Virus record (IMG/VR): IMGVR_UViG_3300014208_001436
Location: 1 to 42,717 of that record
Source of the DNA: a virus
Taxonomy: Duplodnaviria; Caudoviricetes
Length of the DNA stretch: 42,717 nt
Strand: one strand, 5' to 3'
The position numbers and the translations under genes are program-made. Shown here in pieces: positions 1 through 42,717 of this stretch (position 1 is its first letter; each line of letters begins with the position of its first letter). The notes below the pieces were generated by a model, which was not told the origin of the DNA, searched no databases, and worked only from the letters and a program-made list of their open reading frames with translations.

Positions 1-198
1 ATGAACCGCAAAGAGTTCGACGAACTGAAGAAACGCGTGACCCAGTTCCAGAACCTGGCGAACGCTATAAGCTGGAGCAATAGAACGAAATGGCCGGGCT
101 ACATCATCCAGGGGGACGATGGTCGGTATTGGACCTGCCGCCCGGTCGATTTTGAAAGGCTTATTAAAGCCGGTTACGAAGCGGCGCCGATTCTCTAA
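1..198 (+). CDS. Hypothetical protein, 65 aa
   Basis: ORF track; first of a tightly packed plus-strand run. Confidence 0.6.
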   Translation: MNRKEFDELKKRVTQFQNLANAISWSNRTKWPGYIIQGDDGRYWTCRPVDFERLIKAGYEAAPIL

Positions 199-210
199 AC
201 GGGAGGAGCC

Positions 211-414
211 ATGAACTTTTATCAAGACCTTATAGTCAAAGCCACCGGCGCACACAAAACGGATGCGAAATATATCGAGGACATCATGCGGAACGATATC
301 TTCCACTCCACGCTGGACTGGCAGTCGCGGGCGCAGCTTATGCGGGCCGCGAAACAAGCGATGGAACTGCTGGCCGCATATCGGGATGCCGGGTTATTGC
401 CCCTTGCTTCCTAA
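211..414 (+). CDS. Hypothetical protein, 67 aa
   Basis: GGAGGAG Shine-Dalgarno just upstream of the ATG. Confidence 0.7.
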   Translation: MNFYQDLIVKATGAHKTDAKYIEDIMRNDIFHSTLDWQSRAQLMRAAKQAMELLAAYRDAGLLPLAS

Positions 415-423
415 AGGAGAATT

Positions 424-756
424 ATGAACATCACAATTAAAGTGGAAGCGAAGCTGGAGATGGGGCAGGGCGACATTTACGGAACAGCCTTGATGGGTTA
501 TATGCCGTCCGGAACCTACTACACAGACCTCGTGCGCGTGTTTGGCGAGCCGCAATCCGGCAGGTCTCCCGATGGGAAGATTCAGGTGGAATGGTTTGGC
601 CGCATAAACGGCCTGGTCTTCACCATCTACGATTACAAGACCTGCATGATTCCGAAGGACAACATAGATTGGCATATCGGCGGCGACCATAAGCTGACCG
701 CCGCGCTGGTTATCGCATATTTTAAGGAGGCGATGAAGCGGGGTGCCGCGCAATGA
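424..756 (+). CDS. Hypothetical phage protein, 110 aa
   Basis: AAAGGAGA SD upstream; ATGA overlap with next gene. Confidence 0.75.
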   Translation: MNITIKVEAKLEMGQGDIYGTALMGYMPSGTYYTDLVRVFGEPQSGRSPDGKIQVEWFGRINGLVFTIYDYKTCMIPKDNIDWHIGGDHKLTAALVIAYFKEAMKRGAAQ

Positions 757-1076
757 AAATTATAAGACGAGGCCGGTATTGGGCGGTCTATGAGGACGGC
801 GGCGAACTGATATGCCTAGCTGTCTACAAGAAAGGTGCTCAGGAAATTGTCCGGCGGCTGGGGCAAGCCGCGAGGATTGAGAAACTCTGGGTGGTGACAA
901 AACCCGATCATCAAAGCAGTCTTGGCGACATCCTGTTCGAAGCCAGCGCCGCGCGCCTTGCCGTAAACAACGGGCTCAAGGAAAATGAGATTCACGCGAT
1001 TTACTCCAGACATGATGAGGCGGTTCAGGAAGCCGAGCGGATTTTGAGGCCTTATGAGAATCGTAAAGGATTATAA
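753..1076 (+). CDS. Hypothetical protein, 107 aa
   Basis: ATGA coupling to the upstream ORF. Confidence 0.65.
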   Translation: MKIIRRGRYWAVYEDGGELICLAVYKKGAQEIVRRLGQAARIEKLWVVTKPDHQSSLGDILFEASAARLAVNNGLKENEIHAIYSRHDEAVQEAERILRPYENRKGL

Positions 1077-1239
1077 CGACCTGGATAAACTGGAACTGAT
1101 TGAAGGTCGAAAAGTTATCGTGCTGTATTCCAGGCTTATCCATCAGGTTATCAACGGTCAGTGGTCGGTGGTCGGCAGGTTGGATAAAGACGGACGAATT
1201 ATATACGGAGGGCTATCCGATGAAAATCCCAAAAGATGA
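1054..1239 (+). CDS. Hypothetical protein, 61 aa
   Basis: GAGG upstream of ATG; fills the gap in the operon with short overlaps. Confidence 0.5.
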   Translation: MRIVKDYNDLDKLELIEGRKVIVLYSRLIHQVINGQWSVVGRLDKDGRIIYGGLSDENPKR

Positions 1240-1450
1240 TGTGCTGGACGCCTTGCTGACGGACTTGGTCGCGGATCAGGTCCGTCGGGCTCTCCAGCTG
1301 GGCTTCCGGCGTGACGAAGTTGAAGCGGCGGTCAGAGGCGGCGTCCACCACGGCGTTTGCGAGTTCAACCAGAGCCGGGCGGACGCCCGGGAGACGGCAA
1401 AGGTAATCGGGGCGATGCGCCCCAGGAGGCAAAGCCATGAAAGCAACTGA
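1220..1450 (+). CDS. Hypothetical protein, 76 aa (start moved to ATG 1220, MKIPKDD)
   Basis: GGAGGG SD before ATG 1220, in frame with the track ORF 1100..1450. Confidence 0.65.
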   Translation: MKIPKDDVLDALLTDLVADQVRRALQLGFRRDEVEAAVRGGVHHGVCEFNQSRADARETAKVIGAMRPRRQSHESN

Positions 1451-1898
1451 AGCGAAAGTGGGCGAGATGTATCTGTCCCGGACGGGTATCCCGGTCACGA
1501 TGGTCGGGCCAAAAAATGGGAAGTTCCTCATCAAGCTGAAGACGACCGGCACGTTCACGATGGTGAACGGGGACTATGAACTAAAGCCTTATGAAGAGAA
1601 AGGGATCGGCAAGGACTCTAAGTTGCTCCTTAAGGTCAACGGCAAGGGTAAAACGGCGGGCAAGGCCAAAGCAAAGAAGGAAGGCTCACTGGCCGCCATA
1701 ATAGACCCTTTCCTTCTGGCTGGCGGAAAAACGGTGGCTGAAATCACTGCGGAGTTGGCCAAGAAGGCCGGGGAAGCGGGCAAAGGGAAAGACCTTGCGG
1801 CGAACATTCGCGCCAGGATGGTGAGCTACACGCGCAAAGGCTGGCAGGTGGTTAAGGACGACAAGAAGAGGGTGAAAGTCGTCCAGAAGAAGGGATAA
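1437..1898 (+). CDS. Lysine-rich hypothetical protein, possibly DNA-binding
   Basis: AGGAGG SD; basic composition; helical C-terminal part (KTVAEITAELAKK). Confidence 0.7.
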   Translation: MKATEAKVGEMYLSRTGIPVTMVGPKNGKFLIKLKTTGTFTMVNGDYELKPYEEKGIGKDSKLLLKVNGKGKTAGKAKAKKEGSLAAIIDPFLLAGGKTVAEITAELAKKAGEAGKGKDLAANIRARMVSYTRKGWQVVKDDKKRVKVVQKKG

Positions 1899-1902
1899 CT
1901 TC

Positions 1903-2418
1903 ATGGAGACATACGCGGAGAAGCTCAAAGCGGGTAAGGAAAGGATGCGGCAACTCTGTATTCAGGCGGCCCTGACCAATACACCGGCGACGGTCAGGGT
2001 CGTCCGCATCCGTAAGACGCTGTCAGGCAGGGCCTATAGCGCCGCAGAGATAGCGGTGCCGAGGCCGGTTACCCGGCGGGCCCTGCACATTTTCCTGCAC
2101 GAGTGTGCCCATGTGGCTTTGGGGCATGTAAAGGCCGATAAAGCCGCCCAGTTTGGGCCCGCGTTGCCCCACGGCGGCCCCGGGTTAGCCCAGGCGGCCT
2201 CAGAGCCAAGGGGCAGGCGCAAACCACGCCATGTTGAGGAATACGATGCTGAGCAGTGGGCCTTTGACCGCATGCGGGAGTCTGGCATCCCCATACCCCG
2301 GAAATCGCTAAGGCGGGCCAAGAGCTATGTGGCTTACAAGATACGCCAAGCCCGGCGGCGCGGTGCCAAGGCGGTCGACCAGGAGGCTCAACGGTGGGCC
2401 GGGGGCGGGACGCCATGA
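1903..2418 (+). CDS. HExxH zinc metallopeptidase-like protein (ImmA/IrrE-like)
   Basis: FLHECAHVALGH followed by EEYDAEQWA, the HExxH...ExxAxxW/F pattern. Confidence 0.65.
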   Translation: METYAEKLKAGKERMRQLCIQAALTNTPATVRVVRIRKTLSGRAYSAAEIAVPRPVTRRALHIFLHECAHVALGHVKADKAAQFGPALPHGGPGLAQAASEPRGRRKPRHVEEYDAEQWAFDRMRESGIPIPRKSLRRAKSYVAYKIRQARRRGAKAVDQEAQRWAGGGTP

Positions 2419-3299
2419 CCACGGATGCCGTGCTGGCCGGATTTATTCAGCACCTGCGGGTGGAACGAGGACTCTCCCCATGCACTTGGGCCAGCTACGG
2501 TTACCAGATTCGCGGATACCTGCGCTTCCTTGTGGGCCGGGGGCAGACCCCAGTCACAGCTACCCGCGATGATGTTATGGCATACCTGGAGGCCAGAAGG
2601 GATGCGCGGCTGGCAAGTAGTTCGCTCTTCGCGGCAGCCATAGCTATCCGGCAATTCCATCGCTTCCTGGCGGAACGGGGCCATGCCTCGACGGATCCTA
2701 CCATCGGGATGAAGCTGCCCAAATTTAAGCAACGCCTGCCGGAGCCGTTAAGCGTCCCGGAGATGGCGCGGCTTCTTGATGCACCCATAGGCAGTAAATT
2801 TAACCATGTTCGAAATAAAGCGATGCTGGAACTCATGTATGCCACCGGCATGCGGGTTTCGGAACTGCTTGGGCTTACGGTGGAGCGAGTTGATTTAGAG
2901 GGTTGTTCTGCGCGTGTCTGCGGCAAAGGTGGCCGGGAGCGTATAGTCCCGTTCGGAAATAAGGCCAAGGAGGCCATTCTTTACTATCTGGGTGCCAGGA
3001 ATCAACTACGGCCTATACCACATGCTGTCCTTTTTATGAATTCGCACGGCCAGGCGCTAAACAGGGGCACGTTTTGGTGGGAACTTAGGCGAATGGCCAA
3101 GAAGGCCGGGCTAAAGGACAGAATCACCCCGCATCAAATACGACATAGCTCTGCGACGCATTTGCTGGCGGGTGGTGCGGACATCCGCGTCCTGCAGGAA
3201 TTTATGGGGCATAGTTCTATAATGACCACGCAACGCTATGCTCATGTCGCATCAGAATTGCTAAAAGAGACCTGCGGTAAAGCCCATCCACGATTTTGA
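2415..3299 (+). CDS. Tyrosine recombinase, XerD-like
   Basis: N-terminal ERGLSPCT..SY SAM-like domain; catalytic R (GMRVSEL), K (GKGG), HxxR (HQIRH), H (MGH), Y (TTQRY); C-terminal HPR; ATG 2415 overlaps upstream stop (ATGA). Confidence 0.92.
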   Translation: MTTDAVLAGFIQHLRVERGLSPCTWASYGYQIRGYLRFLVGRGQTPVTATRDDVMAYLEARRDARLASSSLFAAAIAIRQFHRFLAERGHASTDPTIGMKLPKFKQRLPEPLSVPEMARLLDAPIGSKFNHVRNKAMLELMYATGMRVSELLGLTVERVDLEGCSARVCGKGGRERIVPFGNKAKEAILYYLGARNQLRPIPHAVLFMNSHGQALNRGTFWWELRRMAKKAGLKDRITPHQIRHSSATHLLAGGADIRVLQEFMGHSSIMTTQRYAHVASELLKETCGKAHPRF

Positions 3300-3522
3300 A
3301 TCTAAAATAGGCATTTTCATCACGACAGTATGGTGTCGGGATGGCCTGCTATACTGTATCCAGAAACATGCATGTAGAGTGCCGTATGGTATCTGTGCTG
3401 TCTGCCGAGAGGACCGCAGTGATTTCAGACTTGATGTCGGTGATGTTAGGTGTTTTTAATTGATTTCTCATTGTAATCGTGGCAGTGGTCTCATTAATTT
3501 TGTAGGATATTCCCTAGGGAAG

Positions 3523-3756
3523 ATGCCTACACATTCAGAAATGTTAAGTCTTGAGGGCCTGGGCGTTTACACAACTGCCCAGCTTTCAGAAGTCCTTGGA
3601 TATACCATTCAGCACACGCGATGGCTTATTCGAACGAATAGGCTGAATGCCATCAAAGTGGGAAGGGACTGGATTATTCAGCGATCTGATGCTGCCGCCT
3701 ATGTCGCTGCCAAAGAGCGCAATCAGGCAACTATAACGACTAAGAGAGGGACATGA
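3523..3756 (+). CDS. Excisionase-type (HTH_17/MerR-like) DNA-binding protein
   Basis: YTTAQLSEVLGYTIQHTRWLIRTNRLNAIKVGRDWII; AGGGA before ATG 3523; ATGA overlap with the methyltransferase. Confidence 0.75.
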   Translation: MPTHSEMLSLEGLGVYTTAQLSEVLGYTIQHTRWLIRTNRLNAIKVGRDWIIQRSDAAAYVAAKERNQATITTKRGT

Positions 3757-4718
3757 CTACAACTACCGTTCGTCCAATGCCTAAAATTCGGGTTAAACGA
3801 GAGGCCTTAATCACCAATCCTAGCCCTATTCCTAGTGTGGGAACTGCGAAAAATATTTTGCAGCAGAAAGATGAAAAAATTAAAGGCAAGGTTCATCCAA
3901 GAAATCCGTTGAATGATTTGACCTCAACAGAGTGGATTCCAGAAACCGTTTCTGTTTGGAATCAAAAAGGGCTTGGTGCAAGTCATGCGGAAGCCCAGAT
4001 TGAACGTCAGCACCCGGCACCGTTTTCGTTCACAGATGTTGCACGGCTGATTAGGTTTTTTACAAAGAAAGGGCAGATTGTTCTTGATCCCTTTGTTGGT
4101 GTGGGATCAACACTGAAGGCGTGTGCTCTTGAAAAACGCCAGGGGATTGGTTTTGAGTTAAATTCTCGATATGTCGACTTAGCAAAGAAGAGGCTTAGAA
4201 CTGAAGTTACGGATGAAATAGCGGTGAAACAACAGCGTGTCCTCAGGGGTGATGCTCGCAGGCTTGTGGCAGCCTTGCCTGAGAATAGTATTGATTTTGT
4301 AGTCACGAGTCCGCCCTATGCCGCGATTCTTCACAAAGAGGATCACAAGGTTAAGCAGGAGCGAACCGCTAAGGGGCTAGATACTCGTTATAGTGACAGT
4401 AAACTGGATTTTGGCAACATTAAGGACTATTCGACATTCCTGGGTGAGCTCGCTGAAATGCTTGGAGATTGTGCGAAGGCGCTCAAACCCAAAAAGTACA
4501 TGGCCATTATAGTTGGCGACTTCAGAGAAAAATCGAAATATGTGATGTTTCATGCTGACTTGGCCCATATGCTTGAGAAATATTCGCTGGGACTTCGTGG
4601 CATCACTGTGCTATATCAGAGGCACAAGCGGGTTTTTCCTTACGGTTATCCGTATGCTTATGTTCCGAATATGCACCATCAATTTATCCTAATATTGCAG
4701 AATGAAAAATCTGAATAA
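3753..4718 (+). CDS. DNA amino-methyltransferase (SPPY type, probably N4-cytosine)
   Basis: HPAPF, SAM-binding DPFVGVGST followed by catalytic VTSPPY. Confidence 0.88.
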   Translation: MTTTTVRPMPKIRVKREALITNPSPIPSVGTAKNILQQKDEKIKGKVHPRNPLNDLTSTEWIPETVSVWNQKGLGASHAEAQIERQHPAPFSFTDVARLIRFFTKKGQIVLDPFVGVGSTLKACALEKRQGIGFELNSRYVDLAKKRLRTEVTDEIAVKQQRVLRGDARRLVAALPENSIDFVVTSPPYAAILHKEDHKVKQERTAKGLDTRYSDSKLDFGNIKDYSTFLGELAEMLGDCAKALKPKKYMAIIVGDFREKSKYVMFHADLAHMLEKYSLGLRGITVLYQRHKRVFPYGYPYAYVPNMHHQFILILQNEKSE

Positions 4719-5505
4719 AACAATCCGTAGTGGTATAGTTGTCGGAGATTGTATCAAGGAGCTGCAGAAGCTTCCGGATGCATGTACTGCCCTAATTATT
4801 GCCGACCCGCCATATAATCTGAACAAAAACTTTGGGCCTTGGAAAGAGTCGGACCATCGGCATGAGTGGTTGGACTGGTCTAAGACCTGGCTCGCAGAGT
4901 GCAAGAGGGTATTGCGACCAGGTGGGAATATTTTTGTCTACGGTATCCACCATTACATTTGTTGGATTCAGTGTGCTCTGTATGAACTGGGGTTGGACTA
5001 TCGGCGGCTCATTATTTGGAATTATGAGAATGGTTTTGCAGGATATGTTCGCAGCCTATCTGCTCATTATGAGCCATTGCTATGGTTTTCAGCGGGATCG
5101 AATTATACGTTTCATCCAATACGGGAGCCGTACAAAAGTCAGGAACGTTTGAAGTATAAAATTACAAAGAACGGAAAATCATGGCAGCCGAATCCAGAGG
5201 GTAGGCTTGCTGGTGATATATGGCGATTCCCCACACTAGCGGGTAGGCGTTTTCGGGATGAGAAGGTTGCTCACCCTACGCAGAAACCACTCTCAATATC
5301 CTTTAGGATTGTGAAACACTTTTCTAATCCAGGGGATCTGGTGGTTGTTCCGTTTGCTGGCAGCGGAACTGAGTGTGTCGCAGCGAAATTATTACACAGG
5401 AAATATCTTGGATTTGAGCTGAATCCAACGTATGTGGATATTGCCAGAAAGCGTATTCAGACCGCAAGCCTGCCGCCAGTATTGGAAACTACTTCGCTGC
5501 GTTGA
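4702..5505 (+). CDS. DNA amino-methyltransferase, beta class (DPPY type, probably N6-adenine)
   Basis: IADPPYN, HPTQKP, then PFAGSGT. Confidence 0.9.
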   Translation: MKNLNKTIRSGIVVGDCIKELQKLPDACTALIIADPPYNLNKNFGPWKESDHRHEWLDWSKTWLAECKRVLRPGGNIFVYGIHHYICWIQCALYELGLDYRRLIIWNYENGFAGYVRSLSAHYEPLLWFSAGSNYTFHPIREPYKSQERLKYKITKNGKSWQPNPEGRLAGDIWRFPTLAGRRFRDEKVAHPTQKPLSISFRIVKHFSNPGDLVVVPFAGSGTECVAAKLLHRKYLGFELNPTYVDIARKRIQTASLPPVLETTSLR

Positions 5506-6544
5506 TCCAGCCTCGGTATCCCTTCCCCTCAAGCAGTTTGCGTCCTAATGCTATTTCAAGTCCTTCTTCGATGGAGTAGCTGTCACAATCTGCATAAAAA
5601 TCAGCCTTCCCAAGGGTCAGTTTGCGTTTTTCCCAGAGCAACAGGAGTAGTGCCCCAACTGTAATCGACTGGATTTTGATGCCTATAATATCACGAACGT
5701 CCTTGATTACACGCCAATACTCGGATCGGGTATTGGGAAATGACAACGTCACGATAAGAGGGGTAATGCATTTGAGATTGGCATCGTGGCGAGACACCAA
5801 AACGGCGCAGTTATCAAGGATATTCCGTGGAGCATCCAGAGTTGCTCCTTCGGAAAACTCGACCTCTGCTGTCCCAAGGTGAGACGCAACAAAAAGGGCA
5901 TCCATACGTATATTCGTATCACCATGTCGCCGCATCTCCCATTCAATCCCAAGTGCCCGCATTATATTCCGGACTAAAAGGTTGGGGAACTGAGTTGATG
6001 TGCCACGGGAGGGGGATGCTATTCTTCGGTAAATTGTGTTTAAAAAGGTTTCTCCGTTCTTAATAATCGTCCCAGTTACGGGCGCAAGAGCGAAGGCTCT
6101 CGAAATCATGTCTGTATGCGATTGTGTGACGGGAGCTTCACTGGAAATAAATCCCGAGTTAGGCTTGTCGTTAACTACAGCACCTTTCGACGTTAGTGTA
6201 ATTGCCGATACCGGGCATCGCAAAACACAAAGTCCACATGAAATACATGCTGCAGAATTAACGTGGGGAGCCCCGGATGAATCTGGCTGGGTGATGGCGT
6301 TTGCTGGGCAAACGTCTGGATTCGTATCACCAGGGAATTTGGAGAGAGACTTATGAGTGTAATCTTGTTTTTGATAGTGTATGCAGGGGGTGTTTGGGCA
6401 GTGAATGCAGGCCCCAACACATTCGATCCCGCTTTTAAACTTAATGCGTGTAGGTGAGCCCAGCCCGCAATGGGTTACTGATAACGGGGCACTAATAATG
6501 TCCCGTCTTTTTACAATTGAAGATGTGCGTTTAAGAATTTTCAA
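5489..6544 (-). CDS. 2x[4Fe-4S] ferredoxin domain fused to a restriction endonuclease-like domain (putative small REase subunit)
   Basis: CIHCPNTPC...VCPANAI...CISCGLCVLRCPVSAI; C-terminal RMDALF-x-AEVE motif. Confidence 0.7.
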   Translation of the reverse strand: MKILKRTSSIVKRRDIISAPLSVTHCGLGSPTRIKFKSGIECVGACIHCPNTPCIHYQKQDYTHKSLSKFPGDTNPDVCPANAITQPDSSGAPHVNSAACISCGLCVLRCPVSAITLTSKGAVVNDKPNSGFISSEAPVTQSHTDMISRAFALAPVTGTIIKNGETFLNTIYRRIASPSRGTSTQFPNLLVRNIMRALGIEWEMRRHGDTNIRMDALFVASHLGTAEVEFSEGATLDAPRNILDNCAVLVSRHDANLKCITPLIVTLSFPNTRSEYWRVIKDVRDIIGIKIQSITVGALLLLLWEKRKLTLGKADFYADCDSYSIEEGLEIALGRKLLEGKGYRGWINAAK

Positions 6545-8228
6545 TTTCTAATATTCCTCGAAGATGAAATATAGTGTCTCTCGTCAGAGTGCGTCCGCAA
6601 AGGATTCTTGTGGCCGCCAAGTGAATAAGTGATCTAAAATCGATAACACCAATCGAAATCTTATAGGTCGAGTATATGTCGGAGATTAGAGATGATACCT
6701 CTGAACGATTATTCGGTGGGTGGTAGCCGACGGCGAGGCTGGTAGTGGAAGCCGTGCTCGGAGCATAGTGGCGAGACATTAGGACAATTTTGTTTTCAAG
6801 AGCTTGACGAACTCCTTTGACAGACAAAAACTCCTCTTCGCCAGGGGATTTTATTTCAATAGGTACAGAGTCTCGTTCGTCACAAATTAACGCGTCCATG
6901 CGCTGGTAATTGACTCCAACCCGAGAGCAATTACAATCGAAGTCGAGACACTTAAACAAATCCGCGACAGCTGGGTAGAATGTATGCTTGCCCGCACTTT
7001 GAAACGAATCAAAGACGGCATCTACCGTTTTTAATAGATCTTTCTTTTGCCCAATCGTGCGAATCATCGTGGCAATGGATGAATCGTTCGTGCCGGATTT
7101 GCTTGTGGATGCGGTTAATTTAACACGAGCCGTGAGAGTAGGTCGTGGCATGGGGGTTGCGGTATTTGACGCACCTTTTTCGATGCCAGGGCTTCGTGTT
7201 GATGGCTTGCTTTGCTGTGGAAATGCTTTCGCGAGAAGAACGGGATCACATTCTTGAAAAGGGGAGAATAGAATGCCTTTTGAATCCCTAATCTTTAGTC
7301 TCGCTAGGAGGGGGCCGCATGTGGTTGTTAAAGATGTCGTGCTATCTTCAATGCCCTCAACTGAAAATCCTGCAAGAACCATCATTTGGTAAAAAGCCAG
7401 CTTAATAAAAGCAATGACTTGGCCTTCTGAAACCCCAGTTAGATTGTCATTTCGAATATCTGTTGCTGAGCGAACTCTGTCGGCTATGGCAATCCCGGCT
7501 GAGGTAAGAACATATTCCACGCCCCTCCCTTCGCGTGAAGGAATCGCCCATCCAGCCCATCGTAGTAATCCAAGAGGGAAGCGTGTGTAGTTCTGCAGAG
7601 TGTTCAGTTGGATGCCAATATCATCTGCGAATTTGTTGACCGCATTGTCGACCTCACTATCTTTTCTAAGGCGTCTTATATGGGCGATAGATTTGGCGAC
7701 TTCCTTTTTATCTTGATCATCTTTTAATTGAAGTGGTCCGAGTATAATCTCATCACGAGATATTCTGCCATCTAGCTCGCGAGCCATGAGTAGGATTGTG
7801 GCGATAGGTCGCACACGATGATCTCCTTTCACTTCCACGTGCGGATTCGGATAGCTGATGCGAAGCAAACACTCTTTAATTAAATCGTCTGGAATACCTT
7901 GATCTAGTGCTATGTGTGCACCTAAGAAGGTAAACGTGAATTCTTGTCGTCCATCTTGGGCGCTATGTATCCATCCCAGAATGCGGAATAGTTCCGAGTA
8001 CATCTTAGACTGATTAAAAAGGGGGTCTCTGCTTCTATCTTCTCGAGTGCTGCGACGTAGTGCCTCACTCCCTATGTGTCCAGATGATGTCGCCAGGTTG
8101 CTTTTCACTAGTGCATTAGACATATCATCTAAGGAAAAACTACCCCTTGCGTTAAGGGATAAGAATAAAGCCTTGAAAATACGGACAAATGCCGCGATAT
8201 CTGAACCCGGGTTGGGAAAACGAAGCAT
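6531..8228 (-). CDS. Putative restriction endonuclease large subunit (N-terminal recognition region, linker, C-terminal PD-(D/E)xK domain)
   Basis: RMDALI-x-PIEIKS catalytic motif; S/T/P-rich linker; adjacent to two methyltransferases. Confidence 0.7.
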   Translation of the reverse strand: MLRFPNPGSDIAAFVRIFKALFLSLNARGSFSLDDMSNALVKSNLATSSGHIGSEALRRSTREDRSRDPLFNQSKMYSELFRILGWIHSAQDGRQEFTFTFLGAHIALDQGIPDDLIKECLLRISYPNPHVEVKGDHRVRPIATILLMARELDGRISRDEIILGPLQLKDDQDKKEVAKSIAHIRRLRKDSEVDNAVNKFADDIGIQLNTLQNYTRFPLGLLRWAGWAIPSREGRGVEYVLTSAGIAIADRVRSATDIRNDNLTGVSEGQVIAFIKLAFYQMMVLAGFSVEGIEDSTTSLTTTCGPLLARLKIRDSKGILFSPFQECDPVLLAKAFPQQSKPSTRSPGIEKGASNTATPMPRPTLTARVKLTASTSKSGTNDSSIATMIRTIGQKKDLLKTVDAVFDSFQSAGKHTFYPAVADLFKCLDFDCNCSRVGVNYQRMDALICDERDSVPIEIKSPGEEEFLSVKGVRQALENKIVLMSRHYAPSTASTTSLAVGYHPPNNRSEVSSLISDIYSTYKISIGVIDFRSLIHLAATRILCGRTLTRDTIFHLRGILEIENS

Positions 8229-8243
8229 AATTTAAGTTTATCA
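8229..8243 (-). promoter_or_regulatory. Candidate extended -10 promoter giving a leaderless REase transcript
   Basis: Minus strand TGA-TAAACT-TAAATT-ATG; -10 box is 6 nt from the ATG and no SD is adjacent. Confidence 0.4.
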
Positions 8244-8291
8244 TTTTTGATTCGGGACAGACATCTTAGCGCTTAGTAATGATTGCTCCTT

Positions 8292-8870
8292 TTAGAGGTT
8301 GGTCTGTATGCCGACTGCAATCTGTGGGGTGCCGTGCCAATTAAGTCCAGCAAGCCCGACAACTTCAATATTGTGAAATGGAGTAATATCGTCAATATGA
8401 CGCGAAAACCCAATCCCGCCGAACTGTGGCGTTATTCCAACCGAGAGGCTGTATCGCCGCCAGTATACCCATTTAAAGTCGACCATTGGCAGTAGTAAGC
8501 CAGAGTAAACCACTCCTCCGCCCAACCGACTTGTAAATCCCCGGTCCTTAATCATGACTTCAGCGGGCTTATTCGGCTGTTCCACCTTGCTTACTACTTC
8601 AACATGCCCTTCGGGCGGCAGATAGCGGTCCCGATATGCGACCTTGGTTGGTCCCTCTCTCCATTTTGTCATAATGCGATCCCGGTATATTGTAACCGTC
8701 TGTTTCGTGTCCGGTGGTAGTCCCTCAATCTTGGTGACAAGTTGTTCTGCCCTGCCGGTTTCTTGCCGAAGCTGCCAATACAAGACTGCCACGAGCAGGG
8801 CCAGCAAGATAATAGCGGCCTCATGCGGTCGCCGGATAATGAACCCGATAAGTTTAGTCAGAAGCGCCAT
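8292..8870 (-). CDS. Membrane-anchored lysis-cassette protein (spanin position)
   Basis: N-terminal hydrophobic helix AAIILLALLVAVLYW; follows endolysin and holin; GGAG SD. Confidence 0.6.
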   Translation of the reverse strand: MALLTKLIGFIIRRPHEAAIILLALLVAVLYWQLRQETGRAEQLVTKIEGLPPDTKQTVTIYRDRIMTKWREGPTKVAYRDRYLPPEGHVEVVSKVEQPNKPAEVMIKDRGFTSRLGGGVVYSGLLLPMVDFKWVYWRRYSLSVGITPQFGGIGFSRHIDDITPFHNIEVVGLAGLNWHGTPQIAVGIQTNL

Positions 8871-9174
8871 TGTCGTCTCCTATGGGCGGCTTGTGGTTCC
8901 CATTGCCGTTCCCGTTTTTAACTTTCTCGTAGGTTTTGGTTAAGACATAGCCAGTGAAGATAACCGATACCACGCCTCCGGTTACTGTTACCACCGTGGT
9001 GATAGCGTCCGGGTGGTAAAGCACTGTCCAGACGCAAATCCAGGCATAGAGGGCCATGTAGACGTAGTTCCAGAGAGTCCTGAGCGACTTTAAATCCCGT
9101 ATCAGATTCTGCGCGAAATCGCTTTTAAGGGTCTTTCGTGCAAATGAGAGGGTGAGTCGCCGTATTCTATCCAT
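8854..9174 (-). CDS. Putative holin
   Basis: 106 aa, two hydrophobic segments, basic N-terminus, directly after endolysin. Confidence 0.65.
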   Translation of the reverse strand: MDRIRRLTLSFARKTLKSDFAQNLIRDLKSLRTLWNYVYMALYAWICVWTVLYHPDAITTVVTVTGGVVSVIFTGYVLTKTYEKVKNGNGNGNHKPPIGDDNGASD

Positions 9175-9746
9175 CAGAGTTCACTCCGGAAAAGTTCCAT
9201 GTCCCAGCATTTGCCAGGGCAGGTCTTTTGTCTGGGTACTCCAAGCCGGTCAAACACCTCTCGGTGGCCGATTATATGGCTTGCCGGGATGTGGAATGCT
9301 TCCATAAAGGTGCGCGTAAGCCGCAGGTTAAACTCCCAGTGTTCCGGCTTGGGGGGAGAATTGTCAAAATCGCCCACTGCGCATAGGCCCAGGTATTCCG
9401 TATTGTAAAGATTGGAGGCGTTTTTAACCCCGGCGTGTGCTCCTATCTGGCTAAGTGGGCGGCCCCAGTTGAATACAACCTGGCCGTTTACCCATTCTGT
9501 CCCGCCGTGATAGCCAATATCAGACCAAGGCGTCTGAAATGATTTTCCGATCCTGGCATCCAGCCGCCTTTTGTATTCGGCTGCGGATACAATATCGCCA
9601 TCGATGCGATATGACATGTGATAACGCCGTATCGCATCCCAGTCTCGCATTACTCCATCCGGGCTGGCCGAGTGATGCCAGACTATGCCTGACCAATTTC
9701 GGAACCGGGGCACGGCTATGTCCAATGTCAGTTTTGGTTTGTCCAT
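9174..9746 (-). CDS. Endolysin, N-acetylmuramoyl-L-alanine amidase (Amidase_2 type)
   Basis: VWHHSAS, DIGYH, GAHA, IIGHRE, KTCPG zinc-amidase motifs; GGAGGA SD before ATG 9746. Confidence 0.9.
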   Translation of the reverse strand: MDKPKLTLDIAVPRFRNWSGIVWHHSASPDGVMRDWDAIRRYHMSYRIDGDIVSAAEYKRRLDARIGKSFQTPWSDIGYHGGTEWVNGQVVFNWGRPLSQIGAHAGVKNASNLYNTEYLGLCAVGDFDNSPPKPEHWEFNLRLTRTFMEAFHIPASHIIGHREVFDRLGVPRQKTCPGKCWDMELFRSEL

Positions 9747-9794
9747 TTTATCCTCCACTACCAACAAACGGTATTTTTTCCGATTTTGACACAC

Positions 9795-12194
9795 TTATAT
9801 TTCAGTTACTTCGGCCTCAATGGTGTGCCCGGCTGGTTTGAATACATCGGTATAGGCATACGGTAGGGCTTCTATCTTCCAGCCAACGTCGAACAGTTCT
9901 CGTGGCCTGGCATTTGGCTCCGGCCAGAATGTGACAAGCGGGTTCTGCCTGAATAACAACTCGACAGCATCTTTCGAGGCCGGGTCGGCCAGCGTTAGTC
10001 GCCACCGGCTTGCATATTTATTCTTGCCGCGATAGGCGATGAGCTTGCCGCCCAAGGTCCGGAAGCTGCCAGATTCAAAAAGCTCGCGTTGCGGTGAATA
10101 TGACTCAAAATTAGGCAACGCAAGGAGTATCTGCCCGCAGTACAACTCGCCGATCTTCTTGTTCTGGTTGGCCGTCTTTGTGGTCTTTACCTCCAGCTGG
10201 ATGACCGGGGTGGATAGCGCATTGAACGGAATTATCACGTCGTCGTCCAGTATCTCGCCGTCAAACAGTGTCGTGCTCCCGGAATAGACTCGCAGCCCTT
10301 TAATATTGGCGTTGCGCATGATGATGCAGTTTACATTGCGCAGTTCATTACCGCCGCCAGGCCCGAGAAATGTGACCTGTAGTGTTACAGGCGTCGAGTC
10401 TGATGCGTTTAGCGAAGTCCATTGTGTGTCCACATCGCCGTCAATGAGCTTTTTGGTATTGGCTGTTTCGCTTAACCCTTCCTCGCTGGAGGTGACCATA
10501 GCCAGCCCCGGTCCTGTCTCGTCTATGGACAGGATTATCGGCTGGTCATCCTCAACAGCGGCCATAGTCGAGGTAAAGTCAAACGAGTTTAGTGTCGGCC
10601 CTGGACTGGCCTTGATGAACTCAAGCTGGGTTTCGAATATCGTGGCCTGCGGCAAGGTCAACTGTCCCGTTTCCTTGCTGCCATTTGTGGTCGTCGCTAT
10701 CGACTCGCCAAAGGACTGCGCCTGCACTTCTTCAAGGCTGTTGCCTGCTCGCACGCGCACGTTTATCTTACTGCCTGGCGCAGGCAGGGTTCGGTCCAGC
10801 GTGAATCCGCTTACCCTATGCTTCTGCGCGAAAGTATGCCGCAGCGTAACGTGCCCGGAGTCTGCCTCCACCGGAGTGCCGGACAGCTTGAAATAATCGA
10901 ACCGGAAGCGTGAGGCATACATCTGGTCGGAATTGCCGATATCGAGGAATCGGCTGCCCGATAGGGTTCTGACAATCGGCGAGTCCGTTGTCTCAAGAAC
11001 GACCTGCGCCGGATCGTCATTTTTGATGACCTTCATCCTTATCGTCCCCAGCGGGCCCTGCGTGACGTATAGGGTAAAGGCCATGCTTATCGTATTGACG
11101 GGGAATAGCACGGTGGGGGAGGCGCGGTTAAAAGTTACCCAGGCCGAGCCGTTCCAGGTGTATTCCTGCCCGCCTGCGGCGACGACCACCGGCGTAAAGG
11201 AAACCGTGCTGTTGCCCGGCGATGTCGAGACAAGCAACTCCCATAGCAGGATGGCGTTTTTGTTCGCTATGGGCAGCGTTGACGGTATTGGGTTCGCCTG
11301 TAAGATGCCGAAGCCCCACTTGGCCGTGCTTGGCGTGGCAGCCGCACCGTAGCGGTTGAACAGGAACCGTGTTTCACACTCCATTGAGTTTAGCGCCGAG
11401 TTCCGTATGGTCTCGATATTTTTGGGGGATGTCTCCGACGTGTAGTCGAAGTCAAGGTAACCGCCTGCCTCTGGTGGGTCCGCTGTGCCGGGCGGGGACG
11501 TGCCCCATAGCTGGAAGTGGAAATCTATCAGGTCTTTCAGGTCCATCCCTACCACTTCCCAGATGTAATTCCATGAGCCAGAGCTATAAAAGCTCGGCCT
11601 GCCAGAGCTGTAAGGGCTTAATGGACTGCTCATCTGCGCGCCCCATTGGATGACATTCGGATAAGTATGTGACGCCCAGGTGGCCCGCAGGACGATGGCA
11701 TAAGGGATATTCGCCTGCAGCGCGACTGGTGTAGAGAACGTGAACGTCACTGCACCCTCGGTCGTGGGGACGGTGGAGGCGGCAACCGACTGCGAGGTCC
11801 CGAGTATGGTGGAGGTCGGCAGTGAATAAGCCGTGGCGGTGCGTATCTCTACCATGAGATTCTCGCCGGAGACGAATGTGCCGAATCTACGCAGGGGCAG
11901 GGTCACCTTGGTCACGTTCTTGGCGCGCGCATAAGTGAACGCCTGCGCGTGCGAAATGCCGTTTATCTCAAAGAAGCGGTTAAGCACCCCGACATTAAAA
12001 AGCTGTTCGAATACGGCTTCGGTCTGCGGCACTTCCTTCCAAAGTGGGTCCTTGACGCCGTCGTTGAAATCGTCGGCTGTCATAAGCGGATAGGTCATGG
12101 CCAGTTTTATAGGCATGGCGGAAACGTCAATATTGGCGTTCTCGACATTTGCCTGGAACTGGCCTGCGCTATTGAATATGCGTTTGACGGACAC
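9795..12194 (-). CDS. Tail tip protein, 799 aa, beta-rich, with Dit-like C-terminal region
   Basis: Position after tape measure; S/T/G-rich beta domains; discoidin-like LIDGDVDTQWTS segment; GGAGG SD. Confidence 0.65.
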   Translation of the reverse strand: MSVKRIFNSAGQFQANVENANIDVSAMPIKLAMTYPLMTADDFNDGVKDPLWKEVPQTEAVFEQLFNVGVLNRFFEINGISHAQAFTYARAKNVTKVTLPLRRFGTFVSGENLMVEIRTATAYSLPTSTILGTSQSVAASTVPTTEGAVTFTFSTPVALQANIPYAIVLRATWASHTYPNVIQWGAQMSSPLSPYSSGRPSFYSSGSWNYIWEVVGMDLKDLIDFHFQLWGTSPPGTADPPEAGGYLDFDYTSETSPKNIETIRNSALNSMECETRFLFNRYGAAATPSTAKWGFGILQANPIPSTLPIANKNAILLWELLVSTSPGNSTVSFTPVVVAAGGQEYTWNGSAWVTFNRASPTVLFPVNTISMAFTLYVTQGPLGTIRMKVIKNDDPAQVVLETTDSPIVRTLSGSRFLDIGNSDQMYASRFRFDYFKLSGTPVEADSGHVTLRHTFAQKHRVSGFTLDRTLPAPGSKINVRVRAGNSLEEVQAQSFGESIATTTNGSKETGQLTLPQATIFETQLEFIKASPGPTLNSFDFTSTMAAVEDDQPIILSIDETGPGLAMVTSSEEGLSETANTKKLIDGDVDTQWTSLNASDSTPVTLQVTFLGPGGGNELRNVNCIIMRNANIKGLRVYSGSTTLFDGEILDDDVIIPFNALSTPVIQLEVKTTKTANQNKKIGELYCGQILLALPNFESYSPQRELFESGSFRTLGGKLIAYRGKNKYASRWRLTLADPASKDAVELLFRQNPLVTFWPEPNARPRELFDVGWKIEALPYAYTDVFKPAGHTIEAEVTEI

Positions 12195-12195
12195 T

Positions 12196-14937
12196 TTATA
12201 CCTCCAGTAAATCCAGCTCGGTTCTGAACTCCATCAGGTCATGCGCTATGCCGAGCACTCGCGCGTCGAAAGTCTGTCCTATGCGCCGGGGCTCGGGTAC
12301 GCTGAAAGTCACGCGATCCCCCAGCTCAAGCTCGGGCATAAAGCGTGCGGTAAGCGTTACCCGGCGTTTGGGTTCCTTGTAACGGCTGAAATAGCGCTTT
12401 GCCATGACCGAGGCCAGGTCCACATCGGTCTGATAGGTCAGGCTGCCTCCGCCGATGGCCAGCGGCCTTACGCCGAAGCGCTGGCTGGAAGTCGGCGCGG
12501 CCTCGCCTTCGGTGGCGGAATCAGCTGTTTTAACGAATTGCCCGAAGCTGGCCCGGATGCTGTTGTTAACCCTGTCCCAGCCAGGCGAGATGCTTTGCAC
12601 CTTCTCGATATTGGTGCCGTCCAGCGTCAACACGGGCGTCGCGCCCGCCGCCTTGTTCCTGAAGAAAAACCTGCCGTTTCCATCCATTCCTATCTCGAAG
12701 TCGGCCAGCCATGCCAGCTCTTTGATGACCGCCAGCACCGACCGGCTGGCGAAATTAGCCATTGAGACCAGCACGTTCCGGGTGGTGAGCGTGATAACGC
12801 TGAGGCGATGGACCGGAGGAATTATGCCGGAGGTGTTCATAAGCGTTATAAACGCCATCCTGGCGGGCAGTGGGAAGCCCATTGAGACCGCAAATTCGTC
12901 GGAGATTATCGTGTCGCCCGGGCCGATAGCCCTGTGGAAGCTAAAACCGGACATGCTGGCAGCCTCGGCCGCCGTGAACCGCTGGATGGTTCCGTTATTT
13001 GCCTCTGTGACCGCTTTCCAGGTATCCCAGGACACTATCCCGGAACCGCCGTCTATAAGCGGCGATTCCGCTATGGCGGGCAGCCAGAGCCGCTTTATGC
13101 CGTAAGGCAGGGATTCCAGCGTGTCAGTAAGTGCGATCCTGACCTTGATGTATCTGGGGGACTGGACGTTCGTCCAGTTGCCGACGTTTCCGCCATTGGA
13201 TACGGCGGTCTCGGCCGAGTAGCTGTAATCGTCCGCGCTCCATGAATAGTAGAACTGCGCGCCGGATGCGGCTCCCTGCAGTTCTGCGAAGAATGGCCCC
13301 AGCGTGTTTATCAACGAGAAAGTCGTCAGCCCGGCCAACTGCACGCCATAATCGACCTTTAGGGTCAACACGCCGGTTGCGGGCGTTGGATTTACGCCGT
13401 TAAAGCGCAGGAAATCGATATGGAACGTGTTCGAGCCGCTGGACTGCAGCCGGATGCCAGCCGAGCCGCTTGAAAACGCGCCCAGCGTTCCGGACAAAAC
13501 CTGCGTGCCGTCTACGAACAGTGCCCATGTGCCGGAGGATACGCTTGCCAGCGTAAGCGCCAGGCGGAACGTGTGGAATTGTGTCAGATCGACGGAATAC
13601 TGCGAACTGGCGCTGGCCGAACGCACGCGCACGCGGTTCAAATTGAGAAACTCTATCTGCGCGCCGAGATATGGCGAGGCCGGTACCATGGTGACGAGCG
13701 TTACCGTGCCGCTCAGTGAGCTGAACCGTATGCGGGCGCAGACGCAGCGGGACAGTGTAAATTCCTCGGCGGTGTTCTGCAGCACATAATCCGAGCCGCC
13801 CGGATGCGTAACGGTTCTCACGCTGCCGGATAAGGTCGCCGTGGTGCCGGAGGGGAGAAACTCAAACCACGGGAACGCACCATTGCCTTCGACTATCCAT
13901 TTCTCCTGTGCGGGTTCATAGTCGGCCTCGTACTGCGCGGTCCAGCGCGGGTGGATACCGTTGGCTATGCGGTAAAAATTAATGCGGCTGCTGCTGAGCG
14001 CCGCCTGCCATTTAGCAGCCGTGTCGTATGGGTCTATCGTAAGCTGCCCGTCGCCTTCGGGCGGGTCGGCTTCCGGTGTGATGACCGCCCGGCGCAGGCT
14101 GTAAGGCGTGAAATCACCTATACAGGTGTGCAGCAGTTCCCGCTGGGCAGGCGGCTCGAAGTTCACGGTCTCAACCGACAGCTTCTGCACCTGCGGGACG
14201 CTGTTCAGCAGGTCGTTTACAATATCGTGTATCTGCCGGTCGCGTTTCCATGCGATATAGTCTGCCCGCACCTCTGCGCCCGAGGCCGGTTGGATGGCGT
14301 CAAAGCTTAGTTTTGCCTTCTTCTGCGGGTCGTTGAGGTTCGCTGCCGTCCATCTGGTGCCCGGCCTCAACGCCGTACCGCCTTCCCGTACTTCTTTAAC
14401 CACTCCGGCCGGAGTCTGGGCTAGTTCGAATTCCGATTGCAGGCCGTCGCCTATGCCGAGCAGCTCGTTTGAAATCGGAATTGCCGCCTTGTCGGCATCA
14501 GCATCCTCGAGTAACTGGTCTATTGATTGCACCTCCAGTTGCAGTTTAGGCGCACCAGAATCCTCAACCGCGTCCTCAATAACACCGGTAAAGACCGAAA
14601 AGACCTCGTCTGCCCCGACTACTTTGAGGCCAAGCGATATCCTAAGCTGCGACCGATAGCGCAGGAATCCTGCGAACCGGCCTGTTGAGCCATCCTCCCA
14701 CAGGCGGTTGGAATTATTGACCTCAATACGGATATTGGAGGCCTTGTATTCGTTCAGCGCGTCGGTATCCAGCTTCCAGGATAGCCTGTCCAGCCGGACG
14801 ATCTCGGCGGTCACGTCTATGGGCGTGCTCTCCCAGCCCGAGCCGTCGGCCAGCCTTCTATAAAGCTCCACCTTCCTGACCGGGTAGATCAGGTTTGACG
14901 ACTGCGCCGCTTTGTATGCCTGTGAGACTGTTTTCAT
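12196..14937 (-). CDS. Tail tip/hub protein, 913 aa
   Basis: Directly after tape measure; hub-like segments IGMDGNGRFFFRNK and PELELGDRVTF. Confidence 0.7.
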   Translation of the reverse strand: MKTVSQAYKAAQSSNLIYPVRKVELYRRLADGSGWESTPIDVTAEIVRLDRLSWKLDTDALNEYKASNIRIEVNNSNRLWEDGSTGRFAGFLRYRSQLRISLGLKVVGADEVFSVFTGVIEDAVEDSGAPKLQLEVQSIDQLLEDADADKAAIPISNELLGIGDGLQSEFELAQTPAGVVKEVREGGTALRPGTRWTAANLNDPQKKAKLSFDAIQPASGAEVRADYIAWKRDRQIHDIVNDLLNSVPQVQKLSVETVNFEPPAQRELLHTCIGDFTPYSLRRAVITPEADPPEGDGQLTIDPYDTAAKWQAALSSSRINFYRIANGIHPRWTAQYEADYEPAQEKWIVEGNGAFPWFEFLPSGTTATLSGSVRTVTHPGGSDYVLQNTAEEFTLSRCVCARIRFSSLSGTVTLVTMVPASPYLGAQIEFLNLNRVRVRSASASSQYSVDLTQFHTFRLALTLASVSSGTWALFVDGTQVLSGTLGAFSSGSAGIRLQSSGSNTFHIDFLRFNGVNPTPATGVLTLKVDYGVQLAGLTTFSLINTLGPFFAELQGAASGAQFYYSWSADDYSYSAETAVSNGGNVGNWTNVQSPRYIKVRIALTDTLESLPYGIKRLWLPAIAESPLIDGGSGIVSWDTWKAVTEANNGTIQRFTAAEAASMSGFSFHRAIGPGDTIISDEFAVSMGFPLPARMAFITLMNTSGIIPPVHRLSVITLTTRNVLVSMANFASRSVLAVIKELAWLADFEIGMDGNGRFFFRNKAAGATPVLTLDGTNIEKVQSISPGWDRVNNSIRASFGQFVKTADSATEGEAAPTSSQRFGVRPLAIGGGSLTYQTDVDLASVMAKRYFSRYKEPKRRVTLTARFMPELELGDRVTFSVPEPRRIGQTFDARVLGIAHDLMEFRTELDLLEV

Positions 14938-16883
14938 ACTGATTCCCGCGATAATCGTCCCTGCTTGGCCAGGATAGACTTAACCAACTCCGCGCCCTCT
15001 GCCGCGCCGGAACGCGTGGCCTCCGATATCCGGCGCATTAATTGCCGGACCTGCTCATCGCCCATGCCGGAGATCGTTATATTGTTATGCTGCGTGACCG
15101 AGACGCTTATGCCTCCGCCATAATTCCCCAACTGGTTAAGCGGTATGACTGCCTCCGGCCCGCTTTCTGCGATGGTAGCCAGGACAGGCTTTGTGACTAT
15201 TGCGCCTTCAGCGAAACCGAAAATCTTCTTCAAGCCTTTAGATACAGATGGCGCGACAGCCATGAACCCAGCAGCTAAAAGCCCGCCACCCATTCCGCCT
15301 GCTGCGCTTCCTGACGAGACTGCGGAATCTGCCAGAGCCCGCTCAACAGCGACGCGGGTGAATGTTTCGATTGCTGTCCTTAAGACCGTATTCATGACGG
15401 CTTTCCAGGCTTCTTCGAAGCTCTTGCCCTCCATGATCATGTCAGCTACCGCACCTGAAAACGAGGAGGCAAATGCATCTGAAACCGCTTTCTGCGTGTC
15501 GCGCACCACGATGAGGTCGGCGTTTATGGCGTCCCGCGCCTTCTGTGATTCCGCTATGGCGATGGCGGAGGCGTTCAGCCGGGCCGCCATAAGCTCGTCC
15601 TCGGTTATCAGACCTTTGTTGCGCAGATCCTCAAACATCTGGAAGCGCTGCGTTTTTTCCTGTTCGATGAGAAGCAATCTGGACTCAAGGTTCCGGCCTT
15701 CGGAATCCAGCCGTTCGGCTTCAAGCTGTATGAACTTGTCGTGTGCGTCCTGCGACTGCCGTTTCTTTTCGTCGGCCTCGCGCCGGGTTTCCTCTATCGC
15801 TTTCTGCGTAGTCCGGACTTTAAGCTCGCTCTCCTGCGTTATCAGGCTCTGGCGCTCGCCGGAATACCTGCGCTGCACCTCGGCCGCCTGCTCGACCGAC
15901 GCTTCTTCAATGGCCTGTATCTTTGTATTGGCGTCCTGCACGATATCGGGCAGGCGGCTGAACTGGCCTTTGAAGATCGCGCCCCAGCCGCGCGCGGTCT
16001 GCTCGAAGATGGCCATCGCCTTCGCGCCCCAGTTGGCGATGACCACGCCAAGCACCTCAAAGAACTGCGAGCCCTTAAGAACCGCCTCAAGAAGGAACTT
16101 GAAAACCGGCAGCACGCCCGCGCCCACCACTTCCTTGAAATCGTCCAGCCGGTTGCGCAGCGAAGCCAACTGCATGGCGAAGCCGGTCTCTTTCTCGGCC
16201 GCCCCTGCGAACCTCCGGGACAAGGCGTCCACTACGCCCTGCGCAGTATTGGCGTCGCCTATGAACGCGCCGAACTCGGTTTTTAGCGTGCGTAACCGTG
16301 TGGCGTCGCCGTTCAGTATTGGGCCCAGCAGTTCCAGTATGGTGTTTAAGTCCTTGCCTGAAGCGGAGGCGAGCCCGAACGCCAGTCTTGCGGCCTGCAT
16401 TGCCTGTCCCGCATCGCCGGTTACCCGCGTCAGCCGTCCTAAAGCCTCGTAAGTCTGTGTGTCCGAGAACCGGGTCAATGCCTGCTGCTCCTGTGCGAAT
16501 GCCGTGATGCGGTCTTTTTCTCTGGCGAACGAGCCGCCGGTAGCTTCGACCGCGAATTGGAGGCGGCGCAGGGCTTCCTCCTCGTTTAATGCCGCATCCG
16601 CCGTGGATTTGAAGAATGCCGAGATCCCCGCGACCGTGGCGAACCCGGCCAACTGGTTCATAAGCTGATTGGCCGCGCCCTGCACGGCGGTCATTGATTG
16701 CGCCGTGGAGTCTACTTTAGGGGGGAGAGCAGTGAATGCCTTATCGGCCCGTGCGGTTGATTTTTCTATGATGCCAGCGAATGTGTCGGAACGCTTCGCG
16801 GCGTCCAGCAACTGTTGAGACAGCCGTTGGATGGCGGGCGAGGCCTGGTCTACGGCCTCGAATATTACCTCGAAGCCGGCCAT
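14934..16883 (-). CDS. Tail tape measure protein
   Basis: Ala-rich coiled coil, N-terminal FEAVDQAS, C-terminal GFAEGAIV...AESGPEAVIPL. Confidence 0.88.
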   Translation of the reverse strand: MAGFEVIFEAVDQASPAIQRLSQQLLDAAKRSDTFAGIIEKSTARADKAFTALPPKVDSTAQSMTAVQGAANQLMNQLAGFATVAGISAFFKSTADAALNEEEALRRLQFAVEATGGSFAREKDRITAFAQEQQALTRFSDTQTYEALGRLTRVTGDAGQAMQAARLAFGLASASGKDLNTILELLGPILNGDATRLRTLKTEFGAFIGDANTAQGVVDALSRRFAGAAEKETGFAMQLASLRNRLDDFKEVVGAGVLPVFKFLLEAVLKGSQFFEVLGVVIANWGAKAMAIFEQTARGWGAIFKGQFSRLPDIVQDANTKIQAIEEASVEQAAEVQRRYSGERQSLITQESELKVRTTQKAIEETRREADEKKRQSQDAHDKFIQLEAERLDSEGRNLESRLLLIEQEKTQRFQMFEDLRNKGLITEDELMAARLNASAIAIAESQKARDAINADLIVVRDTQKAVSDAFASSFSGAVADMIMEGKSFEEAWKAVMNTVLRTAIETFTRVAVERALADSAVSSGSAAGGMGGGLLAAGFMAVAPSVSKGLKKIFGFAEGAIVTKPVLATIAESGPEAVIPLNQLGNYGGGISVSVTQHNNITISGMGDEQVRQLMRRISEATRSGAAEGAELVKSILAKQGRLSRESV

Positions 16884-16886
16884 GAG

Positions 16887-17270
16887 TTAAGCCTCCCTGG
16901 TTATGGCATCAAGCGTGAAATTTATTATCTCGACATAGAGTCCTACCGCCAGCGCGTAATCGGCCAGCACGTCGTCCACCGGGACGGCATTCTTGTCCTC
17001 GTCTCCCACGCATATCTTGGGCGACAGGACGCCGTATAAGAGCACGCGCCGGAACTGCGGCAGCCTGGGATTGGCGATAAGCTCGTTCATGCGCTTGGCG
17101 AGCGCGTCTTTGCCCTGCCGGGCGAGCGTCCAGAAATCGGCGCTTTCGTCGCCAAGGAATAACAGCGGCACCCGGCGTATTCTGAACGCCAGGCCGCAAA
17201 CTTCGACTGTTTTCTCGCGGTTCAGCCGGGCTTTAAGCTCGGCTGCCGTTATCGGCTCGTTCATGTTCAA
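16887..17270 (-). CDS. Tail assembly chaperone (putative)
   Basis: Between tail tube and tape measure genes. Confidence 0.6.
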   Translation of the reverse strand: MNMNEPITAAELKARLNREKTVEVCGLAFRIRRVPLLFLGDESADFWTLARQGKDALAKRMNELIANPRLPQFRRVLLYGVLSPKICVGDEDKNAVPVDDVLADYALAVGLYVEIINFTLDAITREA

Positions 17271-18229
17271 TACCCCGTTACCGCGTTAGTGAGAATCGCC
17301 TGCAGGCTGTAACCCAGAGCCGGGTCCAGTTCGGCCTGGAATGTCACGGCTGAGCCGAACAGCCCTTCCAGCGCGCCGAATGCATAGGCGGTATACTTGG
17401 CCTTCGGGATGCTCAGTTCCAGCTTGTTTTTAAACGTATCCTCGATAATATCTCCTGTGAGGGCGATGTCTATGGCCTGCGGCAGATTGTCGATAAACTT
17501 CTGGCGGTTGGCCTCGGTCTCAAAGAATATCTCGTAGCCGCCCTCGATGACGAATCTGCCGGAGGACACGATATCCCTGGCGTCCCGCGACTGGTTAAGC
17601 GTTCTGTGCGGTGCGGAGGCGTTGTCTACACTGAGTGTCCAGCTTCTGACGTCCTGGTTCAGTACGCCGTCCAGTTTGAACTCGGTCTGGAAGAACATTA
17701 AAGGCTTAGGCGCGCCGTAAACCGCCGAGAACGCGGCAGCCGCCTCCTCGGATTTGAAGAGCACCTCAGCCTCCACCTGCCCTTTGCCGTCCACCGAGCC
17801 CGCCAGTGTCAACTTTTTGATGACCGTAAGCGGGTATCGTTTGACGCCCAGTCCGAGATCGGCAAAATAGGTAAATGACGGGAACTGGACGCGGTTGTCG
17901 GGCTTGAAAGTATGCCTGAACACGGTCGGTGAGTTGCCAGCGTCCGGCTGTGCAGTCGTAACCTTGCCGAGACACCCGAGCAGCAGATCACCTACGGTAT
18001 CCGCTTCAAGGTCGATGGCGGGCAGTTTGCCGCCGCCTTCGCGTACTCCGGCGGCCGAGGGGAACGCCTCCTTGGTGCCGCGTATCTTGTCGTCGGCTAT
18101 GAGCAGCGATTTATAGTCCAGCAGCGCTTCCGCGCCGACTGCCAGAAACTTCTGCGGTGCGGCCTCGGCTATTCCGCGCGTGGCTTCCTTCTTGAAGCCA
18201 TATTTCCGGTTCTCGATTGCATAGGGCAT
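17267..18229 (-). CDS. Tail tube (major tail) protein
   Basis: N-terminal YGFKKEATRG, FRHTFKP, beta-rich 320 aa; GGAGGA SD; position. Confidence 0.8.
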   Translation of the reverse strand: MPYAIENRKYGFKKEATRGIAEAAPQKFLAVGAEALLDYKSLLIADDKIRGTKEAFPSAAGVREGGGKLPAIDLEADTVGDLLLGCLGKVTTAQPDAGNSPTVFRHTFKPDNRVQFPSFTYFADLGLGVKRYPLTVIKKLTLAGSVDGKGQVEAEVLFKSEEAAAAFSAVYGAPKPLMFFQTEFKLDGVLNQDVRSWTLSVDNASAPHRTLNQSRDARDIVSSGRFVIEGGYEIFFETEANRQKFIDNLPQAIDIALTGDIIEDTFKNKLELSIPKAKYTAYAFGALEGLFGSAVTFQAELDPALGYSLQAILTNAVTGY

Positions 18230-18240
18230 ATATTCCTCCG

Positions 18241-18732
18241 TTACTTGCGGCTTGTCGTTTCCACTGTAAATATCAGCGCGGTTGCCGTCATATTGGCGTT
18301 TATGGTGGCGACCAGGTTATCTTCGGGCGGTTCCCATTCGATGGCCTTAAGGCTTGAGAATAATACCTGTCCGTTTGGTAATGCCAGGCCGCCAAGGTCC
18401 ACGTTATCTATGAGCAGTTCAGCCAGCTTCTGCGTCTCAAGGGTCTTTAGCCTGACTATCTCTTCGGCCGGGCCGAACGGCTTTACGAACACCAGCCGGA
18501 AGTGATAGACGATGCGATACGTCTGGCCGGTGGTTATGCGCTCAAGATTGGTCGCGGGTGCCGGTTTTACGAATACCGCCGGTACATTGTCGGCCAAAGT
18601 CTCCAGCGCGGGGAAAAACTCCAGCGCGCCTATGGCGACCACCTTGAGCCCCATCGCGTCCGACAGGTTCTGGTCGATAAGTCCGACTATGCGCTCGGCT
18701 ATGAGCGTCTCATGGAGGCGTGGTGCGCTCAT
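18241..18732 (-). CDS. Tail terminator/completion protein (putative)
   Basis: Position between gp10-like and tail tube; PAVFV motif. Confidence 0.55.
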   Translation of the reverse strand: MSAPRLHETLIAERIVGLIDQNLSDAMGLKVVAIGALEFFPALETLADNVPAVFVKPAPATNLERITTGQTYRIVYHFRLVFVKPFGPAEEIVRLKTLETQKLAELLIDNVDLGGLALPNGQVLFSSLKAIEWEPPEDNLVATINANMTATALIFTVETTSRK

Positions 18733-19220
18733 CAGGTTGCGCCTCCCGCCTGCTGCACGGCTTCCAGTATGCGCGAGTTGAAAATTGTCTGGATTCGCGG
18801 TGTCGCGCCCAATAACGCGGGCTTGAGATACGGCTGTGCCCGGAATCCGCGCCGCTTGATGGCCCGCGCGACCACAAACGCGAGGCGTTCATCGCCCAGT
18901 TTCCTCCGCGCCCATGTGCGCAGGTCGCCTGAAGGCGGCGGCATGGCGCCGGACCACGGGTTGCGGCCTTCCTCAAGCACCGAGGCATAGACTACGCCAG
19001 AGCCGACCTCGCCGGTTATACGGTTGCCTTCCTCTGAGACGTTCTGCGCTATTGAGACGCGCAGAAGCCCCCGGAAGACCGGGGCGTACAGCTTGGCGTA
19101 GCTCTGGATAAGCACGGCGGATTCGCGCATGGCCCGCACGATGGCGTTTCGCAGCCTTTGGGGAAACTGCGGCAGCAGCTTGGTCAGCTCGCCTTTTTCT
19201 TTCAGGATGATGCGGATCAC
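18732..19220 (-). CDS. HK97 gp10-like tail completion protein
   Basis: APVFRGLLRVSI, YASVLEEG, AQPYLKPA motifs. Confidence 0.8.
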   Translation of the reverse strand: MIRIILKEKGELTKLLPQFPQRLRNAIVRAMRESAVLIQSYAKLYAPVFRGLLRVSIAQNVSEEGNRITGEVGSGVVYASVLEEGRNPWSGAMPPPSGDLRTWARRKLGDERLAFVVARAIKRRGFRAQPYLKPALLGATPRIQTIFNSRILEAVQQAGGAT

Positions 19221-19540
19221 TTCTTTTCCTCCAGCATGGCTTCCAGGTGATGGTTCCAGAAATTCTTCACGTCTGTTACCAGGAACGCCTGCCCGTCAGA
19301 CTCCCGGACGACCTCATAGCTCGCTTTAAGCTCGGTCGGGTTCAGGAACAGCCTGAACGAGCCTTTTGGCGTCTGGCCCAGCACGTTCCGGCTTGTCGCC
19401 GTCCCGCCCGGGTTGAACCGGGCTTTAACGCCGGTGGCGACTATCTCATAGCTGAACACCGGCTGTTTGGTGCCGGTTGCGAACTGCCGGACTGGCTTGC
19501 GGATGGTGATTGTTTCGCTCAGCAGCCGCTTTCCAATCAT
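19217..19540 (-). CDS. Head closure protein (putative)
   Basis: Position; ATG 19540 overlaps upstream stop (ATGA). Confidence 0.6.
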   Translation of the reverse strand: MIGKRLLSETITIRKPVRQFATGTKQPVFSYEIVATGVKARFNPGGTATSRNVLGQTPKGSFRLFLNPTELKASYEVVRESDGQAFLVTDVKNFWNHHLEAMLEEKK

Positions 19541-20130
19541 AAAGTCGTCACCCTGAACCGCTTGCCGAGCGCGGCCCATGCTCTGTCCAGTTCGTCATTT
19601 AGCTTCTTGAAAGTTCGTGTCTGCGAAAAATCGCCTATATTCTCACTGTCCACCAGCGGCTCGAATCTGGCCGACAGTGCGGTCTTTGCGACTATAAGTG
19701 TGGCGATCTTCTGGACTAGGGCCGGAACTTTCGAATAGCCGTGAATGCCGCTAACGATTACGTTGGCTATGCCGTACGGCGTTACGCAATTTTTAAGCCG
19801 TATAATCCCGGTGCTTTTTTTGAGAACGTATTCCTCAGGCTGGATGACAGTGCCATCCAAGAGCAGCGAGTCAATCTCCAGTATCGGAAAGCAGTCCAGA
19901 AAGATAGCATCGCATCCGTCGCCGTCCAGCACATTCGTGAATTGCTTGGTGCGGAAGCACATGCCCGATCGCCGGTCAATCTCTTCGGTAGCGGCCTCTA
20001 TCCATTCGGGGAGAATCCTTCCCTGCGGCACGTCTCCGCCGGTCATGGCCGACACAAGTGCGGGCGTAGTATATTCGCTCGGCGCAATGTCTATAACCGC
20101 CTGCGACAGCAAAGAGGTCAGAACTGCCAT
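19537..20130 (-). CDS. Head-tail adaptor/connector protein
   Basis: YTT...IEAATEEIDRRSG...HGYSKVPALVQ...SENIGDFSQT pattern. Confidence 0.75.
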   Translation of the reverse strand: MAVLTSLLSQAVIDIAPSEYTTPALVSAMTGGDVPQGRILPEWIEAATEEIDRRSGMCFRTKQFTNVLDGDGCDAIFLDCFPILEIDSLLLDGTVIQPEEYVLKKSTGIIRLKNCVTPYGIANVIVSGIHGYSKVPALVQKIATLIVAKTALSARFEPLVDSENIGDFSQTRTFKKLNDELDRAWAALGKRFRVTTL

Positions 20131-20131
20131 G

Positions 20132-20455
20132 TTACGCGCCCTCCTTGAGCCGCTTATCGTATGCGGTCAGTTTCTCGGTCAATTTCAGTCCGAGTTCCTC
20201 GATAGCCTCCTTGTTTGCTTTCCGGATGGATTCTCGGCAGGGCAGTGACAACTCGCAGATGCCTGCGAAGTATTCAAAGAACGCTAACGCCTCATTAAGC
20301 CGGGCGTAATTATTCCTGAGGTTCTTAACGAACCGGGCGCGCTTGGCTTCTGCTGGAGTCAAGGGGCGTAGATCCTTATCGACAAATACGACCGCCTTGG
20401 GCACTTGCCCGTCATCGTTGACGAATATAACCTTGGGCCCATTGTCTTTTGTCAT
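20132..20455 (-). CDS. Hypothetical protein, 107 aa
   Basis: GGAGG SD; packed in operon. Confidence 0.65.
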   Translation of the reverse strand: MTKDNGPKVIFVNDDGQVPKAVVFVDKDLRPLTPAEAKRARFVKNLRNNYARLNEALAFFEYFAGICELSLPCRESIRKANKEAIEELGLKLTEKLTAYDKRLKEGA

Positions 20456-20461
20456 GAGTGT

Positions 20462-21793
20462 CTATCTGCCTCCGGTTCCGTCGCCGGTGCCAGCCGTCTT
20501 GGACGCGCCGGTGTCGAGTGTGGGGATATTGGCCGTGCCGTCGGTCCAGTAAGTCGTGGTGTCCTCGGTTTCGACCTTGTAGCTGTAAGTCTGTCCGTCC
20601 TGCGGATAGGGCACGTCTCCGGAAGGCCTGCGGTTGGACGCGTTGCTCGCGCTATCGTCGAAACTGACCCGGCCTGTGCCTTTCCCTATCAGCGTGGAGT
20701 TCACCTTGAGCGCCTGCGCGGGGTCGAACGTGGAGCCCGGCGCGCGGAAGATGTTGTAGCCGTTCGCGTTGGGGTCTGCGGCCGCATCCCAGGAAACCAC
20801 CACCTTGTTGGACGAGACCTCCGTCGCCAGGTTCTGCGGCACCGTGGGGATAAGCTCGACAAACGTGAGATGCGTGTTCTGGGTCATCACCTCGCTGGTC
20901 AGGTTGGACGCGTTGCCCTGATCGTCCACGCTGAACAGGTAATAGGTGAAATCCTTGCCGTTGTCGGGGTCCAGCGGCGTCTGGTCCTGGAACGAGGTCG
21001 CCGTTGACGGAATGGCCGAGCTGACAGCCGATACTCCGGACGCGGCCAGCACATTTGCCTTTGTCGGGATGGAGACCGGCGCATTGCCGGGCACCCGGTA
21101 AAGTTCGTAATGGTCGAGGTCCTGCAGCGTCGCCTGGTAACGGATGACTAGCCGGTTGCCCGCCGTGAAGCCGCCAGCCAGCTCGGTCAGAACGCCGGTG
21201 GATAGCTCAAGGCTGTAATGCGTGGAGAGAGTCTTGGCCGAAAGAGTAACCTGCTTAACGGCCGCGCCCGAGGCGTGTGGATAGAACAGCCCGTCGACCA
21301 GCGTTACATCGCCGGTTAGCGTGTTTACCGCCTTAACCTCTACATATTCCTCTTTATTCGTCACGCCGTCGTCTATGACTATCTTGGCTCCGGCTATGAT
21401 GTCGGCCGGAACAGGCGTGCCGATATTTATCACGCGCTGGCCGTGTACCACTGAAGCAGAAAGTGTTTTGGCGCTTGCCGATACCGCCGTTCGCTCGAAC
21501 ACGCTAAACGAGCCGGCCACTATCGGGTCGAACTGCATTTCGTGCAGCGCGTCAGCCACGCCATCGGCCAGATCGGGCGAGCCGTCCGGGTTTTTGATGA
21601 GTTCGCCTGCGATAAACTCGTTTTTGGTGGGCGCGGTCCAGTTGAGTGTTATGCGCGTCTTACCCCTGGGCGTGAAGCCGTCTATGAGCTGGCTGGCCTG
21701 AATAAGCCCCAGCACGGGCGGCTCGGCCGACAAGATGTCGGCTGCCAGATTGCCCAGTACCTGCTGCGATAACTGCGATTCTATTATTGCCAT
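20462..21793 (-). CDS. Fibronectin type III-domain virion protein
   Basis: ITLNWTAP, VPQNL...VVVSWDA...GYNIFR...YSYKV FN3 signatures; GAGGAG SD. Confidence 0.7.
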   Translation of the reverse strand: MAIIESQLSQQVLGNLAADILSAEPPVLGLIQASQLIDGFTPRGKTRITLNWTAPTKNEFIAGELIKNPDGSPDLADGVADALHEMQFDPIVAGSFSVFERTAVSASAKTLSASVVHGQRVINIGTPVPADIIAGAKIVIDDGVTNKEEYVEVKAVNTLTGDVTLVDGLFYPHASGAAVKQVTLSAKTLSTHYSLELSTGVLTELAGGFTAGNRLVIRYQATLQDLDHYELYRVPGNAPVSIPTKANVLAASGVSAVSSAIPSTATSFQDQTPLDPDNGKDFTYYLFSVDDQGNASNLTSEVMTQNTHLTFVELIPTVPQNLATEVSSNKVVVSWDAAADPNANGYNIFRAPGSTFDPAQALKVNSTLIGKGTGRVSFDDSASNASNRRPSGDVPYPQDGQTYSYKVETEDTTTYWTDGTANIPTLDTGASKTAGTGDGTGGR

Positions 21794-21808
21794 AATTTGT
21801 GTCTCCTC

Positions 21809-23551
21809 TTATGCGTTTCCTGATTGCGTTCCGCCCGAATACCCGCTGAAACCTACATTACCGGCTATGGTCACAGCCGTCGTCGACGCCCCGGCGTCTA
21901 TATTGCCCAGTGCCGCCGCTATGTATCCCGTATTGCCTATTACCGATACCCGGCCTGAACTTGTTGCCGAGCAAGCTATGGCAGTTGCGGAGCCTACGCC
22001 GCTGCGCTGCATATAGTTCCCTACGATAGCGACCTGGCAGTCGGTGCCGCTGACGCTGATGATCGCGCCGCCGCAAACCGTTATCTCGAACCGGTTATGG
22101 CTTATCATCATCGGCATGTTATCCATGCCGCCCCTGCGGATTATGTAGGTCCCGCTTACCGAGCAGATAAATGTGCAGTTGAATATGGCGCTTGAGCCCA
22201 GACTGATGCCTGTGGAAAAGCCCGCTCCGTTGAAGATGAAGTCGCAATTATGTGCCGTCGTTTTGGTCCCTTCCAGCCGGATAAGAACTCCGGTCCCGGA
22301 GTTGTTAACCAGTTTGAAAGAATCCAGGGCGCAATATGTGCCGCTCAACCGGAGTTCTTCGCCAGATGGATTGGCTGGCCGGGTGGGATAGTTGGAATCC
22401 AGCGTGAAATCCTTCAGCGTCACCCTGTTGGAGTTCGCCCCACCGACATATCCGCTGATGCAATACGATGCGCCAAGCGCTATTGTCGCGCGGATTATGG
22501 TGATATCTTTGCCTTGGCCCTGGAGCGTTATGTTGTCCTCGATGGCGAGAGTGGCATTGATTTGATAAACCCCTTCCCGTAGGAGTACCCGTCCTCCGGC
22601 CGCTGCCACGGCGTTAAGGGCATTTTGAATATTGGCGGTGTCGGTTGTAGCCGACCCGCTTGGCGCAGCCACTACGACTGTGGCATAACCTCCGCCTGCT
22701 GCCGGTGGCGTGGCGGGTTCCCATTGTATGTTCGCGGCACTGTATTTGAGAATCTGGCCGTCTGTAGGCGGTAACGCCGAAACCGGAGTGTTGTGCAACT
22801 TTTCAACTGTGGGGCCCGGATAGCTGCCGCTTAAATCTCCGCTTGCGGTACCCGTGGGCGTTCTGGCATCGCTGTTGCGGGGATCATTATCGCCCACCGC
22901 TATCGGGCTATTCGCAACGGCAGGAGCGACCGAGAGCTTGGTGATGCCTTTTACGGTCTCGGACGCGTCGGGAGGTCCGGCGGCGCCTGCCGCATTTATC
23001 GTAACGTTGCCGGTGCCGTCTGTGGGCGTAATCGTGATGTTATTGCCCGCGATTACTTTTGAAACCGAGGTGTGCGCCGTGTTCTCTATCGGCACCGATA
23101 TTCCGGGATCGACTGCGCTATTCCCGTCGTCGGTATATGTGACAGTGGCCTCGCCTGAAACGGAGGCCAGGTATTTCTGCTGGCCGGATGCTGTCGATTT
23201 ATAAATCTTGTAGCCGGATGCGCCTTTGACTGGCTCCCACTGCAGGATAACGGGAAGCGGTGTGGCGGGTTGCGTTATCTGCGCTTCAACCAATGCCGGG
23301 ATTTTGCCTTCCGTGGTTTCACCCGCCGCGTTCATCGCGGTTACCTTGTAGAAATAGGCCGTGCCGCCCGACAGGTTGGCTCCTGCGCCACCGCTGCCCA
23401 GCGTGGCCAGGATGGTCCGTGGCGGCCTAAGACATGCCTGCTGTATATGCGCGTCCAACGCCTCAAGGTTGGCGTTCGCGCCCTGGCCCCAGTTAAGGTC
23501 GCCGGTGTCGCGCTTTGAAAGTTTCAGCTTGTCTGTAAATGTTTCTGCCAT
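21809..23551 (-). CDS. Fibre/spike protein with FN3-like domain and C-terminal right-handed beta-helix (pectin lyase-like)
   Basis: DTANIQNALNA...GGRVLLREGVY...ITLQGQG beta-helix start; LQWEPVKGASGYKIYK; DASETVKGITKLS fibre repeat. Confidence 0.75.
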   Translation of the reverse strand: MAETFTDKLKLSKRDTGDLNWGQGANANLEALDAHIQQACLRPPRTILATLGSGGAGANLSGGTAYFYKVTAMNAAGETTEGKIPALVEAQITQPATPLPVILQWEPVKGASGYKIYKSTASGQQKYLASVSGEATVTYTDDGNSAVDPGISVPIENTAHTSVSKVIAGNNITITPTDGTGNVTINAAGAAGPPDASETVKGITKLSVAPAVANSPIAVGDNDPRNSDARTPTGTASGDLSGSYPGPTVEKLHNTPVSALPPTDGQILKYSAANIQWEPATPPAAGGGYATVVVAAPSGSATTDTANIQNALNAVAAAGGRVLLREGVYQINATLAIEDNITLQGQGKDITIIRATIALGASYCISGYVGGANSNRVTLKDFTLDSNYPTRPANPSGEELRLSGTYCALDSFKLVNNSGTGVLIRLEGTKTTAHNCDFIFNGAGFSTGISLGSSAIFNCTFICSVSGTYIIRRGGMDNMPMMISHNRFEITVCGGAIISVSGTDCQVAIVGNYMQRSGVGSATAIACSATSSGRVSVIGNTGYIAAALGNIDAGASTTAVTIAGNVGFSGYSGGTQSGNA

Positions 23552-23560
23552 AACAGTTCC

Positions 23561-23992
23561 TCAAAATCCGTATGCCTCTATGCCGAAAGGGGCTTCGCCG
23601 AATCCTCTGACTGGCGCTCCCCAAGGCCGGGAGTTATACGGCATCAAATCGAACCCGCCTGCATCCGGCTGGCCATAGGGGCCGATGCCATATGTGCCGT
23701 TGCCCCAGCCGGTGTCCTCTACCGCTACCAGAGTGTAAAACCTATCAGGACCAGCATCAGCTTCATCATCGTCATACTGATATACCCCGGGGCCTAGGAC
23801 CGACTCGTCCGCTATGCGCCTGCCAAGCTCGCCAGCCACGGCTGATTTATAGAGCCGGAAGCCGCGTAATCGCCGGTTGGAGATAAACTCCGGCGGGTAA
23901 TCCGACCATGTCAGCCGGATATGCGTCGGCTCGACCTGCGCCACCCTGAAATTGGGCGGCGGGGGCAGGGGGAATGGATGCGCCACTGGCAC
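23561..23992 (-). CDS. FN3-like protein with Gly-aromatic C-terminal repeats
   Basis: PPPNFRV...IRLTWS...GFRLYK; tail GWGNGTYGIGPYG...PWG...GFGEAPFGIEAYGF. Confidence 0.65.
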   Translation of the reverse strand: MPVAHPFPLPPPPNFRVAQVEPTHIRLTWSDYPPEFISNRRLRGFRLYKSAVAGELGRRIADESVLGPGVYQYDDDEADAGPDRFYTLVAVEDTGWGNGTYGIGPYGQPDAGGFDLMPYNSRPWGAPVRGFGEAPFGIEAYGF

Positions 23993-24205
23993 TCACCTCC
24001 TTTTCCTGCCTTTTCCGTTCGGCTGTGCGGGTTTCTCCGTGGTAAGCTCTACATAGCCGGTTTTAAGCAGACGGTCCCTTGTTTCCGGCAGTTTTACCGT
24101 GCACAGGCCGTCCACAACCTCTACCGTGCCTTCGGCATAGGAGGCTTCGATAACCGGCGCTTCCTTGGTCCCGAACGGGGGATGCAGCTTTTTAAGTCTG
24201 AACAT
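23993..24205 (-). CDS. Small protein following the major capsid gene
   Basis: GGGAGG SD; basic tail. Confidence 0.65.
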   Translation of the reverse strand: MFRLKKLHPPFGTKEAPVIEASYAEGTVEVVDGLCTVKLPETRDRLLKTGYVELTTEKPAQPNGKGRKRR

Positions 24206-24214
24206 CCAGCCTCC

Positions 24215-25117
24215 CTACAGTGTCACACCGGCCAGCCGGGACGCTTTTATGTCATTGGCCAGAACCAGCGTGATATCCTCGAAGATGTCGAACTCGCTGC
24301 CCTGCGAGGACTTCTGCGCCAGCCGGAGCATTTTCAGCGGCGTTAGCTCGCCTATCCAGACGGAGGAGGTGTCCAGCACGAAGATGTCGGTGCAGTTGTT
24401 GGCAGTGCCCTGCGCTTGCGCGTCCGATATCCAGATGGATCGGAAGATGGGGATGCCGTTGTAGCTCTGTACCCGGAATCCGCCTTTGACCTCCATCGTG
24501 TCCGTGAACCGCTGCTGGGCCTGCAGGAGCCCGTTTAGCTTCCGGTTGGCCTTCTTCGACATGATGAGCATGTTGGGATTGCCACGGTTGAGGTCTATGG
24601 CCGCGTCCAGCAGTTCGAGAGTCAACGGTGCGCCGTTTGCCCCGGCAATCGCCACCTGGCCGCTTGGAACAAGTTTCCGGATGCCGTTGAACTGCTTATT
24701 GTTGACCGAAGCGTCGCCATTGATGAGGGCGTTTTCTTCGGTGTCCCGCACATTCTGGAGGCCGTTCTCGACTTCCTCGGCCTCCACGTCCAGCATGCTT
24801 TTGCCTACTGCCTGGAGCTTGCGGGTAATCTTGCGGCGGTCCAGAATACTCGCATAGGGGAACGTCTTCTGCGCGACGCTGCCCTGCGTTTCCGTGGGTT
24901 CCTCGCTGTCGTTCACGAAACTGGCTCCCGCGCCTCTTGAGGTGCGCTGGTTCAGTATCCACGCGGAGCCGGAGCCCGGCTTGCGGGGTAGGTTCACGCG
25001 CAGCGGGTTGTTGACCTCGATGAGTTCCTGCAGCACCTTGTCCACCATGGGCTGCTGGAGCGCACCGCCCGCGTTCGCCATGTCTAACGCCTTTTTGAGC
25101 TGTTCCAAATCATTCAT
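24215..25117 (-). CDS. Major capsid protein (HK97 fold)
   Basis: After protease; EENALINGD...QFNGIRKL, YNGIPIF; GGAGGA SD. Confidence 0.88.
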   Translation of the reverse strand: MNDLEQLKKALDMANAGGALQQPMVDKVLQELIEVNNPLRVNLPRKPGSGSAWILNQRTSRGAGASFVNDSEEPTETQGSVAQKTFPYASILDRRKITRKLQAVGKSMLDVEAEEVENGLQNVRDTEENALINGDASVNNKQFNGIRKLVPSGQVAIAGANGAPLTLELLDAAIDLNRGNPNMLIMSKKANRKLNGLLQAQQRFTDTMEVKGGFRVQSYNGIPIFRSIWISDAQAQGTANNCTDIFVLDTSSVWIGELTPLKMLRLAQKSSQGSEFDIFEDITLVLANDIKASRLAGVTL

Positions 25118-25129
25118 TCTGTGTTCCTC

Positions 25130-26131
25130 CTATTTGTTGTCCCGAACCGCCAGTACCGCCCGGAGCTTTTTCTCGGGTGGCAGGCTGTCGAACTGCTTCC
25201 TGATTTCATCGGCCTCGTTATCCGGCTGGACAAGGCCTTTGCGCAGGGTGGGAACCGCTTTTAGCGCGGACTCCAGCTGCTTGGCGACCTCGCCCGCGAT
25301 AAGTTTGGCCAGGTCTGCCGGTTCTGCGGCGGGCGGCTTGAGCAGCGTTTTGAGCTGCTGCGCGATAACGCCGGACTGGCCGCCGATGCTTATCAGCTTA
25401 TCCAGCAGTCCGCCGACATCCGATTTCTGGATCTCAGCCGGTTTCTGCGCCTGCACCTGCGCGACCGCATCGGCGGGTTTGGGTTTCTCTTCAGGGGCCG
25501 GTGCGGCAGCCTGGGGCGCAGCAGGCGGCTCGGCGGCCGGTGGCGTCGCGGGATTTGCGTCCTGCGCCGGTAATTCCTCTATGGTCACTTCATCTGGCAT
25601 TGTTTTGCCTCCTTGTTCTTCTGTTTCGTCAAGGGCTTTCGCTATATACCACCCGATAGCCTTTGCCTCCGGGTTTGCCGGGACCGATACGAGCGACACT
25701 TCAACCAGGCTCATGCGCTGGATTATGTTGACCATGCGGTCGTGTTCCGGGGAGAACTGTCTTTCCCGTTCCAGCACCTGTCCGCGAATCGAAAACTTGT
25801 TGAGGACGCCTTCCTTGATTTTCTGGATGATGTCCTGCTCGGTCTTTGAAATAAGCGCGTCTATCAAGAGGCCATGCTGGTCGAATTCGACCTTGGTGAC
25901 TTTGCCGATGGGCAGCTTCATGTCGTGGTTGAGCAGTACGGTGGAGTTTTTCAGCAGGTCCAGCGATGAGGCTTTCAAGGCCTCCTCGGTTATGATGTCG
26001 CCCTGCAAGTCGAAATCGCTCGTGGCGGCATAGCCCACAACGTGGAACTCGCCAGCCTCCTCGGCATATTTCAATACCTGTACCGGGAAATTGAACCCGA
26101 CTTTTTCCCGCAGTGTGTTCTCGTTTTTCAT
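25130..26131 (-). CDS. HK97-family prohead protease with C-terminal scaffold region
   Basis: VGYAAT..DLQGDII, LLNHD, FSIRG, EVSLVSVPANP; Pro/Ala-rich linker and helical tail. Confidence 0.9.
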   Translation of the reverse strand: MKNENTLREKVGFNFPVQVLKYAEEAGEFHVVGYAATSDFDLQGDIITEEALKASSLDLLKNSTVLLNHDMKLPIGKVTKVEFDQHGLLIDALISKTEQDIIQKIKEGVLNKFSIRGQVLERERQFSPEHDRMVNIIQRMSLVEVSLVSVPANPEAKAIGWYIAKALDETEEQGGKTMPDEVTIEELPAQDANPATPPAAEPPAAPQAAAPAPEEKPKPADAVAQVQAQKPAEIQKSDVGGLLDKLISIGGQSGVIAQQLKTLLKPPAAEPADLAKLIAGEVAKQLESALKAVPTLRKGLVQPDNEADEIRKQFDSLPPEKKLRAVLAVRDNK

Positions 26132-26139
26132 GGTTACCC

Positions 26140-26187
26140 AAAACAAAAAAGCGCTGCCGGTCCCAATGCTACTAGGACCAACAGCGC
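26140..26187 (-). terminator. Intrinsic terminator-like hairpin directly upstream of the protease start
   Basis: GCGCTGTTGGTCCTAGT-AGC-ATTGGGACCGGCAGCGC (17 pairs including G-U) followed by TTTTTTGTTTT. Confidence 0.7.
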
Positions 26188-26212
26188 TTCGACTCAGTTC
26201 GACAGCGCTAAA

Positions 26213-26389
26213 TTATTCCTTCAAACCGCGCATGTCCTTTACAAGGACAGTTTCATGTTTCTTCACACGCACGAGCTGGCCATCTTGATAGTGGACCTCG
26301 AGTGTGCCGTAGAAACGCTCTCGGCGGAGCCTCGATAAAAGCTGTTCGAATCGGGACTCAAGAGTTTCCGGTGCCTGCGTTTCTGCCAT
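26213..26389 (-). CDS. Small YezD/DUF2292-like protein
   Basis: FYGTLEVHYQDGQLVRVKKHETV resembles the family pattern (recognised from memory). Confidence 0.6.
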   Translation of the reverse strand: MAETQAPETLESRFEQLLSRLRRERFYGTLEVHYQDGQLVRVKKHETVLVKDMRGLKE

Positions 26390-26395
26390 GATCAA

Positions 26396-26445
26396 ATTCT
26401 AATGCATCGGCTGCGAATTGTCCATAAAACTGTTTAAACAGTTTG
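26396..26445 (-). promoter_or_regulatory. Late promoter candidate with upstream palindromic operator (copy 1)
   Basis: AAACTGTTTAAACAGTTT palindrome 26427-26444, then TGGACA-17 nt-TAGAAT, 6 nt before ATG 26389. Confidence 0.65.
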
Positions 26446-26518
26446 CGCTTATAGCTGGGATATTCGGCATTCCTATGGTAATTGCAATTAATGTTAAAAT
26501 GGAAGCTGGCATAAATTT

Positions 26519-26935
26519 ATGACTCACAGTAATCAACGCGTACTTCTAAGTATCTTGCTCTGCATTGCGGCAATTATTGGGCTGTGTTATGTGTTTCAAA
26601 ACCAGACAACAATTATATATGCAAAGGCTTACGACAGCTACTTAGATTTATGGCGACTCATATGGATAATTCCATTTATGCTTCTCGGCTTGGCCATTCG
26701 GGCTTTTCTACGTCGTAGAGAGCCTGGACCTCCATGGGTGGCATATATGAAATACTTGTTTTATCTTTCCATCGCGTCTGCCATCTTGTTCGTTATGTGC
26801 CATTCATTTTTGAATCTTGGTAATTGGCTCTACTATCCTGTTATAGCTTTAGGAGCAGTAATATTTGCTTTACCTTCCGGGTTGCCCTCCAAAATGGGCG
26901 CTTTCTTTCATAAATTCTATGGGCTCGACAGTTAG
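26519..26935 (+). CDS. Integral membrane protein (moron-like)
   Basis: About four hydrophobic segments; AT-rich; opposite strand to the head operon; TGTTAAAAT extended -10 at 26492-26500. Confidence 0.65.
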   Translation: MTHSNQRVLLSILLCIAAIIGLCYVFQNQTTIIYAKAYDSYLDLWRLIWIIPFMLLGLAIRAFLRRREPGPPWVAYMKYLFYLSIASAILFVMCHSFLNLGNWLYYPVIALGAVIFALPSGLPSKMGAFFHKFYGLDS

Positions 26936-28891
26936 TATCGATTTGCCCAAATAAAGATTCAGTGGTTTAAGAGAAAAATTAGACACCAGTAACTCATACT
27001 TGTGCCGTGCTCCCATGTGATGCACTCCCGTCCATAGCGTCTTGATTCGGTAAGTCTTGAAGCCCTTGAACAGCCCAACCTTTTCCAGCTCATAGCTCAA
27101 GAGGAATCTGCCCTTGATGCTTTTGAGTGTCGGTACTAAATCTTCCTCCTTGAAGAATTTTGAGCCATGCTTGCCGCCTTCCTTGGGCCAGTGGAGGGGA
27201 TAAGGCGGGTCCAGGTAAAAGAAGGTGTTATCCGAGTCGTACTCCTTTATCACTTCTTTCCAGTCCCATGAATGAAGTCTTGTGCTCTTGAGTCGCTCCT
27301 GTATTTCCGGCAGATGGTCGACTAGCCTTATCGGCATCCCTTCGCCGCTTGAGCCATGATTCCGGACTCCTTCCATAACGTCGGTTCGTCCCCAGTATGT
27401 GGCCTTGTTTAGATACGCTATTCGGTAGAAGCGTTCTCGCGGGCTTTTGGGGACGGACTCGAACACCTTCTTCGCATGCGCCTTGGAGATAATCCAGTGC
27501 TGCTTTTTAAGCCAGGCTAAATTCTCCGGCGACATGGTTTTGATGAAGCGGTAGGCAAACATCAGGTCGGAGTTGATGTCGTTTATCACCTCCGTGTCAG
27601 ATTGCTTCTTGTGAAAGAACACCTGAGCGCCGCCACAGAATCCCTCAACGAAGGTCTTATGCTCCGGGATGAGCGAGATTATTTTCTTATATAGCCGGTA
27701 CTTGCCGCCAGGACTTTTGAATGCACCGCGTATCTTCTCCAATGGATCAACCAAATGGGGGAAAATCTCAGACATTTGGTTTATTGACTCCGGCAATACA
27801 TCCTTTTCTATGTAGAGATGCACCGGCTTCAGCGGGAAATTGGAAGCCATCATTTCCGTAACCCACTCCTTGTTCCCACCGGGGCCCCGCATCTGGTTCC
27901 GGCGCTTCACGATATAGACGTGATATCCCTTGAAAACCTTGGCGTGCTCCGATGGGTATGAGACGATCCATTTCGCCTTGAGGCCTTTAACGGCTTTCAG
28001 GAATTCTTCTTCCTTGAAGCCGAAATCGAAGAGGTTGAACTTGTCCGGATATGGCGGGTCCATATAGAAGAACGTGTCTGGGCTGTCATACTCCTTCAGT
28101 ACTTGCAGATAGTCTTTATTGCTGACCGCTACATTGCGCAGGCGCTCCTGGGCGCGTTCTACTGTGTTCGGAAAGTCTATTTTTACGCCCTCATTAGCGG
28201 GATTGAATGAGCCGCCGCGCATTTTGCCGTAAGAGGATCGTGTGAGATAGAACGCCTTGTAGAACCTATCCCGGTCTGTTTCCGGCTTCATGGCTTTAAG
28301 CCGTTCGTGGGTCTCCCTGAGGATTGTCCACTCCCGCTTTGCGAGAGCGTTCGTGTCCTCCTGGCTGTGGTCGCGGATGAATTTATGCATGAAGGCGATC
28401 TCCGCATCGCGGTCGTTTAACGCTTCCTGCGGCGACGGGTCTTTGGCGTAGAGAACGGCTGCCCCGCCCGCGAACGGTTCGACATAGGTGCGGTGGTGGG
28501 GGATATACGAGGCGATGCGGTGAGCCAGGAAGCGCTTGCCGCCGTAGGAGCCGAAGGCCTGCCGCACCCCCTTCTCGGCATCCTCCTCAGCTTCCACGTC
28601 GGTTTCGTCAGCTATGATAGCCAGGGTTTGTTCCTGCAAATTGTCCTGTATCGTATGCTGAAAGCCCCGGCGGATCATCTCTTGGATGACGATGACGTGC
28701 AGAACCAGAATATCCTGCGCGTCCCAGTTCGTCTTTTCATCAAACACCTTGTGTCCCGCCTGCAGCATGGCCCATGCCCTGTGCAGAATGAAATCCATCG
28801 CCAGCAGGTCTTGGTCCGGTAGTTTGGCCGGGTCCGAGCGGAACAATTGTCCGTAGTCCGCAAAATCAATCTTCATTGTCTCAGTGGTCAT
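26870..28891 (-). CDS. Tandem double D12-class (Dam-like) DNA adenine methyltransferase with extra N-terminal domain
   Basis: Two complete motif sets: YGGK/EPFAGG/LND/MDPPY and PGGK/EGFCGG/IND/LDPPY; ATG 28891 overlaps portal stop, GGAGGA SD. Confidence 0.9.
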   Translation of the reverse strand: MTTETMKIDFADYGQLFRSDPAKLPDQDLLAMDFILHRAWAMLQAGHKVFDEKTNWDAQDILVLHVIVIQEMIRRGFQHTIQDNLQEQTLAIIADETDVEAEEDAEKGVRQAFGSYGGKRFLAHRIASYIPHHRTYVEPFAGGAAVLYAKDPSPQEALNDRDAEIAFMHKFIRDHSQEDTNALAKREWTILRETHERLKAMKPETDRDRFYKAFYLTRSSYGKMRGGSFNPANEGVKIDFPNTVERAQERLRNVAVSNKDYLQVLKEYDSPDTFFYMDPPYPDKFNLFDFGFKEEEFLKAVKGLKAKWIVSYPSEHAKVFKGYHVYIVKRRNQMRGPGGNKEWVTEMMASNFPLKPVHLYIEKDVLPESINQMSEIFPHLVDPLEKIRGAFKSPGGKYRLYKKIISLIPEHKTFVEGFCGGAQVFFHKKQSDTEVINDINSDLMFAYRFIKTMSPENLAWLKKQHWIISKAHAKKVFESVPKSPRERFYRIAYLNKATYWGRTDVMEGVRNHGSSGEGMPIRLVDHLPEIQERLKSTRLHSWDWKEVIKEYDSDNTFFYLDPPYPLHWPKEGGKHGSKFFKEEDLVPTLKSIKGRFLLSYELEKVGLFKGFKTYRIKTLWTGVHHMGARHKYELLVSNFSLKPLNLYLGKSILTVEPIEFMKESAHFGGQPGR

Positions 28892-30849
28892 TTTTCCTCC
28901 AGTACTGTAACCCATGTGCATCGGCAATTTGGATGCGCGGGCAGCATGTCCTGTGCATCATCCAGCGCCATAATCTTGCCGAGCTTCTCTCCGGGCGCAA
29001 CTTCAGCCAAGTCGGCGCATTCTTTACAGGCGTCCGAGGCCAGTAGCCATTGGACGTTTTCAACGCCAGCCTGCTTGAGCGCGTCCAGATTCCCGGCGTT
29101 ATAGGCCCGGTTGGCCTCCGTGCGGGCGATAACCTCGGCCAGCACATTCTTGCCGATTACCCGGCTGCTGGCGGCTCTGATGATATTTCCATCGGCATCC
29201 AGAACCGGCTTTATCGTGATAGTCTGGCTGCCGACCCAGGTATCAATGCGCTTCATAAGTTGCGGGATGGTCTCATTTGCCCTGATGCCGGCCGACAGTT
29301 CCTCCCGGAGCCGGTCCACCATGCCGCGCGTCAGGTCATCGGCCAGCGCTGAGGCCTCGGTTTTGAGTTTCTTTTGTGCCGCATGGCTTAAGTCCTCAAT
29401 GCCCTCAAGCCCGGCCCGCTGTGCCGATAGTTCCAGCCCCTTATATGCGGATTCCAGGGCGAACCGTTCTATGGTTCTGGCGACCTTGTCCTTGTCCACC
29501 AGCTGGAGCAGGACCTCCAGGTCGCCTTCGTGTTTCAGGCCCGGCAGTTTCGCCTTCACCACGTCGCCTATCTTGCGGAAGATGGCCCTTACCGCGTCAA
29601 CAAACCTGTTCTCAAGGGCAACTACGGCACGGGTGGCGTTGGCGATAGTCTCGCGCGGGTTCAGCGATTTCTGCATCTCCGGCATTCGTGGCGCTACAAT
29701 CCTGCGGACCTCATCCGGGCTGAAAACGCCGTTTTGCAGGTAGATGTTAAATATCTCGGCCTGGTCTTTTTCGTCTATCGCCCGCTTATTGAACTGGAAC
29801 GACCAGTCCGAGATGCCGAAGCCCTGCCGGATGACGTGCTTTGTGATTTTCTCCGCCAGCCGCATCTGGAAGGGCGAAATAGTCTCATCGTAAAATGTCG
29901 CCGTCTGCTGCTCGCCGCTGCCGCTGCCGATATTGCCGGTCTCGATTATAGAGACCTTGCTCGGCGGCACACCATAAACGGCCAGGATCTCGTTCCGGGT
30001 GAACTCCCTGAGTTCCAGAAACTCCATGTCCTTCTGGGTCGTGCTTATCTGTTTAAACTCGATGTCGCCCTCCAGCACGAGGTCTGAGTGCGCCATATCC
30101 GGATTCTTGGCGCGGGCCGCCATGTAGTCGCGGTTGCGGTCCACCTGCTCCGGTGTCGCGTCTTTCATGATGAACGCGCCCCGGATTTTCGCGCCGTTCA
30201 GGAAGAACGCCCGGTTGTATATCTGGGCGTATTTGTCCACCGTCACTGGCAATATCAGCGAAGCCAGCGGGGAAAGGCCGTATAGGGTAGCCCCCTTGGT
30301 TCCCAGTTTGAAGTGAATAACCTCTCTGGTTTTGAATTCGACCTTTCCCGGCTGGTTCCGCGGGACCTGGATGTAACCTGTAATGGAACCGTGCTCGTCT
30401 GCTTTTACCCGTATGCTGGTCGCGTCGAGGTTCCATAACTCGCGTGGTTTTCCGTCCGGGCCATAAACCACTTCAAGAAACGCATTCCCGAACACATAAA
30501 CGTCGCGAGCTATATCGTCCAGTATCTCCAGCAGGGTATCGTTGGGGTTGCAGTTGGCAAAGAACTCCTGCAGGGTTTCAGCATTCTTTGGGTCGGCATT
30601 AACCTTTGCGGGTGCCAGCGAATAGCCTCGGGCAGTTACAGCCTTGCAGATAACTCCGACTACGGCGCGGACCCAGGAGGTCTGCTCGTACATCTGGTTG
30701 AAAATCTCGAAGTCTATATCCGGCAGGATGCCGTCGCTGGTTGTTGGCAGGCCGGTGACATACGAGATTATCTGCTTGGACGACTTCTCGACCTCGGCAC
30801 GGATCACGCCGCCGAATAGTGCGTTTATCAATCGTTCTCTTATGCCCAT
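28888..30849 (-). CDS. Portal protein fused to a MuF/SPP1 gp7-like minor head domain
   Basis: FGNAFLE, EVIHFK, YGLSPL, DMEFLE, ILAVYGVPP; C-terminal IARTEANRAYN...C..C...PAHPNCRC. Confidence 0.92.
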   Translation of the reverse strand: MGIRERLINALFGGVIRAEVEKSSKQIISYVTGLPTTSDGILPDIDFEIFNQMYEQTSWVRAVVGVICKAVTARGYSLAPAKVNADPKNAETLQEFFANCNPNDTLLEILDDIARDVYVFGNAFLEVVYGPDGKPRELWNLDATSIRVKADEHGSITGYIQVPRNQPGKVEFKTREVIHFKLGTKGATLYGLSPLASLILPVTVDKYAQIYNRAFFLNGAKIRGAFIMKDATPEQVDRNRDYMAARAKNPDMAHSDLVLEGDIEFKQISTTQKDMEFLELREFTRNEILAVYGVPPSKVSIIETGNIGSGSGEQQTATFYDETISPFQMRLAEKITKHVIRQGFGISDWSFQFNKRAIDEKDQAEIFNIYLQNGVFSPDEVRRIVAPRMPEMQKSLNPRETIANATRAVVALENRFVDAVRAIFRKIGDVVKAKLPGLKHEGDLEVLLQLVDKDKVARTIERFALESAYKGLELSAQRAGLEGIEDLSHAAQKKLKTEASALADDLTRGMVDRLREELSAGIRANETIPQLMKRIDTWVGSQTITIKPVLDADGNIIRAASSRVIGKNVLAEVIARTEANRAYNAGNLDALKQAGVENVQWLLASDACKECADLAEVAPGEKLGKIMALDDAQDMLPAHPNCRCTWVTVLEEK

Positions 30850-31613
30850 AGCGTGTCCCCCGTTGAAATCCCAGCGGAGTGCCGGAACCGCCCCGACCCC
30901 TTGAGGATGGGAACCTCACGGCTCTCTCTTGAGCCCTCCTCCGCATCTATCCACCACCGCAAATCGCCATTCTTCGGATATTTGCTGCGCCAGTTAAATG
31001 GCGACTCCTTGATTAAGGCCTTTCGCAGTTTATGCGAGCACATGAATTTACAGTAGCGGAACTGGAAGCCTGATATTTTGGTCAGGCCGATACCACGGGT
31101 GAATTCGTTGGCTCTTGTCCCGTAGCGGGTAATCAAAAGCCGGGGATGCACTACCTCGCCATCTCCCGTGCAGTAAAACTGGCTCTTAATAAAACCACCG
31201 TATAGCCAGTTGGCCGATTGGTAGACATAGCCGGGTTTGCCCCGGAGGCCGTCAGCCCAGCTGAATAGCACATGGACATTCGGAAAATCCTGCCTGATAT
31301 GTTGGCAGCACTGCTTCAGGAACATGCTCTCGGTATTCCGGGGCATCTCGTCCAGGACGCAGAACCTGTTAAGTTCCAGATAATTGTTCACGCTCAGGGA
31401 CGGGAACAGCTTTCGGATGGTGTGCATGGGCCGGGTGCCGAAGCCCCAGAGCGCAACGCCCACCAGTTTCTCGTCTTTGAACAGGCCGTAGGTTATCTTC
31501 GTGATGGGCGGGCAGATGACGGCATAATGATGTGCCGCTACAAATTCCCGGCCCGTCACGTTACTGACGGGTCTTATAAACAAGCCGCTATCGTCCGCAT
31601 TAGATATAGTCAT
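30840..31613 (-). CDS. Mom-family (GNAT-fold) DNA adenine modification protein
   Basis: FVAAHHY, LVGVALWG, LELNRFCV...PRNTESMFL, SWADG..GKPGYVYQSANW, terminal YPK; start uncertain (31613 or 31643). Confidence 0.8.
   Translation of the reverse strand: MTISNADDSGLFIRPVSNVTGREFVAAHHYAVICPPITKITYGLFKDEKLVGVALWGFGTRPMHTIRKLFPSLSVNNYLELNRFCVLDEMPRNTESMFLKQCCQHIRQDFPNVHVLFSWADGLRGKPGYVYQSANWLYGGFIKSQFYCTGDGEVVHPRLLITRYGTRANEFTRGIGLTKISGFQFRYCKFMCSHKLRKALIKESPFNWRSKYPKNGDLRWWIDAEEGSRESREVPILKGSGRFRHSAGISTGDTLWA
30873..30944 (-). ncRNA. tRNA-Gly(CCC)-like cloverleaf embedded in the 3' end of the mom-like ORF
   Basis: GCGGAGG-AG-GGCTC AAGAGA GAGCC-G-TGAGG TTCCCAT CCTCA-AGGG-GTCGG GGCGGTT CCGGC-ACTCCGC-T; four stems at tRNA spacing, no encoded CCA. 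Confidence 0.7.
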
Positions 31614-33018
31614 TGTATCTGCTCTGGCCGAAATCAGAGACATATCTGATGTTCGGCGGCACCTTCTTTTTTCGCAGGACCTCCATCGCCAGCCAGAGCG
31701 CGTCCAGCAGGTCGTCATTACCCAAGGGGAAATGCAGGAGTTCCTCTTCCAGCTCCGGCAAGCTTTCGGGCAGCCGGAGAGCCCTGTTTTCAAACAGTAG
31801 CGCCAGCCCTCTGATACGCCGTTGTTTGTCGCCCTGAGTAGTGATGCCTTTTATCGGCAGTCGGGAGGTCTCCTCATCCACTCGCAACACCTGCAGCATA
31901 GACTGCTGATATGCGTTGGCTTCGATGCCCACCTCGGTGGGCTCATAGAACTTGCAGAGCCATTTGATGGTTTTTACCTGCTCCGGGAACTGGATGCTGT
32001 CCTTATGCGCCGCCAGCACATAGGCGTCTTTGTCGCCCTTTGGGATTCCCAGGACCACATAGGCGAACTTCGAATGGGACTCAGCACTGCCGGCCGCAAG
32101 GTCCACGCCTATGTAAATATTCATGTCCTTCGGCTTTTCCGCATAGCGGCAGGCGGTGAGCCATTCAATTTTGAAATCCGAGCCTTCCTGACCGGCGACA
32201 TCGTTGAGCATCTGCGTACGGTAGGCCTGGCTGCCCATATTTGCCTTTATCTGGTCCAGCGCTTCCGGTGACCATTTTTCAGGGAATAAGATTTGGCGTT
32301 TACCGGCTTCATCAGTCCATTCTGCACGCTGTTCGATTACGTGCCAGTTCTTGAAGCCGGGATCGGACATAATATGCCCGGCCAAGTCGTCTTTATGCCA
32401 GCGGGTCATGCAGACTATCAGCTGGCCGGACGGCTCCAGAATGGGCATGACAGTATTCTGGAACCACGAGATTATCTTCTTGCGCTGGTTCGGCGTCTGG
32501 GAGTTCTTCTCGCTGTGTGGGTCATCTATCACTATCAGGTCCGCATGCTGGCTTACGATGGTACCCAGTGCGCCCGCAGCCGATATGCTGGGCTCCTTGA
32601 GCACCTTGTCGCGGGGGATAAGAATCTTCTCAGCCGTCCACATGCTGCTCAGGGTGTCCCAGTGGCCGTAAAGCTCCTGGAACTTTTCGCTGGAGATATG
32701 CGCCTTGATGGTCTGGAGGATATCTTTGGCGTTGCCGAGCACTTCGTTAAGGATGGAAATGCGCAGGTTATGGTCCTGCGTAAGCCGCCAGAGAGAATAC
32801 CCCACGGTGACTGCCGAGGTCTTGAGATGCCCCCGGGGGCTCAAAAGCAGGATATAGCGATGATCCAGCAGTTCTTTATACCAGCGCAGGTGCAGCTTGC
32901 TGATATGGTGATATCCCAGCACGTCCCGCGCAAAGGCAAAGAGGTCGAACAGCTTCCGCTGGAGGCTCTTGGCGTCCAGTTCTGGGAGGGGGCCCTGATT
33001 AAGTATCCGGTTGGTCAT
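31600..33018 (-). CDS. Terminase large subunit
   Basis: Walker A SPRGHLKTS, Walker B LIVIDDP, MTRWHKDDL, nuclease YIGVDLA...GIEANAYQ...NDDLLDAL. Confidence 0.93.
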   Translation of the reverse strand: MTNRILNQGPLPELDAKSLQRKLFDLFAFARDVLGYHHISKLHLRWYKELLDHRYILLLSPRGHLKTSAVTVGYSLWRLTQDHNLRISILNEVLGNAKDILQTIKAHISSEKFQELYGHWDTLSSMWTAEKILIPRDKVLKEPSISAAGALGTIVSQHADLIVIDDPHSEKNSQTPNQRKKIISWFQNTVMPILEPSGQLIVCMTRWHKDDLAGHIMSDPGFKNWHVIEQRAEWTDEAGKRQILFPEKWSPEALDQIKANMGSQAYRTQMLNDVAGQEGSDFKIEWLTACRYAEKPKDMNIYIGVDLAAGSAESHSKFAYVVLGIPKGDKDAYVLAAHKDSIQFPEQVKTIKWLCKFYEPTEVGIEANAYQQSMLQVLRVDEETSRLPIKGITTQGDKQRRIRGLALLFENRALRLPESLPELEEELLHFPLGNDDLLDALWLAMEVLRKKKVPPNIRYVSDFGQSRYNDYI

Positions 33019-33160
33019 GAGAGTTGTTTTGCCGCAAAAAAATAATTTCGGTCAAAATCAGACTGTCGCAAAATCTGTAAAGGGGGAGCGTACCGCGTTC
33101 CGGCCTCAAAATTTACGCTATTTTTTACCTGTCTGCTCATAGTCGTTTCTCGTCGGTAAA

Positions 33161-33189
33161 ACCTGACATAATCGTGCATTATGTCAGGT
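33161..33189. repeat. Perfect inverted repeat, dif/Xer-site-like
   Basis: ACCTGACATAA-TCGTGCA-TTATGTCAGGT. Confidence 0.7.
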
Positions 33190-33212
33190 GAATCCCGCGC
33201 TTTCTCGCGGAT

Positions 33213-33743
33213 TCACTCGCCATTCTGCTCCCCTGGCCGCGCCTCGGGATCGTTTTCCAAAACGTCGGCTTTGGCCTCGCCTAGGCCAGCTTCTATCACC
33301 CGCTCAGCCGGGGCAGATTGAACCACTTCCCCTTTGATGAAGCGGGTAAACTGCATGATAGTCTCGTCGGTAAAATTTATAAGCGGCCCACGGTTCCCGG
33401 TCCCGGAGGTGGTCATAAGTGCTTTCAGCTTCACTGCGGACTCCAGCATCGCCGCGACCTCCTTTGGTGCAGCGTCTGATGCTTTTTGTATCCCCTGACG
33501 TAGATTGGCCTCAACGAACCGCCAGAACAGACGCTCGCGCTGTACGGCTTTTTTATCCTTGATGGTTTTCTTTGCCTGCTCGGTAACCTGCGATGGAGCG
33601 CGTGCGCTGTCTGAGCAGCGTAAGATGGACGTGCGCGGCCAGCCCAACTCTTTCGATAATGCTGAGGGGCTTTCACCTGCGGCCAGCCGTGCCGCAACTT
33701 GGTTTATTTCTTCCTGGGGATACTTCGGTTTTCGTCCTTTCAC
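33213..33743 (-). CDS. Terminase small subunit (putative, N-terminal HTH)
   Basis: KYPQEEINQVAARLAAGESPSALSKELGWPRTSI HTH; upstream of TerL; GTG 33743 with AGGAGA SD and GTGA overlap. Confidence 0.7.
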   Translation of the reverse strand: MKGRKPKYPQEEINQVAARLAAGESPSALSKELGWPRTSILRCSDSARAPSQVTEQAKKTIKDKKAVQRERLFWRFVEANLRQGIQKASDAAPKEVAAMLESAVKLKALMTTSGTGNRGPLINFTDETIMQFTRFIKGEVVQSAPAERVIEAGLGEAKADVLENDPEARPGEQNGE

Positions 33744-33925
33744 TGGTCTATCTCCTGTGCCCAATCCTCTTTCAGTTCCTTGCGCACCTTCCGCTGGTAA
33801 TCGCGGTGGTACTTCTGCTCATAATCCCTGCGCCAGGCGCGTTTGCACTTATGGTGATAGCGCTGGTTAGAGTATTCCGGCGTAAACGGCTGCTTGCAGA
33901 ATCGGCAAATCTTCTCTTTATACAT
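33740..33925 (-). CDS. Small Cys/His zinc-binding-like protein
   Basis: CRFCKQPF...RYHHKC; stop overlaps TerS start. Confidence 0.5.
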   Translation of the reverse strand: MYKEKICRFCKQPFTPEYSNQRYHHKCKRAWRRDYEQKYHRDYQRKVRKELKEDWAQEIDQ

Positions 33926-33973
33926 GATCGTTGGTTTTCGCGTGAAAGTCCATAAAACTGTTTAAACAGTTTG
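33924..33973 (-). promoter_or_regulatory. Second copy of the 26-bp operator/promoter element
   Basis: 33948-33973 is identical to 26420-26445; TGGACT-17 nt-GATCAT follows. Confidence 0.6.
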
Positions 33974-34243
33974 TATGTTCTCCGACGGCAATACACGCAC
34001 TCTGCCGCCTATATGTTTCTTGACCAGGTGGATATTATTGAGCGCCATCAGGTCATCGACCAGCGGCTCTATGAGGGCTATCTCTTCCAGCAGATAGTCC
34101 ACGAGGCCGGGAAATCTCTCTTTTGCCGCCTTGACCTGTGCGTTGTTTGACACGACCAGTACCCGCTCGCCTTTCAGCCACGGCAACATGACTGGCGACC
34201 AGCCTTTCCGGACAATGACTTGGTGAATGAGCGGTGTCAGCAT
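33962..34243 (-). CDS. Hypothetical protein, 93 aa
   Basis: Overlaps resolvase stop; operon context. Confidence 0.6.
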   Translation of the reverse strand: MLTPLIHQVIVRKGWSPVMLPWLKGERVLVVSNNAQVKAAKERFPGLVDYLLEEIALIEPLVDDLMALNNIHLVKKHIGGRVRVLPSENIQTV

Positions 34244-34587
34244 GCCGCCGCCTTTACATCCAGAACTACGCTCGTGCCGTCACTCTTGTGAATGCGGTAA
34301 ACTCCGGCTCTGAGATGCTCCCAGACCTCTGCCTGCGGCCATACCCCGAAGGTCCTGTTGCGCCTTACCGCTACCGCGCCGGACGTAACCTGGATGAAGC
34401 GCACCTCGCTCGGTTGCTTGAGGGCGACAATATCAAACGCGCCGAACAGATCACGCGCGCAGAATACTATGCCCCGCCCGGGTTGCCAGCCCGGCTTGCC
34501 GAAGCTGCGTTCCACCAGATACCCCTGGCTCTTGAGGTAATCCGCGACTTTCTTCTCATGCATATTGCCTTTTGAACGATTGCTCAT
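34237..34587 (-). CDS. Holliday junction resolvase-like PD-(D/E)xK nuclease
   Basis: KGNMHEKKVADYLKSQGY...FDIVAL...FIQV; GGAGGA SD. Confidence 0.75.
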   Translation of the reverse strand: MSNRSKGNMHEKKVADYLKSQGYLVERSFGKPGWQPGRGIVFCARDLFGAFDIVALKQPSEVRFIQVTSGAVAVRRNRTFGVWPQAEVWEHLRAGVYRIHKSDGTSVVLDVKAAAC

Positions 34588-37500
34588 ACGATTCCTCCTG
34601 TGACTGTTGTTTGGATTTGCTTAGCTGAGGCCGAGACAAGACCGGTTGGGGGAAACTCAAAATCAAGCTCGCAGCCCATCGCATCGCGCACACGCGCCCG
34701 GAAATAGGGCGTGTCAGCAGCGACCAGGGCTTTAGACCAGTTATGATGGCCGCCACTTGCAACGCTACGAGGCCTAAAGCGGATCATGGCCGCTTCCGTG
34801 TTTCCAAAGCGCACTACCTGGACTTGATTTTCACTGGTTTTGGCAGCCAATTTAGATGGTTTCAAAAGGGGAATAATATATATTTCCCTTTTGAGACTAT
34901 CTAAATCCTGCCCTTTCAACTCGCGAAAAGATGAGTTTTTTGCAGCACTTTCTGATGAATAGAGGTCGGGCCATAAAGTCGCCATCCGACCCGCTGAAAC
35001 AGGCAGTCCAAGCCGCGCCCTGCGGTACGCTTGCTCAAGTTTTGTCCCCTCGCAATTTAATAACTCCGCGAAGCCCGCTAACCGGTCGACATCGATGTCC
35101 AAAGGCACCTTGCAGAGGATGTAAACGTCCTTCATATGGTCCGGATGGATAAGCCGGATGCGGTCGATGGCTTGCAGCGACTCCCGCTCGCGCTTAAGCT
35201 CAAGGACCCGTTGGACGCGCGGGTCGGGATGCACGTCAACCTCAACACCCAGCTTCGCGCCACCGCGCATCCGGTAGCCGCGTGGCGCTTTGCTGTATGC
35301 GCCAGGCAGGTTAAGCGGGTTCGGGTCATCATCCCATACCGAGCGTGCCAGCGCCTCTACCGCCAGCGGCGGCGGTTGCTCGCGGCCTATGGTAAGGCAC
35401 GCCTCGTAGCCCTTCCAGTCATCCACGCCGCGTATACGCCCGAAATGCGAGATAGTGGCTCCTTCCCATTCGCAGGACAGCGGTAGATGCGGGGCATCCT
35501 CGCCCGTTATGGCCCGCCTGACCGGTAACGGGCAGACGACAAGTAGTCTGGAAGATTTGCTGAGTTTACGGATGGCGAGCTTGACGCTCTCAAGGCGTTG
35601 CGTGGCCTTGGCGTTGAAATCCGGCGCAGCGCCGTCGAAGCCCAGCAGGGATTGCCGCGAGAAATTTGAGGTATGGCACTGTGTGACCACCGCGTTCCGC
35701 CGGACCGGAATGGTGACGTGCTCTATCTGTCCGCCGAACAGGCGTCTGGTTATTTCCTCGTCGGCGTCCGCGTCTATGACCAGTAGTGGTCGAGTCCGGC
35801 CTATAAGCACCTTCCGCCGCCACCGGACGCTTACCCGGTTCTGGCGTTCCGGTTTGCCGTCCACCAGAACCGGCACGTTGCGTTGTAGCTCCACGGTATG
35901 CGAGATAACGCGCGGGAGGTCTATCTCTTTTGACAGCTGCCGCAGGAGCCGCGCGATTTTCTCGCGCTCGGACTCTTCAAGCGCGCTAAGGCGTTGCACC
36001 GCCTCTTCTTCCGGCATATCCGGTGTTATGCCGGTGTCGCCGTCCTCTCTGCCTTCCGCGATATCGGCAGCCTTTACGAGCATGGCGTGCGTGAGGTCTT
36101 TTGCCCGTATGGCCGACAGTTCCGGCCCGCCTTCCGCGAGTGCTGCGTGAATATCGGTCATGCACCTTGTGAGGTGCTCTGCATCTTCGCCGTCGGCCCA
36201 TGCGGGTTTCTCTGTCAGCCGGTCGGGTGCAAATTGCAGGCCACCGGCCAAAACCTCCACTACAGACTCGTCGCAGATGACCATATCCGGCGGCGGGTAG
36301 TCGGACAGCATGGGTAAATGCAGATATTCATGCGACCAGATGCGCACGCCCGGCCCGTGGCTCTCCCATTGGCGTATCCAGGGGCAGTGATAGTAAAACT
36401 TGCAGTCCCCGGTTGTGGATTTGCAGAGGGTCTTATAGACGTTCAGGCCCAATCGGCCGGCGGCATCAGCCGCGTCCGGCTTGCGGCACATGGTCTTGGG
36501 CTCGTGTGGCCGCCGCACCTCATGCGCCCGTGCGAGTCGTCCGCGCATAACGCGCACGTCCGGGCCTGGCGCATGGGCGGGGTCGCATGACAGCTGTGCG
36601 AACTGTTCCGCCAGACGGTCGGCCAGGTCTATGGTGGGAACCATTATCCAGACGCGCATATCCCAGACTGCTTTACGCGCCATTATCTCATGGGCCACCT
36701 GTATTGTCTTGCCCAGACCCGCCGCCGCCTGCACCGCCACTCGCGGCGCGTCACGCAGGCTGGGGATGCCGTATTGCTCCTTGACCGCCGTCCGGAGTTC
36801 CTCCGCGACTCCTGGCGGCAGCTTCCGTGCAAATCTGGCGCGATGGCGTCTGGCTAGTTCTTTACGCGCCTGTGCGAGTGGCACCGCGCGGTCGAACCAG
36901 CCCGCGATAACGGATTTAAGCTGTGCGGACGCCTCGTCACGCGGTAACGGCTGCGTATCGTAGCCGGGCGGGACGTCAGAGATAAGCCGTGGAATCTTTT
37001 TGCCGTCGCCAAAGCCCTTCCGCCTGGCTCCGCCTATCATGGCCAGTACTTCACTCCGCGTCTGCTCGCTGCTCCAGCCGGGTAAAGTATGGCGTTCGGC
37101 CTTTGCCAGTATATCCTGATCCGTCCAGCCGCAGGCCACCATTCTGGCGACCGCGCGTAGCATCGGCAGATGCCAGTTACTCGGTCCTATCTGCGCCAGT
37201 AGCGCATCTATGCCCGGCGACGGCTGGCGGCTGGTTGTTGTTGGCGCGGTAGGCGCAGCTGTCGGCGGCGCGGGGGGAAAAGCGGCCTCAAGTTCCTCGG
37301 GTGCATATCTGCGCGGCGAGAGTTCCTCAAACGAGGTTATCTCCGTGACGCGGCCTTTCTTACGCGGCCAGGCGACCGAGCCGCCCATGCGCATGACGCG
37401 GCCTGTGTTGAAAACGGCGGTGTCGCCGCCCAACGCCTCCGCTATGGCGCGGTTTATGCGGCGGCAGGCCTCGCCGTCGCATAACGGTTCCTGCAGCCGC

Positions 37501-37919
37501 CACCACAGTTGGCCGCGTGAGTACGGCTGGCGGCCTGTGATTACTTTAGCGGTGGGTGGAACGCCTTTCTCGCCGCATAACTTCTCTGCCTGTTCCAGGG
37601 CCCCTTCATCGTCGAAATCAGCGTATAAGGCGGTGAGCGCGCGAAAATCAGCATCAGATGACCTCCTGTCCCGTCGTGTGTCCAGTCGCCGCAGCGCAGC
37701 ACCGAGGTATAGGTTTTGACCCGCCACGGCGTTCCGGGCGGCGGCAAACTCCGCGATACCGGCTAAATCCTGCGGGCTAAATAGCCGCGCGTGCCGCAAT
37801 CGGCCGTCTGCCGCATCCGTCCATGCCAATTCCACCAACGCATCGGGTAAAGGTTCGAACAGATGTCGCAGATGCGCAGCAATGGCCGACTTATTGGGCG
37901 AGAGAAGCGTTTCGTTCAT
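34584..37919 (-). CDS. Primase (RepB/AEP-like) fused to helicase-like replication domain
   Basis: LYADFD, GQLWWRL, RVMRMGGS primase motifs; AAAGLGKT Walker A, VICDES Walker B, HFGRIRGVD; ATG 37919 overlaps helicase stop. Confidence 0.75.
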   Translation of the reverse strand: MNETLLSPNKSAIAAHLRHLFEPLPDALVELAWTDAADGRLRHARLFSPQDLAGIAEFAAARNAVAGQNLYLGAALRRLDTRRDRRSSDADFRALTALYADFDDEGALEQAEKLCGEKGVPPTAKVITGRQPYSRGQLWWRLQEPLCDGEACRRINRAIAEALGGDTAVFNTGRVMRMGGSVAWPRKKGRVTEITSFEELSPRRYAPEELEAAFPPAPPTAAPTAPTTTSRQPSPGIDALLAQIGPSNWHLPMLRAVARMVACGWTDQDILAKAERHTLPGWSSEQTRSEVLAMIGGARRKGFGDGKKIPRLISDVPPGYDTQPLPRDEASAQLKSVIAGWFDRAVPLAQARKELARRHRARFARKLPPGVAEELRTAVKEQYGIPSLRDAPRVAVQAAAGLGKTIQVAHEIMARKAVWDMRVWIMVPTIDLADRLAEQFAQLSCDPAHAPGPDVRVMRGRLARAHEVRRPHEPKTMCRKPDAADAAGRLGLNVYKTLCKSTTGDCKFYYHCPWIRQWESHGPGVRIWSHEYLHLPMLSDYPPPDMVICDESVVEVLAGGLQFAPDRLTEKPAWADGEDAEHLTRCMTDIHAALAEGGPELSAIRAKDLTHAMLVKAADIAEGREDGDTGITPDMPEEEAVQRLSALEESEREKIARLLRQLSKEIDLPRVISHTVELQRNVPVLVDGKPERQNRVSVRWRRKVLIGRTRPLLVIDADADEEITRRLFGGQIEHVTIPVRRNAVVTQCHTSNFSRQSLLGFDGAAPDFNAKATQRLESVKLAIRKLSKSSRLLVVCPLPVRRAITGEDAPHLPLSCEWEGATISHFGRIRGVDDWKGYEACLTIGREQPPPLAVEALARSVWDDDPNPLNLPGAYSKAPRGYRMRGGAKLGVEVDVHPDPRVQRVLELKRERESLQAIDRIRLIHPDHMKDVYILCKVPLDIDVDRLAGFAELLNCEGTKLEQAYRRARLGLPVSAGRMATLWPDLYSSESAAKNSSFRELKGQDLDSLKREIYIIPLLKPSKLAAKTSENQVQVVRFGNTEAAMIRFRPRSVASGGHHNWSKALVAADTPYFRARVRDAMGCELDFEFPPTGLVSASAKQIQTTVTGGIV
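34850..34906. repeat. AT-rich 26-bp inverted repeat (origin candidate)
   Basis: ATTTAGATGGTTTCAAAAGGGGAATA-ATATA-TATTTCCCTTTTGAGACTATCTAAAT. Confidence 0.65.
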
Positions 37920-39496
37920 TGCTTCCTCCGCCAGAGCCAGGCCTTGGCTATCGCAATGGTTAAGAGGTCCGACGCCGCGCCTGCGGTTATCCCGCTTGGC
38001 ACCTGCACGCGCCATTTACTGAGCGCCGCCAACAGCTTCTCAGAAGCGGGCTTCAGTCGCCAGCCCGCGTTCTCGGCCGCCAGGACGGTTGCCATTGCCC
38101 GCCGGATGTAATCTTCGCCTATGCCTTGCGCCATCTCTAGGTCCACAGGTCGGGGCTCAAGTATGGTCGGTGCTTCGAGGCGATCTTTTGGCGAGACCTC
38201 GACTATCCAGCCGTCACCTGAGCGGATGAGCATTACAGTACCGCGTCGTCCAGCAGAGGCGGCGTAAAACGCATTCTCAGAGGTTGTCCAGTGGAACTGC
38301 CGCCGCTCAGGCAGTGCCCGGTTGGCCGTGACCAGTGACGAGACAAGTGCGTCCTCGCGCTTTCTCTTCTTCTCCAGTGCTTCCGTGACTGTTTCGCCGT
38401 TGGCCTCGTCTGGGTCTAAACCGAATAAAACGGGTGCCTGGACGAGCTTGTGCTTGCGCGACGCGCCCGCGAGGTCGATTATCAGGCAGTCCTCTTTGCC
38501 GGGGAAGATGCGTGTGCCGCGACCTATCATCTGGAGGTAAAGCGTTTTAGATTGCGTGGGCCGGGCTATCAAGATGGCGTCCACGGACGGCTCGTCAAAG
38601 CCCTCGGTCAGGACGGCGCAGTTGGCCACTATCTGAGTCTCGCCGGTCTTGAAGCGCTGTAATATCGACCTGCGTTCTTCGATCGGGGTGTTCCCGCATA
38701 GCCATTCGGCGAATTCTCCACGGCTTTGCAGTTCCTCCGCTGTGCGCCGCGCTTGGTCCACGGTGACTGTGAAGATCAGTGCTTTTCGGCCTGCGCCATA
38801 ATTTTGGTAGGCATTCGCGGTGGCCTCGGCTGCTCCAGCCCGGAGCATGGCATTGCCTAGCTCGCCTTGGTTATAGTCGCCGTTTACGGTGGGAATACTG
38901 TCGAGGTCGAAGTCCAGCGCGACCTGCTGCATACGCAGGTCCACCAGCCACCCGTCTTTGACGGCTTGCAGCAGTTGCATCTGGTAGACGATGGCTTCGA
39001 ACGATTTATCCAGCCCGATACTGTCGCCGCGCTCGACGGTGGCGGTAAGGCCTAAAACAGGCGGCCCGTCCGGCTTAAAGCAGCCGAGCGCGTCCATCGT
39101 CCGCATATAGGTGTCGGCTGCCGCGTGATGCGCCTCGTCCACTACGACCTGGTCGAAACCGGATAGCGCCCTGAGGCGATTCGCTCGCGATACTGTTTGT
39201 ATCGAGCCGAATACCATCTGCGCGTCTGTTTCATTGCGTTCCGCCTTTACAACGCCGGTGGAGGCCTCCGGCCAGACGGCGCGAATGGCGCGCAGCGGCT
39301 GCTCGATAAGCTCGTCGCGATGTGCGAGCCATAACGTCCGGCCGCCCCGGCGTTTAGCTATTGCGAGGCCGGTTACAGTTTTGCCGCAGCCCGTGGGCAG
39401 GTTTATTATCCCGCGCCTGAGGCCGCCATTTAACCTGGTCTCCCAGGCTTCAATGGCGGCCTCCTGATAAGGGCGTAAGGCAATGCCGGTTTCCAT
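37916..39496 (-). CDS. SF2 DEAH-box helicase
   Basis: LRPYQ, PTGCGKT, DEAHH, TAT, LTEGFD, QMIGRGTR. Confidence 0.93.
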   Translation of the reverse strand: METGIALRPYQEAAIEAWETRLNGGLRRGIINLPTGCGKTVTGLAIAKRRGGRTLWLAHRDELIEQPLRAIRAVWPEASTGVVKAERNETDAQMVFGSIQTVSRANRLRALSGFDQVVVDEAHHAAADTYMRTMDALGCFKPDGPPVLGLTATVERGDSIGLDKSFEAIVYQMQLLQAVKDGWLVDLRMQQVALDFDLDSIPTVNGDYNQGELGNAMLRAGAAEATANAYQNYGAGRKALIFTVTVDQARRTAEELQSRGEFAEWLCGNTPIEERRSILQRFKTGETQIVANCAVLTEGFDEPSVDAILIARPTQSKTLYLQMIGRGTRIFPGKEDCLIIDLAGASRKHKLVQAPVLFGLDPDEANGETVTEALEKKRKREDALVSSLVTANRALPERRQFHWTTSENAFYAASAGRRGTVMLIRSGDGWIVEVSPKDRLEAPTILEPRPVDLEMAQGIGEDYIRRAMATVLAAENAGWRLKPASEKLLAALSKWRVQVPSGITAGAASDLLTIAIAKAWLWRRKQ

Positions 39497-39503
39497 GTGG
39501 CGC

Positions 39504-40067
39504 TCAGAAGGGAACGGAGCCGCTCTTGGCGTCCGCTGGTTTCTCTTTTACCGATGGCGGCGCGGTCTTACGCGGCGCGGGTAGCGCGTCATTGGCGGGT
39601 TCGGGGTGCTTGTCGGTGTAGATTTCCTCAATGAAGTTCTTCTCGTTGCTGTAAGTCCGTCCGTTAACGACCTTGTCGTAAGTCGTTACGCCCAGGAGTG
39701 CGCGGAAGGTGCGCCCCTGCAGGTCGGACTCCTCGAACGAGAACTCGCCGTCGTATTGCAGCCCTACGGCGTGCAGGAAATGCACAGCCATGCCGTGGCC
39801 CGGGTTGGCCTTCTCGCCGTTGCCGCGCGGGACCCAGACCACGTTATGCCAGACGCGCTTGCCGAAGTGCTCGCCTTCGTCCGCTACCTCGCAGGTCAGC
39901 TTTGTAAGGGGCGTGCCGGGATTCTTGCCGCCCTGTGTTACCAGGCCGTCCGAGTGGTCGGCTATCTGCAGCGTATAGATACCGCGCGGCGCTGGCGCGA
40001 ACTGTGCGCCGCCGCCCTGTCCGGTGATCTCCGCGCCTGCGTCGCCCTTATAATTTATGCGTGCCAT
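39504..40067 (-). CDS. DUF669-like single-stranded DNA-binding protein
   Basis: FAPAPRGIYTLQI..., C-terminal VPF; follows the AAA ATPase; GGAGG SD. Confidence 0.65.
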   Translation of the reverse strand: MARINYKGDAGAEITGQGGGAQFAPAPRGIYTLQIADHSDGLVTQGGKNPGTPLTKLTCEVADEGEHFGKRVWHNVVWVPRGNGEKANPGHGMAVHFLHAVGLQYDGEFSFEESDLQGRTFRALLGVTTYDKVVNGRTYSNEKNFIEEIYTDKHPEPANDALPAPRKTAPPSVKEKPADAKSGSVPF

Positions 40068-40068
40068 G

Positions 40069-40896
40069 TTATTTGCCTCCTTTGGATTTTGCTGCGGGTT
40101 TCTTTTCAGGCTCTTTGGCGGGTTCGGCTACCGGCGGCTTCGACTCGGCAGCCGCCTGGATAGCGGCCCACTGGTTGGTTTTGGGGAGGGTGATGGTCTT
40201 ATCTTCCAGTTCCGGGATGCGGCTCCCGTATGTGCCAAGCGGGCCGCCCTGGAAGCTCACGAAGTACTGCGTCGCGTTGCCGACCTGCTTTTTGTAGCAA
40301 TGCCCGATGGCGTCGGCCTCGGCGGCGATGTATGAGCCCAGCTTACCGGGTACCTGAATCCCGGCCGGGACCACAACCTTGCCGTCCGCATCTATGCGGG
40401 GCTCTTTGCTATGGGCGACGAGTACGGCCAGCTTTCCGGAGGTCTTGAGATAGCCGATGAGCTTCTCGAATTTACCGCGTAACTCCTTCCAGACGGCGAA
40501 GCCGTTGACTCCCTCTTTGCGCTCGCTGATGCTTTCAAGTTCGTATTTCTCGGCCACCTCGGCCTCAAGCCAGTCGCTTATTACGTCGAGGCTATCTATC
40601 ACCAATGCCTTGATGCTCGGTTCCTCCACGGCGGCTACGACCGCCTGGCGGAAGGTGGCGATGTCGGGAATCTCCTGGACCCAGCCGTCAATGCGGTCCG
40701 CGCCGCCCCGCTCAAGTTCGAGCAGGATGGAATTAGGGATGCTGGCCGATAATGATGTCTTCCCGGCTTTCGGAAGCCCGGCAAGAATCCAAAGGCCGTC
40801 GGTCGGCATGCCCGTTTTTAACTTACCCCGGGGTGGCGCAAGTTTGAACTTCGGCGGCGGCGCCTGGTTGCCTTGTGCTGCTGTTTCTGTGTTCAT
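40069..40896 (-). CDS. AAA_24/Sak4-like ATPase (recombination)
   Basis: GLPKAGKT Walker A, LVIDSLD Walker B, LVAHSKE. Confidence 0.8.
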   Translation of the reverse strand: MNTETAAQGNQAPPPKFKLAPPRGKLKTGMPTDGLWILAGLPKAGKTSLSASIPNSILLELERGGADRIDGWVQEIPDIATFRQAVVAAVEEPSIKALVIDSLDVISDWLEAEVAEKYELESISERKEGVNGFAVWKELRGKFEKLIGYLKTSGKLAVLVAHSKEPRIDADGKVVVPAGIQVPGKLGSYIAAEADAIGHCYKKQVGNATQYFVSFQGGPLGTYGSRIPELEDKTITLPKTNQWAAIQAAAESKPPVAEPAKEPEKKPAAKSKGGK

Positions 40897-40927
40897 TGTG
40901 GTCTCCTATGCGTTTAATTTACCGACA

Positions 40928-41773
40928 CTAAAATGGGAACGCCGTTTTCTTGGATTTGGGCGCGGTTGTCTTAGAGGCGCGGGCCGCCTCTTCTGCGCGT
41001 ATAGTTTTCGTGCAAAAGTCGGGCTCTCCGATTAGCGGGACGGAATTAGAGAGCGCGACTGCAGCAACGTTTAGAAAGCCTTGTATGGCTGCGAGAAGGT
41101 CTGTGACAGGGCGGCCTTCTGAATCGTAGGGGGGCTTTTTACCGAAGCGGACTATTTCGGCCCAGGCGACCTTGATGCCATACTGCTCGGCCAGGGCTGC
41201 GGCATAGCCGCCGACCTGATAGGAATATTCATTGCCGTAGAAGCCGGAAGAAGTCTTAAGGTCCACTATTCCCAGGCCGCCGCGTGTGGCTGAGTAACCG
41301 ACGGCGTCGATGCGTCCGCCAAAGTGGTGTTCCAGAGAGGCGACAGGAAGCTCAAGAGCGACGAGCTCTATGTCGCTCTGCATGCGCCAGCGTTTGAAGT
41401 CGAGTGCGGGCTCGGCCAACTCGGCCGGGATGTCGGCGGGCTCCTCTCCTTTAATTATCGCCTCACACAAGACGTGTACTCGTGTGCCCAGATCAGCAGC
41501 GTCCTTGGACTTACGGCGATGCGCCCCTGCCGCGTCCTTGGCTATCTGGTCGAGCATGGCCGGATCAAGTGCGGTGCGCCCAAGGCGGAGTAGTTCGGCT
41601 TTGAAGTAATTGGCCGACTCCCTGGCGCTCCAGCCTACAAGAGCCGGTTTATCAAGGACTTGTAGGATGCCGGTCACGGATTTGAACGGGCCGACAGTCT
41701 CTCCGGAGGGGAGTATGACGCTGTATTTATGGTTCGCGTCGCTTACGGTATATTTAGGTTCGGGTAGTTTCAT
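40928..41773 (-). CDS. PD-(D/E)xK exonuclease (Cas4-like phage exonuclease)
   Basis: SVTGIL, GTRVH, GGRIDAV, IVDLKTS, YQVGGYA. Confidence 0.82.
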   Translation of the reverse strand: MKLPEPKYTVSDANHKYSVILPSGETVGPFKSVTGILQVLDKPALVGWSARESANYFKAELLRLGRTALDPAMLDQIAKDAAGAHRRKSKDAADLGTRVHVLCEAIIKGEEPADIPAELAEPALDFKRWRMQSDIELVALELPVASLEHHFGGRIDAVGYSATRGGLGIVDLKTSSGFYGNEYSYQVGGYAAALAEQYGIKVAWAEIVRFGKKPPYDSEGRPVTDLLAAIQGFLNVAAVALSNSVPLIGEPDFCTKTIRAEEAARASKTTAPKSKKTAFPF

Positions 41774-42051
41774 TGGTTTTCCTTTGTGGGCAGGCGTTCA
41801 ACTTTGAAAGCGTCCTCACCGAACTCGCGGGTGACTAGAGAGGTGAAGATCTGGGCGATATGCTGGCCGACGTCAGTGGTTTTATCGATAACACAGATTT
41901 TCTTTCCTTTATCGAAGATGAAGGACGCGTCCAGCCGCACTTTCGGCTTGCCGAATACGCTTTCGGCGTTAAACACTGCCCAGAACAGCGTTTCTTCAAT
42001 CGCCTTAGGTGGGATGGCCTCTTTGAATTTGAATCGGTATACTGCGTTCAT
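41770..42051 (-). CDS. Hypothetical protein, 93 aa
   Basis: GGAGGG SD; ATGA overlap with the exonuclease. Confidence 0.7.
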   Translation of the reverse strand: MNAVYRFKFKEAIPPKAIEETLFWAVFNAESVFGKPKVRLDASFIFDKGKKICVIDKTTDVGQHIAQIFTSLVTREFGEDAFKVERLPTKENQ

Positions 42052-42111
42052 AAATACCCTCCATTACCAACAAACGGCATTTTTTCGGAAAATGACACAC
42101 CCCGCCCGTTT

Positions 42112-42717
42112 TTAGAGATACTCATGCAGGCCGTTCTCATAAAACAACTTGCGCATTCGTTTGATTTCACGGCAGAGAGTGGTACGGCCAATTCCGAGGG
42201 ATTCTGCAATTTCACTGACGTTAAAGCCGTCCATCAGCAACGCGCATATATTTCGTTGAGAGTCGCTTAATATGGCCAACTTTAGAGACAGTGCAAGTCG
42301 TAGCTCTTCTTCTTGTTGAATCGGTTTCCGCCCTCTGCGTGCCAATGCCAAGTCCTCATCCAAAATATCGGCATAGTTGAGAGAGTCATCGGCCTCGCCG
42401 GTGTCGGGAAGATTGTCATCAAGGGATTCAAGTCGGGTATTGATGCAGCGTTTGTCTCTTTTGAGATCGTCGATGATATCACGGATGTGGTTGTCCAGGA
42501 TGCGGCTCGTGATAGTTCTCCAAGTTGCCTTTGTATCAGACAGTTTGGCCATCGCATCCCGCTTACAGTGGATTGCGAGCAGAAGCTCTTGTTCTAAGTC
42601 TGGGATGTCTTCAGTAGTAAACCCATATTTCCCAACAAGTCCTCGGGCCTTGCCACGTGCTAGATTAACCTCTGATTTAGCGAATGCTTCATAACCAACC
42701 GTATTGTTCTTTTTCAT
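42112..42717 (-). CDS. Sigma-70/ECF-like transcription factor
   Basis: Region 2-like DLEQELLL and region 4 HTH LSDSQRNICALLMDGFNVSEIAESLGIGRTTL. Confidence 0.8.
   Translation of the reverse strand: MKKNNTVGYEAFAKSEVNLARGKARGLVGKYGFTTEDIPDLEQELLLAIHCKRDAMAKLSDTKATWRTITSRILDNHIRDIIDDLKRDKRCINTRLESLDDNLPDTGEADDSLNYADILDEDLALARRGRKPIQQEEELRLALSLKLAILSDSQRNICALLMDGFNVSEIAESLGIGRTTLCREIKRMRKLFYENGLHEYL

Follow-up and report, generated by a model that had tools for sequence, protein, structure and literature searches.

A tRNA-Gly-like RNA in the 3' end of a viral mom-like gene, a candidate glycyl donor for DNA modification

The viral DNA analyzed here, called the window (42,717 nucleotides, positions 1 to 42,717 of IMG/VR record IMGVR_UViG_3300014208_001436), carries a mom-like gene whose 3' end contains a 72-nt tRNA-Gly-like RNA. 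This element is a real RNA under RNA-level selection and is linked to Mom. Judged from comparison of its relatives, it probably acts as a glycyl donor for Mom that is cut from the mom mRNA, charged by GlyRS and kept away from the ribosome. The relevant features of the window are as follows:

31600..33018, minus strand: terminase large subunit, upstream of mom, with a 14-nt overlap with the mom start
30840..31613, minus strand: mom-like gene (257 aa) for a homologue of DNA adenine glycyltransferases with GNAT fold
30972..30980, minus strand: YPK motif, close of the Mom core, followed by the C-terminal tail
30873..30944, minus strand: 72-nt tRNA-Gly-like RNA, also codons 224-247 of mom (from fold, covariation and CM)
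30938..30944, minus strand: 5' strand of the acceptor stem with G1, C2 and G3; G7 mismatched with A66
30920..30935, minus strand: D arm with a stem of 5 bp and a 6-nt loop (AAGAGA) that holds A18 and G19; A in place of U at position 8
30902..30918, minus strand: anticodon arm, loop TT-CCC-AT; the anticodon CCC at 30911-30909 is an in-frame Pro codon
30881..30897, minus strand: T arm, loop GGCGGTT (G54, G55, C56, G58), with G49-C65, U50.G64 and C51-G63
30873..30880, minus strand: 3' strand of the acceptor stem and discriminator U73 at 30873; CCA not encoded
30850..30872, minus strand: putative 23-nt trailer between the RNA element and the portal ATG, from sequence
28888..30849, minus strand: portal with a fused minor head domain of Mu-F type, downstream of mom

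The window protein is a Mom-family GNAT protein, with glycyl transfer to DNA as its predicted activity. It matched Pfam PF25680 with an E value of 4.1e-42 and 144.6 bits (curated cut-off 27.1), PHROG 1384 at E 3.8e-38, and the Mu Mom structure 8bv8 in a profile comparison at E 1.6e-31. Foldseek placed 8bv8 at ranks 1-2 (E 2.2e-17), with the next match at E 1e-5. In the profile alignment, H29, Y30, R83, S96, D121 and Y131 correspond to H58, Y59, R111, S124, D149 and Y159 of Mu Mom; the essential R151 of Mu Mom (residue roles from the available text of PMC13219725) lies opposite L123, and the adjoining R124 is invariant in A2. AlphaFold predicted a C-terminal hairpin at pLDDT 91-97 in the element-free homologue L202. 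For the window protein AlphaFold did not support a folded hairpin, with pLDDT below 50 at residues 225-236 and 241-258.

The end of mom and the start of portal share 10 nt, and a Shine-Dalgarno-like GGGGGA at 30861-30856 (minus strand), ahead of the portal ATG, is the putative ribosome-binding site of portal. When 28500-34500 was scanned for promoters and terminators, no candidate scored above shuffles and none lay on the minus strand. The sequence-only reading of this DNA had described a modification cassette placed between terminase and portal. This holds for the window but not as a general rule, since terL adjoins only 4/56 and portal 5/56 of the non-redundant loci; the position is lineage-specific.

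The open reading frame (31613-30840) runs in frame through the element, which begins 36 nt past the start of YPK, and every stem and loop that had been claimed for the cloverleaf was found at 30944-30873 on the minus strand. The acceptor stem is GCGGAG/CTCCGC with a G.A mismatch at pair 7-66, the variable loop has 4 nt, the T stem contains one G.U, and GGG directly follows the discriminator T. The canonical tRNA-Gly traits U8, G18G19, TTC loop and 7-66 pair are absent, replaced by A8, A18, GGC and G7.A66. The D loop had been said to lack GG, which needs correction: G18 is replaced by A but G19 is kept. Likewise, the T loop reads GGCGGTT as reported, but its supposed resemblance to the staphylococcal loops does not stand, as these have UGC/UGU where the element has GGC. 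The mismatch may be explained by the double coding of these bases, because a T at position 7, which would restore a T7-A66 pair, creates a stop at codon 3 of the element in the window frame.

The window sequence taken alone would not have made the case. The cloverleaf is its minimum-energy fold, but 49/200 shuffles fold as well (z -0.61); the single sequence is therefore at chance level, and the case for the element rests on the comparison of relatives. When 60-100 nt of flank were added, an alternative fold beat the window cloverleaf, acceptor pairing dropped to 0.00-0.18 and the D arm alone persisted; all four helices were retained at +/-60 nt in 31/57 relatives. The CM score of the window copy (93.6 bits) is high by construction, since this copy is in the model. 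Standard finders missed the element, as had been expected: ARAGORN called 0 tRNAs in the whole window, and Rfam gave no tRNA match (RF00005) in 29500-33000 at E up to 10. Applied to 113 distinct copies, ARAGORN called 3 at the default threshold and 29 at a relaxed one, all as Gly; the three default calls have a TTCGA loop and keep G18G19.

Covariation was assessed on 63 non-redundant copies with pairwise identity of at most 68/72. Paired cells reached 96.1%, compared with 72.1% in shuffles and 34-47% in slid controls, and the covariation score was 0.614, compared with 0.131 and at most 0.102. Both sides changed at 15/22 pairs, and covariation was present in all four helices. The top 14 MI pairs comprised 13 stem pairs and 32-38, and the next two were the elbow contacts 18-55 and 54-58. 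A search pattern that left the anticodon free returned NCC in 86/86 matches, and Mom was present in 85/86 of these records. The conserved NCC cloverleaf beside mom homologues for which the sequence-only reading called was found. As to whether base pairing or the peptide tail is what is conserved, the pairing is kept by compensatory substitutions that alter amino acids, seen in every helix, and synonymous sites are frozen: at fourfold sites the mean share of the major base is 0.80 in the element and 0.47 in the Mom domain. The Pro codon at the anticodon is CCC in 55/55, whereas in eight other Pro columns the share is only 40-60%. This choice would be explained by CCC being the sole triplet able to serve at once as a Gly anticodon (NCC) and as a codon for Pro (CCN), a link with one origin, CCC being fixed in one clade. 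Some copies carry stops in the mom-tail frame, and L286, 67/72 identical to L070, lies off the mom frame and has regained T7-A66 and TCC.

The element carries a glycine identity. The set G1-C72, C2-G71, U73, C35 and C36 (PMC9976931) is complete in the window copy, as had been reported. None of the 113 copies departs from G1-C72, C2-G71, C35, C36 and G19/C56; the search patterns preset several positions of this set, but 90 copies came via protein homology alone. U73 occurs in 108/113. The idea that A73 tracks archaeal hosts was examined: A73 is found in 5 copies, one of which (L199) is in an archaeal MAG. Position 34 varies (CCC 88, ACC 15, TCC 10, GCC none). Descent from tRNA-Gly is supported by the model search of host MAGs, where the identified next-best matches are canonical tRNA-Gly genes. 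CCA follows the element in 92/146 embedded contexts; its absence from the window copy is normal, because 9/11 canonical tRNA-Gly matches of related host MAGs also lack an encoded CCA.

The association with mom extends beyond the 72-nt form. When 401 genomes were sampled by Pfam search alone, 13/14 strong Mom loci had such an RNA directly after the domain, and 7 of the 13 were a shorter cloverleaf (66 nt, short D, no 8-9 linker, 6-nt anticodon loop). Some copies lie in front of mom, with L240 and L279 overlapping a mom start, and L286 and L433 have no mom body upstream. Five copies are free-standing, with no Mom ORF overlapping or inside 1.2 kb, on contigs that each have 1-3 Mom genes at another place; promoter-like TTGACT/TATATT sites, recognized by eye, precede three of the five (L236, L266, L280). 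The model search found the element at 0/27 distant Mom loci and not in Melnitz, no element was near 71/80 loci of another Mom subfamily, and blastn with three queries detected none in cultured-phage GenBank records. A quick tree, in which L333 and L074 are labelled as lacking the element though they carry copies, placed the window clade in one group with copies patchy elsewhere. A conserved motif past the stop of L203-L208 was rejected as a tRNA, being terminator-like with no model match. No RNA data set was listed as containing the relative L185 (2600-3500), and four sequencing runs that were inspected were probably DNA.

We propose the following route for the donor. The overlapping reading frames suggest a late terL-mom-portal transcript, on which the cloverleaf would fold in intervals free of ribosomes that melt it. 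It could be excised by host RNase P together with a 3' nuclease, CCA would be added, and host GlyRS would presumably charge it via G1-C72, C2-G71, U73, C35 and C36. The remodelled core and elbow (A8, D stem of 5 bp, A18.G55, G54.G58) may keep the RNA off EF-Tu or the ribosome, as may the closed anticodon loop of most relatives, which have a 5-nt loop and an extra anticodon-stem pair. Mom would then move glycine to N6 of adenine in phage DNA before packaging, and the modified DNA would be protected from restriction, as demonstrated for Mu Mom only; the identical bases also encode the Mom tail. Several points count against this donor reading: the many Mom loci with no element nearby, the use of ordinary E. 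coli tRNA-Gly by Mu Mom, the alternative fold of the window copy within its flanks, the absence of a mom body upstream of L286 and L433, and, for the CCC-Pro link, its single origin and the low pLDDT of the window tail. Releasing the RNA would also leave the mom mRNA cut short. The sequence offers no diagnosis of EF-Tu avoidance: the window copy retains U33, A37 and an open 7-nt anticodon loop, and pair 51-63 was dropped as an antideterminant diagnostic, because C51-G63 of the window T stem (G-C/U.G/C-G) also occurs in the canonical tRNA-Gly of genome G010, although only 1/113 copies has G51-C63. A more far-reaching version, which we regard as possible but doubtful, is that the 72 bases code for both the Mom C-terminal hairpin and its charged co-substrate, that each transcript yields either full-length Mom or the donor RNA in a self-balancing manner, and that mobile elements rebuilt tRNA-Gly as a ribosome-free donor several times (72-nt, 66-nt short-D and Dehalococcoides 5' forms).

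Four other explanations were weighed against the glycyl donor. The element could work in cis, as a tRNA mimic or as a signal for processing of the mRNA: cutting by RNase P/Z or binding by Mom or GlyRS would limit a toxic enzyme and split the late operon, with no glycine donated. We consider this unlikely. It would account for the 5' end being in the mom frame in 148/148 contexts with an upstream YP-type motif, including those whose ORF ends at nt 7-9, for the portal ribosome-binding site directly 3' of the element, and for the alternative fold that competes in long contexts, and it has precedents in thrS-type tRNA mimics (PMC9976931) and in the either/or model proposed for selC in selB (PMC8124441, available text). 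However, the free-standing copies far from mom cannot act on it in cis, and conservation of the acceptor end, the discriminator and CCA is of the kind expected for aminoacylation. Cis-signal and donor roles can coexist. Similarly unlikely, in our view, is an ordinary tRNA-Gly that works on the ribosome, decoding or supplementing the pool, replacing the Gly-tRNA drained by Mom or resisting host tRNA-cutting defences. Its descent from tRNA-Gly, the three copies with TTCGA and G18G19, and U33 and A37 in the window speak for it, and Mu Mom, served by any charged tRNA-Gly, accepts all three E. coli tRNA-Gly isoacceptors (available text of PMC13219725), so that a private donor is not required. Against decoding stand U33 in just 54/113 copies, a paired 32-38 in 99/113, A8 in 113/113, the absence of GCC anticodons, the short forms with their missing linker and 6-nt anticodon loop, and the Gly codons of the window mom, 14/23 of which are GGC and unreadable by CCC.

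A decoy or sensor RNA, directed at tRNA-targeting toxins or nucleases or at GlyRS/T-box control within a counter-defence kit with mom, is very unlikely. GNAT toxins do act on charged tRNA (PMC13219725, Fig. 5 legend), and L286 and L433 lie away from mom, but a decoy gives no reason for the mom-end position across several architectures or for the constant glycine. Least probable is that there is no RNA function, the pattern stemming from conservation of a peptide tail, from the remnant of an att site or from decay of a tRNA gene. The chance-level z and the gap-free alignment of the tail to the W-x6-G-x7-P hairpin of element-free homologues would fit, but this reading is already contradicted by the covariation, MI and synonymous-site results, by the copies with stops in the mom frame and by the pair regained off frame in L286. 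An attachment-site origin was rejected, as the element keeps its full length, covaries and lies inside the late operon.

The closest protein comparison is Mu Mom, which uses Gly-tRNAGly as donor, as the sequence-only reading had stated, and requires Gly-tRNAGly-CCA (PMC13219725, available text). The two share the GNAT fold, the equivalents of H58/Y59/R111/S124/D149/Y159 and the YPK motif at ~27% identity; Mu Mom draws on host tRNA-Gly, whereas the window C-terminal tail doubles as RNA. The authors of PMC13219725 suggested a cost of drawing on the host translation pool, and the searched text makes no mention of a phage-encoded donor; their active homologues A and B may fall in the window clade. 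Mom chemistry was solved only recently; a Mom-tied tRNA-Gly-like RNA would be a direct answer to this question of cost. In our searches, with most subscription journals outside their scope, no paper named a tRNA-like RNA encoded by a phage as the donor for Mom.

For mom genes, an internal locus resembling tRNA-Gly has been known since 2011, when McMurdie et al. described a "pseudo-tRNA" within the mom homologue that ssrA genomic islands of Dehalococcoides carry (PMC3146451). According to the available text, it covers 76 bp within the first 150 bp of mom, has anticodon DCC, is also present in a deep-sea fosmid and was given no function, the report predating the glycyl-tRNA chemistry of Mom. Going by this description, both systems place a tRNA-Gly-like NCC cloverleaf inside a mom ORF on a mobile element, and the Dehalococcoides 5-nt anticodon loop is that of most relatives here, though not of the window copy. 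They differ in location (5' end on an ssrA island versus 3' end in a phage late operon) and anticodon (DCC versus CCC), although 25/113 relatives here have ACC or TCC. If the donor reading is true, it would supply a function for the pseudo-tRNA; if the repeated rebuilding of tRNA-Gly is also true, an overlooked class of viral non-translational tRNAs would emerge.

In staphylococci, the available text of PMC7826273 describes non-proteogenic tRNA-Gly NP1-NP3 of S. aureus as donors for FmhB/FemA/FemB; tRNA-Gly is partitioned for these transferases, and EF-Tu inhibits Fem by sequestration. A dedicated glycyl donor with an altered T loop, serving a GNAT transferase, would be the common logic, and the extra anticodon-stem pair is shared with most relatives here. 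Membership of the staphylococcal lineage was nevertheless rejected, as anticodon, T loop and T-stem pairs differ: NP1-NP3 are chromosomal, confined to staphylococci and have UCC, a UGC/UGU T loop and A49-U65/U50-A64/A51-U63, none of which apply to the window copy (TGC T loops do occur in a few relatives and the short form). Dedicated non-proteogenic tRNAs were reported for staphylococci only (PMC7826273, 2020), and the donor reading, if true, would extend them to viruses with DNA as the target.

The nearest architectural parallel is selC (tRNA-Sec) of Alphaproteobacteria, which lies within selB at its 3' end and for which either/or expression was predicted (Mukai 2021, PMC8124441, available text). 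There too, a tRNA forms an in-frame C-terminal extension of its partner protein, and the stop overlaps the next start. The partners differ, a canonical, ribosome-bound tRNA-Sec with a translation factor in selB-selC and a deformed tRNA with a DNA-modifying enzyme in the window. If the donor reading is true, the window would offer a clear case of tRNA and protein on identical bases, with trade-offs that can be measured at G7 and CCC.

The open reading frame that contains the tRNA-Gly-like element encodes a Mom homologue (Pfam E 4e-42; profile match to PDB 8bv8 E 1.6e-31), and a fold match agrees. Equivalents of Mu Mom H58, Y59, R111, S124, D149 and Y159 are present, while that of R151 is displaced by one position. 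Element and gene occur in the following arrangements, which are not ranked by frequency:

31613-30840, minus strand: mom ORF of the window, overlapping terL on its upstream side and the portal gene on its downstream side
30944-30873, minus strand: window copy of the element, embedded in the 3' end of mom (from sequence)
L240 (1201-1272) and L279: element overlapping the start of mom (from sequence)
L325: element 10 nt upstream of mom
L404: element 1.8 kb upstream of mom
L236 and L266: element free-standing behind promoter-like sites

The window is an entire virus record of 42,717 bases; it also has an integrase, genes for head and tail, and three further DNA methylase genes (Pfam). These are, directly after the portal gene, a 685-aa protein in which D12 Dam-like methylase domains occur twice (26870-28927, minus strand), and two N6/N4 methylases (3753-4718 and 4702-5505, plus strand); the phage may stack multiple adenine or cytosine marks. 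Because the nearest mom relatives (79-86%) sit in Elusimicrobia MAGs, the host is probably a relative of Elusimicrobium. The Mom protein has matches in 270 of 50,697 GenBank phage records, which gives a sense of scale.

The stems and loops lie where the sequence-only reading had placed them, and the cloverleaf is the minimum-energy fold of the window element; equally good folds arose in 49 of 200 shuffles, and the window sequence alone proves nothing about the cloverleaf. When folded in context it is stable if the flanks are no longer than 30 nt and outcompeted if they are 60-100 nt, so that translation or co-transcriptional folding would decide. As that reading had anticipated for standard tRNA finders, neither ARAGORN nor Rfam gave a match.

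Comparative evidence established that the tRNA-Gly-like element is real. Paired changes (AEE..SA versus AGE..PA) were seen in the tails of 120 homologous proteins, and when 219 loci collected through protein homology were scanned together with the window by a weight matrix, 90 different ungapped 72-mers scored above threshold. Since tblastn-ranked loci are biased toward in-frame tails, viral contigs were searched at the DNA level, using a pattern with the anticodon and the majority of stem positions unconstrained. All 86 matches had NCC anticodons (CCC 70, ACC 9, TCC 7) and 20-22 of 22 pairs. A looser pattern barring C34 gave 24 matches, every one ACC or TCC with 21-22 pairs. Among 63 copies picked from 104 (identity at most 68/72), 96.1% of cells were paired, where shuffles reached 72.1% and slid controls 34-47%; covariation was 0.614 against 0.131 for shuffles, with kinship corrected by the slid and not the shuffle control, and pair changes were of many types. 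RNAalifold recovered the same cloverleaf with an additional 32-38 pair. The strongest signals beyond the stems were 18-55 (A.G or G.U) and 54-58 (G.G or U.A) and G19/C56 is invariant; the elbow is therefore rebuilt and not lost.

Conservation of the peptide tail in place of the base pairing, the outcome that would have spoken against an RNA, was not what we found: both sides change in 15 of the 22 pairs, and across the window's clade (57 non-redundant genes) the commonest base at fourfold-degenerate sites averaged 0.80 in the element versus 0.47 in the domain (sites at 0.95 or above, 4/9 versus 0/44). The anticodon Pro was CCC in 55/55 genes, other Pro columns reaching 40-60%. The mom frame through the element is likewise constrained. 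A YP-type motif lies upstream in 148 of 156 distinct contexts, always in frame 0 (spacers 12-174 nt), the other eight having none in any frame; a later-found copy, L333, is embedded in a different frame. Of 146 contexts, four have a stop within the element in frame 0; for the other two frames the counts are 14 and 39. Element-free sister proteins end W-x6-G-x7-P, a tail that aligns ungapped to the peptide encoded by the element and is a predicted hairpin in L202 (pLDDT 91-97; below 50 in the window protein).

Two oddities, CCC and G7.A66, are consistent with dual coding. CCC, confined to one clade (SH-aLRT 99, quick tree), dominates solely where the element overlies the W-x6-G-x7-P motif. G7.A66, in 93 of 113 distinct copies, fits because T7 would create TAA or TAG, a reading limited by the fact that L325 and L404, whose copies precede mom, have it too; in L220, L226 and L231, mom does end at nt 7-9 of the element. 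L286, off the mom frame and differing from L070 at 5/72 sites, has T7-A66 and TCC. A 1-base deletion in the anticodon-loop C run shifts the tail frame in L071, L193 and L439, and L168 has a stop immediately after the anticodon Pro; these are either true variants or homopolymer errors.

G1-C72, C2-G71, C35 and C36 are invariant in the 113 copies and U73 is present in 108, which is the bacterial glycine identity set as given in extracts of PMC9976931. A73, the archaeal tRNA-Gly discriminator, replaces U73 in L199 (from an archaeal MAG), L100, L102, L276 and L324. TTCGA persists in three copies, all of which ARAGORN calls tRNA-Gly and two of which pass the Rfam tRNA threshold, and the next-best matches of covariance model R1 in host MAGs (34-47 bits) are canonical tRNA-Gly genes where identified, a 43-bit match in G025 left out. 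The family therefore derives from tRNA-Gly. Of 146 embedded contexts, 92 encode CCA; it is absent from the window copy, as from 9/11 canonical tRNA-Gly matches in related hosts.

Mom accompanied 85 of the 86 pattern matches (75 in the locus by tblastn, five more by profile, five elsewhere on the contig), the exception being a 10.9-kb fragment; of eight new matches in a looser search, seven had Mom and one, at the edge of a contig, begins just past an in-frame YPK. Many are near-copies, with 64 distinct sequences across both searches. Mom was sought by Pfam in a 401-genome sample of the phylum to which G022 belongs, and at 13 of the 14 strong loci an RNA comes directly after the domain: five of 72-nt type (two matching phage loci already in the set), one intermediate, and seven of a 66-67-nt form that scores just 18-21 bits yet forms a cloverleaf whose anticodon is ACC, with U73 and a T loop of the UGC kind. 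Short forms (66-68 nt) come directly after the YP motif in other mom genes at L441, L442, L444-L446 and L454 (2083-2148 or mirror), L437, L388:4736-4801 and L402:4774-4841; their 8-9 linker is shortened or absent and their D arm short, the anticodon is ACC or TCC, and the T loop is again UGC. The link from Mom to the element is loose, as many Mom genes lack it: a model search found none in 27 distant Mom loci or in phage Melnitz, and another subfamily has it in 9/80 loci. Placement between terminase and portal did not hold as a feature of the system (terminase flanks 4/56 loci, portal 5/56).

Free-standing copies lie in large phage fragments (L235, L236, L266, L267, L280), each contig with 1-3 Mom genes, tandem in two; by eye, an ATPase-like ORF follows the copy in L235, L236 and L266. 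Copies end a 197-aa virion-region ORF without Pfam match (L286/L337:490-560) and a Toprim-like ORF fused to a mom tail (L433:324-395), by either recombination or misassembly. G017, a Planctomycetota MAG, has five copies on five contigs. Just upstream of an element-free mom, L081:1146-1215 and 1464-1540 hold a tRNA-like sequence with a UCA loop triplet and tmRNA-like pieces.

The simplest reading, which we hold to be reasonably probable, is a private glycyl donor RNA for Mom. The donor named in the sequence-only reading proved correct: according to extracts of PMC13219725, Mu Mom takes glycine from Gly-tRNAGly-CCA and attaches it to adenine N6, accepting all three E. coli isoacceptors and rejecting Gly-tRNAAla. 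Extracts of PMC7826273 describe EF-Tu sequestering proteogenic Gly-tRNA away from FmhB in S. aureus while non-proteogenic tRNAs escape. The biochemical steps, all of which we infer, would be processing by host enzymes, charging by GlyRS, exclusion from the ribosome, and, late in infection, use by Mom. The literature searched yielded no paper that makes the donor link. That the element acts only as a cis regulator, with no donor role, is unlikely, and a decoding or pool tRNA also seems improbable. The 113 copies all have A8, with U33 in 54, 32-38 paired in 99, G51-C63 in one and a GCC anticodon in none; extracts of PMC11122139 and PMC7609411 assign EF-Tu affinity to T-stem pairs 49-65, 50-64 and 51-63. 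A decoy RNA we regard as quite improbable, and the absence of any RNA function as very improbable indeed.

A tRNA-Gly-like sequence within mom is already in print, since extracts of PMC3146451, compared here by text description, describe a 76-bp locus, anticodon DCC, that falls within the initial 150 bp of the mom homologue carried by 16 Dehalococcoides islands, and give no function. The L240/L279 layout resembles it: mom opens inside the element with no ATG, and a 10-codon ORF begins just before G1, its TGA overlapping a TTG in the mom frame, making a coupled start possible. Cutting out the donor RNA would yield two mRNAs, one with mom but no stop codon and one with portal behind a leader of 23 nt, paralleling the either/or outcome proposed for selB-selC in extracts of PMC8124441.
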